A stretch of DNA of 64,000 nucleotides. It comes from Candidatus Sumerlaeaceae bacterium (GTDB lineage: Bacteria; Sumerlaeota; Sumerlaeia; Sumerlaeales; Sumerlaeaceae). The translations under genes were made by a program, and so were the position numbers. Below are positions 1-64,000 of the stretch, one piece after another. Under the pieces are notes generated by a model. That model saw only the letters and a list, made by a program, of their open reading frames with translations, was not told the DNA's origin and made no database searches. Every line of letters begins with the position of its first letter. The first letter of the stretch is position 1. Location of the stretch: contig JBMFRB010000001.1 of the NCBI GenBank assembly GCA_049968255.1, forward strand, positions 224,001 through 288,000, read 5' to 3'.

Positions 1-7
1 CATCGAC

Positions 8-856
8 ATGAATCCTGGCCGCATTTTTCCGGAAGGTGGCCCAAAAACGTTTCAAGTGAAGGAAGGGGCAGGCGAGCGGCGGTGGGCTGACGAGCATTCA
101 GGGGTCATTGCCAATTGGGCTGAGTTCGAACGCTACGTCTGGCCAAAGCCGGAAGACGTCGATTATCGACGATTTGAAGAAGCCGAGGAATTGCTGCCCG
201 CGGAGATGGGCGTGATTGGGCAATATGGCGACATCTTCACGCTCGTATGGGAGCTAATGGGGTTCGAAAACTTCGCCATTGCCCTCTACGAGGATCCCAC
301 CCTCGTGGCTGCACTCTTCGAGAAAGTCGGTGCGATTGTCTATGACCTCTTCAAGAACATGGCCACGTTCGAGTGCGTGAAAGCGCTGTGGTTTACGGAC
401 GACATCGCTTATGCAGGTGGCTTGATAATCGCACCTGAATCTTATCGACAGTTTCTGTTTCCGTGGATGAAACGCATCGGGGATCTTTGCAAGAAACGAG
501 GGATTCCCTACCTTTATCACAGCGATGGGCTACTCTACGACGTCCTTGATGAGCTTTTGGCCCTGGGGATCAACGCTCTGCATCCCATTGAACCCAAATC
601 TATGGACATTGTGGTCGTGAAGCAACGCGGGCATGGCAAGCTGGCGGTGCTGGGACACATTGAAGTGGACACGCTGGCGCGTGGTACTCCCGAGGAAGTC
701 GAACAGCTCGTGCGCGACGCCATTCGGCGCGCAGCCCCCGGCGGCGGCTACGCGATCGGTTCGAGCAATTCTTTGCCGGAGTATTGCAAGTGGGAAAACT
801 ACGTCACAATGCTCCAAGCCGCACACCGATGGGGACAGTATCCGATTAGCGTTTGA
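8..856 (+). CDS. Uroporphyrinogen decarboxylase (URO-D)/MtaA-CmuA family protein, probably 5'-truncated by the window edge
   Basis: Motifs LMGFENF, WFTDDIAYAGGLI, YHSDG, LHPIEP and PGGGYAIGSSNSL typical of the URO-D-like TIM barrel. The frame is open back to the window start. Confidence 0.8.
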   Translation: MNPGRIFPEGGPKTFQVKEGAGERRWADEHSGVIANWAEFERYVWPKPEDVDYRRFEEAEELLPAEMGVIGQYGDIFTLVWELMGFENFAIALYEDPTLVAALFEKVGAIVYDLFKNMATFECVKALWFTDDIAYAGGLIIAPESYRQFLFPWMKRIGDLCKKRGIPYLYHSDGLLYDVLDELLALGINALHPIEPKSMDIVVVKQRGHGKLAVLGHIEVDTLARGTPEEVEQLVRDAIRRAAPGGGYAIGSSNSLPEYCKWENYVTMLQAAHRWGQYPISV

Positions 857-3218
857 CGTCGCGCTCCCAGCGGGGGTCCACTTCTTGCCATTTGCCATCA
901 GCCTTGGCTTGCTGAATCGTGCGCCAGACGCGCTCGGGTATGGCAGGAACGCGACGAATGGGGATCCCGATGGCGTCGTGAATGGCGCCTAGCACTGCAG
1001 GCGTGGCGCCAATAAGCGGCGGCTCGCCGACACCGTGGGCGCCAAAAGGTCCTGTTGGGTCTTGGTGCTCGACGATGACCGCTTCGATATTCGGCACATC
1101 GCGAACGCTGGGCAAAATGTAGTCGGTGAAACCTGCGTTGAGAATTCGGCCGTCGGTGCCATAAATCACTTCTTCCATTAACGCCATACCGATGCCTTGA
1201 GTCACACCGCCTTGAATCTGACCGACGACAAGCTCCGGATTGATAGCTTTGCCCACGTCGTGCGCAGCGATGTGACGTTCGATGCGTACCTCGCCTGTCT
1301 CTGTATCCACAAGCAGCTGGCAAATGTGCGATCCAAAAAGATAGGTGATGAAGGCACGCGGCGAAAGACCGTCCTCCTCACGCTCACGAACGGTTCGCGG
1401 CTTAAACAGAGCATGTGTTTCGAGCGACACGCCACGGCACCGCGCTTCGCGCAATAGTTCGTCAATACTCATGCGCTTCGATGGATCGCCAACTTTTGTC
1501 AGCAGACCATTGGCAATGTTGATCTCAAAAGGATGCACGCCAAAGTAGGTTTCCGCAACGTCGAGCAACCGCTCGCGCAGCTCATCACAGGCCAATTTCA
1601 CAGCGCTTCCTGTGAAGTAGGTCTGGCGTGTGGCGCTGGATGAGCCAGCTTCGGGCGTGAGATGCGTATCGGCGGCAAACACACGGACGCGCTCAGGCTC
1701 GAGGCCGAGCGCTTCGGCCGCGACCTGTACAACCATCGTGAGAAGCCCCTGACCAACCTCGACCGCACCTGTATAGACCTCGAGCTCATTGCGCTCGTTG
1801 AAGCGCACGCGAGCCCGCGATGCATCAGGGAACGCATCTCCGTAGCCAAGGCCGAAGCAAACCACGCTCACACCATAGCCGCGACGCAACCAGGGCGCAG
1901 GCGTGGCATAGGAGCGGCCTTCCCACACGCGCTGCGCCGCCCGCACGTCATCACCGACTGATGGATCTAGGGCCCGCGCGAACTGAAGCAGAGCCCGTTC
2001 CAGACACTCCCCTGCCGTGGCCTCGGTGATGATTTGGTTCGTGGTGATCGGTTCGCCGTGGGACAAGACGTTCCGGCGCCGAATCTCGATGCGATCCATT
2101 TGCAATTCTTGGGCGAGTCTGTCAAGCATGCCCTCATAGGCGATCGCCATTTGTGCGGCGCCGAATCCTCGCATGGCACCCGTGGGGTTGTTGTTCGTGT
2201 GAACGCCATAGACATCTGCCCAGATGTTTGGCACGCGATAAGGCCCTGTGCAGTGCGAGCTGGCTTTGCGCATCACGGCAATGCCTGTCGAGGCATACGC
2301 TCCTTCGTCGCTCCAAACCGTAACTTTTGCAGCCACAAGTCGGCCGTCACGCTTTGCACCCATCGTATAATGGATTCGCAGCGCATGACGCTTATGACGT
2401 GCCGCCATACTCTCGGCGCGGCTATAGCGCAGATAAACTTTTCGTCCGGGATGCTTCAGGGCTGCCAAACCGACAAAACACTGAATGGAGAGATCTTCGC
2501 GGCCACCGAATGCGCCGCCCGTTGCCGGCTGGATGATCCGGACCTTTTCGACGGGCAAGCCTAGGGCAAGAGCTACGAGCCGTCGTTCTTCGTGGACCCA
2601 CTGGCCACTCACCCAAATGGTAAGCATGTCGCCGTCGTACAGGGCGCAACCAGCTTCAAGGTCCAGAAAGGCATGGTCGACGGTTTGGGTTTCGATGGTG
2701 TCCTCAACAACGATGTCGCACTCTTCGCGTAGGGCGCGCTCAGCATCACCTTTACGGATACGCTTGCCGCCCATAAAGTTGCCATCTTCGTGAAGCTTCG
2801 GTGCGTCCGGGGAGAGCGCTTCTTCGAACGTGTGAATCGGCTTGAAAGGTTTGTACTCGACGCGGATCAGCCCTAATGCTTCCCGCGCAACGTCGTCCGT
2901 TTCGGCGACAACAATTGCTATGGGATCGCCCTTGTAACGTACTAGACCGTCGGCCAGCACTGGCTGATCGCGTCGGATGAGGCCGTGGCGATTCGTGCCG
3001 CCGACATCCTTGTGCGTGTAGACACCGAGCACTCCGGGCAGGGCAAGCGCAGCCGATGAGTCAATGGAAATGATCTGCGCAAACGCATGATCGGCGCGCA
3101 AAACTTTCACGTGGAGCATTCCCTTCTCGTAGAGGTCCCCGCCGTAGCGGATGGTGCCTGTGACTTTTTCCTCCGCGTCAATGCGTGTGATGGATTTGCC
3201 GACGACGCCCATGGCCAA
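846..3218 (-). CDS. Xanthine dehydrogenase family molybdopterin-binding subunit
   Basis: RIDAEEKVTG, GGAFGGRE, GAMRGFG, HDVGKAINP, GQIQGG, and GPFGAHGVGEPP (catalytic Glu); 790 aa. Confidence 0.92.
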   Translation of the reverse strand: MAMGVVGKSITRIDAEEKVTGTIRYGGDLYEKGMLHVKVLRADHAFAQIISIDSSAALALPGVLGVYTHKDVGGTNRHGLIRRDQPVLADGLVRYKGDPIAIVVAETDDVAREALGLIRVEYKPFKPIHTFEEALSPDAPKLHEDGNFMGGKRIRKGDAERALREECDIVVEDTIETQTVDHAFLDLEAGCALYDGDMLTIWVSGQWVHEERRLVALALGLPVEKVRIIQPATGGAFGGREDLSIQCFVGLAALKHPGRKVYLRYSRAESMAARHKRHALRIHYTMGAKRDGRLVAAKVTVWSDEGAYASTGIAVMRKASSHCTGPYRVPNIWADVYGVHTNNNPTGAMRGFGAAQMAIAYEGMLDRLAQELQMDRIEIRRRNVLSHGEPITTNQIITEATAGECLERALLQFARALDPSVGDDVRAAQRVWEGRSYATPAPWLRRGYGVSVVCFGLGYGDAFPDASRARVRFNERNELEVYTGAVEVGQGLLTMVVQVAAEALGLEPERVRVFAADTHLTPEAGSSSATRQTYFTGSAVKLACDELRERLLDVAETYFGVHPFEINIANGLLTKVGDPSKRMSIDELLREARCRGVSLETHALFKPRTVREREEDGLSPRAFITYLFGSHICQLLVDTETGEVRIERHIAAHDVGKAINPELVVGQIQGGVTQGIGMALMEEVIYGTDGRILNAGFTDYILPSVRDVPNIEAVIVEHQDPTGPFGAHGVGEPPLIGATPAVLGAIHDAIGIPIRRVPAIPERVWRTIQQAKADGKWQEVDPRWERDVKR

Positions 3219-3342
3219 CTCCTTTGTACGATTTGCCCCGATGCGAACTAGGGGATCATTTTCTTCGCTCTCTGGCCCCTAAACTTGCTAGTATGCCGTT
3301 GCGCATTGAGCGATGTCCACGAAATTTGAGCGACTCTGGCTG

Positions 3343-4134
3343 TTATGAGTTCTCTTCGATGCGGTGGTCCATCACTTTTGCCGGAGCTGGCACCGAAGTC
3401 TTGCCGACGACCCGGGCCGGCACACCAACGACCGTCGTATGCGGCGGCACGGGATGCAACACAACGCTGCCGCCACCGATTTTGGCTCCTTCGCCAATCT
3501 CAATGTTGCCGAGAATGATTGCGCCCGCACCAATGAGCACGCCGCGACGCACCTTGGGGTGACGGTCTCCCGTTTCCTTGCCCGTACCGCCCAAGGTGAC
3601 ACCGTGGAGCATCGAAACATCGTCCTCCACAACAGCCGTCTCGCCAATCACGATGCCTGTGGCATGATCCATAAGGATTCCTTTTCCGATGCGGGCTGCC
3701 GGATGGATGTCCACCCCAAAGATTTCCGAAATTCTACTTTGGAGTTGGAGGGCCAATGCCGTGCGCCCTTGTTGCCACAGATGATGCGCAATGCGGTAGG
3801 ATTGCAACGCGTGGTAGCCTTTGAAATAAAGGAAGGGAGTCGAGTAGCCACGGCACGCCGGGTCGCGGTCCTTCACTGCTTTGAGGTCTACGATACCTGC
3901 GTGTGCAAGTTCCGGATCGTCGCGATGGGCAGTGTAAATGACATCGCGAAGAGCAATAGCGTGGAGTGTGGGACTGGCAAGCTTGGAGGCAAGGTGGAAA
4001 CTCAGGGCCTCTTCGAAAGTTTTATGATTGAGAACGACAGCATGGAGAAAACTCGCCAGAATCGGCTCCCGTTCCGCATCCTCTTCGACTTCCTTGCGCA
4101 GGGCCGCCCAGATTTTCTTTTTCAGGTCAGACAT
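3343..4134 (-). CDS. cysE: Serine O-acetyltransferase
   Basis: RDPAC, FKGYHALQSYRIAH, VDIHPAARIG, DHATGIVIGET, GGTGKETGDRHPK, hexapeptide repeats. Confidence 0.96.
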   Translation of the reverse strand: MSDLKKKIWAALRKEVEEDAEREPILASFLHAVVLNHKTFEEALSFHLASKLASPTLHAIALRDVIYTAHRDDPELAHAGIVDLKAVKDRDPACRGYSTPFLYFKGYHALQSYRIAHHLWQQGRTALALQLQSRISEIFGVDIHPAARIGKGILMDHATGIVIGETAVVEDDVSMLHGVTLGGTGKETGDRHPKVRRGVLIGAGAIILGNIEIGEGAKIGGGSVVLHPVPPHTTVVGVPARVVGKTSVPAPAKVMDHRIEENS

Positions 4135-4278
4135 CTCGTGCTCCTTTGTTTTTTCGGCGTGCTATCGAGAATTAGTACCACGATTTACCTATTTTCTCGT
4201 TTTCGAGATAAGCCCGCATAGTTCATTTTCTCGAGGGGAGAGAGTTGGCCTGCAGTGAACTTCGAAACGGTGTGCTTG

Positions 4279-5025
4279 TCAAAATCGGAAATTCCACGAT
4301 CGCTGGGCGTATTTTTTTTCGACGAGCTCGAGCACGAGCTCTGTCGGCACGGTTGTGATCGGTTCCGCTGCTTGCCACGCGGCAGCGATAAGCGACCTCA
4401 GCTCATCCGCCGTTGCGTCGAGATTGGCCAAGAAATCGATGTGGGGACGCTTTTTCCGGTAGTCAGGTTCCTTGGCGGGATGCTGCACATACCGTTCGAC
4501 CAGACGAAAATCGAAGCAATAGAGCAAAGTGCCATGGAAAAGGATGTGGCGTTTTTTACGCCTTTGTGCCGTGCCGGAAATTTTGCGACCTGCTAAGGCC
4601 AAGTCGCTTGTACCACGCCACTCAATTGCCGGCCAGCGGCTGCTGAGAGCTGCGCACAAGCGTTCGACCACATAGCGGTTTGTGCCTGTAATGTCGGCGC
4701 ACATCGGTCGGTGAGCTAGATCCAAGACGAGGGTATAGTTGAGGCATCCAGGCCCCTGAAGCACGGTCCCGCCACCGCTGTCGCGACGAAGGATTGGAAT
4801 GTTATCGCGAAGGCAGTTCGCCAGGTGGACGTCTTCGTTTACCTTTCCGCCAGCGCCGAGCACGACGAAATACGTGCGGCTTTCCCAGAATCTTAGGACT
4901 TCGCTCGCGCAAAGTGAATTTCGGCCAGAAGGCCCAGGGCAATGCGCCTCGGCGTGCAAGAGCAATGCTTCGTCGAGCGCAAGGTTTTCTTCAGGAGTAT
5001 CGAGCGATAGGTCAAGAAGCTTCAC
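4279..5025 (-). CDS. Lipoate-protein ligase family protein (LplA/LipM-like catalytic domain only)
   Basis: NLALDEALL, RRDSGGGTV, KISGTAQ, HGTLL; divergent from the PDH genes. Confidence 0.88.
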   Translation of the reverse strand: MKLLDLSLDTPEENLALDEALLLHAEAHCPGPSGRNSLCASEVLRFWESRTYFVVLGAGGKVNEDVHLANCLRDNIPILRRDSGGGTVLQGPGCLNYTLVLDLAHRPMCADITGTNRYVVERLCAALSSRWPAIEWRGTSDLALAGRKISGTAQRRKKRHILFHGTLLYCFDFRLVERYVQHPAKEPDYRKKRPHIDFLANLDATADELRSLIAAAWQAAEPITTVPTELVLELVEKKYAQRSWNFRF

Positions 5026-5154
5026 GAGACGAAATTTGGACCGCTCCAGTGATGATTGCCACCCAAAAGGCGTACTTCAAATTGTCTTGGCATCTACGGG
5101 CGTATTCCATCAAACATCAACTATCGTTGAGAACGAACTATTGCGGAGGCAAGA

Positions 5155-7833
5155 GTGGACAACACCACGGTAGCAACTGAGTCGAGGCTGGAGCAGGCCG
5201 CCATTGAGGAGTGGCTGGAGGCTCTAAAGTACGAACTCGCTGCCGAAGGACCAGAACAGGTCGAGAAGATTCTCCGAGCCCTCACACATGCAGCGCACCT
5301 GTGGGGTGTAAGGATACCTTTCACCGCGAACACCCCTTACCTCAATACGATCCCCAAAGAGGCTGAACCTGCTTACCCGGGGAATCGAGCGATCGAGCGC
5401 CGAATCAAAAGCTACGTGCGCTGGAATGCTTTGGCCATGGTGGTGAAAGCAAACAGGCTTCATTCTGGGCTTGGTGGACACATCTCAACCTACCAGAGCG
5501 CGGCTACGCTTTACGAGGTTGGCTTCAACCATTTCTTCCGCGGGCGGCGTCCTGGTTTCGCCGGTGATATGGTTTTTTTCCAGGGTCATGCATCGCCGGG
5601 CATCTACGCTCGCGCCTACATCGAAGGGCGACTTACGGAGCAACAGTTGCACAACTTTCGGCGCGAGCTTCAAGATGGCGGAGGGTTGTCTTCCTATCCG
5701 CATCCTTGGCTCATGCCTGGCTTTTGGCAGTTCCCCACGGTCTCGATGGGCCTCGGTCCGATCATGGCCATTTATCATGCGCGCTTCAATCGTTACCTGT
5801 TCGATCGGCGCATTGTGGATACCAGCCAAACCAAAGTGTGGGCATTTCTCGGCGACGGCGAATGTGACGAACCCGAAACACTGGGTGCCATCACGTTGGC
5901 AGCGCGCGAGAAACTCGACAACCTGATCTTTGTCATCAACTGTAATCTCCAGCGGCTGGATGGCCCGGTGCGGGGTAACGGGAAGATCATCCAAGAGCTC
6001 GAAGCAGCATTTCGTGGTGCTGGCTGGAATGTGATTAAGGTGATTTGGGGGTCTGACTGGGACAAGCTGCTGGCACGCGACAAAAGTGGCTTGCTCATCA
6101 AGCGCATGGAGGAGTGCGTGGACGGCGAATATCAGCGCTTCTCGGTGGCCGACGGCGCTTACATTCGAAAGCATTTCTTCGGTAAATATCCAGAGCTTCT
6201 CGAACTCGTAAAAGATATGACAGACAAGGAGCTGGAAAACTTGCGACGTGGTGGATTGGACCCGCAGAAAGTTTACGCAGCTTACAAGGCGGCTGTGGAG
6301 CATAAGGGCCAGCCCACCGTGATTCTCGCCAAGACTGTCAAAGGCTATGGTCTAGGCGAGGCCGGAGAAGGTCGCAACATTTCGCACCAGCAGAAAAAAC
6401 TCAACGAGCAGGAGCTGCGCGAATTCCGTGACCGATTTAATATCCCTGTTCCCGACGAGGTCATTGACGATCTTCCCTTCCTGCGCTTGCAGCCGGGCAG
6501 TCCCGAAGAAACATACCTGAAAGAGCGGCGCAATGCGCTGGGAGGACATCTGCCGGCTCGAATCGTAACTGCGCCGCCGATGCCAATGCCGGATCTGGAT
6601 TACTTTGCTCCATTCCTGCTGGGCAGTGAAGGGCGCGAAGTGTCCACGACGATGGCGTTCGTGCGCATCTTCAGCCAGCTACTTAGCAACAAGCAGTTCG
6701 GTCGGTTCATCGTGCCGATTATTCCGGACGAAGCGCGGACTTTCGGTATGGAAGCTCTCTTCCGGCAGTACGGCATTTATTCCCACGTGGGTCAGCTTTA
6801 TGAACCGGTGGATCGGGAACAACTACTTTACTACCTGGAGAAAACCGACGGCCAGATTTTGGAAGAGGGCATAACCGAGGCCGGGGCGATGTCGAGCTTC
6901 ATCGCTGCCGGCACAGCGTATGCAAACTACGGCGTGACAATGATGCCGTTTTATATCTACTATTCGATGTTTGGCTTCCAGCGCATCGGTGATCTCATTT
7001 GGGCGGCTGCAGATATGCGGGTGCGGGGCTTCTTGCTCGGCGCGACAGCAGGACGAACAACGTTGAACGGCGAAGGATTGCAGCACCAAGACGGACACAG
7101 CCACGTCCTGGCCAGCACGGTGCCGAACCTCCAGTGCTACCATCCGGCATTCGCTTACGAGATCGCCATTATCCTTCAAGACGGAATGAAGCGGATGTTC
7201 GAAAAGCAGGAAGACGTCTTTTACTACCTAACGCTCGGCAACGAAAATTATGTGCATCCGCCGATGCCAGCGAACGTGGAGGAGGGCGTGCTGGAAGGTC
7301 TCTATAAGCTTCAGCCCGGCCCCGATGTGGGCAAACACAAAGCCCATCTTTTTGGCGATTTTAGCGCGCTTAACCTGGCGCTCGCTGCACAAAAAATACT
7401 GGCTGAAGACTACGGCGTGAGCGCCGATGTGTGGAGTGCGACGAGTTATAAACGACTGCGTTACGGCGCAATGGAAGCCGAGCGGTGGAATATGCTCCAT
7501 CCGACTGCGAAGACAAAAAAGAAAAGCTATCTTGAGCGCGTCCTGGAAAAGGAGGAAGGGCCGTTCGTCGCGGTGAGCGACAGCATGCGTATGGTGCCCG
7601 ACCAAATCGCTAAATGGGTGCCGGGCGGCCTTCTCTCGCTTGGCACGGACGGTTTCGGCCGCAGCGACACGCGCGAAGACCTACGCCGCTTTTTTGAGAT
7701 TGATCCGCCACACATTGTCGTGGCCGTGCTGTACAGCTTGGCGGAGCGTGGACAAATCAAGAAGTCGGTGGTTGCGAAAGCCATCAAAGACCTTGGCATT
7801 GATTCTGAGAAGGGCTTTTCGCTCTTTCTGTGA
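5155..7833 (+). CDS. aceE: Pyruvate dehydrogenase E1, homodimeric type
   Basis: GGHISTY, GLSSYPHPWLMP, TPP motif GDGECDEPE...NCNLQRLDGPV, EGLQHQDGHS, LGTDGFGRSD. Confidence 0.97.
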   Translation: MDNTTVATESRLEQAAIEEWLEALKYELAAEGPEQVEKILRALTHAAHLWGVRIPFTANTPYLNTIPKEAEPAYPGNRAIERRIKSYVRWNALAMVVKANRLHSGLGGHISTYQSAATLYEVGFNHFFRGRRPGFAGDMVFFQGHASPGIYARAYIEGRLTEQQLHNFRRELQDGGGLSSYPHPWLMPGFWQFPTVSMGLGPIMAIYHARFNRYLFDRRIVDTSQTKVWAFLGDGECDEPETLGAITLAAREKLDNLIFVINCNLQRLDGPVRGNGKIIQELEAAFRGAGWNVIKVIWGSDWDKLLARDKSGLLIKRMEECVDGEYQRFSVADGAYIRKHFFGKYPELLELVKDMTDKELENLRRGGLDPQKVYAAYKAAVEHKGQPTVILAKTVKGYGLGEAGEGRNISHQQKKLNEQELREFRDRFNIPVPDEVIDDLPFLRLQPGSPEETYLKERRNALGGHLPARIVTAPPMPMPDLDYFAPFLLGSEGREVSTTMAFVRIFSQLLSNKQFGRFIVPIIPDEARTFGMEALFRQYGIYSHVGQLYEPVDREQLLYYLEKTDGQILEEGITEAGAMSSFIAAGTAYANYGVTMMPFYIYYSMFGFQRIGDLIWAAADMRVRGFLLGATAGRTTLNGEGLQHQDGHSHVLASTVPNLQCYHPAFAYEIAIILQDGMKRMFEKQEDVFYYLTLGNENYVHPPMPANVEEGVLEGLYKLQPGPDVGKHKAHLFGDFSALNLALAAQKILAEDYGVSADVWSATSYKRLRYGAMEAERWNMLHPTAKTKKKSYLERVLEKEEGPFVAVSDSMRMVPDQIAKWVPGGLLSLGTDGFGRSDTREDLRRFFEIDPPHIVVAVLYSLAERGQIKKSVVAKAIKDLGIDSEKGFSLFL

Positions 7834-7889
7834 GCGAGCACCCGTGGCAACGCAGCCCTACGTTAGACGATACGAGGAGTAAGGATACG

Positions 7890-9530
7890 ATGGCAATCGA
7901 GGTGAAACTTCCAGCGTTGGCGGATGGCGTGGAGAAGGCCGACGTGCTGAACGTGTTGGTGAAAGAGGGCGACATCGTCCAAGTGGACGATCCCATCATA
8001 GAGTTGGAATCCGAAAAAGCGACCGTCGCGGTCCCTTCGCCAGCCGCTGGTCGCGTGAGTAAGGTGCTGGTCAAGGCCGGAGACAAAGTGCAAGTGGGCC
8101 AGGTGATTGCGGTGCTTGAAGAGGCCGAAACTGCGACAGCAGCGCAAACGCCAGAGACGCTTGTCGCGCCATCGTACGACGAGCCGTCGTTGCCACCGCC
8201 CCAGGTGGCAAAAACGAGAACCTTTGAGGTGAAACTGCCACAGCTTGCGGACGGTGTGGAAGCTGCCGACGTGCTCAATGTCCTCGTGAGGGAGGGCGAC
8301 ATAATCCAACCGGATGATCCTCTGATCGAGCTCGAATCAGAAAAGGCCACCGTAGCCGTTCCCTCTCTAACTGGCGGCAAGGTGGAGAAGCTGTTTGTGA
8401 AGGCGGGGGACAAAGTTCGCGTGGGCGAAACGATCGCGCTTATAGCGACGAGTGCAGAGGAAGGGGGAACTGCTGCCGAGGCGCAGGTCTCATCGCAAGA
8501 AAACCAGGAAGAAGCAGGGGGCGCAGCTTTGAAAACAACTGCTGCAACGCTCGTCCAGGCAGACACAGCTCCTCATGAACAGCCCGTGCAACCGCTTGCC
8601 CCGTCGGTGACTACAGATGAAGATTTCATCCCCGCTGGACCAGCGGTGCGCCGCATTGCGCGTGAGATTGGTCTGGATCTTCGGCGTGTCAAAGGCAGTG
8701 GGAAGAATGGCCGAATCCTCATCGAAGATCTTGACCCTTACATAGAGGAATACGTGCGAAAGCGTGGCGGTCAGCTGGCTGGTGGAGCTGGGGTCCCAGT
8801 ACCGGAACTTCCCGATTTCGCGAAATGGGGACCGATTCGCCGTGTGAAAATCGAGCCGCTAAGGCGAAAGATTTCCGAGCATCTGATACAGGCATGGCTC
8901 TCGATTCCGCACGTTCACCAGTTCCACGAGGCTGACATCACGGAGTTGCTAGCTTTGCAGAAACGCCACCGGGAACGCGTGAAGCAAATGGGCGCTTCGC
9001 TCACGCTTACCCCGTTCCTGATGAAAGCCGTTGTGATTGCTCTCAAGGAATTTCCGGAATTCAATGCGAGCTTCGATGTGCGCAACGAGGAGATTGTCTA
9101 TAAGGACTATTACCACATCGGGGTGGCAGTCGATACACCCGCGGGCCTCATCGTGCCGGTCATCCGAGATGTCGACAAGAAGACCATTGTGGAGCTCGCT
9201 CTAGAGCTGGCGGACGTTGCCCAGCGTACGCGCGACCGCAAGGTGACGCTGGAGGAGCTGCGCGGGGGAACATTTACGATTTCAAACTTGGGAAGTATCG
9301 GTGGCGGTTATTTCACACCAATTGTCAATTCGCCAGAGGTTGCAATCCTCGGCGTGGGACGCGCAGCGAAGCGCCTTGCTCTGATCGAGGGGCAGGTGGC
9401 TGAACGTTCGATTCTGCCCTTGTGCGTTGGTTATGATCATCGCCTCATCGATGGCGCGAAGGGCGCGCGCTTCGTCGTGCGGGTGGCTGAGGTTCTCGAG
9501 AACTTTGAGGCTACGTTCCTTGGATTCTGA
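7890..9530 (+). CDS. aceF: Dihydrolipoamide acetyltransferase E2 with two lipoyl domains
   Basis: Two ELESEKATVAVPS lipoyl domains, E3-binding AGPAVRRIARE..GSGKNGRI, catalytic DHRLIDGA. Start placed at ATG 7890 after a GAGGAG/AAGGA RBS. Confidence 0.95.
   Translation: MAIEVKLPALADGVEKADVLNVLVKEGDIVQVDDPIIELESEKATVAVPSPAAGRVSKVLVKAGDKVQVGQVIAVLEEAETATAAQTPETLVAPSYDEPSLPPPQVAKTRTFEVKLPQLADGVEAADVLNVLVREGDIIQPDDPLIELESEKATVAVPSLTGGKVEKLFVKAGDKVRVGETIALIATSAEEGGTAAEAQVSSQENQEEAGGAALKTTAATLVQADTAPHEQPVQPLAPSVTTDEDFIPAGPAVRRIAREIGLDLRRVKGSGKNGRILIEDLDPYIEEYVRKRGGQLAGGAGVPVPELPDFAKWGPIRRVKIEPLRRKISEHLIQAWLSIPHVHQFHEADITELLALQKRHRERVKQMGASLTLTPFLMKAVVIALKEFPEFNASFDVRNEEIVYKDYYHIGVAVDTPAGLIVPVIRDVDKKTIVELALELADVAQRTRDRKVTLEELRGGTFTISNLGSIGGGYFTPIVNSPEVAILGVGRAAKRLALIEGQVAERSILPLCVGYDHRLIDGAKGARFVVRVAEVLENFEATFLGF
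7898..8440 (+). repeat. Intragenic duplication encoding the two lipoyl domains of E2
   Basis: GAGGTGAAACT..CCA..GCGGA.GG.GTGGA at about 7900 and 8226; near-identical peptides. Boundaries approximate. Confidence 0.8.
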
Positions 9531-9598
9531 GTTCGCAGGCATATCACGGAGATAATCTCTTCTTGAGTGACCCGGCGGCGAGTATAGGGAAAGCAAGC

Positions 9599-11038
9599 AT
9601 GACGCGATTCGAACCTGTCATAGGGATGGAAGTTCACGTCGAGCTGGCCACGGAATCAAAAATTTTCTGTGGCTGCGCGACTCGTTTCGGCCAGGAACCA
9701 AATACGCAGACGTGTCCGATTTGCCTGGGAATGCCGGGCGTCTTGCCCGTGGTGAATCGCAAAGCAGTGGAGTTCACGATACGGACTGCGATCGCGCTGA
9801 ATTGTCGCATTAATGAGCGAACGTGGTTCGACAGAAAAAATTACTATTATCCGGACCTTCCGAAAAACTACCAAATTTCGCAGAACTATGCGTGCTTGGG
9901 CGTGGACGGGTGGATCGAGATCCCCGTGGGTGAGAATTCGAAACGAGTGCGTATCAATAATGTTCACCTCGAGGAAGACGCTGGCAAACTTATCCATCCC
10001 GAAGTCCCGGGGGCTGATTATTCGCTGGTGGACCTTAACCGTGCGGGGACGCCGCTGATCGAAATTGTGAGCGAGCCAGACATGGCTACCGCGGATGAAG
10101 CTTTGGCCTACATGGTCACGCTGAAAAATCTTCTCGAGTACATCGAAGTGAGCGACTGCAAAATGCAAGAGGGGCGGTTGCGCTTCGAAGTGAACATCAG
10201 TATGCGTGAGGCTGGATCGGCGAAGCTTGGGACGAAAGTCGAGATTAAAAATCTCAATTCGATGAAGACTGCGCTCAAGTGCATTGAGTATGAAATGAAA
10301 CGGCAGTCTGAGATCCTGGCAAGCGGTGGGCGCGTGGTGCAGGAGACCCGATTGTGGGACGAAGCGGCGGGCGAGACGCGCGCCATGCGTTCCAAGGAAT
10401 TTGCCCACGACTATCGCTATTTCCCCGATCCAGACCTTGTCGAGATTCGCATTCCCACGAGTTGGCAAGAAGAGGTGCGCCAGAGCCTGCCCGAGCTTCA
10501 AGACGCAAAGCGGCGCCGCTATACCCAAGAACTCGGGCTTCCAGAGTATGATGCGCGTGTGTTGACAGCCTCGAAAAAAACCGCAACTTACTACGAAAAA
10601 GCGGTTGCTGCTTACCACAATCCAAAAGCCATCAGCAACTGGATGATGACAGAGCTACTGCGTGAACTTCGCGACCGCGAGATGGACGCGGATGAATTGC
10701 TGCTCAAGCCTGAGGGATTGGCCGCAATTGTTCGAATGATCGACGAGGGTCGAATTAGCGGCAAAATCGGGAAGCAAATTTTTCAGAAAGCCTTGGAAAC
10801 CGGCGAGGCGCCAGAAAGCATTGTCCAGCGCGAAGGACTTATCCAGGTCTCTGACGCCGGCGAGGTGGAACGATGGGTGGACGAGGCCATCGCAGAAAAT
10901 CCCGATATGGCAACGAAAATTCAGGCGGGCAACGAAAAGCCAATCCAGGCGCTCGTTGGGCAGGTGATGAAAAAATCGCGAGGCAAAGCAAACCCCAAGA
11001 TCGTGAACGATCTCATCCGACAGAAATTGCTCAGCTAG
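9599..11038 (+). CDS. gatB: Asp-tRNA(Asn)/Glu-tRNA(Gln) amidotransferase subunit B
   Basis: VIGMEVHVEL, DRKNYYYPDLPKNYQISQ, HLEEDAGK, NRAGTPLIEIVSEP, YRYFPDPDL, GQVMKKSRGKANP. Confidence 0.97.
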   Translation: MTRFEPVIGMEVHVELATESKIFCGCATRFGQEPNTQTCPICLGMPGVLPVVNRKAVEFTIRTAIALNCRINERTWFDRKNYYYPDLPKNYQISQNYACLGVDGWIEIPVGENSKRVRINNVHLEEDAGKLIHPEVPGADYSLVDLNRAGTPLIEIVSEPDMATADEALAYMVTLKNLLEYIEVSDCKMQEGRLRFEVNISMREAGSAKLGTKVEIKNLNSMKTALKCIEYEMKRQSEILASGGRVVQETRLWDEAAGETRAMRSKEFAHDYRYFPDPDLVEIRIPTSWQEEVRQSLPELQDAKRRRYTQELGLPEYDARVLTASKKTATYYEKAVAAYHNPKAISNWMMTELLRELRDREMDADELLLKPEGLAAIVRMIDEGRISGKIGKQIFQKALETGEAPESIVQREGLIQVSDAGEVERWVDEAIAENPDMATKIQAGNEKPIQALVGQVMKKSRGKANPKIVNDLIRQKLLS

Positions 11039-11139
11039 CAAAGCGAGATCTGTTCGTGCTCCCGAATTTTGGAGCCATGAAATGATCAACTCACCTACCC
11101 AGTTGCTCGTTGTTTTGCGAAACGCTTTTTGACTACCTG

Positions 11140-13695
<2,556 letters not shown>

Positions 13696-13839
13696 GGTGT
13701 TATTCGACTACGTGACGAATAGCTTATTCGCTTGGTAGGTCACAGACGCATGAATGAACTAAATTCGAGTTGGCATCAACGTTGTGCTGATCCGCAGAGT
13801 GGCATGCGGCACCGATTTAATCCCGCGGCGCAAGGGAAA

Positions 13840-15072
13840 ATGACCAATGATCGTCGTGGGGAAATTTGGGAAGCAGCCGCAATCCTTCTGGTCACTGCAC
13901 TTCACATCGCTTATTATTTGCTGTGCTTACGCCGTGGACATATTGATCCTGGAGTGGACGGCGAAGTTTATCGCCAACTTGCCAGAGAATACCTTGCCTC
14001 AGATTCGCTGCTTGGCGAAAAGTGCAAGATTCTTTTCTGGACGCCTTGGTACGTGTTTATCGCACTCACGGGGGCAAACCAAAGTGGAGTGTTTGTTTTC
14101 CAGCTTGGAGCTTTTGTTCTCACGCTTGTGGCGATAAGGGGCCTCGCCCAGAACTTGGGCTTATCCGGCACGTGGCGAGTCCTCGCGATCTTGGGCTACG
14201 GTCTGTATTGGCCGACGTTCGATTACGTGATTTTCTATCAATATGAAAACTTTTTATCTTGGGGTGTGGCCACCACGGCATGGTTTATGAGCCACGAGAG
14301 GACCACACTGCGCTTGCGTTGGCAAAACTGGCTGGTTGCAGGGGTTGTTGTTGGCCTTAGTGTCTTTGCACATTCGCGTGCTGCCGGATTACTCGTTCTT
14401 TGCGCTGCGCTTCTTACCGCGCTCAGCATTCACTCGCGTCAGGCACTCCTAAGGCACCATCTGGCTTTTTGGACGCCGGCGCTTGCGCCTCTGCTTTTGT
14501 GGGGGGTGAGAAACCGACTCCTTTGGGGCAAATGGATTTGGAGCTCAACATCCTTTGGCTATAATTTCTATGTTGGGTTCAATCCCGTAGCCACGGGATC
14601 TTTTATGCCCCAGCCACCGTATCCGCCACTTGATAAAGCGGGCGCGCTAGCGCTGGATTTCATTCGCACCCATCCCGGGCGAGCACTGGAGCTTGTTCTA
14701 TGGAAGCTCATTCGCTATTGGGAGATTTCCGAGGTTGGTCAATTTGGCCCGTGGTGGCTTCTGTGGCAGGAGTGGCTTCTCATGCCGCTGGGTTTGGTTG
14801 GGTTCGCCCTGGCAGGGTACCGCGTTGCGAAGCTCGTCATCAGTCACCGTACGATCGTTTTTGAACAATCAGCTCATGCGGCACTTTTCTCTTTGGTCTG
14901 GATCATTACTTATTTTCAGATATTTCATGCGATCTTCTATGTGTTTACCCCTCGTTTTCGACTGCCAGCAATGCCGCTCATTGTTCTGGCAGGCTTATGG
15001 CTACTCCATGAAGCATGGCTGGAAAGCTTACGCATCAATCGAAAGGTCACTGCGGCCTCAACCGCGGCTTGA
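13840..15072 (+). CDS. Polytopic membrane protein, probable GT-C (ArnT/PMT-like) glycosyltransferase
   Basis: Many hydrophobic segments; DGEVYRQLA loop, WGVRN...GYNFYVGFNP, and PRFRLP near the C-terminus. Start uncertain (13732-13840). Confidence 0.65.
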   Translation: MTNDRRGEIWEAAAILLVTALHIAYYLLCLRRGHIDPGVDGEVYRQLAREYLASDSLLGEKCKILFWTPWYVFIALTGANQSGVFVFQLGAFVLTLVAIRGLAQNLGLSGTWRVLAILGYGLYWPTFDYVIFYQYENFLSWGVATTAWFMSHERTTLRLRWQNWLVAGVVVGLSVFAHSRAAGLLVLCAALLTALSIHSRQALLRHHLAFWTPALAPLLLWGVRNRLLWGKWIWSSTSFGYNFYVGFNPVATGSFMPQPPYPPLDKAGALALDFIRTHPGRALELVLWKLIRYWEISEVGQFGPWWLLWQEWLLMPLGLVGFALAGYRVAKLVISHRTIVFEQSAHAALFSLVWIITYFQIFHAIFYVFTPRFRLPAMPLIVLAGLWLLHEAWLESLRINRKVTAASTAA

Positions 15073-15129
15073 GCGTCTTCTTGTTTCTTCTTTGCAATTT
15101 GTGACGAGCTAGCGATCTTCTCGCGGACG

Positions 15130-17931
15130 ATGACGGTGGGACACGACTTACTCTGGCATGCTCAACTTATTATTAGCGCACTCCCGTGGTATGGGGGGCT
15201 TCAGCTCTTTGGCTTTTGCGCCTGGCCTTTTTTCTTTGGCGTGTTCAATCGCCTCCCTGATCGAGGGTACGCGGCAGCAAAGGCGTTCGGTCTTCTCTTT
15301 GTGAGCTATGTCACGTTTATGCTGGCGCACAATCCTGGGCAGGGATTCACTTGGGAAACTGTTGCACTTAGTTTGGGCTTTCTCGCATGCATCTCGCTCA
15401 TTAGGTTGCCGCGAACCTTTGATTATCTCGTAGAGTTCGTACGCTATCGCTGGCGAGTCTGCGCGGCTTATGAACTCGTCTTTTTTCTCGGGTTTGTGAC
15501 CATGGTGCTGCTGCGGGCCCAAATGCCGCAAATTACCTATGAGATTTCAGACTTTGCTGCGGAGAAATTTACGGATTTTGCGATTCTCAATAGCGTACTG
15601 ACATCCCGGGTTTTCCCGCCGCATGATGCCTGGCTGAGTGGATTCACACTGAACTACTACTATTTTGGCCACTTTCTGTGGGCCACTGTGGCACGCTTCA
15701 CGGGCACTAGTGCCGCCATCGCCTTCAATTTGGCACTAGCCTCAATTTTCGCCTACGTGCTGTTGCTTGCCACTTCGCTGGGCTACAATGTCACCGCAAA
15801 GCTGCGTTGGGGACTTTTCTGCGCGTTTCTCGTTGGTCTCAGCTCAAATCTCGACGGCGCACTCCAATTGCTTGGGATCGCACAAGAAATATGGGATGGA
15901 AACCTTAGCCTTGGCTCCTGGTATCTTGGCTATGATTTCTGGCGTAGCTCACGTGCGATTGCAAACACGATCAATGAGTTCCCCGCGTTCAGTTTTCTCC
16001 TTGGCGACCTGCACGCTCACCTCTCGTCGTTAGTCATTTTTCTCGCGGGACTATTGCTGTGCCTTCAGGCATGGCGCAGTGTTCGTCGGGCCGGTTCTCT
16101 TCTTCGTTGGGAGCTGGAAAACCTCGACGAACTGCTTTTCCTCGCCATGATTATCGGCGCCCTCTACGCGGCCAACTCATGGGACAGTGTTCCCTTCGCT
16201 GCATGCGTGGTTGCTTCCTTATGGAGCGCTGCCACATCGGCTATCTCCCACAACGCCAAGCTGACAGGCAACCCTCGCTCCGTCGCGGGGTGGCGAATCG
16301 CCGTTTTTGTGGAATCTGTGCTCATCACGGCGATCGCTGGAATGCTAGGAATTGTCCTGTTGTTCCGTCCTTACTGGCTTGATTTTCTTCCACCGAATGC
16401 GCGCCTTGCGCGCGTACCATCAGAACTCCTGAGTTCGCCAGTGGAATTTCTGGTTCACTGGAGCCTCCTTTTGGCTCCGTCGCTGACTGTGATGTGGGTT
16501 CTCTTGCGAAGCATTTTTCTACGGTCAGCCTTTGGCTCTCTGGGTGGGGGGGTCACACGTGAGAAGCTCTGGGGATTTGTGGCCCTTTATGCAATGGGGA
16601 TTCTTTTAGGAGTCGTGAGTGGGTTTGGAATTGTGGGCTCTGTTTGCCTCATGAGTTTCTTTGCGGTGGTTTATGTCGTTTTGGCACATCAGCAGTCCTC
16701 CGTATTTCGTTTCTGGCTGAGCTTGCTTGCCGTATTCAGCCTACTTGCTGCGTTTTGTGAGCTCTATTATTTTGATGATATTTTCACAGGTGCGATTGAA
16801 CGCATTAATACGGTTTTCAAAATCTATTACGGGCTATGGCCGATTGCAGCTGTTGCCGGTACAATTGCGGCTTCACGATTGACGCGCTACGGGACGACGC
16901 GTCAGCGGGCCGTCAGCCGCGCGGGCGTCCTGCTGTTAGTCATGCTGGGGGCCGTATACCCTGTGAGTGGCACGCTTCAACGCCTGGCAATGTCGAAACA
17001 CTATCCGCGGCCACGTGATCCACAGCGCGGCCTCGATGGGCTCGTTTATCTCGCTAACTTACAGCCGGACGATTACGCGGCCATCTTGTGGCTGCGCGCC
17101 TACACTGAGCCGGATGCACGCCTCGTGGAAGCACCAGGAAAGCAGTATGAATATGCAGGGAGGATGGCGACAAACACGGGGAGGCCTTCGCTCGGCGGGT
17201 GGCTTTATCACGAATGGGGCTGGCGAGGAAATTCTTTCGAGATCGAACGTGATCGCAGATTCCAACTCGCAGATATCATCTACTCGAGCCCATCACTCAA
17301 GGCAACAGCGGAGGCATTATTGGAAAACCGCTTTGCCTTTGTGATTGTGGGACAGACCGAACGTGAGCGATTTCCCCTGCTGAACGAAGAAAAATTTCAC
17401 AAGCTCGGTGCTCTAGCCTATCGCCGCGGTAGCACGTCTATCTATCGGCTTTCCCCAGCGATGCTTCAAGCTACCGCCGAATCAGAAGAGCTAACGACAG
17501 CGCCGGGACTGAAGTCATTTTCGCTCGAAACCACCGAAGAGGCACTGAGCTCGAGCCGAAGCACCGAGACAGCTCATGAGATCGCGACGACGACCGTGGC
17601 CAGGCCACTTCGCCTTGATGAGCGGTTTAGCAGCGTGCCAACACAATCGAGTCGCGTCGCCCCCATAACGAAACAAAGTCCCGAAACAACCTCGCCCCAG
17701 AGGCTCGCACCAGTTGAGCACGATGCTACCACTTCAACTCTTGCTACAGATGTGTCTCAGTTGAGTTCAAATAAGGCAGCTGCTTCTCCAGCGATTACTC
17801 ACTACGAGGATTTTTCGGACTCGCTGAGCACAAAAACCATCGTTGGTTTGGTTGTACCTTCAGAACTAGCGACGACCACAGGATACCAGATTACATCTTC
17901 GCTCCATGAATCAATTGCCCATGCAGAATGA
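15130..17931 (+). CDS. DUF2298 (Chlor_Arch_YYY-type) membrane protein, putative GT-C glycosyltransferase, with Ser/Thr-rich tail
   Basis: EKFTDFAILNS, PPHDAWLSG..NYYYFGH, TINEFPAFSFLLGDLHAH, NSWD, RINTVFKIY, GWLYHEWGWRG. Confidence 0.85.
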   Translation: MTVGHDLLWHAQLIISALPWYGGLQLFGFCAWPFFFGVFNRLPDRGYAAAKAFGLLFVSYVTFMLAHNPGQGFTWETVALSLGFLACISLIRLPRTFDYLVEFVRYRWRVCAAYELVFFLGFVTMVLLRAQMPQITYEISDFAAEKFTDFAILNSVLTSRVFPPHDAWLSGFTLNYYYFGHFLWATVARFTGTSAAIAFNLALASIFAYVLLLATSLGYNVTAKLRWGLFCAFLVGLSSNLDGALQLLGIAQEIWDGNLSLGSWYLGYDFWRSSRAIANTINEFPAFSFLLGDLHAHLSSLVIFLAGLLLCLQAWRSVRRAGSLLRWELENLDELLFLAMIIGALYAANSWDSVPFAACVVASLWSAATSAISHNAKLTGNPRSVAGWRIAVFVESVLITAIAGMLGIVLLFRPYWLDFLPPNARLARVPSELLSSPVEFLVHWSLLLAPSLTVMWVLLRSIFLRSAFGSLGGGVTREKLWGFVALYAMGILLGVVSGFGIVGSVCLMSFFAVVYVVLAHQQSSVFRFWLSLLAVFSLLAAFCELYYFDDIFTGAIERINTVFKIYYGLWPIAAVAGTIAASRLTRYGTTRQRAVSRAGVLLLVMLGAVYPVSGTLQRLAMSKHYPRPRDPQRGLDGLVYLANLQPDDYAAILWLRAYTEPDARLVEAPGKQYEYAGRMATNTGRPSLGGWLYHEWGWRGNSFEIERDRRFQLADIIYSSPSLKATAEALLENRFAFVIVGQTERERFPLLNEEKFHKLGALAYRRGSTSIYRLSPAMLQATAESEELTTAPGLKSFSLETTEEALSSSRSTETAHEIATTTVARPLRLDERFSSVPTQSSRVAPITKQSPETTSPQRLAPVEHDATTSTLATDVSQLSSNKAAASPAITHYEDFSDSLSTKTIVGLVVPSELATTTGYQITSSLHESIAHAE

Positions 17932-18928
17932 CAAACATAATCCATCAGAAGCGACGCCGACCCACAAGACGAACACGTTCTCCGCGGAAGCTCAAGTGCA
18001 GCCCAACGCGGCATTTCGCTCGGGTTTCGTGGCAATTCTCGGTAAACCGAATGCGGGGAAATCCACTCTGCTCAACGCCCTGGTTGGGGAACGCCTGGCC
18101 ATTGTGTCAGACAAACCGCAGACCACTCGCGACCGCGTCGCAGGAGTCCTCACGACAGACAATTATCAGGTCGTGTTTCTAGATACTCCGGGAATCATCG
18201 TGCCACGCGATCGATTCAATGAAGCGCTGATTGAACGCGTGGACGAGGCGGTCGAAGATGCCGATGTGCTCTATCACCTTGTAGACGCGACGGACGCCGA
18301 ACCACCAAACGAGCGCCTTGTGCAAGCGCTGGCGCGTGGGCAGGCAGTAGTACGTTTTCTCGTGCTAAATAAAATTGACAAGATAACAAATGAACCAAAG
18401 AATGCACTTCCCCCCGGCATCGATCCATCACAATACAGTGCTGTGTTTCGCATTTCCGCTCTCCACAAACAGGGCATTGAATCCCTCCTGGAGGCGACGG
18501 TCGCGCAACTGCCCGAGGGACCGCTGTATTATGATCCAGAGCAGATCACGGATCGAGAAGAGCGGTTTTTTGCAGCGGAGGCCGTGCGCGAAAAGATTCT
18601 GCTCTATACCGATGAGGAAGTCCCTTACTCCGTTTTCACGAAAGTCGAGCAGTTCGAAGAACGACCAGACAAAGACTATATTCGCGTCGTCATTTACGTT
18701 GAACGCGAATCACAAAAGCCGATCATTATCGGTAAAGGTGGAAAGCTCATCAAGCGCATTGGGATGGAAGCGCGGCAGGATATTGAAAAACTGACTGGCA
18801 GACCTGCCTATCTCGAGCTGTGGGTGAAGGTGCGAAAAAACTGGCGCAAAAACGACTTTGACCTACGGAATTTTGGGTTCAAGCCTCCACCGAAAAAAAC
18901 TAGCAAAGAAACACGAAGGTCATGCTGA
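17906..18928 (+). CDS. era: GTPase Era
   Basis: GKPNAGKSTL, KPQTTR, DTPG, NKID, EVPYS, KH domain IIGKGG, LWVKV. Confidence 0.97.
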   Translation: MNQLPMQNDKHNPSEATPTHKTNTFSAEAQVQPNAAFRSGFVAILGKPNAGKSTLLNALVGERLAIVSDKPQTTRDRVAGVLTTDNYQVVFLDTPGIIVPRDRFNEALIERVDEAVEDADVLYHLVDATDAEPPNERLVQALARGQAVVRFLVLNKIDKITNEPKNALPPGIDPSQYSAVFRISALHKQGIESLLEATVAQLPEGPLYYDPEQITDREERFFAAEAVREKILLYTDEEVPYSVFTKVEQFEERPDKDYIRVVIYVERESQKPIIIGKGGKLIKRIGMEARQDIEKLTGRPAYLELWVKVRKNWRKNDFDLRNFGFKPPPKKTSKETRRSC

Positions 18929-20340
18929 GCTCTTCCCGCTTTGAATGCTGCCTTAGGCGCCTTGCGAGATTTCTCATGTCCAAAGTTTGGCTCGCTGCAT
19001 GTCTCTGTGCCCTGGAGATGCAACCTAGCCACGCTGGCTCAGCAACGCCAAACACAAGGATCAACGAAAACGGCACTACTGTCGTTGCTGATGCTACAAC
19101 AGATTTTCTCAGCGATGACGGCTGGCGGCAGCTACCACGCACAGAACGACAGCGTTACTTCCAGCGTAGCCTACTCGCGAAGCTTGAACCGACAGGTCAG
19201 CCGGCCCTAGAGAAGCTTTCGCTCTATGTCGAGCGTTACAAAGATGCTGTGGTATTCGACGGCCGTTTGGTGGTGTTTTCCGTACGCGCAGTGGTCAACG
19301 ATTTTCGCCACCGCAAGATCTCACTCGAAGGCGAAGTCTCCGTCACGCAATACAAAAGCGGGCTAGCCAGTGCACTCGAGGCCCTAGGCTTTGACCTTGT
19401 GCGCAATGACATCGTGGTTTTGCCCTGTGCCAGCTCTGGAAATAAGAGCTTTGGTGTGGCGACGACGGTGACGGCGGCCATGCGTCGCGAGCCACGGGAA
19501 CGGGCCGAGCAGGTGAATTCGATCGCCCTTGGATGGCCTGTGCGCGTGCTGCGAAGTGCTCGACCGGACGATCTCACGACTGGCGCTACACGTGGGACGT
19601 TTCGTGCTCCGCGCAGCTTTAGCAACTCCGTGAATGCAGAGCCGCGAGAATCAGCAAAATCCGACTTCGACGTGTCGCAGTGGTTATTGGTCCAAAGCGC
19701 GGAGGGCTACATCGGCTTTGTCCGGCGCGAGGGCATCAAATTTATGAGCGAGTACCGCTTGCCTGATGCCATGCTTCTCGTGCCCACCACCGCCACGCTT
19801 GCAAACGGAAGCGTGCTGCTTCTTCCTACAGCCACAGGTTTGAGAAAAGCCCCCGATGGACGGTGGAGCATTGATTTGGCCAGCGAGCAGCTTCAACTGC
19901 AACTGCCAATGAACCACGTGAGTAGCACCCGTGCTACGTTCACGAGCAGCATGATCCTAGAACTGGCACAGCCGCTCCTGGGCACCAAATATGTCTGGGG
20001 CGGCGTTACAAATTTCGGCATAGATTGCTCGGGTTTTACGCAATTCATTTACCGTTGTAAGGGCCTCCATCTTCCACGCGACGCCGAGGAACAAGCCATT
20101 GTGGGGATGATTGTTGGTTTTGGCCCCCAAGTTGTGCCAAATTTGCGAGCTGGAGATCTTGTCTTTTTCGTTAACGAGCGCGGGAAGGTCTCTCACGTCG
20201 CTATTTCCCTGGACGGGGAAAAAATTATTCACTCGTCGCAGCGCGATGTTCACTTGGACTCGCTGACCTCTGTTCGTGAGGACGGCGAGGCCCCGTTGGC
20301 GGAACGCATTCTCTATGCGCGACGAGTGGTCGGATGGTAG
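18922..20340 (+). CDS. NlpC/P60 (C40) cell-wall peptidase with SH3-like region
   Basis: LGTKYVWGG..GIDCSGF, LPRDAEEQ, GDLVFF, SHVAI, IIHSS (Cys-His-His). Signal-like N-terminus from about 18976. Confidence 0.88.
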   Translation: MLSSSRFECCLRRLARFLMSKVWLAACLCALEMQPSHAGSATPNTRINENGTTVVADATTDFLSDDGWRQLPRTERQRYFQRSLLAKLEPTGQPALEKLSLYVERYKDAVVFDGRLVVFSVRAVVNDFRHRKISLEGEVSVTQYKSGLASALEALGFDLVRNDIVVLPCASSGNKSFGVATTVTAAMRREPRERAEQVNSIALGWPVRVLRSARPDDLTTGATRGTFRAPRSFSNSVNAEPRESAKSDFDVSQWLLVQSAEGYIGFVRREGIKFMSEYRLPDAMLLVPTTATLANGSVLLLPTATGLRKAPDGRWSIDLASEQLQLQLPMNHVSSTRATFTSSMILELAQPLLGTKYVWGGVTNFGIDCSGFTQFIYRCKGLHLPRDAEEQAIVGMIVGFGPQVVPNLRAGDLVFFVNERGKVSHVAISLDGEKIIHSSQRDVHLDSLTSVREDGEAPLAERILYARRVVGW

Positions 20341-20403
20341 GGCTGAGGTTTTCTTGCTGCGTGGATAGCAAACAATCTAGGTGATCGGCCGTATTCTTTC
20401 GAC

Positions 20404-21075
20404 GTGAACACTTTTCAACAGCAGCCAGTAACCCTGGTGATCACAGAGATTTACCTTTCGATTCAGGGCGAATCCACGTGGGCGGGATGCCCCTGCGTGT
20501 TTGTGCGCCTCACAGGTTGCCCGTTGCGGTGCAGCTACTGTGACACTGAATACGCGTTCACCGGGGGCAGGCGGATACGGCTCGAAGATGTTCTCGCAGA
20601 GGTAGCAAGCTTCGGTTGTCCACTTGTCGAAATTACGGGGGGTGAGCCACTAGCTCAGCCCGCATGTGTAGAGCTGTTGCGGATTCTGGTGACGCACGGC
20701 TTCACAGTGCTCCTGGAAACTAGTGGTGCTTTTTCTCTCGCCAATGTGCCCGCGGAGGTGCGAAAGATCATGGACCTCAAGTGTCCGTCGAGTGGTGAAG
20801 CTGAGCGTAACCTTTGGGGCAATATCGAATTTCTCCAGCCTCATGACGAAGTGAAATTTGTGATCGGTGACCGCACCGATTTTGAGTGGGCGAGCAAAGT
20901 TTGCCGAGAACATGGCCTCGTCAAACGCGTGCGGGCCGTCCTTTTCAGTCCCGTTTTCGGTAAACTTGCGCCGTTATCTCTCGCACAATGGATTCTCGAT
21001 GAGCGTCTGTTCGATGTGCGCTTGCAGCTTCAGCTTCACAAGTACGTCTGGCCCCCTGAGGCACGTGGCGTCTGA
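20404..21075 (+). CDS. queE: 7-carboxy-7-deazaguanine synthase (radical SAM)
   Basis: EIYLSIQGES, FVRLTGCPLRCSYCDT, ITGGEPL, LQLHK. Confidence 0.9.
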   Translation: MNTFQQQPVTLVITEIYLSIQGESTWAGCPCVFVRLTGCPLRCSYCDTEYAFTGGRRIRLEDVLAEVASFGCPLVEITGGEPLAQPACVELLRILVTHGFTVLLETSGAFSLANVPAEVRKIMDLKCPSSGEAERNLWGNIEFLQPHDEVKFVIGDRTDFEWASKVCREHGLVKRVRAVLFSPVFGKLAPLSLAQWILDERLFDVRLQLQLHKYVWPPEARGV

Positions 21076-21079
21076 TCAG

Positions 21080-22153
21080 TCAGCCTCCCAATTGCGCAGC
21101 GATCTGTTCTGCCTCGAGAGTAAAGGCCCGCACAAGGCGCCGCACGGCCTCGTAATCAGTGAGTCGCATAAGACTTGTGGGCGCGTGAATGTAGCGGCAC
21201 GGGACGCTGAGTGTTGCCGTGGGAATGCCTTCGCGCGTGGTGTGAATTCGCGCCGCATTTGTGCCCCCAAAAATTGGGCGTTTAATCTGATAAGGAATTT
21301 GCTCCCTCTCGGCGAGGGATTCGAGAATGCGTACCAGGCGCGGATGGCAGTGGGTGTATTTGTCCATCAACGTGATGGCGGCCCCGGCTCCGATGCGCGT
21401 AGGGCATCGCGCCTCTGGCACACCAGGCACGTCTGCGGCGACGGTGCCCTCAAGCACGAGCGCAAGCGTCGGCGCAATGCGAAAGGCTCCGACCATAGCG
21501 CCACGCGCATTGAGCTCCTCGAAAGTAGAAAAGAGGCCGACGACTTCGATGTTCAAACGAGGTAACTCGGCAAGTGACCAAAATAGCTCGATCAACTGTG
21601 CGCATCCGAGCCGGTCGTCAAAGGCTTTTCCTGCGACGACACCGTTGTTCAGCTCAATAAACCCTTGTGCTGGAACAACACTGTCACCTATGCGAATGCC
21701 CCATGCTGCGACTTCCTCTCTACTCGTGGCGCCAACATCCAGAAAGACATTGTCTAAGCTGATGGGTGTTTTTCTCTCCTCGGCAGGCTGGATATGCGGC
21801 GGCGTCGTTCCTACGATTCCAACGTACTTTTTCGCGTCGCGTGTGCGAATCTCGAGGCGCTGCGCGAGGACAATACGTTCATCCCAGCCACCAATCGGTG
21901 CAAGGCGTAAAAAACCGCTGGCCTCAATATGCGAGACGACAAAACCGACTTCATCCATGTGAGCATCCACGAGAAGCACTGGTGCTGACTGAGAACGCGC
22001 ATGTCGCCGAACAATGAGATTGCCAAGTGCATCGGTTAGAATGTCATCCACACAATCTGCTAATGCTTCGAGAATCAACTCACGCACGTCGTTTTCGTAG
22101 CCGCTGGGGCCGTGAGCTTCGCTCAAGCGACGAATGAGTTCGAGAGTGGTCAT
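21080..22153 (-). CDS. M42 family metallo-aminopeptidase
   Basis: GPSGYE, AHMDEVG, IGGWD, KAFDDRLG, STFEE, RYIHAP. AGGAG RBS before the ATG at 22153. Confidence 0.9.
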   Translation of the reverse strand: MTTLELIRRLSEAHGPSGYENDVRELILEALADCVDDILTDALGNLIVRRHARSQSAPVLLVDAHMDEVGFVVSHIEASGFLRLAPIGGWDERIVLAQRLEIRTRDAKKYVGIVGTTPPHIQPAEERKTPISLDNVFLDVGATSREEVAAWGIRIGDSVVPAQGFIELNNGVVAGKAFDDRLGCAQLIELFWSLAELPRLNIEVVGLFSTFEELNARGAMVGAFRIAPTLALVLEGTVAADVPGVPEARCPTRIGAGAAITLMDKYTHCHPRLVRILESLAEREQIPYQIKRPIFGGTNAARIHTTREGIPTATLSVPCRYIHAPTSLMRLTDYEAVRRLVRAFTLEAEQIAAQLGG

Positions 22154-22243
22154 TTGGCTCCTCGCGAAAGAGAGTTTCACTGCGCTTACCTAGCAAGAAC
22201 GAACTTGGCAGCAGCCTCTTTACTTCTTCAAGCTCGTAGCCTT

Positions 22244-24172
22244 GTGGAGGCAAGACGGAATCGAAAATCAACGCGCATAGGCTGGATTCTGCGAGCGGAT
22301 GTGTTGTGCTGGATCTGCGCAGGGCTCGCTGGATTTGTCACAGCCGTAGCGCCACACCGCGGGCTGGCTTTGCTTTTTCTTTTCGCAAGCGGCGTGCCTT
22401 TGGCCGCGTTGCTCCGGCGAAAATATTTTCTCACAGAATTTTTCGCTGTGACCGTGGGATGCGCGTTGGTCGTTCTCACACTTTCCGCCGCCATCAGCAT
22501 CATCTTAGGAATATTTGCGTCGCGGTCTGCATTGATGCTACCGGCAGTGCTCGCATTTCTCGCTGGAGTGCGGTTGCGGGGGGCTCAGATCGAACTTTGC
22601 TGCGCTCGCCGCGATCTTGCCGCAGCTGGGGTGGGAGCAATTGTGTTGGCAGCGGCATCTTTTGTCTACCTATCGAACGGCCCAGTGGCGACGCCACGTG
22701 GTTACGCTTACATCATGCGCCATTGGCTCGCTCGCGATGGAGCTTACCTCTTTGGACTTGTTCAGGAGGCACTCGAGCGTCGCAGCTATCCTGATGAAAA
22801 CCCGTTCATGGCTGGCGTGCCAAACTCCTATGCCTCGCTTGGGCACTGCGGCCTGGGACTGCTCTGCACAGCGGAAGGGGAAATTGCCGCGTTTGCGCTT
22901 TGGCCATATGGCATCTTTTTTCATGTCGCTGCTGCTATGCTCCTTGCTCACACCATGGCGCGCGGGAGCAGGGCGAAGACACAGCAGACGCGCTGGGATT
23001 GGGTGCTCCTTGCTGCAGCAGCACTTGTGGCGTGGCGTGCTGATTTCTTTGTGTATCCACAAAGCCAGAGCTATTTTTTGCCTGTGCTGTCGCTTTTCCT
23101 TTGGTGGACATCGCAACGCGGTTGGTGGAAGCTCTCGGCGGCACGCAACATGGCTTTGGGCGGCGCTCTTGTGCTTACAAGCGTGCACACAGTCAGCGCA
23201 GCTGTCGCCCTGTGCGTGCTCGTGGGGGCCACATTTGGGCAGTGGCGTTCGCTGTGGACTTGGCCGCTAGCTTCACAAAGTTTATGGTTGAGCGGCCTCC
23301 TCATTGCACTTTCGAGCTTCTGGTTTTTTGGCGGAACGCCTTACGGACCACGCCTAAGCGCGCCGACCTCTCTGGCACTCGAGCAGCTGCAAAAACATGC
23401 TCTCCCCTATCTTCCCCTTTATATTCTTGTGGGCTGGGGGACGTTCGCCGCATGGCGCCGGCGAGATTATCTGGTATCAAGTGCACTTGGGCTGCTCGGC
23501 GGGCTCGCTATGCTCTACACGTTGGTGGGGATCATGTCAGTAGATCCATTTTCTGTTTTTTTCGCAATTTTCAATGCGCAGCGACTTCCTTATTTCGCAT
23601 CCGTCGTCGCGCTTGCGTATTTGCTAGGGCTCAGCAATGTTGCCCGTGTTGCTGCTGTTTTGCTAGCCGTTTTGCCCCTCATCTTTTTTCCCTCACCACT
23701 TCTCAGGGAAACATGGAACCTCGTGCTGGCGCCACCACTCGTGTTTACGCCATCTGACATACATGCTTACCATTTCATCCGGGAAGAGACGCCACCGCGT
23801 GCGCGGTTCCTCAGCAATGCTGAACATTGGGGGCTAGCCACTTTCACAGGACGCACGGAATTTGCACGGGGACCGGTGCCAGCCTTTGGCCTCCACACCG
23901 TTCCGGAGGACGAGGCCTACCGTCTGTTTGCTCTTCGCGAGGCCTTTTTGCAAGGACAGCACATGCAGGAATTGTGGCGGGTGCTTCACGACAGATTCCG
24001 AATAGAGTACGTGCTCCTTGAACATGCCAAAGCAAAAAGCACTTCGGAATTTGCGCAGCGTCTGGCTATGTTGGAATGGCGCGGGATGAGATTTGTTGTC
24101 GAATTCGACAGCTCACAGACGGTGTTGTTTCATTGGACGCGGCAGGATGATGAGCCACAAGCCAACCCTTAA
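22244..24172 (+). CDS. Polytopic membrane protein, divergent DUF2298/GT-C-like
   Basis: Many TM segments; YPDENPFMAG..YASLGH and FIREETPPRARFL..ATFTGR echo the DUF2298 protein. Start uncertain; the ORF opens at 22112 but overlaps the divergent M42 gene. Confidence 0.65.
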   Translation: MEARRNRKSTRIGWILRADVLCWICAGLAGFVTAVAPHRGLALLFLFASGVPLAALLRRKYFLTEFFAVTVGCALVVLTLSAAISIILGIFASRSALMLPAVLAFLAGVRLRGAQIELCCARRDLAAAGVGAIVLAAASFVYLSNGPVATPRGYAYIMRHWLARDGAYLFGLVQEALERRSYPDENPFMAGVPNSYASLGHCGLGLLCTAEGEIAAFALWPYGIFFHVAAAMLLAHTMARGSRAKTQQTRWDWVLLAAAALVAWRADFFVYPQSQSYFLPVLSLFLWWTSQRGWWKLSAARNMALGGALVLTSVHTVSAAVALCVLVGATFGQWRSLWTWPLASQSLWLSGLLIALSSFWFFGGTPYGPRLSAPTSLALEQLQKHALPYLPLYILVGWGTFAAWRRRDYLVSSALGLLGGLAMLYTLVGIMSVDPFSVFFAIFNAQRLPYFASVVALAYLLGLSNVARVAAVLLAVLPLIFFPSPLLRETWNLVLAPPLVFTPSDIHAYHFIREETPPRARFLSNAEHWGLATFTGRTEFARGPVPAFGLHTVPEDEAYRLFALREAFLQGQHMQELWRVLHDRFRIEYVLLEHAKAKSTSEFAQRLAMLEWRGMRFVVEFDSSQTVLFHWTRQDDEPQANP

Positions 24173-24581
24173 GAAAATTGGAATAAAGAAGCCGCTTGTG
24201 CGAGTTGTCGCCGGCGTCGCAAGGCGCCAAGCCCATGTCTTTGTGGCGAAGCGGCGTGCCGATGACAGCCTCGGTGGATTTTGGGAATTTCCAGGGGGCA
24301 AAGTCGAGGAAGGGGAAACACCGGAGGCGGCGCTCAAGCGTGAGTTTTTTGAGGAATTTGGTGCTCTGGTCGAGGTCGGTTCTTTCCTTGGCTCAAACAC
24401 ACACGAGTACGACCATGTGATCATTGAGCTCATAGGTTATGAAGTATCTTTGCTCGGAGCAATATCACGCATGGATGCTCATGAATGCATGGCATGGGTC
24501 CCGATAGCTGATTTGGAGTTTTACGACTTGGCGCCTGCCGATGAGTTTCTGAAAGGGTTTCTAGTGGAAAACCAAGAGTAA
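24150..24581 (+). CDS. MutT-like Nudix (d)NTP pyrophosphohydrolase
   Basis: WEFPGGKVEEGETPEAALKREFFEE, HEYDH, LAPAD. Confidence 0.88.
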   Translation: MSHKPTLKKIGIKKPLVRVVAGVARRQAHVFVAKRRADDSLGGFWEFPGGKVEEGETPEAALKREFFEEFGALVEVGSFLGSNTHEYDHVIIELIGYEVSLLGAISRMDAHECMAWVPIADLEFYDLAPADEFLKGFLVENQE

Positions 24582-24587
24582 CGGTGA

Positions 24588-25976
24588 ATGAAGCAGTGGG
24601 AGTATGAGCTGTTGGCGCGACGAAACCCAAGCATTCGAAGGCATGTCGTGTTCTTGCTTGTGTTGCTTGCCTTTTGGCAAGGCGTTTCATGCTTTGGTAA
24701 TTTATTAGCAAAAACTCAAGCTACGACAAGCACGGTCGTAGCCGTTCCACGCCAGGCACAGCCATTGACGACAGGCGCCCTTATTATTCAGAATAACTCG
24801 CCATTCCAGATTGTGACGTTACGGATATCGACGTCGCGCACTCCGGACCTGAGCACGTTCGATAGCATTCTCCTAGAGGTGCAGCGGCGTGCTGCCGAAC
24901 AAACGACGGTTGCGTTGGCTCATTCTGCTTACAACTTGGTATCGGAATTTCGCCCGTATAACTGGATTTCGGCCAAACCAACGGAGGAGGTCTTTGATCC
25001 CGTAAAACTTTTTAATGTTTACGGTTACGGACTTTGCGATGCTGCAGCCCGAGCACTGGCAACTATTCTCTGGGGGCTACAAATCCGGGCGCAAGTTTGG
25101 GATCTCCGTGTGCACGTCGTCGCTGAATTTTTCGATGGCAAACACTGGCAAGGGCTCGACCCGGATATGCGTGTCCATGCTTACGTGGGGACGACTTCGC
25201 GCACGTTGCCAGCCCGTTACTATTGGGGCTTCCGACAGAAACTCCAACCTGCTGAGGTTTCTGATCCGAACATGGCACAGATGCTACGCAAACAGCTTGT
25301 CTCTGCCCTGGACCAGGTCACTTCACCGCCGCAGCGCGCCTATTGGCGCCCATTCTCCGCGCATGATGCGAGGCTTCGATTACGACCTGGTGAGCAAGTC
25401 ATTCGTTATTCGGATTCGCGCTTGGGTTATTACGCTACTCTCTCCACCGAGCCACCCCCGCTCTATGCCAACGCTGTTTTTCGTTGGGAACGGGAGCTTC
25501 CCGCAGAGATTCCAAGTGACGACGATCTTGACGACATGGCAATTCGCTCACGATTTCCATTCGTTATCGTTGGTGGCACCATCCACATCACAAGTCTCGA
25601 AGCAGGAGTACCACCGCCGGTGCCTTGGGTAATCACTGGCAACGGAGACTATGAACGATGCCCGCTCATCTCGACGGCGGAGAACGCTTTTGAAAGTTCT
25701 GCCACCTACGAGCTACCCCCGGCTATCATTGGACGCTATGATTTCACGGTACGGCTCTGCGGCGAGGACCTGTTTTCTTGCAACAATCTGCCGCGTGTGC
25801 GCTATGAGCAGACTGTCATCACGCAGTGCAGCTCTTCGACGTTCCCTGCAATCCCCGAAGGCGAGGGTGACGAGCTTGTGCGAGTGGAAACCTCCGATAA
25901 TGCCCTTTTCGATATGACGTTGTTGTACCGCACTGGGGACGATCTCCCTGATGATTTTAGCGTTTTGACGGAGTGA
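24588..25976 (+). CDS. Exported or membrane-anchored protein with a transglutaminase-like Cys-His-Asp motif
   Basis: N-terminal hydrophobic segment; YGYGLCDAAARAL...HVVAEFFDGKHWQGLDPD. Confidence 0.6.
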   Translation: MKQWEYELLARRNPSIRRHVVFLLVLLAFWQGVSCFGNLLAKTQATTSTVVAVPRQAQPLTTGALIIQNNSPFQIVTLRISTSRTPDLSTFDSILLEVQRRAAEQTTVALAHSAYNLVSEFRPYNWISAKPTEEVFDPVKLFNVYGYGLCDAAARALATILWGLQIRAQVWDLRVHVVAEFFDGKHWQGLDPDMRVHAYVGTTSRTLPARYYWGFRQKLQPAEVSDPNMAQMLRKQLVSALDQVTSPPQRAYWRPFSAHDARLRLRPGEQVIRYSDSRLGYYATLSTEPPPLYANAVFRWERELPAEIPSDDDLDDMAIRSRFPFVIVGGTIHITSLEAGVPPPVPWVITGNGDYERCPLISTAENAFESSATYELPPAIIGRYDFTVRLCGEDLFSCNNLPRVRYEQTVITQCSSSTFPAIPEGEGDELVRVETSDNALFDMTLLYRTGDDLPDDFSVLTE

Positions 25977-26087
25977 AGCCCCATATCCCCCGGAATCATC
26001 GCGTTGACGGCTTTGTTGGGACGAATTGCTCAGCAGAGACGCTCCTGCCAAGGGCCGCAAGAACCTGACAGTGCCAAGACGCCACTT

Positions 26088-27605
26088 TTAACGCCAACTC
26101 GCCATCACACGTGGAAGCTTATCAGCCACCTCACTGGCCAAAACACCACATTCGCCTACGAGTTGGGCACACAGACGCCCTGCTTCCAAATGCAAACGAG
26201 CACCGAGCACAGCTGCACGCCAAGCCTCAAGACCTTGGCCCACAAGCGCTGCAATCACCCCAGAAAGGACGTCGCCCGTACCACCTTTGGCGAGGGCCGA
26301 ACAGGCACCCGCATTGATCCACACTTGGCCGTCCGGACGCGCGATGAGGGTATCGGGCCCCTTGAGAAGCACTACGGCATTGGTTCGCACCGCTGCGGAT
26401 GTCGCTGCAGCAAATCGATCCAGCTGAACTTCCTGAGGAGTAAGTTTGAGCAAGCGGGCCATCTCGCCAGGGTGTGGAGTAAGAATAACATTTTCCCGCA
26501 ATTTCGGCATGCCCCATGCTGCGAGGATCGTGAGGGCATCTGCGTCGACAACCATCGGTAACGAGAGTTCGGACACAAGTGCATGCACCAACTCGCGTTG
26601 ACCTGGTCCTGTTCCCAACCCCATTCCCACGGCCAGAACATCTAGCTTCGCTGCTGTTTCCGCAATTACAGGGAATCCAGAATCGTCAAGCCACCGGCCA
26701 TCGCGCGATGGAACAATGACAGTGACTGCCTCGGGAAGAGCCATTTTCGCGATGGGGTTCAAAGACTCTGTTGTGAAAAGGTAGACGAGCCCTGCGCCGC
26801 TGCGCAGCGCTGCACGAGCAGCAAGAAGGGCTGCCCCAGCGAAGGGCGGAGACCCAGCCACAACACCAACTTTGCCAAACGTGCCTTTGTTGGCTGTGAT
26901 CGGACGAGGCGGAAGCCAGCCTTGAAGCTCATTCTGCGTGGCAAGGTTATAGCACCACTCGTCACTGGCGAGAAGCTGCTGTGGGAAATTGATCCGTTCG
27001 ACGATCAGCTCGCCCGTGTAAAGCGAGCCTGGAAGCGTCACGGTGCACAGTTTCGGGGCCCCAATTGCAACCGTGAGATCGGCTTGCACCACCGGCCCCA
27101 AGTGCTCTTGTGGCGCGAGCTCCCGCACGCCTGATGGCACGTCCACAGCCAAGACGGTGGATGAAGCCGCGCAAATCGCTTGCACCGCTTCCGCAAAAAC
27201 TCCGCGAAGCGACCCGCGAATCCCCGTGCCACAAACAGCGTCCACAACAAGATCAGCATGGCTAAGGTGGTCGCGCAGCTCAGCTGCGCTTACGATCGAG
27301 ACGCCGGCTTCCTCGGCTTCCCGCAAGGCTACCTCAGCAGCTCCTTTTAGACTGCTCGGCTCTCCCACTGCCACCACCTTGACATTTGTGCCGGCCTGTT
27401 TGAGATAGCGCGCCGCAACATAGCCATCGCCAGCATTGTTGCCTTTTCCGCATACCACCAGAGCGAAACGGGGCTCAAACCGCTCGCGAGCTATCCGTGC
27501 GACAGCGCGCCCTGCCTCTTCCATGAGTGCCTGCTCCGCGATGCCGAATTCGGTCCGCGCCCGAGCATCGACAGCTCGCATTTGTTCATTTGTCAGCACT
27601 TTCAT
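26088..27605 (-). CDS. nnr: Bifunctional NAD(P)HX epimerase/dehydratase
   Basis: YjeF_N CGKGNNAGDG, DAVCGTG, AVDVPSG; carbohydrate-kinase-like NKGTFG, VVDADAL, LTPHPGE, LAKGGTGDVLSG. Confidence 0.93.
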   Translation of the reverse strand: MKVLTNEQMRAVDARARTEFGIAEQALMEEAGRAVARIARERFEPRFALVVCGKGNNAGDGYVAARYLKQAGTNVKVVAVGEPSSLKGAAEVALREAEEAGVSIVSAAELRDHLSHADLVVDAVCGTGIRGSLRGVFAEAVQAICAASSTVLAVDVPSGVRELAPQEHLGPVVQADLTVAIGAPKLCTVTLPGSLYTGELIVERINFPQQLLASDEWCYNLATQNELQGWLPPRPITANKGTFGKVGVVAGSPPFAGAALLAARAALRSGAGLVYLFTTESLNPIAKMALPEAVTVIVPSRDGRWLDDSGFPVIAETAAKLDVLAVGMGLGTGPGQRELVHALVSELSLPMVVDADALTILAAWGMPKLRENVILTPHPGEMARLLKLTPQEVQLDRFAAATSAAVRTNAVVLLKGPDTLIARPDGQVWINAGACSALAKGGTGDVLSGVIAALVGQGLEAWRAAVLGARLHLEAGRLCAQLVGECGVLASEVADKLPRVMASWR

Positions 27606-27768
27606 TTGTTGCGGCTCCCTAGAAAGTTTTGTGGAATCACCTTGACGTGACCATAGACTTCAAGCCCACTAGATACACCGGCGACAGTTGAGTTAAAGCA
27701 TTTTCTTGACTTCACCAAGAAGCACGCGCGAACCAAAGTAAGTTGTCGAACTTAGATGAGGGCATAAC

Positions 27769-28485
27769 GTGGCTACGAAAAAAGCTACTTCTGCGAGTGC
27801 GCGGAATGAACCATCGTTCCAGCTTCCGCGAATCATGGTAACAACTGACGTGGTTCTCTTCACATTTGAGGAACAACAGCTCAAGGTGCTTTTGGTCAAG
27901 CGGGCAACACCGCCGTTCGAAGGTCTGTGGGCCTTCCCCGGAGGAATACTGGAAGAAAATGAAGAGCTTGAAGAGTGTGCGCTGCGCGAGCTCAAGGAGG
28001 AGACAGGGCTTACCACCGCGCGCTTGAAACAGTTTGGGGCCGTCGGAACAATCGGGCGAGATCCGCGTGGACGATCGGTAAGCATTGTGTACTTCGGAGC
28101 AGTGCCGGCGGAAGTTTCGAACCCGGAACCCGGAGAAGAAGTTGCCGATGCTCAGTTCCACATGGTAAAGCGGCGGCCGCGTCTGGCTTTTGACCACGAG
28201 CAGATTCTCAAGGCTATCCTGAATCGGTTGCGGGAAGAAATCGTTCAGTCGGAGCTACTTTTTGACTTCTTCCGGTCAGTGATTCCATCCGCTGATATGC
28301 TTGCACTCATCGAACAGATTTGGGGAACGACGGCTGACCGCCGCAAATGGGATGGCTGGATGCATAGCTTGCCATTCCTTCAGGAGATGAGCGGTGGTGA
28401 CCGTTTCCGGCTGGACCGCACCGAGATGCGCCGTTGGTTGCGCAATCACACACTGAACATCGCAGAGCTTTTCCCCACAACATAA
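27769..28485 (+). CDS. Nudix hydrolase, NrtR-like (ADP-ribose sensing/hydrolysis)
   Basis: TTDVVLFT..LKVLLVKR..PFEGLWAFPGG, Nudix box RELKEETGL, RDPRGRSVSIVY, LAFDHEQI; extra C-terminal domain. Confidence 0.8.
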   Translation: MATKKATSASARNEPSFQLPRIMVTTDVVLFTFEEQQLKVLLVKRATPPFEGLWAFPGGILEENEELEECALRELKEETGLTTARLKQFGAVGTIGRDPRGRSVSIVYFGAVPAEVSNPEPGEEVADAQFHMVKRRPRLAFDHEQILKAILNRLREEIVQSELLFDFFRSVIPSADMLALIEQIWGTTADRRKWDGWMHSLPFLQEMSGGDRFRLDRTEMRRWLRNHTLNIAELFPTT

Positions 28486-28608
28486 TTTGTGAGAAAAAGC
28501 GCCTCCTGCGGCGTAGATTGGTCGTCAGCAGACAGCTAGAGCGATGGTCCCCGCAGAATTCGGAGTGTGCTAAATCTTTCGCGCCTTTACACCCCAAAAG
28601 GAGAGTGA

Positions 28609-30087
28609 ATGGGCTTCTCTTTCAGCGATCCCCCAGCCTACGAGGATGTTGTTCGGTTTTTTGAGTGCCTCATCGATTACGAAAGAGGACGACACAGCCG
28701 CTTTCGTGAGGAAACACGCGAGACGGATCTCGAGAGATTTCGTCGCCTTTTGGACGACCTTGGCTCGCCACAATTTTGCGCGCCGACCTTTCATGTGGCC
28801 GGGACGAAGGGCAAAGGCTCTGTGTGCGCCTTTTTGGCGAGTATATTGGGAAAAGTTGGATTGCGTGTGGGACTTTACACCTCACCCCACATCGAGAACT
28901 ACTGCGAAAGGATCCGCGTAAATGACGCGAATATCTCGGATCAAGAATTGGCGCACCTCATTGCCGCCCTCGCGCCAAAAGTCGAGAAAAATTTCTCTGC
29001 CAAAGGGGAGGGCTTTCGCACGGTTTTCGAACTTCTGACGGCGGCTGGTTTTGTTTATTTCAGCCGTCAAGGCGTGGATGTTCTCGTCGTTGAAACTGGT
29101 CTCGGCGGACGACTCGATGCAACAAACGTGTTCGCTCAGCAGCGCAGAAATTTTGACGTGCCCCATGTGAGCGTTATCACATCCATTGGCTACGATCACA
29201 TGGAGATTTTGGGCGACACAATCGAAAAGATTTCTGCGGAAAAGGCTGGGATTATCCATCATCAGGCCTCTGTTGTCGTAGGGGCTCAGGCTCCTCTCTA
29301 CCGCGATGCGGTCAGAAAGGTCATCGAGAACCGCGCCGCCAAAGTTGGCTGCCATCGCGTTTTTTATGCCGAAGAGCTTGTAGAAAGCGCGTTTGTTCCT
29401 GAGCTGACGTCGCTCAGCGAAGTGACTCACGGTGCAGGCGAATTTGTGCTCACTAAGGAAGGCCAGCGGCATTTTTCGAGCACCTCGCTAGGGCAACAAC
29501 TCGCGAAGGGAATTCGGCTCAAGGTCGGTCTACCAGGGCTCCACCAGCTCGAAAACCTTCGCACAACTCTTGTGGCGTTGCTTGCTGCTGAGCAACTCGG
29601 GATGGGGCGAGTTTCTACGGCGGCTCTTATGGCCGGAAGTCGTGATGTTCGTTGGCCAGGGCGCTTCGAAATTCTTAGCCGAGAACCAGTGGTGGTAGTC
29701 GACGGTGCGCATTGCGAGCTGTCCACGATGGCGATGGCAAAGACTTACCGCCAACTGTGGGGAAATCAGTCCGTCCACGTTGTCCTTGGGCTTATGCAGG
29801 ACAAAGCTCTCTCGAGAATTCTCGCTGCCACGCGCGGTTTACTTCCAGCGTCTCGCTATTACTGCTGCACGCCACCAAGCCCACGGGGGCGCCCGGCGGC
29901 CGAAGTAGCAGCCGAGGTGAAAGAAACTCTCGGTGTCGAGGCCGAAGCTTATGATTCGCCGCAAGAGGCGGTTACAGCGGCTTGGCAAAGCGCTCGACGT
30001 GAGGGCGCTGGCATTATCGCATTCGGATCGTTTTACCTAGTGGCACCTTATAAACGCATATTGGCTCGCCTGCTTCAGGATAGCTAA
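28609..30087 (+). CDS. folC: Folylpolyglutamate synthase/dihydrofolate synthase
   Basis: HVAGTKGKGS, GLYTSPH, ETGLGGRLDATN, SIGYDH, EKAGII, WPGRFE, DGAH, FGSFYL. Confidence 0.94.
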   Translation: MGFSFSDPPAYEDVVRFFECLIDYERGRHSRFREETRETDLERFRRLLDDLGSPQFCAPTFHVAGTKGKGSVCAFLASILGKVGLRVGLYTSPHIENYCERIRVNDANISDQELAHLIAALAPKVEKNFSAKGEGFRTVFELLTAAGFVYFSRQGVDVLVVETGLGGRLDATNVFAQQRRNFDVPHVSVITSIGYDHMEILGDTIEKISAEKAGIIHHQASVVVGAQAPLYRDAVRKVIENRAAKVGCHRVFYAEELVESAFVPELTSLSEVTHGAGEFVLTKEGQRHFSSTSLGQQLAKGIRLKVGLPGLHQLENLRTTLVALLAAEQLGMGRVSTAALMAGSRDVRWPGRFEILSREPVVVVDGAHCELSTMAMAKTYRQLWGNQSVHVVLGLMQDKALSRILAATRGLLPASRYYCCTPPSPRGRPAAEVAAEVKETLGVEAEAYDSPQEAVTAAWQSARREGAGIIAFGSFYLVAPYKRILARLLQDS

Positions 30088-30195
30088 AGGTCCCGAAGCA
30101 CTCTAAGCGCCGTCGCCGCGCGGCACCTTGCTGTGTCCGCATTTCGACGAGACACAGCAAAAAACTGCACAGAAAAGGTCAAGACATCAACGGAC

Positions 30196-31995
30196 CTACT
30201 GCTCGACCTTGAGGACTGCCATAAAAGCTTCCTGCGGAATTTCGACGCGCCCCAACTGTTTCATGCGCTTCTTGCCTTCTTTCTGCTTTTCCAGGAGCTT
30301 GCGCTTGCGGGTAATGTCGCCTCCGTAGCATTTCGCGGTCACGTTTTTGCGCAGCGCTTTCACGGTTTCTCGTGCCAAAACCTTACCACCGATTGCGGCC
30401 TGAATGGCAACCTCGAAAAGCTGGCGCGGAACCAACTCTTTGAGCTTTTCGACCAAGGCACGTCCGCGATAGTAAGCCTGTTCGCGATGCACAATCGTCG
30501 AAAGGGCATCGACAATTTCACCGTTGATGAGGATATCGAGTTTCACCATGTCGGCTGGACGATACTCGGCCAGCTCGTAATCAAAGCTCGCGTAACCTTG
30601 CGACAGCGACTTTAGTTTGTCATAAAAATCGAGGATGACTTCGCCAAGCGGCAGTTCGTACTCGAGCAGCACCCGATTTTCTGTGATGTAGTGCATTTGC
30701 CGCTGAACTCCGCGCTTCTGCTGAAGGAGCTGTATGAGGTTGCCGAGGTATTGCGGGGGCGTGATGATGCGCGCGATAATAAAGGGCTCCTCGATGACCT
30801 CGATTTCACCGGGCGAAGGCATTTTCGTCGGATTGTCCACAAAGAGAACCTCTCCATTGCGCTTCGTGACCCGATAAACGACGTTCGGCGCCGTGGTGAT
30901 AAGGTTCAAGTTGAACTCGCGCTCGAGCCGCTCTTGGACAATCTCCATGTGGAGGAGGCCAAGGAAGCCGCAACGGAAGCCGAATCCGAGAGCGGCCGAA
31001 GTCTCCGGTTCATAAAAGAAGCTCGAATCGTTCAATCGGAGTTTTTCGATGGCGTCCTTGAGGTCATCATAGTCCTCGGAGTTGATGGGATAGAGTCCGG
31101 CAAACACAACGGGCCGCGCGGGCTTGTAGCCGGGAAGCGGAGTCGTAGCCGGGCGCTTGTCGTGCGTGATGGTATCGCCGACGCGCACCGAAGCCACATC
31201 CTTGATAGAAGCAATCACGTAACCGACCTCTCCCGCACCGAGCGAGTCGGTTTCGACCATTTTGGGGCTGAAGTACCCTACCTCGTCCACTTCGTAATCG
31301 GCTTGGGTGGACATGACGCGGATGCGCTCACCTTTCTTCAACACGCCGTCCACAACGCGCACGTACGTCACCACTCCGCGGAAGCTATCGTACTTCGAGT
31401 CGAAGATCAGCGCACGCAACGGCGCGTTGGGATCGCCTTGCGGCGGAGGAATTCGCTCAACAACAGCCTCGAGAATTTCGTCCGTGCCAATGCCAAGCTT
31501 AGCGCTCGCGAGGATGGCTTGCGATGCGTCGATTCCAACGATGTGTTCGATTTGGCGTCGCACCGCCTCGGGATCAGCGCCCGGGAGGTCTATTTTGTTG
31601 ATGACCGGAATGATTTCAAGGTTCTGCTCGATCGCAAGGTAAACATTGGCAAGCGTCTGAGCTTCGACACCTTGTGCAGCGTCCACGACAAGCAAAGCAC
31701 CCTCGCAGGCAGCAAGGCTGCGGGATACCTCATAGGTGAAATCCACGTGACCGGGCGTATCAATGAGATTGAGCTCGTAAAGCTGGCCGTTCTTCGCACG
31801 GTAAGGCAGCCGAACAGCTTGAGCCTTGATCGTGATGCCGCGCTCGCGCTCGAGGTCCATGGAGTCCAGGATTTGATCGCGCATCTCGCGCGAGCTCACG
31901 ACTTGGGTGCGCTCGATGAGGCGGTCGGCCAACGTGCTCTTTCCATGGTCAATATGCGCAATGATGCAGAAATTTCGTATGTTTTTAAGTTCCAT
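30196..31995 (-). CDS. lepA: Elongation factor 4
   Basis: [70 protein letters not shown]. Confidence 0.98.
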
Positions 31996-32262
31996 GGGCC
32001 GCACTAAAATACGAGTGCGCAGGTAAACGCATTCGCCTTGATGACTTGCTTAGCACGGTGGCACGCGTTGGCGCCTGTACGCTCTCAGAAAGACCCACGC
32101 GTTTGCTCACCGGCCGGTAAAATTTTCAGCAAGTAAGTGTGGTGCGATCTGATCCCTGTTGCTCTCACGGTCGGAATCTGCTTTGGAAGCCACCTGGCTT
32201 CTCTTGTTTCTGCCAAGAGAAAAGCTGATGCGGCGCCGCGTGAGGAGCGCTTCTATGGTTTT

Positions 32263-34800
32263 TTAGCACGGTGGCTCAATAGGGTTAATGTGCCATATGT
32301 TCTCGGCGTACTCTCGGATCGAACGATCGCTGCTGAAGCGTCCCATCCGTGCCACGTTGAGAATCGCTTTCTTTACCCACTGGTCCTGGCGAGTGTAGAG
32401 CTGCGCTGCACGCTGGCTCACCAACAGATACTGTTCGAAATCCGCCAGCAAGAAATAGCGGTCGCCTTGATTGAGCAGGGAGTTGAAAATCCAGTGGAAC
32501 ATCGGGGCATTGCGATGGAAAAGGCGCTCCGAATTGAAGCAATCCATAACCCGACGTATTGCAGCATTCGAGTGATAGAGCTGCCACGGATCGTAGTTGG
32601 GTCGCAAGGCGTCGAGCTCCTCGGCACGATGGCCAAACAGAAAGACGTTGTCCTGGCCGACAGCTTCGATGATTTCAATGTTGCCGCCATCATAAGTGCA
32701 GACCGTGAGGGCGCCATTCATGGCGAATTTCATATTGCTCGTGCCACATGCTTCGGTGCCGGCCGTCGAGATCTGCTCGCTGATGTCGGCGGCAGGAATG
32801 ATCTTTTCGGCAAGCGACACGCGGTAGTCGGGCACGAAGACGACTTTGAGTCGCCCTTTGACGCGCGGATCGTTATTAACGACCTGTGCCAACTCATTTA
32901 TTAGCTTGATAATTTGTTTTGCGGCCCAATAGCCTGGCGCTGCTTTGCCGCCAAAAATAAGCGTGCGAGGCACAGGCGGCTCAATGCGGTCCTCGATGAT
33001 GCACAGATACTCGTGGATTGCACGCATCACCATAAGAAGCTGGCGCTTGTACTCGTGAATTCGTTTCACGATCACATCGAACTGGCTCGATGGGTCAACG
33101 TCCACGCCGGTGGTTTCTTTGATGACGCGTGCTAGGCGTTCCTTGTTGTGGCGCTTGACCGTCGCGAAGCGCTGTCGGAAGGAGCGATCCTCGGCAAAGG
33201 GTTCGATGTCACGCAGTTTCTCGAGGTCAGTTATCCAGCCGTCGCCAATTGTATCGCTCAGCAAGCTGGCCAGGCCCGGGTTGGCCTTGAGTAGCCACCG
33301 ACGTTGCGTTACCCCATTTGTGACGTTGAAGAACTTGTCTGGCCAAAGCTCGTAAAAATCCGGTACAAGGCGAGATTTTACCAGATTGCTGTGGAGTCTG
33401 GCCACACCGTTGACTTTGCGGCTACCGATGATGGCAAGATTTGCCATCCGGACGAAACGCTTGCCGTTGTGCTCTTCGAAAACACTCATCCGATGCAGGC
33501 GCGAGACGTCGTTGGGCCAACGACGTTTCACCTGCTCAAGGAAGCGACGGTTGATCTCCTGAATGATGAGCAGATGCCGTGGCAGGACGCGAAGCAAAAG
33601 TTCTTCCGGCCATTTTTCTAGTGCCTCTGGCATGAGGGTGTGATTCGTGTAGCCAAAGGTGGCTTCGGTGATTTCCCATGCTTTCGTCCATGGCAGACGG
33701 TGTTCGTCGAGAAGCAAACGCATAAGTTCGGCGATGGCCAGAGTCGGGTGGGTGTCGTTGAGTTGAATCGCCACTTTCTGGGGGAATTCGTCAAATGTTG
33801 CATGGCGACGCAGGTACCGCCGGACGATGTCGCGAATGGCACATGCCACAAAGAAATACTCTTGCAGCAAGCGCAGCTCGCGGCCTGCGTCCACAGCATC
33901 GGAGGGATAGAGAACCTTGGAGATGTTCTCTGTAGCAATTTTCTCGACGACGGCTTCCATGTAGTTGCCTTCGTTAAACCGCTGGAAGTCAAATTCCTCC
34001 GATGCTTTCGCGGTGTAGAGGCGGAGATAGTTGACCGTTTGTGCTCCGTAGCCGACGATAAGCATGTCCGACGGTACACCAATAATGTGCTTGCAGCCGG
34101 CCCAAACAACCCGGGGTGTGCCATGCTCATCCTGGATGTGCGTGATGTGGCCGTAGAGAGGCACGCGAACGGATTCATCTGAGCGGTCAATGAGCCATGG
34201 GCTCGGGCGCGAGCGCCATGCATCGGGTGCTTCCACCTGGAAACCGTCCTTAATCTCTTGGCGAAAGAGGCCATACTCGTAGTTGATGCCGTAGCCAAAG
34301 CCCGGCATGTTCATGGTGGCCAGCGAATCGAGGAAACAAGCAGCTAGCCGCCCGAGTCCCCCGTTGCCCAAAGCAGCATCGCGCTCGGTTTCTCGGATTT
34401 CCTCGAGGTCGTAGCCAAGTGATTCGAGAGCGTCGCGGCATAGCGCGTCGATACCAAGATTTGTCAGGTTGTTGCCAAGTGAGCGGCCGACGAGGAATTC
34501 CATCGAGAGGTAGTAAACCCGTTTGGCATCAGCCTTGAAGAATCGCTGCTCGGTGTCGAGGAGCCGCTCAACCAGAAGGTCGCGAACGGCCAAGGAAACG
34601 GCCATCAGCATATTTTCAAGGCTGAGGGTAGCCCATTCTTTAGCTAAGGTGTAGCGCACGTGGCGCTTCACTTGCTCGAGAAATTCCTCTGGCGTCGTCA
34701 CACGGTAGGGCTCCACCCACCCCGGATCGCGTTCTTGGGAACACTCCGGTGCGAGATCGTGCTGTTCCATATCAGGTACCTTTTCCACAGGCATTTGCAA
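32263..34800 (-). CDS. glgP: Glycogen/alpha-glucan phosphorylase
   Basis: YYLSMEFL, LGNGGLGRLAACFLDS, IQLNDTHP, KRIHEYKRQ, PLP site EACGTSNMKFAMNG, FSSDRSIREYA. Confidence 0.96.
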   Translation of the reverse strand: MQMPVEKVPDMEQHDLAPECSQERDPGWVEPYRVTTPEEFLEQVKRHVRYTLAKEWATLSLENMLMAVSLAVRDLLVERLLDTEQRFFKADAKRVYYLSMEFLVGRSLGNNLTNLGIDALCRDALESLGYDLEEIRETERDAALGNGGLGRLAACFLDSLATMNMPGFGYGINYEYGLFRQEIKDGFQVEAPDAWRSRPSPWLIDRSDESVRVPLYGHITHIQDEHGTPRVVWAGCKHIIGVPSDMLIVGYGAQTVNYLRLYTAKASEEFDFQRFNEGNYMEAVVEKIATENISKVLYPSDAVDAGRELRLLQEYFFVACAIRDIVRRYLRRHATFDEFPQKVAIQLNDTHPTLAIAELMRLLLDEHRLPWTKAWEITEATFGYTNHTLMPEALEKWPEELLLRVLPRHLLIIQEINRRFLEQVKRRWPNDVSRLHRMSVFEEHNGKRFVRMANLAIIGSRKVNGVARLHSNLVKSRLVPDFYELWPDKFFNVTNGVTQRRWLLKANPGLASLLSDTIGDGWITDLEKLRDIEPFAEDRSFRQRFATVKRHNKERLARVIKETTGVDVDPSSQFDVIVKRIHEYKRQLLMVMRAIHEYLCIIEDRIEPPVPRTLIFGGKAAPGYWAAKQIIKLINELAQVVNNDPRVKGRLKVVFVPDYRVSLAEKIIPAADISEQISTAGTEACGTSNMKFAMNGALTVCTYDGGNIEIIEAVGQDNVFLFGHRAEELDALRPNYDPWQLYHSNAAIRRVMDCFNSERLFHRNAPMFHWIFNSLLNQGDRYFLLADFEQYLLVSQRAAQLYTRQDQWVKKAILNVARMGRFSSDRSIREYAENIWHINPIEPPC

Positions 34801-34935
34801 ATACTCCCATATCGCTCTTCTGTTAGTACGGAAAAGAAGTGTTGGGGATTCAACCCCAATTTAGAGCGCTCTAACCAAACTCCGGGATACTCGAGAAGCT
34901 TTGGCGAGACATCTTGTGAAGTAACAGAATCCAAC

Positions 34936-36237
34936 CTATGATTTTGCAACGACTTGGCGTTGCGAGAACACCACTTCTCCCTCAACCAAGGTCATGACGA
35001 TGGCGCCGGTAAGTGTGGCGCCAAGCCATGGAGAATTGCAACTTTTCGAGAAAAAGAAGTCCGGAGTAACCTGAACCTCCTCCGCAAGATTCAACAAGAC
35101 GATATCGGCAGGGGCTCCCACACGCAGCGTTCCGCGAGGTTCGAGGCCGAGCACACGCGCTGGGCCGATCGTCAGCTTCTCGATGAGTTTTCCTAGGGGG
35201 ACCTGGCCTGATTTCACGAGGAATGTGTACAGGACGGGAAACGCCGTTTCCAGGCCGACCATGCCGTAGGGTGCGTCCACGAAGGGGAGGTCTTTCTCAA
35301 TGTCTGTGTGGGGAGCGTGATCGGTGGCAATGCAATCAATCGTGTCGTCGAGGAGCGCCGCCACAAGAGCTTCACGGTCCTCGGCCTCGCCGATCGGTGG
35401 ATTAACCTTTAGATTAGTATCGAATGATTCCAATGCTGCATCGGTGAGCGTCAGGTGATGGGGCGTCACTTCTGCAGTCACGCGCACCCCATCTGCTTTG
35501 GCCCTGCGGATGTGGGGCAGGGATTGCCGCTTGGAGACGTGCATGATGTGTAAACGGCCGCCAGTAAATGCGGCCAATTCTACATCTCGCGCAACCATAA
35601 CGCTTTCGGCCAACGCGGGGATGCCTTTCAGGCCAAGTTTGGTCGAATAATACCCCTCATGGACCACGCCCTCGCCGGCAAGGTGGAGATCTTCGCAATG
35701 GTCAAGAATGGGGACGTCGAACATGGCCGAATATTCGAGCGCGCGCCGCATGATCTCGGCGTTCATGATAGGATGCCCGTCGTCGGTAAAACCGCGGGCA
35801 CCGTAGTGAACGAGATCACCGAACTCGACAATCTCTTCTCCTTGCTGGCCGCGGGTGACGGCTGCGTAGGGAATAACGTGGACGACGGCGTCGGATTCGG
35901 CGCGCGCAAGGATAAACTTGAGCCCGGTTTGCGAGTCAATAACGGGACACGTGTTGGGAATGGCGCACACCGTCGTGAAGCCGCCTGCCGCGGCCGCGCG
36001 CGTGCCCGAGGCAATGGTTTCCTTGTCCTCGCGACCAGGCTCGCGCAGGTGGGTATGCAAATCAATGAAGCCCGGGCAGGCAATAAGGCCGGTCGCGTCG
36101 AGGATGTCGGCTTGCGCGGCATTCGGGGGAACACCGACGTGCTCGATGACGCCGTCACTGATGACGATTGAGGCGATTTCGTCTCGACCTGTGGCTGGGT
36201 CAATGACCCGTGCATTGCGGATTATAAGTTTAGCCAT
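34936..36237 (-). CDS. pyrC: Dihydroorotase (type I, long form)
   Basis: PGFIDLHTHLREPG, AAAGGFTTV, HCED, HIMHVS, EVTPHHL, KVNPP, IATDHAPH. Confidence 0.93.
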   Translation of the reverse strand: MAKLIIRNARVIDPATGRDEIASIVISDGVIEHVGVPPNAAQADILDATGLIACPGFIDLHTHLREPGREDKETIASGTRAAAAGGFTTVCAIPNTCPVIDSQTGLKFILARAESDAVVHVIPYAAVTRGQQGEEIVEFGDLVHYGARGFTDDGHPIMNAEIMRRALEYSAMFDVPILDHCEDLHLAGEGVVHEGYYSTKLGLKGIPALAESVMVARDVELAAFTGGRLHIMHVSKRQSLPHIRRAKADGVRVTAEVTPHHLTLTDAALESFDTNLKVNPPIGEAEDREALVAALLDDTIDCIATDHAPHTDIEKDLPFVDAPYGMVGLETAFPVLYTFLVKSGQVPLGKLIEKLTIGPARVLGLEPRGTLRVGAPADIVLLNLAEEVQVTPDFFFSKSCNSPWLGATLTGAIVMTLVEGEVVFSQRQVVAKS

Positions 36238-36326
36238 GTCGAGAGAAGGAGCTTGCTATGCAAAACATCGGGCGCAAGAAGTTTTTTCAGCCGTTTTGTC
36301 TTTTGTTCCCCACGGCCATGCATGAC

Positions 36327-36542
36327 TCAGCGGTTGCCGTTGTTTTTCGCGAGGGCGCCTTGCCAATCAAAGCGATAAAGCGGACAACTGCCATTACCCA
36401 GATAACGTTCTTTCTCTGGATGGCTGCACAAGGCGCGCCCTAGCTCGGCGTCCTTCACCCCTTCGAAAAAATAGCAGTCTTTCAGCCGGCACGTGACCAG
36501 AAGCGGAGTCTGGCGTTTCAATGTCTTTGCGTCGTTAGTCAT
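36327..36542 (-). CDS. Small Cys-rich hypothetical protein
   Basis: 71 aa with ATG start, fills the gap upstream of pyrC; CRLKDC...LCSHP...SCPLY pattern. Confidence 0.6.
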   Translation of the reverse strand: MTNDAKTLKRQTPLLVTCRLKDCYFFEGVKDAELGRALCSHPEKERYLGNGSCPLYRFDWQGALAKNNGNR

Positions 36543-36848
36543 CTTACCATTCTGTTCGTGGACAAGTATAGTTCCTGTTTGAAATGCCGACTACTTACTA
36601 CTCATGCTTTTGTCCCTCGTCTGGTGGGCGCGTGCCCGACCCCGTAACGGAAAGAGGCTTCGGCAGGATCCGCGCTTAGGTCGCGAATAGCTGCGGCATG
36701 TACCTGTAAATACGCACGGCCAATGAGCTACCATCGGTGAGGTGTTTTGTCATTTCTTGGGAAACGTGGGAAGCGCCTCAGAGAATGCGGCACGAAACTC
36801 TTAGCCTCTCGCGATGGTAAGCAATACAGCATGTGGAGAGAAAGTACG

Positions 36849-37163
36849 ATGGATGCCATTTTGCGCTATGGCAGCACCCAATATAAGGTAAGCACCGGAC
36901 AGACGTTGAAACTTCCGCTATTGGACGTGGAAGTGGGCAGTCGCGTGGAACTCGATGATGTTCTCCAGGTCAAGAAGGACAACGGCGAGGCTGTGTTCGG
37001 CCGTCCGACGGTGGAAGGCGCGACAGTTGTGGCCAAGGTTTTGCGGCATGGCAAGGACCGCAAGATTCTCGTCTATACGTTCAAGCGGCGCAAAGGCTAC
37101 GAAAAACGCCGTGGCCACCGCCAACCGTACACTGAAGTGCTGATCGAAAACATTAAACTTTGA
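36849..37163 (+). CDS. rplU: 50S ribosomal protein L21
   Basis: QYKVS, FGRPTVEGATV, KRRKGYEKRRGHRQPYT; GGAG RBS upstream. Confidence 0.96.
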   Translation: MDAILRYGSTQYKVSTGQTLKLPLLDVEVGSRVELDDVLQVKKDNGEAVFGRPTVEGATVVAKVLRHGKDRKILVYTFKRRKGYEKRRGHRQPYTEVLIENIKL

Positions 37164-37220
37164 TACCAATCATTTCCCGTGGGCACAAGCCCAACCGAAC
37201 CTTAGTCGAGGGTAGAATCA

Positions 37221-37490
37221 ATGGCACATAAGAAGGGCGTAGGAAGCTCAAGAAATGGTCGCGACAGCAACTCGAAACGTCTGGGCTGCAAGGCTTTTGG
37301 CGGCGAGTTCGTCAAAGGCGGCAGCATCATCGTCCGTCAGCGTGGCACGCGTGTGCATCCAGGACCAAACGTCGGGCTGGGCCGCGATTATACGTTGTTT
37401 GCGAAAGTGAGCGGAATCGTAGAGTTCTACGAGCGAGCAGGGAAAAAGTTTGTGGCAGTGAAGCCCGCAGATGCTCCTGCTGCAGTGTAA
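37221..37490 (+). CDS. rpmA: 50S ribosomal protein L27
   Basis: [38 protein letters not shown]. Confidence 0.98.
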
Positions 37491-37524
37491 CGGCTGTACG
37501 TTACCATAAACATTGCAACTTGCG

Positions 37525-37557
37525 AAAACGGCTGCAGTGTACTATGCAGCCGTTTTT
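37525..37557 (+). terminator. Intrinsic terminator after rplU-rpmA
   Basis: AAAACGGCTGCA-gtgtacta-TGCAGCCGTTTTT perfect hairpin with T tract. Confidence 0.8.
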
Positions 37558-37596
37558 CATTCGAGTTTGAGCAAGAGAGTATATGCTGTGAATGCA

Positions 37597-38106
37597 ATGC
37601 GTGGGCGATATCCGTTCCTTGACCCTGTGCGGGGCGAGCTGCTAAAAGCCAAGTGGATTTGGGTCGCTTGCTGCTTCAGTCCTATCATTTACTTCTTTCT
37701 GGCTCGCGCTGTAGAAGTCTGGTCGTTCCGCGATGCAGCTAAAAGTGGGCTTGTCGGTTTAGATCCAGAAAACAGAGACAGGGCTGCAAAGGCATTTTTT
37801 TTGTTTGCGGTGTCCCTGGAAGCGGCGGTGTTAAGCCTTCGGCATTGGTTCAATCGGCGGGCGCGAAGTGGGACAACAACGTTGCAAGAAGTGATGTCGC
37901 TCTACCTAAAACGCACAATTGTGCTTTTGGCCGTGAGCGAGTGCGCCGTGCTCGGCGGCTTTGTCTATTTTCTGCTCTTTGGCGACATGAGAGCATTACT
38001 CATCGGCGGCGTGTTGACTTACCTTTATTATGCCCAAAGCTATCCGAGTGAGGAAGGGCTGGCGAGGCTTGCCGAACCCTTGCGACGAGCACGTGGTGGG
38101 GAGTGA
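37597..38106 (+). CDS. Hypothetical membrane protein (about 4 TM)
   Basis: Hydrophobic segments; start placed after the terminator (MRGRYPFL). Confidence 0.6.
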   Translation: MRGRYPFLDPVRGELLKAKWIWVACCFSPIIYFFLARAVEVWSFRDAAKSGLVGLDPENRDRAAKAFFLFAVSLEAAVLSLRHWFNRRARSGTTTLQEVMSLYLKRTIVLLAVSECAVLGGFVYFLLFGDMRALLIGGVLTYLYYAQSYPSEEGLARLAEPLRRARGGE

Positions 38107-38788
38107 TCTTCCGGGCTGCAGAATTGCACGGCCATTCCTCGCAAAGGCGCCGCCCCGAACAGGACTGATCTACCCGGTTTGTACGAAACGCGTCCTGGAA
38201 GGGAATCAGCCACATCTCGACGCGATTATTTCTCTCCGTGGTGTGATGAGATGTGTGTCGCGGCATGGCAGCGGACCGGCAAGTCTGATGTCGCCTACCT
38301 TTCTCAGGCACAGCAACGCGCAAGGATTTTCCTGAGGACGTGGGCACCAGAGCTCCGCGTGCTGAACAAAGGTAGGAAAAAGAGCCGGGCGAGCCCGAAA
38401 GCCAGCTCATGGGTGAATGGGGGAAAACAGCAGAAGGATTTCGTGAGGCGTTTGCTGAGTTCTTGCCGACGCTCCGTGCTGTTGCCCGCGACAAGTCGCA
38501 CAAACTTATAGCTGAACCGTGGGCAGAATGTTCTCCGCAACTTGGGGAAGAAAAGTAGCGCCCAGAGCGACGCCACTGTCTTCGTCGCTGACGGTCGTCA
38601 TGAGGCATGGTTTGCGCGCCTCGAATCTATTCATGTGACGCATCAGCCAAGCGCTGCTGAAATTTAGAAGCTTGCCTTGCGTCTTGCGTGCGCTTGATGT
38701 CCCCAAGGTTTTGCTGGAGGCAGTTTGAGCGCCACTATCGCAGTCACCGCTACGGCAGGTACGCTGCAGACCGTATGGAGGACGCTGT

Positions 38789-39799
38789 TCATTGTTTCGC
38801 TGCGCCACCAGTGGGTGAAACATCGACAGGACGTTTGAGAGCAGCTGAGTCAAGAACTGCCAACGCTAGCCGGACGGCTCGCGCCCCTTCTGTCAAGGGG
38901 ACTGGTGATGGGGTCCCATGAGCGACCGCAGCGATGAAGGCCTCGGCTTGGCGATCGTAAGGAGTGCGGCGCGTTGGCGAAAACGAAACTTCCTCCTCTC
39001 GACAGCAGTGAGCTGCTCCGCGGCGCTTGTAACTATAAGCAGGTGCACGGCGGGAATCAAAATCAAGAATCCCGTGGCTAGCTGCCAGTTCATAAAAATA
39101 ATAAAATGTATTTGGAGGCTCAGCCCAGCTAGCTTCCACGTGTATGAGCGCTCCATCAGCAAGCCTGCCCACTACTAAACACAGATCGTCGGCGAGTGAA
39201 CTTCCCAGTGAACGTCGCGCAAAGACATTGACGATCGGCCCTGCGGCCCACTCAGCAAAATCGAGGTCGTGAATCATCATATCGAGCACTGCTCCCCCAC
39301 TCTTTTCAAAATCAAATAGCCAGTGATTGGACGGTAAATCGAATCCGGCACACCGGCCGAGACGCAGAACACCAAGTTGCCCCAACTGGCGCTCGATCAA
39401 CACCTTGCGCGCGTATTCATACTCAGGGAAGAAGCGAACTGTGTGCCCAACCATGAGCATTTTAGGATAGCCGGCGAAAAGCGCCTCGATGCGCCTAAGC
39501 TCAGCTTCCGTCCGGACTAACGGCTTTTCGCATAAGACGTGCACTCCGGTCTCGTGAGCTTTTTCCAAAAGCTCAGCATGCGTGTGGGTTGGCGTGGCAA
39601 TGACCACCACGTCCAGGTGCATATCGCCAAAAAACTCATCCAGCGTGCGTGCACAACGGGCCCCGTGCAGATCAGCCAAATGCGAAGACGATTGCTCGGG
39701 AGCGTACACAGCAGAGATCTTTGCCTTTCCAGTGCGGGCAAATGCAGCAGCATGGATGCGCCCCAGATTGCCGGCTCCCAGAATCCCAACACGAAGCAT
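38789..39799 (-). CDS. Gfo/Idh/MocA family oxidoreductase
   Basis: VGILGAGNLG, IATPTHTH, VLCEKP, GHTVRFFP, SGGAVLDMMIHDLD. Confidence 0.92.
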   Translation of the reverse strand: MLRVGILGAGNLGRIHAAAFARTGKAKISAVYAPEQSSSHLADLHGARCARTLDEFFGDMHLDVVVIATPTHTHAELLEKAHETGVHVLCEKPLVRTEAELRRIEALFAGYPKMLMVGHTVRFFPEYEYARKVLIERQLGQLGVLRLGRCAGFDLPSNHWLFDFEKSGGAVLDMMIHDLDFAEWAAGPIVNVFARRSLGSSLADDLCLVVGRLADGALIHVEASWAEPPNTFYYFYELAASHGILDFDSRRAPAYSYKRRGAAHCCREEEVSFSPTRRTPYDRQAEAFIAAVAHGTPSPVPLTEGARAVRLALAVLDSAALKRPVDVSPTGGAAKQ

Positions 39800-40023
39800 G
39801 GTGGTTTCTCCATTGGGCACCCAGAAATGATCAAACAAAACCGACAAGATCCTGAAGTCAGAAATGTGTCAAGCTAGGAGCCAACGCCTAGGAGGCAGAC
39901 AAGAGACTGGTCAGCGGTAAATGTCTTGATTGAAGGAGGCAAAAACGTCCATGCCCTTAGCGCATGATCAAACCAACAAAATGGAAGCGAAGCGGCGCTT
40001 GGCGTTTTTCCAATCACGGCCGC

Positions 40024-41043
40024 ATGGCCTGGCAGCTTCTGCTCCGCATGGCAGTCAGCGCTATTTTGCTCACATGGATTTTCACGCGCCAGGCCGACCT
40101 GGCTGGTGCGTTGCGTGTGCTGCAGGGGGCAATGCCTTCTTTTTTGGCACTTGGATTTGCGCTTTTTTTTGTCGGTGAGCTGCTCACGGTTTACAAATGG
40201 CAAATCCTTTTGCGTACTGTGGGGGTACGTTGCGGCTTTCTCGACCTCACACGCGCAATGCTCATTGGTGAGTTCTACAGCATGTTTCTTCCCACGTCGG
40301 TAGGTGGCGACGTCTGCCGCATCGCACTTACACGGTCGGCTGCGGGCAGCACATCGGTGGCGGCGAGCGCAGCCCTCATGCAGCGAAACACAGGCATGGG
40401 TGGTTTATTGGTCCTTGCGCTTGTCGCGACATCGTTCGTCGACACGCGCTTTGGCCTATTCAGCGGCCCTTTGGCTGTGTTCGACAGGCTCATAACGTGG
40501 TTTGCGCTCATCGCATTGGTTTACATGGCCATCAACATTGTGCTGCTGTCAGAAAAAGCACGCGTGCTGCTGTGGTGCCGCTTGGCTAAACCAGCAGCGC
40601 ATCTTCCCTTGCTAGGGAGGCTGATTCGGTTCGCCGATGATTTCCACGTTGCCACGCGAAATATGCGCCTCGTTTTCCCGGCTGCGCTGCTGCTCTCGAT
40701 GCTCACTCAGTTCCTCGACTGCCTCATGGGTTGGTGTGCTGGTCAGGCGATCAGTGCCAGACTCTCCGTCGCGCAGGCATGTGTCTTTGTGCCGGCCGCC
40801 ACACTCATAGCCCTCTTGCCGTTTTCGGTGAACGGCATCGGGCTTCGCGAAGTTGCCTATTTGACACTGACATCCCAAGCTGGCTTGAGCAAAGAACAGG
40901 CAGTGGCACTCGGCACGATTCACTTCGCCTGCCTGGTAGGGCTGGCGCTCATTGGAGGAATTTGGCAGCTTCTTTCGCCGGCAATCGTCGCACGGGAAAA
41001 CGATAAATGCGCAGGGCGCGGGGCTGACACGTCAGCGCCGTAA
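40024..41043 (+). CDS. Lysylphosphatidylglycerol synthase TM-domain (UPF0104, flippase-like) protein
   Basis: KWQILL, FLPTSVGGDVCR, LPFSVNGIGLRE. Confidence 0.85.
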   Translation: MAWQLLLRMAVSAILLTWIFTRQADLAGALRVLQGAMPSFLALGFALFFVGELLTVYKWQILLRTVGVRCGFLDLTRAMLIGEFYSMFLPTSVGGDVCRIALTRSAAGSTSVAASAALMQRNTGMGGLLVLALVATSFVDTRFGLFSGPLAVFDRLITWFALIALVYMAINIVLLSEKARVLLWCRLAKPAAHLPLLGRLIRFADDFHVATRNMRLVFPAALLLSMLTQFLDCLMGWCAGQAISARLSVAQACVFVPAATLIALLPFSVNGIGLREVAYLTLTSQAGLSKEQAVALGTIHFACLVGLALIGGIWQLLSPAIVARENDKCAGRGADTSAP

Positions 41044-41682
41044 GCGCGACGGGCCACTAACGGCGGGATGATTCCGTACATAAAAGCGCCACGGTAGGGT
41101 GGCATGCTCCTGGGCGTAGGCAATGTTGATGCGAGGCGACGTGCCGATTTCTTCGTTAGGCGCAAGCTCAGCGGGCACGAGGAAGAGCCGGTTGCCCCAG
41201 AGAGGTTCGCCATAGAGCGCACCGCTAATGCCCATAGCCTTGCACAGTTTGCCAGGACCTCGGCACAGAGAATGGAGTGTGGCATGCAGGGGGGCGTCGA
41301 GGCGTTGGCGCATGAGATCGACGCCAACGACCGGATCTAGCGCGCGCACGAGAACGGCCTGCGGCATTCCTATGGGGCCGCTGACAACGTTAAAGCACCA
41401 GTACATGCCATAAATGAGATAAATATAGGCGTGGCCTTTGGGACCAAACATCGCTCGGTTGCGCTCTGTCATACGGCCACCGAAGGAATGCGAACCCTTG
41501 TCCTCCGGGCCACAGTAAGCTTCCACTTCCACGATGCGTCCAGCGCAGGTGCCTTCGGGCGAACGGTGCACGAGCAAGGCTCCCAGCAGAGCACGGGCGA
41601 CGTCGAGGGTGGGCCGCTCGAAAAACTCGCGTGAGAAACGCTCGTCGAGCGCTCTATGATCAATGGGATAACTTCTGAGCAT
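41032..41682 (-). CDS. mpg: DNA-3-methyladenine glycosylase (Mpg/AAG family)
   Basis: VARALLG, GRIVEVEAY, YIYLIYGMYWCFNVV, AVLVRAL, GPGKLCKAMGI, PRINI, PWRFY. Confidence 0.92.
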   Translation of the reverse strand: MLRSYPIDHRALDERFSREFFERPTLDVARALLGALLVHRSPEGTCAGRIVEVEAYCGPEDKGSHSFGGRMTERNRAMFGPKGHAYIYLIYGMYWCFNVVSGPIGMPQAVLVRALDPVVGVDLMRQRLDAPLHATLHSLCRGPGKLCKAMGISGALYGEPLWGNRLFLVPAELAPNEEIGTSPRINIAYAQEHATLPWRFYVRNHPAVSGPSRLRR

Positions 41683-43246
41683 AATCGCGTAAACGCACTC
41701 GCGCATTTTCGTTCAAATAGATCACCGCGACGAGATCTTTCGAGTTTGGTGCGTGAATGGGAATTACTCCCACAGCAGGCGGTGGCGGCCTAAGAGGAAG
41801 GGTGACCACCGCAACTGCTTCGTTGCGAAGGGGAGGCCAGCGCGACAAGTCGACATCGAAGCCGAGCCACTCAAATTTGCCAATACGAGCAAGGTCGGGA
41901 CGAAACTGCGAGGGTGGGATGCGGCGGTAGACTGCAACCAAATATTCCGCGCCGAAAATTCGATAAAAGGCAATTCGGTCCAGGTTCGGTTCGAGCTGTT
42001 CAAGTATCGCGAGCGACTGCTTCACACCATATTGCCAGTTCCATGCCGACTGTGTCGAGTAATTTCCAAAATAACGGTAAGCGAAGGGGAGAAAGGCAAG
42101 CAGTTGCGCAAGCAAAAGAGGCAACGTGAGCGACCGGCGCCAATAATTCTTGGCAATGTGCTCAAGGTGAACTATGCCTATGGCTGCAATTGTTTGAACA
42201 GTCGGAATGCCGACTATAGAACGAAGCGCGTGCGGAACTCCTTCGCGTGTGAGGCTGGCCGCAACAGGATAACATGCTAACCAAGCAAGCAGTAACGAGC
42301 CAAAACGGCTGGGGCGACGAAGCAGAGCAACGACGCCCACAAGCAAACCGAGAAATTCGATGGCGGAGAGAATGCCGACTGCCGCTCCGTGGCGGAGTTC
42401 CGAGTCACCCCGAAGAACCAAAAATTGTGGGGAGAAGTGGGCTAGGTAATTGCGCGCGAAGAGTGAGATGATGGCCCCCAGCGATTGGTCTCGCCCAAAA
42501 ATACTAATCCGCGAGAAGCGTGCTTGAGCTGCTTCTGTGCGGAAAAAAAGAAGCCAGAGTGTCGGTAGGCTGACGAGGAGAAAAAGAACTGCGCTGGTGA
42601 GCGTCCATCGCCATTGGCGCCAAAGCTCGTGCCAATAAAGGCCCAGCATAAGCAAAATGAGAAGCGGGACGAAGGCTCGAGCGACATCGTAAGTGTAAAC
42701 AGCAAGCCCCAACGCGGCAGCTACCCCCAACAGTGCGTGATTCTTGCCCCGTAAGAATTTTTGCCAGCCGACCATGGCGCCAGCAAAAAATAGTGGCAAA
42801 AAAATGCCTTGCTGGGCCCAGCGGCTGAATACGATGTGCCACGGGGAAAACGCGAGGAAAACGGCAGCCCATAGCGCCGTCCGCAGGCCTCGCGCTTGCT
42901 CAATCCAAAGAAAGGTCAACAGCACGGTCAATGTTCCGACGAGAGCGGCCGGCAGTCGGGCCGCCCATTCGTTCATGCCACACAACCAAACACATGGCAC
43001 CGCCGCGTATTGATAGAGGGCGGATGTGGTCACGCCAAACACCTGAATAAAAAGTGGCAGAACATGGCCACTGCAGTCGCGGCCTGTGGTTGCGAGACAG
43101 AAAGCATTGTAGAGCTTCTCCGCTTCGTCGCGGAAAAGAGCTGGCGGAATAGCATCAAGCCTCAGTGTACGCAGGGCGGCAGCGATCAAGATCACCACGC
43201 TGATGAGCAGTCGGCGATCGCGATGAGGATGGATAATGAATCTCAT
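41660..43246 (-). CDS. GT-C glycosyltransferase (ArnT/family 39-like)
   Basis: PPALFRDEA, EWAARLPAAL, SPWHIVFSR; many TM segments. Confidence 0.85.
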   Translation of the reverse strand: MRFIIHPHRDRRLLISVVILIAAALRTLRLDAIPPALFRDEAEKLYNAFCLATTGRDCSGHVLPLFIQVFGVTTSALYQYAAVPCVWLCGMNEWAARLPAALVGTLTVLLTFLWIEQARGLRTALWAAVFLAFSPWHIVFSRWAQQGIFLPLFFAGAMVGWQKFLRGKNHALLGVAAALGLAVYTYDVARAFVPLLILLMLGLYWHELWRQWRWTLTSAVLFLLVSLPTLWLLFFRTEAAQARFSRISIFGRDQSLGAIISLFARNYLAHFSPQFLVLRGDSELRHGAAVGILSAIEFLGLLVGVVALLRRPSRFGSLLLAWLACYPVAASLTREGVPHALRSIVGIPTVQTIAAIGIVHLEHIAKNYWRRSLTLPLLLAQLLAFLPFAYRYFGNYSTQSAWNWQYGVKQSLAILEQLEPNLDRIAFYRIFGAEYLVAVYRRIPPSQFRPDLARIGKFEWLGFDVDLSRWPPLRNEAVAVVTLPLRPPPPAVGVIPIHAPNSKDLVAVIYLNENARVRLRDYAQKLSH

Positions 43247-45195
43247 TTTTGAGCAGCCCGGATGAGTTCGCGGTAGTAGTCAGCCCACAGGGGACGCCGC
43301 TGACGACAAAGGTCCCATTCGCGAATTGCCGTGGTGATGTCACCCAGGAAGAAATGCGCAAAGCCAAGCCGCTCGTGGACCTCGCAAGCTTCAAGATCGA
43401 GCAGCGCACGCCGGAGCATCTGCTGCGCTTCTGCGAAGTTGCCACGCATCAGGAGGAACGCACCGTATCGGCTCGACGCGTTCGAGTAGCGTGGATCCCA
43501 CTCTAGCGCTTTGCGCCAGTAACTTTCCACATCCGGGAAAGGCGGGCGCTGAAGAATCTCACTCACAGCGCGCAGCGTTTGTTGCGCCTTGTCTTTCTGG
43601 CCGTGCAGGAGCTCCTCGATGCCACGCCGAAATGTCGTCTCCGCGGCCTCCCATGGCACAATAAATCCCCCAGACGGCATGGGAAGAGGGGCTTCCGCGA
43701 GCGTTCGGCCCTGCTTGAAAAGGAATTCGGCCACCATTCGACGAGCGAACATTGTGCTCGAAATCAACAGAATGGCCGCAGTGATACTTAGCCAACCCAA
43801 CGAAGGAAAGTGCCGCCCGCGTGCTGAGAGTGCTGCTTCGTGCTGCAAATGGACTTGCGCAGCAGCCGCCTCCGGCAGCGCAAGAAATACGGCCAACCAT
43901 CCCGCATGGGAGGGAAGACGCAGCGGGAAACTCATGAGCGAATCGAGCAAAAAAACGCAAACTCCTGCAGCGCTTGCAAGGACCAAAAAGCGCCCGGCGA
44001 GGGAAGTGCCCTGGCGATGAAAGAGCCGGTGAGCGCGCGCAAAAAACGCGACGAAAATACCAAGATAAAGGACAAACCCAATAATGCCGAGCTCGGCCCA
44101 CACCTGAAGATATTCGTTGTGGGCTTCATTGGTGTAGGCACCAGCATAAATCCTCAGATGCGGATCGGCTAACAGGGCCGGCACAATTTGGCGAACATAT
44201 TCGAGCGTGAAATTCCCTAAACCGACACCTAACCACGGTTGGTGAACAATCATGTGCCACGTGGTTTTCCAGATGACCAGGCGCGTCGGCCAGCCCTCCA
44301 CCCAACGTTGGGAGCCAAATGCCTCGGCGAGCAGCGAGGGGACATGAGGATTGCCTGGTATTGGGAGAAAATAAAATAATAATAAGGCGACAAATAAGGA
44401 AATTAATCCTAATAAGCGGCGCCAGCGCAAAAGTTTGTGGTAGGGGCTCTGAAGCACAATCACTGTGCAAAGCACTAGAGTGATCAACGTGGCTCCTGAG
44501 GAGCCCACACTCCACGTGACAATTGCGCTTGCAGCCATAAGGCCGAGAGCAAAAAATACTGCGATTGGAAAGCGCGGCGTCGCGAGTAGCGCCAGAAGAG
44601 CGGCTGGAACAAACATTCCCACAAACCCAGCAATATGGCCGCTGTTGCCGAGGCCGGCGGCGAGATAGCCACGCCAGTCCGGCAACCGCGGCACGACACG
44701 GCCGAATATGTTACCTTTGGTGAAGTCCTCAGCCAATGTCCACAGGGCAGTGAGAGCGGCGGTGGTGATGCCGACTGCGAGGAGCGTCCAGCCAGCCCGC
44801 GGATGGCGCACGACAACGAGCGTGAGCAAAAGTAGCGCAAACAAGGTGCTAAAATAAGCTAAGGCGAAAAGGCCTAGCGCGGCTGAATGTGCATGAAGGA
44901 GTGAAAGACCTCCCCAGGCAACAAATGCTGCAAAAAAAATAGAATGGACGGGAAGCGTACATAGCCACGCTGTTCGACGCCATGCGCGGCGAAGAGCCAC
45001 AAGAACAATGGGAACTAGAAGCCACGCTATGAAGGCCATTTTCGGCGTGAGGAATGAGTCCTCGAGCTGGCCAACCCGAAGGAGCGGTAACCAGAAAAGA
45101 AGCAATGCTAGCAAAGCAAGGGCAAGGTCGCCACGCAAGATGGCGAGCGTTTCGCTGATATCTTGGCGCCGTAGGCCGAAAAAACGCTCTATCAT
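43243..45195 (-). CDS. O-antigen ligase/Wzy_C family membrane protein with C-terminal TPR
   Basis: LGNSGH, RLVIW..TW.MI..PWLGVGLGNF, AHNEYLQVWAELGIIG; TPR-like C-terminus. Start uncertain (45195-45387). Confidence 0.85.
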   Translation of the reverse strand: MIERFFGLRRQDISETLAILRGDLALALLALLLFWLPLLRVGQLEDSFLTPKMAFIAWLLVPIVLVALRRAWRRTAWLCTLPVHSIFFAAFVAWGGLSLLHAHSAALGLFALAYFSTLFALLLLTLVVVRHPRAGWTLLAVGITTAALTALWTLAEDFTKGNIFGRVVPRLPDWRGYLAAGLGNSGHIAGFVGMFVPAALLALLATPRFPIAVFFALGLMAASAIVTWSVGSSGATLITLVLCTVIVLQSPYHKLLRWRRLLGLISLFVALLLFYFLPIPGNPHVPSLLAEAFGSQRWVEGWPTRLVIWKTTWHMIVHQPWLGVGLGNFTLEYVRQIVPALLADPHLRIYAGAYTNEAHNEYLQVWAELGIIGFVLYLGIFVAFFARAHRLFHRQGTSLAGRFLVLASAAGVCVFLLDSLMSFPLRLPSHAGWLAVFLALPEAAAAQVHLQHEAALSARGRHFPSLGWLSITAAILLISSTMFARRMVAEFLFKQGRTLAEAPLPMPSGGFIVPWEAAETTFRRGIEELLHGQKDKAQQTLRAVSEILQRPPFPDVESYWRKALEWDPRYSNASSRYGAFLLMRGNFAEAQQMLRRALLDLEACEVHERLGFAHFFLGDITTAIREWDLCRQRRPLWADYYRELIRAAQK

Positions 45196-45395
45196 GGTTG
45201 AGGAAAAGTGGCGAAAATTTGTGACTGAGTCCAACAGAAAACTTTTTGCCCGAGGGGACTCGGCGTCACTATCGGCCCCGATGCGGGACAAACCAGAATT
45301 GTCCTCGTGGGAACTTGCATTCAAGCCTCTACCGCGCAGTCCTCGGAGTGAATAAAAGAGGCCTCTTCTCGTTAGGGAATTTCGCACCGAAAGGT

Positions 45396-45472
45396 CGGGG
45401 TGTAGCGCAGGTGGCTAGCGCGCAACGTTCGGGACGTTGAGGTCGCAGGTTCAAGTCCTGCCACCCCGACCA
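45396..45472 (+). tRNA. tRNA-Pro (anticodon CGG)
   Basis: CGGGGTG...CACCCCG acceptor stem, anticodon arm CAACG-TTCGGGA-CGTTG, GGTTCAAGTCC T-loop, encoded CCA. Confidence 0.97.
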
Positions 45473-45671
45473 GTTTTTCATTCCTTCCAGAAAAAATGTT
45501 CTGGACTCTTATTTTTGGCTGCTGCGCATTATTCTGTCGGGATTGCGCACGCCAGAAGTTTTCCCGACGCGTTGCTTCGGGCAGCCTGTGGCCAAGGCTC
45601 TCTGGCCGCATTCCTAGGGACAACCTCTAGGTTGGATATTTTCCGTAGGCGAAAGGACGGTTTTGCCAGAC

Positions 45672-46298
45672 ATGCTGCGCCGACTGTTACCGAAGAAAAC
45701 GAATTTTTTCGACTTTTTTGACCGACATATCGAACTCACCATCGAAGGATGCAAGGAACTGCTTGACCTAGCCGTCACGAGCGACAACGTCGAGCAGCGT
45801 GCCAGCCGTATCAAAGAACTCGAGCATGCCACGGACCGCATCACGCATGAGTGCATCGAGGCACTGCACGAGACGTTCATAACGCCGATTGAACGCGGGG
45901 ACATCCACCGCTTGATGAAACGCATGGATGACATCATTGACGCGGTGGATTCTGCCGTTATGCGCCTGCGTTTGTATGAGATCCGTGAGCTACGCGAAGA
46001 AGTACGGATGGCAGCGGCGCTCCTGGTCAACGCAACCACGGAGATTGCCAAGGCTCTAAAGTTGATGCGCAGCCCTGATAACCTTGAGGCGATTAAGACG
46101 TGCTGTGTGAATATCTATGGCTTTGAAAATGAGGCCGACACAGTCTTGCGCCGCGCATTGGCCCGCCTTTTCAAAGAGGAACCGGATCCGATCGTCGTGA
46201 TTAAGTGGAAAGAAATTTTCGAGATTCTCGAGCTAGCGTCCGATCGGTGCGAGGACGTGGCGAACATTATTCAGGGCATCACGATTGAGGCGTCGTAA
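45672..46298 (+). CDS. DUF47 phosphate transport regulator (PhoU-like)
   Basis: IKELEH..DRITHE, TFITPIERGDI, ENEAD, IKWKEIFE.LE..DRCEDVAN; adjacent to pit. Confidence 0.92.
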   Translation: MLRRLLPKKTNFFDFFDRHIELTIEGCKELLDLAVTSDNVEQRASRIKELEHATDRITHECIEALHETFITPIERGDIHRLMKRMDDIIDAVDSAVMRLRLYEIRELREEVRMAAALLVNATTEIAKALKLMRSPDNLEAIKTCCVNIYGFENEADTVLRRALARLFKEEPDPIVVIKWKEIFEILELASDRCEDVANIIQGITIEAS

Positions 46299-46300
46299 CG

Positions 46301-47326
46301 ATGAGTTTCATTTTCGTGGTTGTTGTGCTCACAATTGCGGCAGCGCTTATTTTTGACGTGATCAATGGTTTTCACGACTGCGCCAATAGTATCGCCACGA
46401 TTGTCTCCACGCGCGTGCTTACGCCTGGTCAGGCCGTGATGTGGGCGGCGTTTTTCAATTTCGCTGCGATGTTTTTCTTCGAGGCAAAAGTTGCAGATAC
46501 CGTCTCGAAAATAGTCAAAATTACAAGTGGCGAATCGGCCTATGTTTACGTGGTGCTGTGTGGCCTGATTGGCGCTATTGTGTGGGACTTGCTCACATGG
46601 TGGTGGGGAATTCCCACAAGCAGCTCCCACGCACTCATTGGCGGTTTTGCAGGGGCGGGCATTGCCTACGGTGGGCTAGGGATAATTTCTTGGAACCGCC
46701 TGTGGCACACCATGATTTTTATCCCTGCCGCACCAGTCCTCGGGATGATTCTCGCTTTCGCGATCACACTGACGGTCTTTTGGCTGTTCCGCAATTGGCG
46801 GCCGCGAACCGTGGACAAGTTTTTCCGAAAAGGTCAACTTCTGTCGGCCGCCCTGTACTCACTCGGCCATGGCGGCAACGATGCTCAGAAAACCATGGGG
46901 ATTATCGTGGCCCTCTTGGTGGCTGTGGGGGTATTTTCGCCGCAGAAAGAACTTGCGCTAAGCGATCCTGCCTCGCTGGCGATCATTTTTTCCTGCCATT
47001 TGGCGATGGGAATCGGAACGGCTCTCGGTGGCTGGCGGATCGTGAAAACGATGGGCATGCGCCTGACGAAGCTTCAGCCGGTGGGAGGTTTCTGCGCTGA
47101 ACTCGCTGGTGCCTCGACATTGTTCATGGCAACGCACTTTGGAATTCCAGTCTCGACTACCCACACGATTACGGGAGCAATTGTAGGTGTGGGAGCCACA
47201 CAAAAGGTTTCCGGCGTAAAGTGGGGAATCGCAGGGCGCATCGTGTGGGCGTGGATTTTCACGATCCCCTGCGCGGCTCTCGTCTCGGCGGCGTGTTTTC
47301 TCGCCTTGAAGCCATTTCTTCACTGA
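46301..47326 (+). CDS. pit: Inorganic phosphate transporter (PiT family)
   Basis: NGFHDCANSIAT, GIPTSSSHALIGG, HGGNDAQKTMG, PVSTTHTITG. Confidence 0.95.
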   Translation: MSFIFVVVVLTIAAALIFDVINGFHDCANSIATIVSTRVLTPGQAVMWAAFFNFAAMFFFEAKVADTVSKIVKITSGESAYVYVVLCGLIGAIVWDLLTWWWGIPTSSSHALIGGFAGAGIAYGGLGIISWNRLWHTMIFIPAAPVLGMILAFAITLTVFWLFRNWRPRTVDKFFRKGQLLSAALYSLGHGGNDAQKTMGIIVALLVAVGVFSPQKELALSDPASLAIIFSCHLAMGIGTALGGWRIVKTMGMRLTKLQPVGGFCAELAGASTLFMATHFGIPVSTTHTITGAIVGVGATQKVSGVKWGIAGRIVWAWIFTIPCAALVSAACFLALKPFLH

Positions 47327-47597
47327 GCTTGCAAGAAAGTTTGGTGCCAGAGGAGAAGACGATACGTCGCACTGACGTCTCAAACGTTGCCGTACATTAA
47401 TTTCACACGGCATGGGAAGTGGCGTGGCGCGATTATTTTTCTGAGTGCGAGAAAACGGCTGACTCACAACATGCGTCGTGACAAAGACTTGTCCACGACA
47501 TGCCCAAAAGTATTCCTCGATTAAATAAATGCTGGACAGTCGCGTGTCCCCTGTTTTCAATCGCGCTCTAAAACGATCTCAAAAGAGGTCCACGGCC

Positions 47598-48839
47598 ATG
47601 GTCTTGCCAGGAATTAAAACGCGAAAAGGGTTGCTCTTACTCAAAAGTCCAGACAGCCCTGCTGAACGCACAGCGGAAAAGAGACGTATCCGCAAACATC
47701 AGGTGCTAGATGCCATTCGAAGATATGGTCCTATTGCCCGCGTGGAAATCGCGCGTAAATTAGGATTCAATCTTCCCACGGTTTCCAATCTTGTGGATGA
47801 GCTGGTGCGCGAAGGTCTCGCTATTGAATCAGAGCCGCGCCGCACAGCCATCGGTCGGCGCCCCATCCCTGTGTACCTGAATCCGCATGCAGCCTGCGTG
47901 CTCGGAGTAGATTTGGGAAAGATCGTGACAATTGGCCTGATCATGAATTTAGGTGGAACGATCCTCGGCCGCGTGGAAAAATCCACGCCAACTTTTTCTT
48001 CGGCCTCTGAGCAGGGCCGATGGGTGCAGGAGTTTGTGCGTGAATTTCTCCGTGAGCACGCGGAAACTCTGCCCCCGCTTGCGGGCGTTGGAGTTGCGCT
48101 CCCCGGTTTCATTTATCGCCCCGAGCGCGCGGAACGCCACCTCACTCCCGAAGTGGAAGAGATCCAGCGCCGCCTGGAAGAAGACCTTGATGTGCCGATC
48201 ATCGTGGACAACGACGCGCAGATGATGGCGCTTGGTGCGCTATGGTTTGGCAATGCGTCAAACTACCGGACGTTTTGCATCCTGAACATCGGCTATGGCA
48301 TCGGCATGGGCACGGTGATTGACCGGGCTGTCTATCAGGGATTCTTTGGTCACGCCGGAGAGATAGGCCATATTCCCTTCGGGCAAGCGGGCTATCCGTG
48401 TTATTGCGGCGGGCATTCGTGCCTCGAAAACACGGCGTCGGGCTCGGGTGTCGAACGCATGGCGCGTGAGATGGAGCTTTGGCCTTCGGACAAAATTTTC
48501 TCGGCCTTTGATATCGCGGATCTGGCTCGAAAGGGAGATCAAACAGCGGTAACAATCTGGAACCGTTTTGCCACAGCACTGGCTCGTGCGATCGGGACAG
48601 TCATCACGCTTTTCAATCCGCAGGCTGTGATTCTTGCTGGCCGCTACACAAAATGCAGCGACGTATTCTTCGACCGCATGATGGAAGAGCTGAAAGCCAC
48701 GACCTTCCCTGCCTTGCTGAATGAAACTGATATCGTCGTCAGCGACCTGAAAGAAAATGCTGGCCCGCTTGGCACGTGTGCGTGCGTATTGCACCACATC
48801 TTCTCGGCATCGCACATTCCAGCCGTTGCGGTGGTGTAA
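47598..48839 (+). CDS. ROK family transcriptional regulator (NagC/XylR-like)
   Basis: N-terminal HTH (IARVEIARKLGFNLPTVSNLVDEL, GRRP), GVALPG, DNDA, GEIGH..CYCGGHSCLE. Confidence 0.92.
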   Translation: MVLPGIKTRKGLLLLKSPDSPAERTAEKRRIRKHQVLDAIRRYGPIARVEIARKLGFNLPTVSNLVDELVREGLAIESEPRRTAIGRRPIPVYLNPHAACVLGVDLGKIVTIGLIMNLGGTILGRVEKSTPTFSSASEQGRWVQEFVREFLREHAETLPPLAGVGVALPGFIYRPERAERHLTPEVEEIQRRLEEDLDVPIIVDNDAQMMALGALWFGNASNYRTFCILNIGYGIGMGTVIDRAVYQGFFGHAGEIGHIPFGQAGYPCYCGGHSCLENTASGSGVERMAREMELWPSDKIFSAFDIADLARKGDQTAVTIWNRFATALARAIGTVITLFNPQAVILAGRYTKCSDVFFDRMMEELKATTFPALLNETDIVVSDLKENAGPLGTCACVLHHIFSASHIPAVAVV

Positions 48840-48953
48840 CCTCCTCACTAGGGCGACTTCATTTAGGAACACGAAAGCGTTCGCGCGGGGGCAGGGAGCG
48901 CTTGACTTGGCAATGCTCCCATGGGCCAAAAGATCTGCGGGACGGTAAGCCTA

Positions 48954-51647
48954 ATGGCGGACAAGGAGCTTTACCTTATAGACGGGCATTCGCAGGTTTT
49001 CAAAGCGTACCACGCGATACAACAGCTCTCGACCTCGACGGGAATTCCCACCAATGCCGTCTTTGGCTTTTGCCAAATTCTGCATGCGTTGTTACGCAAC
49101 CATAATCCCGAATACCTGGCTGTGGTGTTTGACCGTCCCGAAGCAACATTCCGCGAAGCGATCTATGAGCAGTATAAAGCAAATCGTCCAGCCCCGCCGG
49201 CCGATCTTCCGCAACAGATGGCGTTCATCCAGCGCATTCTCGATGCCCTTCGTATACCGTATTTTGAAGCTCCAGGATATGAAGCCGACGACCTGATCGC
49301 CACAATTACGAAGCGCGCCCTGGCCGAAGGCTTCAAGGTTGTCATCGTAACAGCGGACAAAGACCTCTTCCAGCTCGTGAACGATCAGGTCGAGATCCTG
49401 AAGCTAGAGCCCGATGGCGAAGTGCGGTTTAATCGTCAAGCCGTGAGAGACAAGATGGGCGTGCACCCGGAGCAAATGTTGGATTTTTTGGCCATGGTTG
49501 GCGATGCTAGCGACAACATTCCCGGGATTCGAAAGGTGGGGCCCAAAACGGCAGCTAGTCTGCTGGCGGAATTTGGTTCGCTCGATGCCGTTCTGGAACA
49601 TGCGCATCAGCTCAAAGGCAAGCTGCGCGAATACGTAGAGCAAGGCAAGAACGACGCACTACTTTCGCGTCAACTCGTGGCCCTTCGCGATGATGCGCCC
49701 GTGGAAATCGATTGGGCCAAGCTTCGCCGGCAGGAGCCAGATTACGAGCGGCTGGCGGAAATTTATCGCCAGCTCGAGTTCCGACAATTCTTGCAAGAAA
49801 TTCTCTCAAAAGCCGCTCCGAAGGCGAAAGCCGTTCCAGTGAATTATCGAGCAATCTTCGATAGCAAGGAGTTAGAAAGATTTTGCGAAGAGGCAAAACG
49901 GGCAGGGCGGTTCGCTATTGATACCGAAACAGACTCGCTCGACGCGCTTTCCGCAAACTTGGTCGGCATCTCGCTCGCCTATCGCGCACACGAGGCAATT
50001 TACATTCCCCTGGGTCACCGCGGAAGCTTGCTGGAAAATCAGCCGCAGCAGATTAGCGTCAGCGACATTTACAAAATTCTTGGCCCACTGCTTCGTGATA
50101 GCGCAGTGCTGAAAATTGGTCACCACATCAAATTCGACCGGAAAGTCTTGCTCAAATACGGATTCGTTTTTCAAGGACCAGGCGCCGACACGCTCTTGGC
50201 CTCTTACCTGCTCAATCCCGACAAGCGCACGCACGGCCTAAAAAATCTCGTCCTAGACTGGCTTGGCGAGCAGATGACCCATCTGCAAGAGCTCATCGGC
50301 ACTGGGAAGCAGCAGATGACGTTCGACGGCGTGGATATCGAAACAGCCACGCGATATGCTGCAGCAGACGCCGATATGACGTTGCAGCTATGGGATAAAC
50401 TTGAGGCAAAGCTGCGCGAAGCGCAGCTCATCGAGCTCTTTGAGCGTATCGAAATGCCGCTCATCGATGTTCTGGTGGACATGGAGCTGGCGGGTGTGCG
50501 CATCGACGTCGACCATTTCCACAAGCTTTCCCAGCAGCTCGAACAGCGCCTAAACCACCTACGCACCCAAATTGTGGCGCTGGCTGGCGTCGAGTTCAAT
50601 CCGTCATCGCCTCGGCAGGTAGCCGATGTTCTTTTCCAGCATCTCAAGCTGCAGCCGAAACGTAAAGGGCGAATTGGCTACTCGACTGACATGGAGGTTT
50701 TGGATGAACTTTCGGCAGAACACGAATTGCCGAAACTCATCTTAGCATTCCGCCAGTTAGAGAAACTGAAGAACACCTACGTGGACGTGCTGCCGACGAT
50801 GCTCAATCCGGTGACCGGACGGATCCACACATCGTTCAATCAGACGATGGCAGCGACGGGACGTCTGACTTCGAGTGATCCCAACCTCCAAAATATCCCC
50901 GTGCGAACCGAGATCGGTCGTGAAATTCGCCGAGGATTTTTGCCGTCGCGCGAGAGCAACATCCTGCTGAGCGCCGACTACTCTCAGATCGAGTTGCGGA
51001 TCCTAGCGCACGTGTCACAGGATGAGCAACTCATTCGCGCATTTCGGGAAGAACGTGACGTGCACGCGCTCACGGCATCAAAGATTTTTGGCGTTGAGCC
51101 AGCCGACGTTACTCCTGAACAACGCGACCAAGCTAAGGTTGTGAATTTTGGGATTATTTACGGAATGAGTGCCCCTGGCCTCAGCCAGCGCCTGAAAATC
51201 CCTCTCGAACAAGCAAAAAGATTCATCGCCCAGTACTTCGAAGCCTATCAGGGCGTGAAAAGGTGGATCGAACAAATCATTCAGACGGCGCGGCAGTTTG
51301 GTTACGTGACCACACTTAGCGGGCGCAGGCGTTACCTTGCCGACATCAACTCGCAAAACTATAACGCACGCGCGGCGGCGGAGCGCATGGCTATCAACGC
51401 ACCCATTCAGGGATCCAGCGCTGATATGATCAAACTCGCCATGCTCGATATCCATCGTTGGCTAAAAGAAAGCGATTACCAGGCGCGCATGATCCTCCAA
51501 GTGCACGACGAACTGATTTTTGACGTGCCCGAGGAGGAACTCGAAAACATTCTGCCAGAAGTTCGGCGCAGAATGGAGAACGCAATGCCGCTCTGCGTGC
51601 CGGTTCGTGTGGATTGCAAATGGGGCAAGAATTGGGCCGAATGCTGA
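48954..51647 (+). CDS. polA: DNA polymerase I (5'-3' exonuclease, 3'-5' exonuclease, polymerase)
   Basis: LIDGHS, YEADD, GDASDNIPG, AIDTET, TGRLTSSDPNLQNIP, ADYSQIELR, NFGIIYG, LQVHDEL. Confidence 0.98.
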   Translation: MADKELYLIDGHSQVFKAYHAIQQLSTSTGIPTNAVFGFCQILHALLRNHNPEYLAVVFDRPEATFREAIYEQYKANRPAPPADLPQQMAFIQRILDALRIPYFEAPGYEADDLIATITKRALAEGFKVVIVTADKDLFQLVNDQVEILKLEPDGEVRFNRQAVRDKMGVHPEQMLDFLAMVGDASDNIPGIRKVGPKTAASLLAEFGSLDAVLEHAHQLKGKLREYVEQGKNDALLSRQLVALRDDAPVEIDWAKLRRQEPDYERLAEIYRQLEFRQFLQEILSKAAPKAKAVPVNYRAIFDSKELERFCEEAKRAGRFAIDTETDSLDALSANLVGISLAYRAHEAIYIPLGHRGSLLENQPQQISVSDIYKILGPLLRDSAVLKIGHHIKFDRKVLLKYGFVFQGPGADTLLASYLLNPDKRTHGLKNLVLDWLGEQMTHLQELIGTGKQQMTFDGVDIETATRYAAADADMTLQLWDKLEAKLREAQLIELFERIEMPLIDVLVDMELAGVRIDVDHFHKLSQQLEQRLNHLRTQIVALAGVEFNPSSPRQVADVLFQHLKLQPKRKGRIGYSTDMEVLDELSAEHELPKLILAFRQLEKLKNTYVDVLPTMLNPVTGRIHTSFNQTMAATGRLTSSDPNLQNIPVRTEIGREIRRGFLPSRESNILLSADYSQIELRILAHVSQDEQLIRAFREERDVHALTASKIFGVEPADVTPEQRDQAKVVNFGIIYGMSAPGLSQRLKIPLEQAKRFIAQYFEAYQGVKRWIEQIIQTARQFGYVTTLSGRRRYLADINSQNYNARAAAERMAINAPIQGSSADMIKLAMLDIHRWLKESDYQARMILQVHDELIFDVPEEELENILPEVRRRMENAMPLCVPVRVDCKWGKNWAEC

Positions 51648-51795
51648 CATGAGAAAATAAGACAAGGCTCGCAGAACCCGTAAAACCTAACGGATGGACG
51701 CAACCAAGAAAGCATGGAAGCTAAAGGACCGAGGAGGGGGAGTTCACTGCGAGGGAAGAGAGAAATGAGCACGCTCTCGTATGTGTTGGGCCACA

Positions 51796-51837
51796 AAAAG
51801 ACTCTGGCTCCCTTCCGGTTGGACGGAAGGAAGCCAC
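51796..51837 (-). terminator. Probable terminator between convergent polA and the Hsp70 operon
   Basis: On the minus strand GGCTTCCTTCCG-tccaac-CGGAAGGGAGCC followed by AGAGTCTTTTT. Confidence 0.6.
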
Positions 51838-51892
51838 CTATCTCGGTTCTTGCAGAGAGAGTGAGCCTTTTTGGTGGCTCATGCGAGCGGGC

Positions 51893-53647
51893 TTAGCCGG
51901 CCGCTTCGAGCTCAGTGAGGAGGCGCAACAGGTCATCCATTTTGTCTTCCAGCGCATCCTTGTCGCCTGCGTTGAGCAGATCTTTGAGCTGCTGAGCCTG
52001 CTCGCGCACCTGCTTGGCCAGTGGATGCGAGCCATGTGCAGAAAGCAGCGCGTTTGCCCGCGAGATGAGATTCTGAGCTTCGTCCACGATGGACTGCTTC
52101 ATCCGTTCGCGGAGCATGCGGGTGACGCGCTCGCGGGCTTCCTTGATCATGCGCTGCTTTTCGGCCTCCGACAAACGCGTTGCTGTGGCGGCAATGGTGA
52201 TTTTCTTCTCGACACCTGTCGCGAGATCTTCGGCCCGGACCTCGAGAATGCGGTCTGCATTGAGCTTGAACGTTACTTCGATGCGTGGGACCCCACGCGG
52301 TGCAGGTGTAATCCCCTCAATGCGCAACAGATCGAGGAAGGTGTTCTCGGATGCAATGGGCTCCTCCCCTTCGTATATGGGGAAGCTGATGGCTTCCTGA
52401 AAATCACGGGTTGTGGTGAAGATGTCTTTAGCTTCTGTGGGATAGGTCGAGTTGCGCTCGATGATTGGGGCAAACTGGTCGTTCTGAAGTCCAACACCGA
52501 GGGAGAACGGCGTCATGTGAATAATAACGGGCTTTTCTTTTCCGTAGCGAGCCGCAAGAGTGTCCTCGATGTCGCCGCCCAGCGGAGCGAGGACGAGTGA
52601 CTGCACCGCAGCTCCCATGGCCACAACTTCATCCGGCGAAATGTCCCGATGGGGCGTTTTGCCAAGCGTTTCCTTGACCACGCGTTGGATAGCTGGCATG
52701 CGCGTCTGACCACCGACCAACAGAATTGTATCAATCTTCTCCGGGGTGAGATGCGCATCTTCGATTGCTTTGAGCATTGGCTCGATCGTGGCTTTCACGA
52801 GATCATCGGTGAGCGCTTCGAGTGTTTGGCGCGTCAGGACAGTGTCGAGCGTGAGTGGCCCCTTCTCGGTCATTGTGATGGCTTCGACCAGGATGTGGGT
52901 TTCTTTCAGCTCGCTCAATTCTATCTTCGCTTCTTCGGCCGCTTCTTTTAGGCGCTGCATCGCGATAGGATCGTCGCTGAGATCAATGCCGTGTTGATTC
53001 TTGAACTCTTCGAGCAGCCACTCCTGGATGCGTTTGTCAAAATCGTCGCCGCCGAGGTGCGTATTGCCTTGAATGGCTAGCACCTGAAAAACGCCGGACA
53101 TGACTTCGATGATAGAGACGTCGAACGTGCCGCCCCCCAGGTCGTAAACGAGGATTGTTTGATCCTCGGCTTTGTCCATGCCGTAAGCGAGAGCGGCGGC
53201 CGTGGGCTCGTCGATGATTCGTCGCACCTTGAGGCCGGCAATCTCGCCCGCGTCTTTCGTGGCCTGACGTTGCGCATCGGTAAAATACGCCGGCACAGTG
53301 ATCACTGCCTGGTTGACTTCCTCCCCGAAGTAATCCTCCGTGTCGGTTTTGAGTTTTTGGAGGATCATGGCTGAAATCTCTTGGGGCGTGTACTGCTTTC
53401 CGTCAATGGTGACACGGTAATTTGTGCCCATGTGGCGTTTGATAGAAAACACTGTCCGGCCAACGTTCATCACCGCGGCGCGTTTGGCTTTTTTGCCGAC
53501 AAGGATTTCCCCGCTTTTGGTGAAAGCCACCACCGACGGCGTCAACCGTTCCCCTAGGCTATTGGGTACGATCATTGGGCCGTTCTTCTCGTAAACGGCG
53601 ACCACGGAGTTCGTGGTGCCTAGGTCAATTCCCATGATTCGGCTCAT
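51893..53647 (-). CDS. Hsp70/DnaK-family chaperone, divergent paralog
   Basis: GIDLGTTNS, TVPAYFTDAQRQATKDAG, EPTAAALAYG, DLGGGTFDVS, LVGGQTRMP, PAPRGVPRIEVTF; non-canonical linker and short C-terminus. Confidence 0.93.
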   Translation of the reverse strand: MSRIMGIDLGTTNSVVAVYEKNGPMIVPNSLGERLTPSVVAFTKSGEILVGKKAKRAAVMNVGRTVFSIKRHMGTNYRVTIDGKQYTPQEISAMILQKLKTDTEDYFGEEVNQAVITVPAYFTDAQRQATKDAGEIAGLKVRRIIDEPTAAALAYGMDKAEDQTILVYDLGGGTFDVSIIEVMSGVFQVLAIQGNTHLGGDDFDKRIQEWLLEEFKNQHGIDLSDDPIAMQRLKEAAEEAKIELSELKETHILVEAITMTEKGPLTLDTVLTRQTLEALTDDLVKATIEPMLKAIEDAHLTPEKIDTILLVGGQTRMPAIQRVVKETLGKTPHRDISPDEVVAMGAAVQSLVLAPLGGDIEDTLAARYGKEKPVIIHMTPFSLGVGLQNDQFAPIIERNSTYPTEAKDIFTTTRDFQEAISFPIYEGEEPIASENTFLDLLRIEGITPAPRGVPRIEVTFKLNADRILEVRAEDLATGVEKKITIAATATRLSEAEKQRMIKEARERVTRMLRERMKQSIVDEAQNLISRANALLSAHGSHPLAKQVREQAQQLKDLLNAGDKDALEDKMDDLLRLLTELEAAG

Positions 53648-53656
53648 GGTTCGTCC

Positions 53657-54196
53657 TTAACTCCTCTCATTATAAGCCACAACAACTTTTGCATCCCGAA
53701 GCAGTTTACCCCGGAACATATAGGCTTTTTGCCGTTCACTTATGACCGTGTCATGTGGGTGCTCGGTTGACGGGCGATATTCAACAACATCGTGAATATT
53801 GAGGTCAACCTTTTTCCCAACAGTATTTAGTTGCTGGAGGCCGTAGCTTTCGAGCAAGCGCAAAAGGCGGTAGTAGATGCTCTCCACGGCTTTGAGCCAA
53901 TTGTCGATTTCGTCGTTTTTGGGATAAGCCCGTGCCATGGCCAAGACGCGATCAAAAGCATCGAGCGTGGGCAAAAGCTGCCTGATAAATTTTTCTAATT
54001 CTTCGGGCTTGCCCTGGCACCGGAGGAGTTCCTCCTTCTCGAATTCGAGGTCGGCAAGCCGCTTCATTGTTTCGGCGACGCTCGACAGCAGGTCTTTCTC
54101 GGACACGACCTCGTCGGGCATCTGAAGATTAACCGGTTTTTCGTCAATCACAAACTCGCGAGCGAGAATCGGTTCGAGGATCCACGTATCTTTCAT
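53657..54196 (-). CDS. grpE: Nucleotide exchange factor GrpE (divergent)
   Basis: FIRQLLPTLDAFDR, VDLNIHDVV, RQKAYMFRGKLLRDAKVVV; directly upstream of Hsp70. Confidence 0.88.
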   Translation of the reverse strand: MKDTWILEPILAREFVIDEKPVNLQMPDEVVSEKDLLSSVAETMKRLADLEFEKEELLRCQGKPEELEKFIRQLLPTLDAFDRVLAMARAYPKNDEIDNWLKAVESIYYRLLRLLESYGLQQLNTVGKKVDLNIHDVVEYRPSTEHPHDTVISERQKAYMFRGKLLRDAKVVVAYNERS

Positions 54197-55482
54197 GCGC
54201 GCAGACGAATCTCCGAAATCGCTTTCTTGGCGAGCTTGTTTTTAGGATCTAATTCAAGGACTTTCTGGAACTCCGTGAGGGCTGCACGTCGATCGCCTTT
54301 GCGCAGTAAGGTGTCGGCGATTTCGTAATGGACCTCCCACGCTTTGGGCATGAGCTTCAAAAGTTCCTTGAAATGGACGAGGGCCTGTGTGAAGTGTCCC
54401 CCTTCTTTGAGCTTTTTGCCAACAGCCAAGCGCGCGCGAGCCATGGAATCGCGGATGGAAGAATTTTTCGGATCCTGGGCAAGGGCGCGGCGCCATGTGC
54501 TAAAGGCCATCTCGAACTTGCCCGCATTGAGATAGGCCCACCCGAGCAAATTCACCACATCAATGTTCTTTGGAAATTGCGCGTGGAGACTGAGAAGCTC
54601 CTCGATCGCTTCGTCGAACTTCTGCTCTTCCAAGAGCGTGGCGGCCACATTGTAGCGCGCCTCGAAATCGTTGGGGTTGTACTTGAGAATCTCACGATAC
54701 TGCTCGACAGCTTCCTGCTTAGTTTCGGGTGTTGGTACGCTTTGCAGTGCTCTCCCCCCGTGGTGTTTGTGGACCTCGATGATGCAGTTGCGCAGGTATT
54801 CGTTTGACGGATCTTTTTCCAGCTCCAATTTCCACCGGCGGATCGTTTCTTGCCAATACTTCTCCGCTTGGTCATGGCGTCCGAGCTGCTCGTAAGCAAT
54901 GGCAAGATTATGGATCAGCTCCGTGTTGCCGGGATCCATCTGGAGCGCGAGCTCCCACAAATTCACAGCTTCGTCGAGTAGATCGTGAAGTGCGTAATAA
55001 TAAGCAAGGTAGGCGTAGGCGAAGAACAGATTGTTTTTTGCGCGTTGGTGAGTGGGGTCAAGCTTCAGGACCGCCTGCCAATCTTTGATGGCTTCCGACC
55101 ACAATTTCTTCTGTGCGTTGCGATAGCTGCGCTTCATGTAATTGAGAATAAGCGCAGGTTTGATGGCAGGATTTTCGGGCTCACTTTCGAGCTGTCGCTC
55201 GAGTTCCCTAATTCGGCCGAGAATATCCGGTAGAGGATCTTCCTGTTTTTCCTCAGGCGAAAACGCAAACTCGCCCCTGATGAAATTGTAGGTGAAGACG
55301 TCTTCTTTGGCGCGCTTTACAGGGTCGCGAAGCCGGTCATAAGCGTTTTGGATGATCATGAAGCGCTCGGAGTGCTGCTCGGGATCGTAGCGCTTCACAA
55401 GCTCGATGTAAGCGCGCTTAATTTCCTGCTCGCTGGCCCCTTTGCGCAGGTTCAGTATGGCATAAGCGCTTTGCTCTGGCAT
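54193..55482 (-). CDS. J-domain (DPE instead of HPD) plus multi-TPR protein
   Basis: AYAILNLRKGASEQEIKRAYIELVKRYDPE..ERFMIIQNAYDRLRDP; many TPRs (e.g. WELALQMDPGN, FQKVLELDPKN). Confidence 0.88.
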   Translation of the reverse strand: MPEQSAYAILNLRKGASEQEIKRAYIELVKRYDPEQHSERFMIIQNAYDRLRDPVKRAKEDVFTYNFIRGEFAFSPEEKQEDPLPDILGRIRELERQLESEPENPAIKPALILNYMKRSYRNAQKKLWSEAIKDWQAVLKLDPTHQRAKNNLFFAYAYLAYYYALHDLLDEAVNLWELALQMDPGNTELIHNLAIAYEQLGRHDQAEKYWQETIRRWKLELEKDPSNEYLRNCIIEVHKHHGGRALQSVPTPETKQEAVEQYREILKYNPNDFEARYNVAATLLEEQKFDEAIEELLSLHAQFPKNIDVVNLLGWAYLNAGKFEMAFSTWRRALAQDPKNSSIRDSMARARLAVGKKLKEGGHFTQALVHFKELLKLMPKAWEVHYEIADTLLRKGDRRAALTEFQKVLELDPKNKLAKKAISEIRLRA

Positions 55483-55625
55483 TGTTGTCTGCGGTTACCC
55501 AGCCTCAGCTTTTCGATTTTCTCAACACGATCGTAGTGTTCACTTCAAAGGAGAGCAACATAAAACCGTTCCTCTCTCGCTGCCATGCGGATCGCTGCAA
55601 TCGACCAATGCTCGTTGCTATTTAC

Positions 55626-55662
55626 CCCCCGCCTCCTGTTTGTGGTCAACAGTCGGCGGGGG
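55626..55662. terminator. GC-rich hairpin between the glycoside hydrolase and the chaperone operon
   Basis: CCCCCGCC-tc-CTGTT...AACAG-tc-GGCGGGGG; no clear U tract on the minus strand. Confidence 0.4.
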
Positions 55663-55681
55663 ACGCCAATTCGTTTTTGTG

Positions 55682-57226
55682 TCACTTTGCATGCATGCCT
55701 GCGGATGCAAGCCAGGTCGCACGGGCACTTTCGTTGCCGCAGCGGTCGACTGCCGAAACAGCGACGATCTCGGGAAGCGCTCCATCTTTGTCTGGCGCAA
55801 ACACCTTCGACTCGACCTGAGCCGGCAGAATTTCGGTAGACCATTTCGAACCCGTTTTTGCGTGCACCACCCAAACACGCACGTCGTTGGGATCCTTGGG
55901 TTTCCAAGCAGCAAGAAGTTTCTGGTCCTCGCGTGTGACTTCGAGCGACGGCTTAGCCGGAACTTTGGCGTCGAGCCAGGGCATCGCAGGAACCAGCGCT
56001 GGCTTGTCATAGATACCTGACGTTGTGAGTTCGTCATTGATGCCAAGACGATTTTCCATGAAGACCGACATGCTGAAATGCACCTGCCCACTGGGCTTGA
56101 CGAGGATGCGCGTCCACTTGATCTGGTTAATGATCTCCTCGGACGTCCAACTGGTCTTGCTCTTATCTCCCACTTTGCTTGTGAAGAGACCAGGCCAAAT
56201 GTGGCGCTTCATTTTATTCTGCTCGCTCCACCACGTCAGCAAAGCCACAAAGCTCTGCTCAGGGGCCGCAATTCGCCAGTAGAGCTGAGGCGTCCAATAG
56301 TCTACCCAACCTTTTTCGAGCCATAAACGTGCATCCGCGTAAAGCTTATCATATTGGCTGAAACCTTTCACTTGGGGCGGATAGCCCGGCTTCCAAATCC
56401 CGAAGGGGCTGAGGCCGAACTTCACCCATGGTTTGTCCTGCTTGATGCCTTTATAGAGGCGTTCCATGAGCGAGTTCACTGCCTGACGACGCCAATCCGC
56501 CCGATCGAGCTTTCCTCCACTACGTCGGTATGCTTGGTATGTCTCCTCATCCGGAAAATCTAGTTCCTTGCCCGTTGCCTTGTCCTTCTCTGGATATGGG
56601 TAAAAATAATCGTCCATGTGCACGCCGTCTATGTCGTAGCGCTTCACGACGTCCATAACGACAGCGTACGTGTGGTCTTGGACTTCTTTATCCGCGGGAT
56701 TCAGCCAGAGATAACTGCCATACTTTTTTACGAGTTGCGGTTTGGTTTTGCTGACGTGGTCTTCCGAAATAGGCCCCTTGTAACTGGGGTGCAAAGCGCG
56801 ATAAGGATTGAACCAGGCATGGAGTTCCAAACCGCGTTTGTGGCATTCGTCGACCGCGAAGGCGAGTGGATCGTAGTAGGGCTCGGGTGCCTTGCCCATT
56901 GTGCCAGTGAGATAGGGCGACCACGGTTCGAGCTTCGAAGCGTAGAGCGCGTCGCAGGCAGGGCGCACTTGAAGCACGATGCCGTTGAGATTCAGGGCCT
57001 TAGCTTTTTCGAGAATCGCAATCAGCTCCGCCTTTTGCTGCTCGACGGAGGAACGCGCCGCGCTGCTTGGCCAATCAATGTTAGCTACGGTAGCCACCCA
57101 TACCCCTCGAAACTCACGTTGCACTTCGGGGAAAGTGGTGACGGAGTCGGCCGAGGGCTTTGCGCTGGCAGCCATCCCGGCCAAGACAACTGCGGCACTC
57201 AATGTGCGGAGCCCTAAGTTTTTCAT
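55682..57226 (-). CDS. Secreted glycosyl hydrolase-like 10 (YddW/DigH family)
   Basis: Signal peptide; REFRGVWVATVANIDWPS, QVRPACDALY, YDPLAF, ELHAWFNPYR, YDIDGVHMDDYFYPY, DYWTPQLYW. Confidence 0.9.
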   Translation of the reverse strand: MKNLGLRTLSAAVVLAGMAASAKPSADSVTTFPEVQREFRGVWVATVANIDWPSSAARSSVEQQKAELIAILEKAKALNLNGIVLQVRPACDALYASKLEPWSPYLTGTMGKAPEPYYDPLAFAVDECHKRGLELHAWFNPYRALHPSYKGPISEDHVSKTKPQLVKKYGSYLWLNPADKEVQDHTYAVVMDVVKRYDIDGVHMDDYFYPYPEKDKATGKELDFPDEETYQAYRRSGGKLDRADWRRQAVNSLMERLYKGIKQDKPWVKFGLSPFGIWKPGYPPQVKGFSQYDKLYADARLWLEKGWVDYWTPQLYWRIAAPEQSFVALLTWWSEQNKMKRHIWPGLFTSKVGDKSKTSWTSEEIINQIKWTRILVKPSGQVHFSMSVFMENRLGINDELTTSGIYDKPALVPAMPWLDAKVPAKPSLEVTREDQKLLAAWKPKDPNDVRVWVVHAKTGSKWSTEILPAQVESKVFAPDKDGALPEIVAVSAVDRCGNESARATWLASAGMHAK

Positions 57227-57336
57227 ATAACCCCTCCAAAATTATTTTACTCTCTTAGCTCTGTCTGCAAGTGGTACTCGATAAGGAGAGGGTCAATTGC
57301 AATCGGATTGTCTGCAATGTTTTGCGTCGAAATTGC

Positions 57337-57366
57337 TTGTTCTCGAACCTCAAAACAACTCATAAT
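57337..57366 (+). promoter_or_regulatory. Candidate sigma70-type promoter
   Basis: TTGTTC-N18-CATAAT in an AT-rich divergent intergenic region, 6 nt before the ATG at 57373. Confidence 0.4.
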
Positions 57367-57372
57367 TACGCT

Positions 57373-57570
57373 ATGATCGCTACGGCACAATTTGTCTGCG
57401 CATATTGCGGCAGCGTGAACGTGATTGAAGTGGATCCGTCGGCCGGCCGACAGCAAGAGTACGAAGAAGATTGCCAAGTGTGCTGCAATCCAAACTTGTT
57501 ACGGATAGCGCTGTGGGACGACGGTCGTGGCGCGGACGTGGACGCAACGCGTGAAGATGGCAACGCGTGA
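57373..57570 (+). CDS. CPXCG-motif cysteine-rich small protein (zinc-ribbon-like)
   Basis: CAYCG...VDPSAG.QQEYEEDCQVCCNP. Confidence 0.85.
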   Translation: MIATAQFVCAYCGSVNVIEVDPSAGRQQEYEEDCQVCCNPNLLRIALWDDGRGADVDATREDGNA

Positions 57571-57768
57571 AGTCATGTGCCCGGACCCGAAGCTCAAGCA
57601 CGTGGCATGATTTACGGCGGGATGCGAGGAGGGGGAAGCGTGCTGCATTTTGCTGCAAGAAGGTGGTAGAAAGTCACAAAAGATATACGAGTATTCGCGA
57701 GTCATTTTGACCACAAGATAACTTTTTGTTCGCTCCCGTTCCCGTGGACGAAGGTTAGGAGGTTATGA

Positions 57769-58314
57769 GTGATGAAGCGGACAGTTCCTGTGGTTCATGT
57801 GAAACTACTGGTTCTTCTCGCGGTGGTGGCGGTGGTGAGTTCAGGCTGCCGCGGCTTCATGAAAGATTCCCCATTTGCTCGTTGGTTTGGAAAAGCTGTC
57901 GGCGCAGGTCAGGGCCCAACGTCGCTCGAGAGCTCGATGCTGCCTGAGCCAATTCGAGATAAAGCAACCCGCAGTGTTCCTGAGCTCCAACCGATTTACT
58001 TCGAGTTCGATAGCGCCGAGCTTCTCGCCCCGGCCAAAGAACAATTGCAGCGCAACGCCGAGTGGCTGAAGCAGAACACCCGCGTGCACGTGCAGATTGA
58101 GGGACATTGCGACGAGCGTGGGACTGCAGAATATAATTACGCACTCGGCCAGCGACGCGCCGACGCAGCGCGGATGTTCCTTATCCAGGAAGGGATCGCT
58201 CCGGCCAGGTTACACACGATCAGCTACGGCGCCGAGAGACCGGCTGATCCGGGTCACAATGACATGGCATGGGCGCGTAATCGGCGGGTTGAATTCAAAA
58301 TTTACGGCGAATAG
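57769..58314 (+). CDS. pal: Peptidoglycan-associated lipoprotein (OmpA_C domain)
   Basis: Lipobox VSSGC; IYFEFDS, IEGHCDERGTAEYNYALGQRRA, ISYGAERP, NRRVEF; AGGAGG RBS. Confidence 0.88.
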   Translation: MMKRTVPVVHVKLLVLLAVVAVVSSGCRGFMKDSPFARWFGKAVGAGQGPTSLESSMLPEPIRDKATRSVPELQPIYFEFDSAELLAPAKEQLQRNAEWLKQNTRVHVQIEGHCDERGTAEYNYALGQRRADAARMFLIQEGIAPARLHTISYGAERPADPGHNDMAWARNRRVEFKIYGE

Positions 58315-58317
58315 CGT

Positions 58318-59271
58318 ATGGCGAGTTCAAGGCATGCATCGGTGTGGCACTCCGGGGGAGGGGTGGCAATGGCTGTGTGGGTCTGTTGTTTCTTGTTGTG
58401 TGCCAGCGCCCTCGCTGGGCCAGACCCCGACACCACTCGAATTGTCTCGCTGCTTCCCTCGTTTACAGAGATTGCGTATGAGTTGGGTGCAGGGGACATG
58501 ATCGTCGGGGTGAGCGACTTTTGCCGTTATCCCACAGCGGCCCAGCAAAAACCGCGAGTCGGAGGGTTGCTAAACCCCAACCTAGAGCGAATGGTGGCCT
58601 TGCAGCCGACAGTGGTCGTGTTAAGCAACGCACAGGGAGATCTGAAAGAAAAGCTTGAACACCTAAAGATAACCGTGCGCACTTTCCCTACCGACACACT
58701 GGAAGATGTGTTCCGCCTCGTGCAGGAAGCAGGGAATTTGTCCGGCTGTCAGGATTCAGCGCGTGCTCTGGAACAGCAACTGCGCGGATGTTTGCGTGCG
58801 ATCGAGAGCGAAACGTCTCGCAGCACACCATGTCGGGTAATTTTGGTCGTAAGCCGACAGCCTGCTTCCCTTCGCGACATCTACGTCGCTGGTCCGACTT
58901 CCTACCTGGGGCAACTTGTGCGAGTGGCCGGGAACATTCCCGTCGCTCCTGATGTCACGAGGGCTTACCCGCCGATCACCAAGGAAGAGATTGTCGCGGC
59001 TAATCCAGACGTGATCCTCGATTTTTCTCTTGGAGAACAAGGTGACAATCCTGTGGCGACGCAGCGTCACCTGGCCGCATGGGAACAATTGTCAACTCTG
59101 GAAGCGGTGAAAAAAAAACAGATTTACGCGCTCTCGGACGCACATGCCACAATTCCTGGTCCTTTTATGTGCGAGACGGCGCGGAAGATTGCGAGTTTTT
59201 TAGCAAACTCACGTCGCGTGGGCGCAGCTGAAAGACCGACACATTTTGGACGAGTTGCAAATCGTCGGTGA
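58318..59271 (+). CDS. ABC transporter substrate-binding protein (BtuF/iron-chelate type)
   Basis: RIVSLLPSFTEI.YELGAG..IVGVSDFCRYP, PNLE, NPDVI, IPGP. Confidence 0.88.
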   Translation: MASSRHASVWHSGGGVAMAVWVCCFLLCASALAGPDPDTTRIVSLLPSFTEIAYELGAGDMIVGVSDFCRYPTAAQQKPRVGGLLNPNLERMVALQPTVVVLSNAQGDLKEKLEHLKITVRTFPTDTLEDVFRLVQEAGNLSGCQDSARALEQQLRGCLRAIESETSRSTPCRVILVVSRQPASLRDIYVAGPTSYLGQLVRVAGNIPVAPDVTRAYPPITKEEIVAANPDVILDFSLGEQGDNPVATQRHLAAWEQLSTLEAVKKKQIYALSDAHATIPGPFMCETARKIASFLANSRRVGAAERPTHFGRVANRR

Positions 59272-60071
59272 ATAGGACCGTTTCCGCCCATTCAACCTCC
59301 CAAGCATGCCTCGTCGCTGATGAGGTCAGCTTTAGTTACGACGGAAAGCGCTGCGTCGTCGAGAGGGTCTCCTTTGATCTGAAAGCAGGCGAGTTTCTTG
59401 GTCTTATTGGGCCGAATGGAGCAGGAAAGTCAACGCTTTTGCGGGTGCTGAGTGGAAGCCTGGCCCCTACAGCAGGTCATGTTCTTCTGAATGGGCACAA
59501 CCTTTATCGGTTAGCAAAATATCAGATCGCTCAACAGATCTCTTTCGTTCCTCAAAAAACTGCAAGTGTTTTTCCCTTTCGCGTGATCGAAATGGTTTTG
59601 ATGGGACGGCAACCGTACGCTGGCTTTGCGCTTTTCGAGGACGAACATGATTTGGAGATTGTGGAGAACGCACTTGAACGCACGGGTATCAAGCATTTGC
59701 GAAACAAATTCTTCCACGAGCTCAGTGGCGGCGAGCAACAGCTCGTCGTGCTGGCGCGCGCCCTGGCCCAGGAAACACGCATTTTGGTGCTTGACGAGCC
59801 TGTAACTTTTCTCGACCTGCGGCATCAGTGGGAGATTTTGTGCATCTTGCGCGAGCTGGTCGAACAAGGTGCGGCCGTGCTCGCCACTTTTCACGATCTG
59901 AATGCAGCAGCGCGCTGGTGCACTGAGGTGGCCTTGATGGTGAGGGGAAGCCTCGTGGCGAAAGGAAATGCGCAGGATGTCTTGCGCGAACACATCCTCT
60001 GGGAAGCTTATGGGCTCCGAGTCAGAGTCGAGAAACGGACCGGCGGTGAGGTGAGGGTCGAGCTTCCATGA
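59268..60071 (+). CDS. ABC transporter ATP-binding protein (BtuD/FecE type)
   Basis: GPNGAGKST, LSGGEQQ, LDEP, HDLN. Confidence 0.93.
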   Translation: MNRTVSAHSTSQACLVADEVSFSYDGKRCVVERVSFDLKAGEFLGLIGPNGAGKSTLLRVLSGSLAPTAGHVLLNGHNLYRLAKYQIAQQISFVPQKTASVFPFRVIEMVLMGRQPYAGFALFEDEHDLEIVENALERTGIKHLRNKFFHELSGGEQQLVVLARALAQETRILVLDEPVTFLDLRHQWEILCILRELVEQGAAVLATFHDLNAAARWCTEVALMVRGSLVAKGNAQDVLREHILWEAYGLRVRVEKRTGGEVRVELP

Positions 60072-61132
60072 GCGCAAATAAATTGAACACTGCTGGTTCG
60101 TTGGCTCTCCACGTCAACATTGGACTGATTCTGACGTCTGTTCTCGTTTTAGCGATTCCATTTGTGGGAAGTGGTGTGGACGTGTGGTCCGCGTTGCGCG
60201 AAGGGCCATTTGCGGAACAACCGTCGCCGTCGGGAATGATCTTCTGGCAAACCCGCCTGCCACGTGTGTTAGCAGCGTTAGGTTCAGGTGCTGCGCTTGC
60301 CATGGCCGGCGTGGCTTTTCAGGCGATTCTCCGAAACCCCCTTGCCGAGCCATATATCTTAGGGATCTCGGGCGGGGCTGCTCTGGGAAAGGCCGTTGTC
60401 CTCCTGTTAGCGGGTGGTGTTCAAGGCGCCCTTATCGGGATGACCAATGGAGGAGCATTTTTGGGTGCTCTTGCGCCAGTCCTCATTCTCCACGGTTTGC
60501 GGCGGCGGCGGCGTCACTGGAGTTCCGAGACCGTTTTGCTTGCGGGAGTGGTGATGAATGTTCTGGCCTCCGCGCTTTTACTCCTCATCCAGTTCTTCTC
60601 CGATTTCACCCTTGTACGACAGATGTTTGCATGGACACTGGGGGGGCTCGACATTGTGGGCTATCAGCCGCTTGTCGTTCTCTGGCCGGCGGTCATTCTC
60701 GGCGGTGTGATTCTCACTTGGTTAGGACGCGCATTGAATGTCCTCGCATTGGGCACGATGATGGCCACCCATCTCGGGGTCAACGTCCACCGTGTGGTCG
60801 CGGGGGCGGTCTGGCTCGGAGCTCTCCTCACCGCAACAAGTGTGGCGGTCGCAGGCCCGATCGGATTTGTTGGCTTGCTTGTGCCGCATATCCTCCGAGC
60901 TTTTGTGGGAAGCGATCACAGACGGCTCATTCCGCTTTCCGCTATCTACGGAGGGCTTTTTCTCCTCGTGTGCGATTTTCTTGGCTGGCGCGGCCTGGAG
61001 CTTTTTGCGTTAGCAGGAGTTTTCCACGGTCATCCGAGCGAAATTCCAGTAGGCATCATCACGGCTTGCGTCGGCGGAATCTTTTTCCTCTGGTTGCTGT
61101 TTCGGCGCGAGGATAACGAATGTGATTTGTAG
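60068..61132 (+). CDS. ABC transporter permease (BtuC/FecCD type)
   Basis: RLPR, RNPLAEPYILGISGGA, GPIGFVGLLVPH, PVGIITA..GG.FFL. Confidence 0.93.
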   Translation: MSANKLNTAGSLALHVNIGLILTSVLVLAIPFVGSGVDVWSALREGPFAEQPSPSGMIFWQTRLPRVLAALGSGAALAMAGVAFQAILRNPLAEPYILGISGGAALGKAVVLLLAGGVQGALIGMTNGGAFLGALAPVLILHGLRRRRRHWSSETVLLAGVVMNVLASALLLLIQFFSDFTLVRQMFAWTLGGLDIVGYQPLVVLWPAVILGGVILTWLGRALNVLALGTMMATHLGVNVHRVVAGAVWLGALLTATSVAVAGPIGFVGLLVPHILRAFVGSDHRRLIPLSAIYGGLFLLVCDFLGWRGLELFALAGVFHGHPSEIPVGIITACVGGIFFLWLLFRREDNECDL

Positions 61133-61181
61133 AGATCGCATAGATTGGTCGCGACTCATTGTATTCTCTCATGGCTTGCTC

Positions 61182-61634
<453 letters not shown>

Positions 61635-61791
61635 TCGGGCAAGCAAGCCGTCGCAATATGGCTCCGCTGAGCGAAAGCAGCCGGCGGAGTCTACCTTTTC
61701 GCGCATGACCCGTCCGTCATAACGACAAAGTGGTCGCATTCGTCGAAATCGCTCGAGACTTGCTGGAGCGAACCGCCAAGGCACTGGAAAG

Positions 61792-62664
61792 CTAAGACGA
61801 CCCTTTAGTGTCGCGGTGCGGGGAGGGATCGGTCGGCGAAGAATTCTCCTCGTGGAGCTTGGCGGCCTGCCAATAGCTCTCCATCTCGTCGAGTGGCATA
61901 TCAGCCAGAGGTCGCCCCAACTCGCGGCTCTTTTGCTCAATGTATTGAAAGCGCCGCCGAAATTTCTCTGCTGTTGCACGCACAGCTTCCTCGGCATCTA
62001 CTTCGAGAAAACGAGCGAGGTTCACGAGGGCAAAAATAAGGTCGCCAATTTCTTCTCCGGCGTGAATCTTGTCGTTGGCGGCGATGGCCTGACGGAGCTC
62101 GCCGATTTCTTCCTCCACTTTGTCCAACACTTGCAACGGGTTTTCCCAATCGAAACCCACACGCGCGGCTTTTTCTTGGATACGCTGGGCCTTGAGCAAT
62201 GCGGGGAGAACATTCGGTACTCCAGCAAGCACACTCGTGGCGTGCGGGTTGTCTTCGGTTTGGCCACCGTTTTTCTCTTCCCGTTCCTTGGCTTTCAGCT
62301 TTTCCCAGTTCTGGAGCACGTCCTGCGCTGTCCTAGCTTCTGTTTCGCCAAAAACGTGGGGATGCCGACGAATCATCTTGGCCGCGGCAGTTTCGATGAC
62401 CTCATCAATGTCGAACTTCCCGGTGCGCTTGGCCAGAACGGAGTGGAAGATGACTTGGAGCAGCACGTCGCCTAGCTCTTCAGCCAGATCAGCCCAGTTC
62501 TCGCGGTCAATCGCGTCGAGTGCTTCGTAGGCTTCTTCAACGAGGTAGGGTTTGAGGGTCTCGTGCGTCTGTTCGCGGTCCCAGGGGCAGCCGCCCGGCT
62601 CCTGTAGGCGCTCCATGATGCGCACGAGCCGCCGAAATGGCTCTTTGATTTCTTCGTACGCCAT
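61792..62664 (-). CDS. mazG: Nucleoside triphosphate pyrophosphohydrolase MazG (tandem domains)
   Basis: GCPWDREQTHETL, EEAYE, EELGDVLLQ, IRRHPHVFG, GFDW, EEIGDLIFA. Confidence 0.95.
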   Translation of the reverse strand: MAYEEIKEPFRRLVRIMERLQEPGGCPWDREQTHETLKPYLVEEAYEALDAIDRENWADLAEELGDVLLQVIFHSVLAKRTGKFDIDEVIETAAAKMIRRHPHVFGETEARTAQDVLQNWEKLKAKEREEKNGGQTEDNPHATSVLAGVPNVLPALLKAQRIQEKAARVGFDWENPLQVLDKVEEEIGELRQAIAANDKIHAGEEIGDLIFALVNLARFLEVDAEEAVRATAEKFRRRFQYIEQKSRELGRPLADMPLDEMESYWQAAKLHEENSSPTDPSPHRDTKGSS

Positions 62665-62666
62665 GG

Positions 62667-63815
62667 TTACGCCCCTACCGAATTTGCATAGGCGGGCTTT
62701 TCGTTGCGCTTTTTGTACTCTTCGAGGTCGTAAGCGCGAAAAAGGTCGCCCCACTCCGTCTTCATGATCATTTCGACCCGCTTTTTGCCGATGAACGGAT
62801 ACCAGTAACCGTCGTGGTAAAGGCGCGAGGCAACATAGCTCCACGGGACAAGTGGCGACCGCAGCAAAATTTTTTCCAGAGGCTTGAGGGGCCCGTGATA
62901 GATCATGTGTTGGCCACGACTGGCAAAGGTTTGCGCCTGCTTTTGGTGATGAAAATTCACGCCTGAGATATCGTCACCGACGATTTCGATATCGCGGGGA
63001 TCGCCAACCCCCAAACCGTCCTCGTGAGCAATGCGGATGAAATCGATTTCCATGGGATCGAAGCCCTGGATCTTCGCGCTCACTGCATCGATGGCCGTTT
63101 GATCGGCGCTGGCGAGAATGACGTTCTGCACGCTGGGCATCATAGCGCGCGGCCCTGGCCCATCGCCGACAATAGAGCCGTCCATCACGGCGAAAAGGCC
63201 ACTATGAATTTCTTTTTGGATGCGAAGGAGGTCCACCAGTGTCTCGTGAATGACGCTGTGCGTCCAGTGGCGTTTTTCGTTTAGCAGCCCTCCAAACGCA
63301 TTTTTCATGGCGCCCGTAATCTGCGTAAAAACGTGCGTTTTGACTGTGGGCAAATGAATGATGTTGCGACCGAAGAAGAACTTCGGGATCTTTACACCGT
63401 CGGGATAGACTTTGTCGAGCACGCGGTACTTGCCGGTCTTGGGCGTGTATTGCACCCATTCCCATTGCGGCTCGTAAAGATGGATTGGCTTCAAGCCGTG
63501 TTTGTAGTCCACGGTGTTGAGGTGGTTATTCACGATCCCTTTTTTATCGTCCACAACAACCGTGCGATTGTGCGTAGGGATAATGCGCTTGGGATCGTAG
63601 CCGTCGGCAAGAAGCGTTGAAACTACCCCATCGTACTGCCAAGGCGCGGTCGAGCATGCAGGGAAATAGACGTGCCACGAGATATTGATCTTGATGAGAG
63701 TGTCGTGGTCTTTTGGGAGGTGTTTGTCATACTCTGCTAAGCGCATGAGGCGGGCATAGTCTTCAAGAATCGTCTTTGGCGACGTTTTCAAAAATGCAAC
63801 TTTCGCTTTTGCCAT
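62667..63815 (-). CDS. DUF362 domain-containing protein
   Basis: IKINISW, LPTVKTH...TGAMKNAFG, VMDG...GPGP, ASAD..AIDAV; stop 2 nt before the mazG start. Confidence 0.85.
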   Translation of the reverse strand: MAKAKVAFLKTSPKTILEDYARLMRLAEYDKHLPKDHDTLIKINISWHVYFPACSTAPWQYDGVVSTLLADGYDPKRIIPTHNRTVVVDDKKGIVNNHLNTVDYKHGLKPIHLYEPQWEWVQYTPKTGKYRVLDKVYPDGVKIPKFFFGRNIIHLPTVKTHVFTQITGAMKNAFGGLLNEKRHWTHSVIHETLVDLLRIQKEIHSGLFAVMDGSIVGDGPGPRAMMPSVQNVILASADQTAIDAVSAKIQGFDPMEIDFIRIAHEDGLGVGDPRDIEIVGDDISGVNFHHQKQAQTFASRGQHMIYHGPLKPLEKILLRSPLVPWSYVASRLYHDGYWYPFIGKKRVEMIMKTEWGDLFRAYDLEEYKKRNEKPAYANSVGA

Positions 63816-64000
63816 CGGCTTCAATCCTCTTATCGACCAATTCTTATGCAAGCTTTGATCGCTTTGCTCACGCCACCTCGAGAAGACAGCAACCAGCTAA
63901 AGTGCTAAACAAGCCGATACGGTAGGCTATTCTAGGCCGCAAAATATCGTTGGGGAAAAAGCGGCTCATTCGAGAGCAACCTGATTCTCAACATCAAAAA

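Follow-up and report, generated by a model that had tools for sequence, protein, structure and literature searches.

The window, a stretch of 64,000 nucleotides of contig JBMFRB010000001.1 from a Candidatus Sumerlaeaceae bacterium, contains on its minus strand three tightly coupled open reading frames, whose limits matched exactly those given in an earlier note on this DNA. The first (54193..55482) encodes a co-chaperone of 429 aa that matched the Pfam DnaJ and TPR families and that carries the tripeptide DPE in its J-domain. It is followed by a dedicated grpE of 179 aa (53657..54196; Pfam GrpE) and by the gene of an atypical Hsp70 of 584 aa (51893..53647; Pfam HSP70). The stop of the J-TPR gene and the start of grpE overlap in the ATGA at 54193-54196. 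The grpE stop is separated from the Hsp70 ATG by the 9-nt spacer GGACGAACC, ahead of which stands GAGAGGAG. A terminator-like hairpin on the same strand (51805..51836), consisting of a 13-bp stem and then a T run, closes the operon just past the Hsp70 stop. From the open reading frames, codon arithmetic and alignments, the gene positions, the overlap, the 9-nt gap, the DPE and the two unusual Hsp70 residues described below all proved correct to the base in the earlier note.

The grpE product scored 94.9 bits against Pfam GrpE PF01025 (cut-off 25.8) and stayed under the cut-off of all NCBIfam GrpE equivalogs (best 63.5 vs 184). The gene sits between the J and Hsp70 genes in 41 of 57 loci. From four operons it is missing, and the genomes concerned contained only weak GrpE matches (24-30% identity). 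This indicates that a dedicated NEF is not obligatory. The gene neighbourhood gave no hint of a client, and no isc genes were found among the annotated neighbouring genes of the window.

The non-HPD J-domain and its partner

Residues 6-59 of the J-TPR protein (55306..55467, minus strand) matched Pfam DnaJ PF00226 with 48.8 bits (cut-off 27.8), followed by matches to TPR families, and could be aligned by HMMER to solved J-domains with E-values as low as 1e-7. In these alignments D33-P34-E35 (codons 55378-55386) falls under HPD, the loop motif D33-P34-E35-Q36-H37 (55372..55386, minus strand) taking the place of H-P-D-x-N. Aligned with the DnaJ of the same genome, this loop is shorter by about 6 residues, and a new His, itself conserved, occupies position 37. 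Invariant residues of the J-domain among 33 sequences were Y7, L10, K14, K22, E35, F41, L51, R57, A58, E60 and D61. When the 56 genomic J-TPR copies were compared, E35 was present in all, P34 in 55, H37 in 52 and D33 in 47, the remaining copies having P (4), N (3) or T (2) at the first position. The same position was P, T, N, S or R in 25 of 131 metagenomic homologs, and HPD itself occurred in none of either set (0/131 and 0/56). The family core of the loop is x-P-E-x-H, and since position 1 varies freely, at least this residue does not serve as a conserved contact. The TPR array extends over about residues 100-425 (54208..55185, minus strand; Pfam TPR_2, TPR_19, TPR_1, TPR_11 and others). In the PDB its profile matched nothing more specific than generic TPR structures, DNAJC3 among them, and selection of clients by the array is plausible.

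The same type of loop was found in a family of J(PPE)-TPR proteins of about 417 aa from Firmicutes (P0282-P0401), with labels such as Desulforamulus reducens MI-1, Desulfosporosinus and Paenibacillus (e.g. Paenibacillus cymbidii). Their J-domain gave a gap-free alignment of 59 columns with 49% identity (hhalign probability 99.2), their loop is equally short with a P-E-x-H core, and TPRs follow the J-domain. They differ in having Pro at position 1 (117 of 120) and the usual Y-D in helix IV, and apart from the TPRs their C-terminal part shows no relationship.

The Hsp70 gave a full-length match to Pfam PF00012 (residues 4-579; 617.8 bits, cut-off 20.6) and is 49% identical to the DnaK of the same genome. 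With the equivalog models it scored 686.4 for PRK00290 (cut-off 648), 658.8 for TIGR02350 (cut-off 822.55) and 458 for the HscA model TIGR01991 (cut-off 708.55), and no NCBIfam HscC model matched it. A canonical DnaK has a VLLLD linker with Asp393 and a RIINEP motif with Asn170; here PVIIH and RIIDEP were found. In the alignment to 2KHO, R143 and D146 lie under R167 and N170 of E. coli DnaK, and H377 lies under D393. The positions on the minus strand are 53210..53212 for Asp146 (N170 equivalent), 52517..52519 for His377 in the linker P-V-I-I-H-M-T-P-F (D393 equivalent) and 52265..52267 for Lys461 (D477 equivalent). A 10-residue insertion precedes the linker (about residues 363-372; 52532..52561, minus strand), visible as a gap in four solved DnaKs and common only to the sister protein P0173. 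Both the linker His and the RIIDEP Asp were present in 45/45 operon-linked Hsp70s and in 5/5 unlinked orthologs, and among the 150 best Hsp70 representatives the linker His was confined to the three entries of this clade.

The alignment to 2KHO also shows the Walker-type motifs GIDLGTTNS and DLGGGTFD, together with counterparts of K70 (within SIKRHMG) and of E171 (within IDEP). Equivalents of R167, R151, P143, Q378, P419 and D481 are likewise kept in 44-45 of the 45 proteins, that of Arg167 in every one. According to the 2KHO alignment the protein retains the 290-295 loop that is absent from HscA, has an L1,2 loop of DnaK length and lacks the 76-101 segment of lobe I. It has a short lid and no disordered tail. 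The substrate loop is altered yet clade-invariant (L383, G384, V385, G386, L387, D390, Q391). The orthologs are 65-97% identical and, to judge from their sequences, under strong purifying selection.

The modified linker, the short lid and the missing tail would also suit a paralog that is not a stand-alone chaperone and that assists the housekeeping DnaK in an Hsp110-like exchange or as a disaggregation helper, a role recently suggested for DnaK derivatives of bacteria whose linkers are modified (PMC13580251). That the dedicated GrpE can be dispensed with in some lineages points the same way. However, NBD, linker, SBD-beta and lid are all kept at full length (Pfam 4-579), the protein comes with a J-domain partner and in most cases also a GrpE of its own, and the altered but clade-invariant substrate loop suggests specific client binding. 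A role as co-chaperone of DnaK is accordingly regarded as very improbable.

Distribution and the housekeeping set

Sumerlaeota are known mostly through metagenomes. An ortholog of the atypical Hsp70 was detected in 68 of 75 Sumerlaeota/BRC1 genomes (42 of the 43 of high quality), and canonical DnaK in 64 of the 75 (41 of the 43). Full-length genomic homologs of the J-TPR protein numbered 57, and their taxon labels, where given, were all Sumerlaeota/BRC1. When the J-TPR gene was unlinked, an Hsp70 with identical motifs was still found in the genome (5/5), with a GrpE-like ORF adjoining it in 4/5. The Hsp70 clade is discrete: it makes up a single cluster at 50% (912 bits), and the next match lies at 559 bits. 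It is monophyletic (SH-aLRT 99) and is placed in the tree among DnaK-like short Hsp70s.

In the genome itself four Hsp70, four J-domain and two GrpE genes were counted. Among them are a DnaK and a GrpE of canonical type and two DnaJ of class A, which bear out the view of the earlier note that the set is separate from the housekeeping one. The other three Hsp70s carry the canonical linker and RIINEP residues. A second J-TPR/Hsp70 pair of the same genome (J-TPR at L107:252-1007) provides an internal control, as it combines HPD with a canonical linker.

The J/Hsp70 docking surface

In the DnaK-DnaJ complex D477 of DnaK forms a salt bridge with K48 of DnaJ, and H33 bonds the backbone carbonyl of L391 (PMC8215388). 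D393 is the intramolecular partner of R167 and not of H33 (PMC7289447, PMC8215388). The contacts replaced in the Sumerlaeota proteins are those named in PMC8215388 and in a preprint. On the J side, K26 is replaced by V, I or F, R27 by E, D, N, Q or T, and K48 by M in 46 of 56 copies. On the Hsp70 side (n=45), D211 has become S (43) or N (2), E217 Q (37) or R (8), and D477 R (24), K (20) or H (1), while N170 is D and D393 is H in all 45. At the level of the aligned residues the whole J/Hsp70 interface is remodelled on both partners, and such clade-wide changes of the two surfaces fit the insulated pair that the earlier note had envisaged. The 10-residue pre-linker insertion, the shorter J loop with His37 and the many further interface substitutions had not been recorded in that note.

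The insulation had been ascribed to a reciprocal, compensatory swap, His to Asp in the J-domain and Asp to His in the linker, by which a direct Asp33(J)-His377(linker) pair would replace a canonical His33/Asp393 pair. A non-HPD J-domain does co-occur with the His-linker/RIIDEP Hsp70 in 50/50 Hsp70s, H33 touches the linker two residues upstream at L391/L392 (PMC8215388), and both lineages in which M378, next to the linker His, is changed to R or L have a J33 other than Asp. However, J33 is Asp in only 47/56 genomic copies, being P, N or T in the other nine and P, T, N, S or R in 25/131 metagenomic ones, whereas the linker His never changes. On the tree at least four departures from D at J33 stand against no change of the His, and the related Firmicutes J-domains have Pro here in 117/120. 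Co-variation of the interface within the clade was limited to two lineages and was not significant, and no sensible pairing emerged from the pair table for J residue 27 with Hsp70 residue 217. Moreover, a canonical His/Asp pair that could be swapped does not exist, since the partner of D393 is R167 of the same molecule and that of H33 a backbone carbonyl. The co-occurrence of a non-His J-domain with a His linker is a single evolutionary event. Co-variation of J motif and linker, proposed as a check, holds for the clade as a whole but not for the residues, J33 varying next to a fixed His. The reciprocal swap is thus not supported, and a direct Asp33-His377 contact that insulates the system seems most improbable.

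In DnaK the effects of linker and J-domain are blunted by D393A or by hydrophobic-linker mutants (PMC8215388, PMC7289447), and by this precedent both partners look impaired. The J-domain could then be a pseudo-J ('type IV JDP') by which the TPR protein is anchored on the Hsp70 or on a further J-domain (cf. Pam16-Pam18) but which does not trigger hydrolysis, the Hsp70 with its altered linker using basal or substrate-driven ATPase, or canonical DnaJs. Type IV JDPs such as Pam16 (DKE) and DNAJB13 (HPL) share with the Sumerlaeota protein a recognisable J fold and a non-conservative change of HPD, which presumably abolishes stimulation (PMC13254874). A Pam16-like pseudo-J would pair with a true J-domain and inhibit it; what links the J-TPR protein to Pam16 is the resemblance of DPE to DKE. 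In DnaK, stimulation through the linker and by J-domains depends on D393 and on the hydrophobic linker (PMC8215388), and the free variation of motif position 1 would also suit a pseudo-J. Yet the type IV JDPs are single proteins without a co-evolved Hsp70, whereas the J-TPR protein is under strict selection on Pro-Glu and is co-transcribed with a NEF and an Hsp70 whose surface is reciprocally changed. P34 and E35 are conserved in 55 and 56 of 56 copies, and in 119 and 120 of 120 from Firmicutes, which would not be expected if the loop were dead. All 45 Hsp70s retain Arg167, with which the acidic residue pairs, and HPE works with HscC (PMC13254874). The loss of K48 with reversal of D477, and the changes at K26/R27 and D211/E217, make the Hsp70 a poor fit for canonical DnaJ, and the dedicated GrpE implies a genuine nucleotide cycle. 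Taken together, a pseudo-J is considered unlikely.

The reading that is favoured, and held to be probable, is that of a second Hsp70 machine, phylum-wide in Sumerlaeota and vertically inherited, which would operate beside the housekeeping DnaK/DnaJ/GrpE with a docking surface rebuilt on both partners. It would be a co-evolved, specialised Hsp70 system that is probably insulated and whose Hsp70, encoded with a J(xPE)-TPR protein and a GrpE, derives from DnaK. Starting from the directly observed gene order, conservation, co-occurrence and residue differences, its binding, ATPase stimulation, insulation and TPR client role may be pictured as follows. The TPR array would hold a particular client or docking partner, and the N-terminal J-domain would dock on the ATP form at the NBD/linker/SBD-beta junction. 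The invariant Pro34-Glu35 would stand in for Pro34-Asp35, contacting the conserved counterparts of R167, Q378 and P419 and freeing the Arg from its interdomain contacts. The His of HPD would be dispensable in this Hsp70 because the linker region differs (VII-His, the 10-residue pre-linker insertion, N170D). ATP hydrolysis would trap the client in an altered substrate cleft, and the dedicated GrpE would reset the cycle. Cross-talk with canonical DnaJ/DnaK would be disfavoured by the loss of the helix II/III basic residues (K26, R27, K48) and by the neutralisation or reversal of their acidic partners D211, E217 and D477 on the Hsp70. More tentatively, as a real possibility of somewhat less than even weight, the J-domain with its x-P-E-x-H core may trigger ATP hydrolysis, though only in its own His-linker Hsp70, within a fully orthogonal Hsp70/J/GrpE machine that has no need of the HPD His and in which the trigger geometry has moved. 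The moved trigger might consist of Glu35 on Arg167, N170D, the longer pre-linker and a His that comes from the Hsp70 linker, from position 37 of the J-domain, or from both.

Relation to described systems

The earlier note had not recognised a described system here, and a literature search likewise found no published description. The system is best read as a variant of the HscC/DjlC kind. HscC of E. coli is likewise specialised and works with no J-proteins but its own, DjlC/DjlB of class C (PMC8215388, PMC13254874), and like the Sumerlaeota Hsp70 it is shorter than DnaK and without the 76-101 segment of lobe I (PMC8215388). DjlB and DjlC have Glu in the third place of the J motif (HPE) (PMC13254874), the single tolerated variant at that place (PMC13254874, PMC10410713). 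They keep the His, however, which the Sumerlaeota J-TPR family never has, so that its motif is not HPE. The partner in Sumerlaeota differs further in being a soluble protein with an N-terminal J-domain and a long TPR array. HscC is without a GrpE signature and is thought to be GrpE-independent, whereas the Sumerlaeota Hsp70 has the loop and a grpE in the operon. HscC-type proteins are further marked by an insertion in L1,2 and a deletion in helix B; the L1,2 loop of the Sumerlaeota Hsp70 is as long as that of DnaK. In HscA/HscB, the chaperone pair for Fe-S clusters, an Hsp70 and a J-protein are likewise dedicated to each other and serve a narrow range of clients. The HscB motif is HPD, unlike that of the J-TPR protein. 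HscA differs by its 290-295 deletion and does not use GrpE (PMC8215388). DnaJ-TPR is a recognised architecture class (PMC10410713). In DNAJC7/TPR2 and DNAJC3/p58IPK, too, a J-domain is joined to TPR repeats, which there bind clients or the tails of Hsp70, but these eukaryotic proteins have HPD and carry the J-domain toward the C-terminal side.

According to a review of 2026 it is enigmatic whether deviations from HPD reflect accident or positive selection, HPE being the only tolerated change (PMC13254874). A non-HPD J-domain that is kept phylum-wide and co-transcribed with an Hsp70 and a GrpE, with the docking surface altered on either partner, is the pattern expected if an alternative, private interface has been selected, and nature thereby provides a case in which the activation of Hsp70s by J-domains can be tested. 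If the HPD His is replaceable, the system would be a natural template for orthogonal chaperone pairs; the alternative would be a conserved pseudo-J with another role. The three proteins are small, soluble and readily testable. As the Firmicutes PPE relatives are labelled with cultivated organisms, genetics may be possible there, and if the x-P-E-x-H trigger is true, the PPE family would extend an alternative trigger to many cultivated Firmicutes.

The operon and the Hsp70 complement of its genome

The J-TPR gene (54193..55482, 429 aa), grpE (53657..54196, 179 aa) and the Hsp70 gene (51893..53647, 584 aa) were listed as minus-strand ORFs identical to those delimited in the earlier note, and every codon position given there proved right against the ORF starts and the alignments to solved J-domains and to E. 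coli DnaK (2KHO). In the J-TPR protein a DnaJ domain (residues 6-59; Pfam 48.8 bits, cut-off 27.8) is followed by TPR repeats up to about residue 425. The second protein matched Pfam GrpE (94.9 bits) and the third Pfam HSP70 (617.8 bits, residues 4-579). At the junctions, the grpE start overlaps the J-TPR stop as ATGA, and a spacer of 9 nt, preceded by GAGAGGAG, separates grpE from the Hsp70 gene. The Hsp70 stop is directly followed by a hairpin of 13 pairs and a run of T (51836-51805, minus strand). The three genes are predicted to be one transcription unit. Between 51600 and 55800 no sigma-70-like promoter was detected, and the CIRCE heat-shock operator consensus gave 0 matches genome-wide at three or fewer mismatches. 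Among sequencing data sets, one of DNA, a hot springs metagenome, and none of RNA was listed as containing the sequence.

According to Pfam, the flanking genes encode a GHL10-family glycosyl-hydrolase-like protein (55682-57226, minus), DNA polymerase I (polA; 48921-51647, plus, converging on the operon) and an OmpA-family protein (57769-58314, plus). None of these is kept beside the operon in other genomes (57 J-TPR loci). Apart from the operon genes themselves, the sole recurrent neighbour is a Zn-ribbon/TPR ORF at 18 of the 57 loci, the remaining recurrent 'families' being antisense shadows. This ORF of about 563 aa lies 3' of the Hsp70 gene (e.g. L021:9783-11474, in one such locus), combines a Cys-rich zinc-ribbon-like N-terminus with TPR/YfiO-like repeats and is absent from the window. 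The gene neighbourhood of the 57 loci points to no clients.

The genome (3.1 Mb, 31 contigs, 95.75% complete) contains four Hsp70, four J-domain and two grpE genes. The earlier note had set the operon apart from a housekeeping dnaK-dnaJ, and the presence of such a separate set was confirmed: a canonical DnaK (RIINEP, VLLLDVTPLSLG), two class A DnaJ proteins with HPD and zinc-finger motifs and a canonical GrpE are encoded elsewhere. The window Hsp70 is 49% identical to this DnaK and is the only one of the four Hsp70s with the odd linker and RIIDEP; likewise, the window J-TPR is the only one of the four J-domain genes without HPD. The operon is an extra system beside the canonical DnaK set.

Two further Hsp70 loci were noted in the same genome. 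At L107 (G000:C2) a second J-TPR gene (252-1007, 251 aa, HPD) lies about 8-9 nt upstream of an Hsp70 gene (1016-2836, 606 aa) with canonical RIINEP and VLLLD, an internal control in the form of a dedicated-looking J-TPR/Hsp70 pair without the interface changes. L106:79-3561 (G000:C3:171878-175360) is a 1160-aa ORF that joins an Hsp70 (Pfam HSP70 603 bits, residues 7-535, NBD and SBD-beta), a TPR-like middle and, at the C-terminus, a Ser/Thr protein kinase domain (residues 902-1145; Pkinase 174.7 bits). In this fusion the linker and the RLLNEP motif depart little from the canonical form.

Distribution and conservation in Sumerlaeota

A scan of species-representative genomes with the J-TPR protein yielded 78 loci, of which 57 (L011-L067) carry a full-length J-TPR and 21 match the TPR part only. 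Every named source of the full-length copies belongs to Sumerlaeota, formerly BRC1. A full Hsp70 gene follows the J-TPR gene at 44 of the 57 loci, with one more partial copy at a contig end, and grpE lies between the two at 41. In one subclade (L043, L050, L051 and L058) the intervening grpE is missing, the J-TPR and Hsp70 genes being separated by about 180-220 nt, and for GrpE the genomes concerned gave nothing better than weak matches of 24-30% identity; this subclade seems to have lost its dedicated exchange factor. In all five searched genomes with a lone J-TPR the Hsp70 ortholog was found elsewhere (68-71% identity), adjoined by a GrpE-like ORF in four. Across the phylum the Hsp70 ortholog (E <=1e-180) was present in 68 of 75 genomes and in 42 of the 43 of high quality, and canonical DnaK (E <=1e-200) in 64 and 41, respectively. 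Genomes of the phylum thus generally carry both systems. When the window Hsp70 was compared with 1.84 billion representatives, one full-length cluster of this Sumerlaeota clade (P0121, 912 bits) and two fragments were recovered; the next match scored 559 bits, with a full-length identity of at most 51%.

In the HMMER alignments to solved J-domains D33-P34-E35 fall under H-P-D, on a loop that is 5-6 residues shorter. Alignment with 2KHO equates R143, D146, Q349, H377, P403, K461 and D465 of the window Hsp70 with R167, N170, Q378, D393, P419, D477 and D481 of E. coli DnaK; the window protein has a 10-residue insertion immediately N-terminal of the linker and is without the 76-101 segment of E. 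coli DnaK. All 45 operon-linked Hsp70s and all 5 unlinked orthologs have the linker His and the RIIDEP Asp. Among the 150 best representatives, His at the linker position is confined to three clade entries, and Asp at the N170 position to these three and the unrelated P0215, which has a normal linker.

The J motif is less uniform at its first residue. The 56 genomic copies have P34 in 55, E35 in 56 and H37 in 52, with position 33 occupied by D (47), P (4), N (3) or T (2). The motifs of 131 metagenomic homologs are DPE (106), PPE (12), TPE (5), NPE (5), NPD, SPE and RPE (1 each) and never HPD, and H37 is found in 121. Of the earlier claim that DPE stands in place of HPD, the departure from HPD thus holds across homologs, but Asp at position 33 is not conserved. 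Rather than D-P-E, the alignments show x-P-E-x-H as the conserved core, carried by a short loop.

Three conserved segments were observed at the protein termini or next to the J-domain. RAxEDxFTFNxxxGEFxF immediately follows the J-domain (55243-55305, J-TPR residues 60-80), with E60 and D61 invariant and N66 and F72 conserved in at least 90%. Close to the N-terminus of GrpE (54131-54175, residues 8-22), an EF-x-IDE motif persists even in orthologs of 37-46% identity. Both fall outside the Pfam domains, and each is a candidate for an additional Hsp70-binding or pseudo-substrate element. The Hsp70 C-terminus (51893-51940) lacks a disordered tail and shows moderate conservation at its very end, where the majority of the 45 orthologs read (T/A)-E-(L/I/V)-E-(A/S)-(A/G)-x; by analogy with EEVD, the TPRs of the partner might dock there.

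The remodelled J/Hsp70 interface

According to PMC8215388 and PMC13012618, in the canonical complex H33 of DnaJ hydrogen-bonds the backbone carbonyl of DnaK L391, P34 packs on P419, D35 bonds R167 and Q378, and K48 is salt-bridged to D477. Otherwise R167 is engaged within DnaK itself, ion-paired to D393 and D481, until D35 displaces it (PMC7289447). The earlier note had proposed that Asp33 of the J-domain and His377 of the linker reciprocally replace canonical His33 and Asp393. Because H33 contacts the L391 backbone and D393 pairs with R167, there is no canonical His33/Asp393 pair to be swapped. In addition, in a phylogeny of 49 J/Hsp70 pairs from which the motif columns were left out, J33 departs from Asp at least four times while the linker His changes 0 times. 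The predicted co-variation of the first J motif position with the linker residue was thus not borne out over these pairs: the co-occurrence of a non-HPD J-domain and a His linker is real, but it is one event, and Asp33 does not appear to be the conserved partner of anything. A direct swap is very improbable.

A hint of local coupling comes from M378, the residue after the linker His, which is Arg in L017/L019 and Leu in L049/L054; both lineages have a non-Asp J33, and H37 is missing in three of the four sequences. When J33 or J37 was set against the His-flanking residues in independent-pairs tests, two changes were concordant (sign test, p between 0.5 and 1), and with two events only such coupling cannot reach significance. 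A mutual-information scan of J against Hsp70 columns (49 pairs) was discarded, as its highest-scoring pairs lie well away from the interface and mirror common ancestry.

Measured against the canonical proteins of the genome itself, the changes in the 45 clade Hsp70s and 56 J copies extend well beyond the motif. N170 -> D, D393 -> H, G482 -> R, I418 -> Y and L397 -> F are found in all 45 Hsp70s, D211 has become S (43) or N (2), E217 Q (37) or R (8), D477 R (24), K (20) or H (1), and N147 is T in 41. P143, R151, R167, E171, Q378, P419 and D481 are retained in 44-45 of the 45 and K155 in 43. In the J-domain K/R26 is replaced by V/I/F, R/K27 mostly by E/D/N/Q, K48 by M (46/56) and N37 by H (52/56). 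The changed residues are those named as DnaK-DnaJ contacts in PMC8215388 and in a preprint. As far as can be read from the alignments, the acidic lobe IIA patch has been neutralised along with the basic helix II residues that partner it, and the K48-D477 bridge is replaced by a Met facing Lys/Arg, which would repel canonical DnaJ.

We consider it probable that the operon encodes a working, private Hsp70 cycle. Pro34-Glu35 would assume the Arg167-directed trigger, and the HPD His would be dispensable because the linker region has changed. J position 33 would then be tolerant, with specificity set by the charge reversals at J42/Hsp70 461 and J26-27/Hsp70 184-188. By the HPD rule the J-protein would be classed as type IV, for which reviews presume tethering without triggering of ATP hydrolysis (PMC13254874). 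Such a pseudo-J function, the chief alternative, is unlikely here, since Pro-Glu is near-invariant, Arg167 is retained and HPE is known to function with HscC. An Hsp110-like co-chaperone role, put forward for DnaK derivatives in PMC13580251, is highly doubtful for an Hsp70 that retains all domains and has its own J-protein and its own NEF. The substrate loop L1,2 reads VGLQNDQ in the window Hsp70 versus IETMGGV in E. coli and, because it is altered yet invariant within the clade, argues for a distinct client range.

Origin, relatives and significance

In a maximum-likelihood tree of 83 Hsp70s the clade is monophyletic (SH-aLRT 99), with P0173, a protein of 584 aa, as its sister (support 99). 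P0173 shares the pre-linker insertion, N170D, Tyr at 418 and Arg at 482 with the clade, and differs from it by R167 -> Ala and D393 -> Pro (linker KPVAVPRTPHALG). Its pre-linker insertion is longer still. The one close locus, L104, is a metagenome contig of 1.7 kb on which a truncated GrpE-like ORF (225-608) lies directly upstream of the Hsp70 ORF (601-1665) and no J gene was found. The next relatives, P0208, P0212 and P0243, have canonical D393 and N170, which places the origin of the remodelling on the stem of this small lineage. For P0212 the ESM Atlas gave only Hsp70 look-alikes from Myxococcota/Pseudomonadota.

A search with the J region alone returned 38 proteins, 37 of them with the architecture of the window J-TPR. 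The remaining one, P0282 (417 aa, labelled Firmicutes, motif PPETH), belongs to a family of 147 proteins of about 417 aa, with labels that include Desulforamulus reducens MI-1, Desulfosporosinus, Paenibacillus, Bacillus canaveralius and Alkaliphilus. Among the best 120 of these 147 Firmicutes/Bacillota proteins (P0282-P0401) the motif is PPE in 117, TPE in 2 and SPE in 1, and HPD never. Over 59 columns the J-domain profiles of the two groups can be aligned with no gap (49% identity, probability 99.2, E 2e-19). The Firmicutes genes had no plasmid match, and viral contigs gave only unrelated viral J-domains.

HscC/DjlC and HscA/HscB are likewise specialised Hsp70s with a private J-protein; from family-model scores and the 2KHO alignment the window system is a member of neither. 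The view that it had not been described was upheld by the literature search, in which no description, no paper joining Sumerlaeota and Hsp70 and no bacterial non-HPD J-domain in an Hsp70 operon was found; the survey of J-domain proteins in bacteria and viruses by Barriot et al. (2020), which could list such cases, lay outside this search. A large J-domain survey excluded sequences lacking HPD from its principal data set, HPE being the only such motif that it reports, and one of its supplements has no HPE, PPE, DPE or triad entry (PMC10410713). We infer function throughout from sequence combined with the cited DnaK literature. The system is of moderate to high interest, as it allows the question posed by non-HPD J-domains to be put to a direct test.
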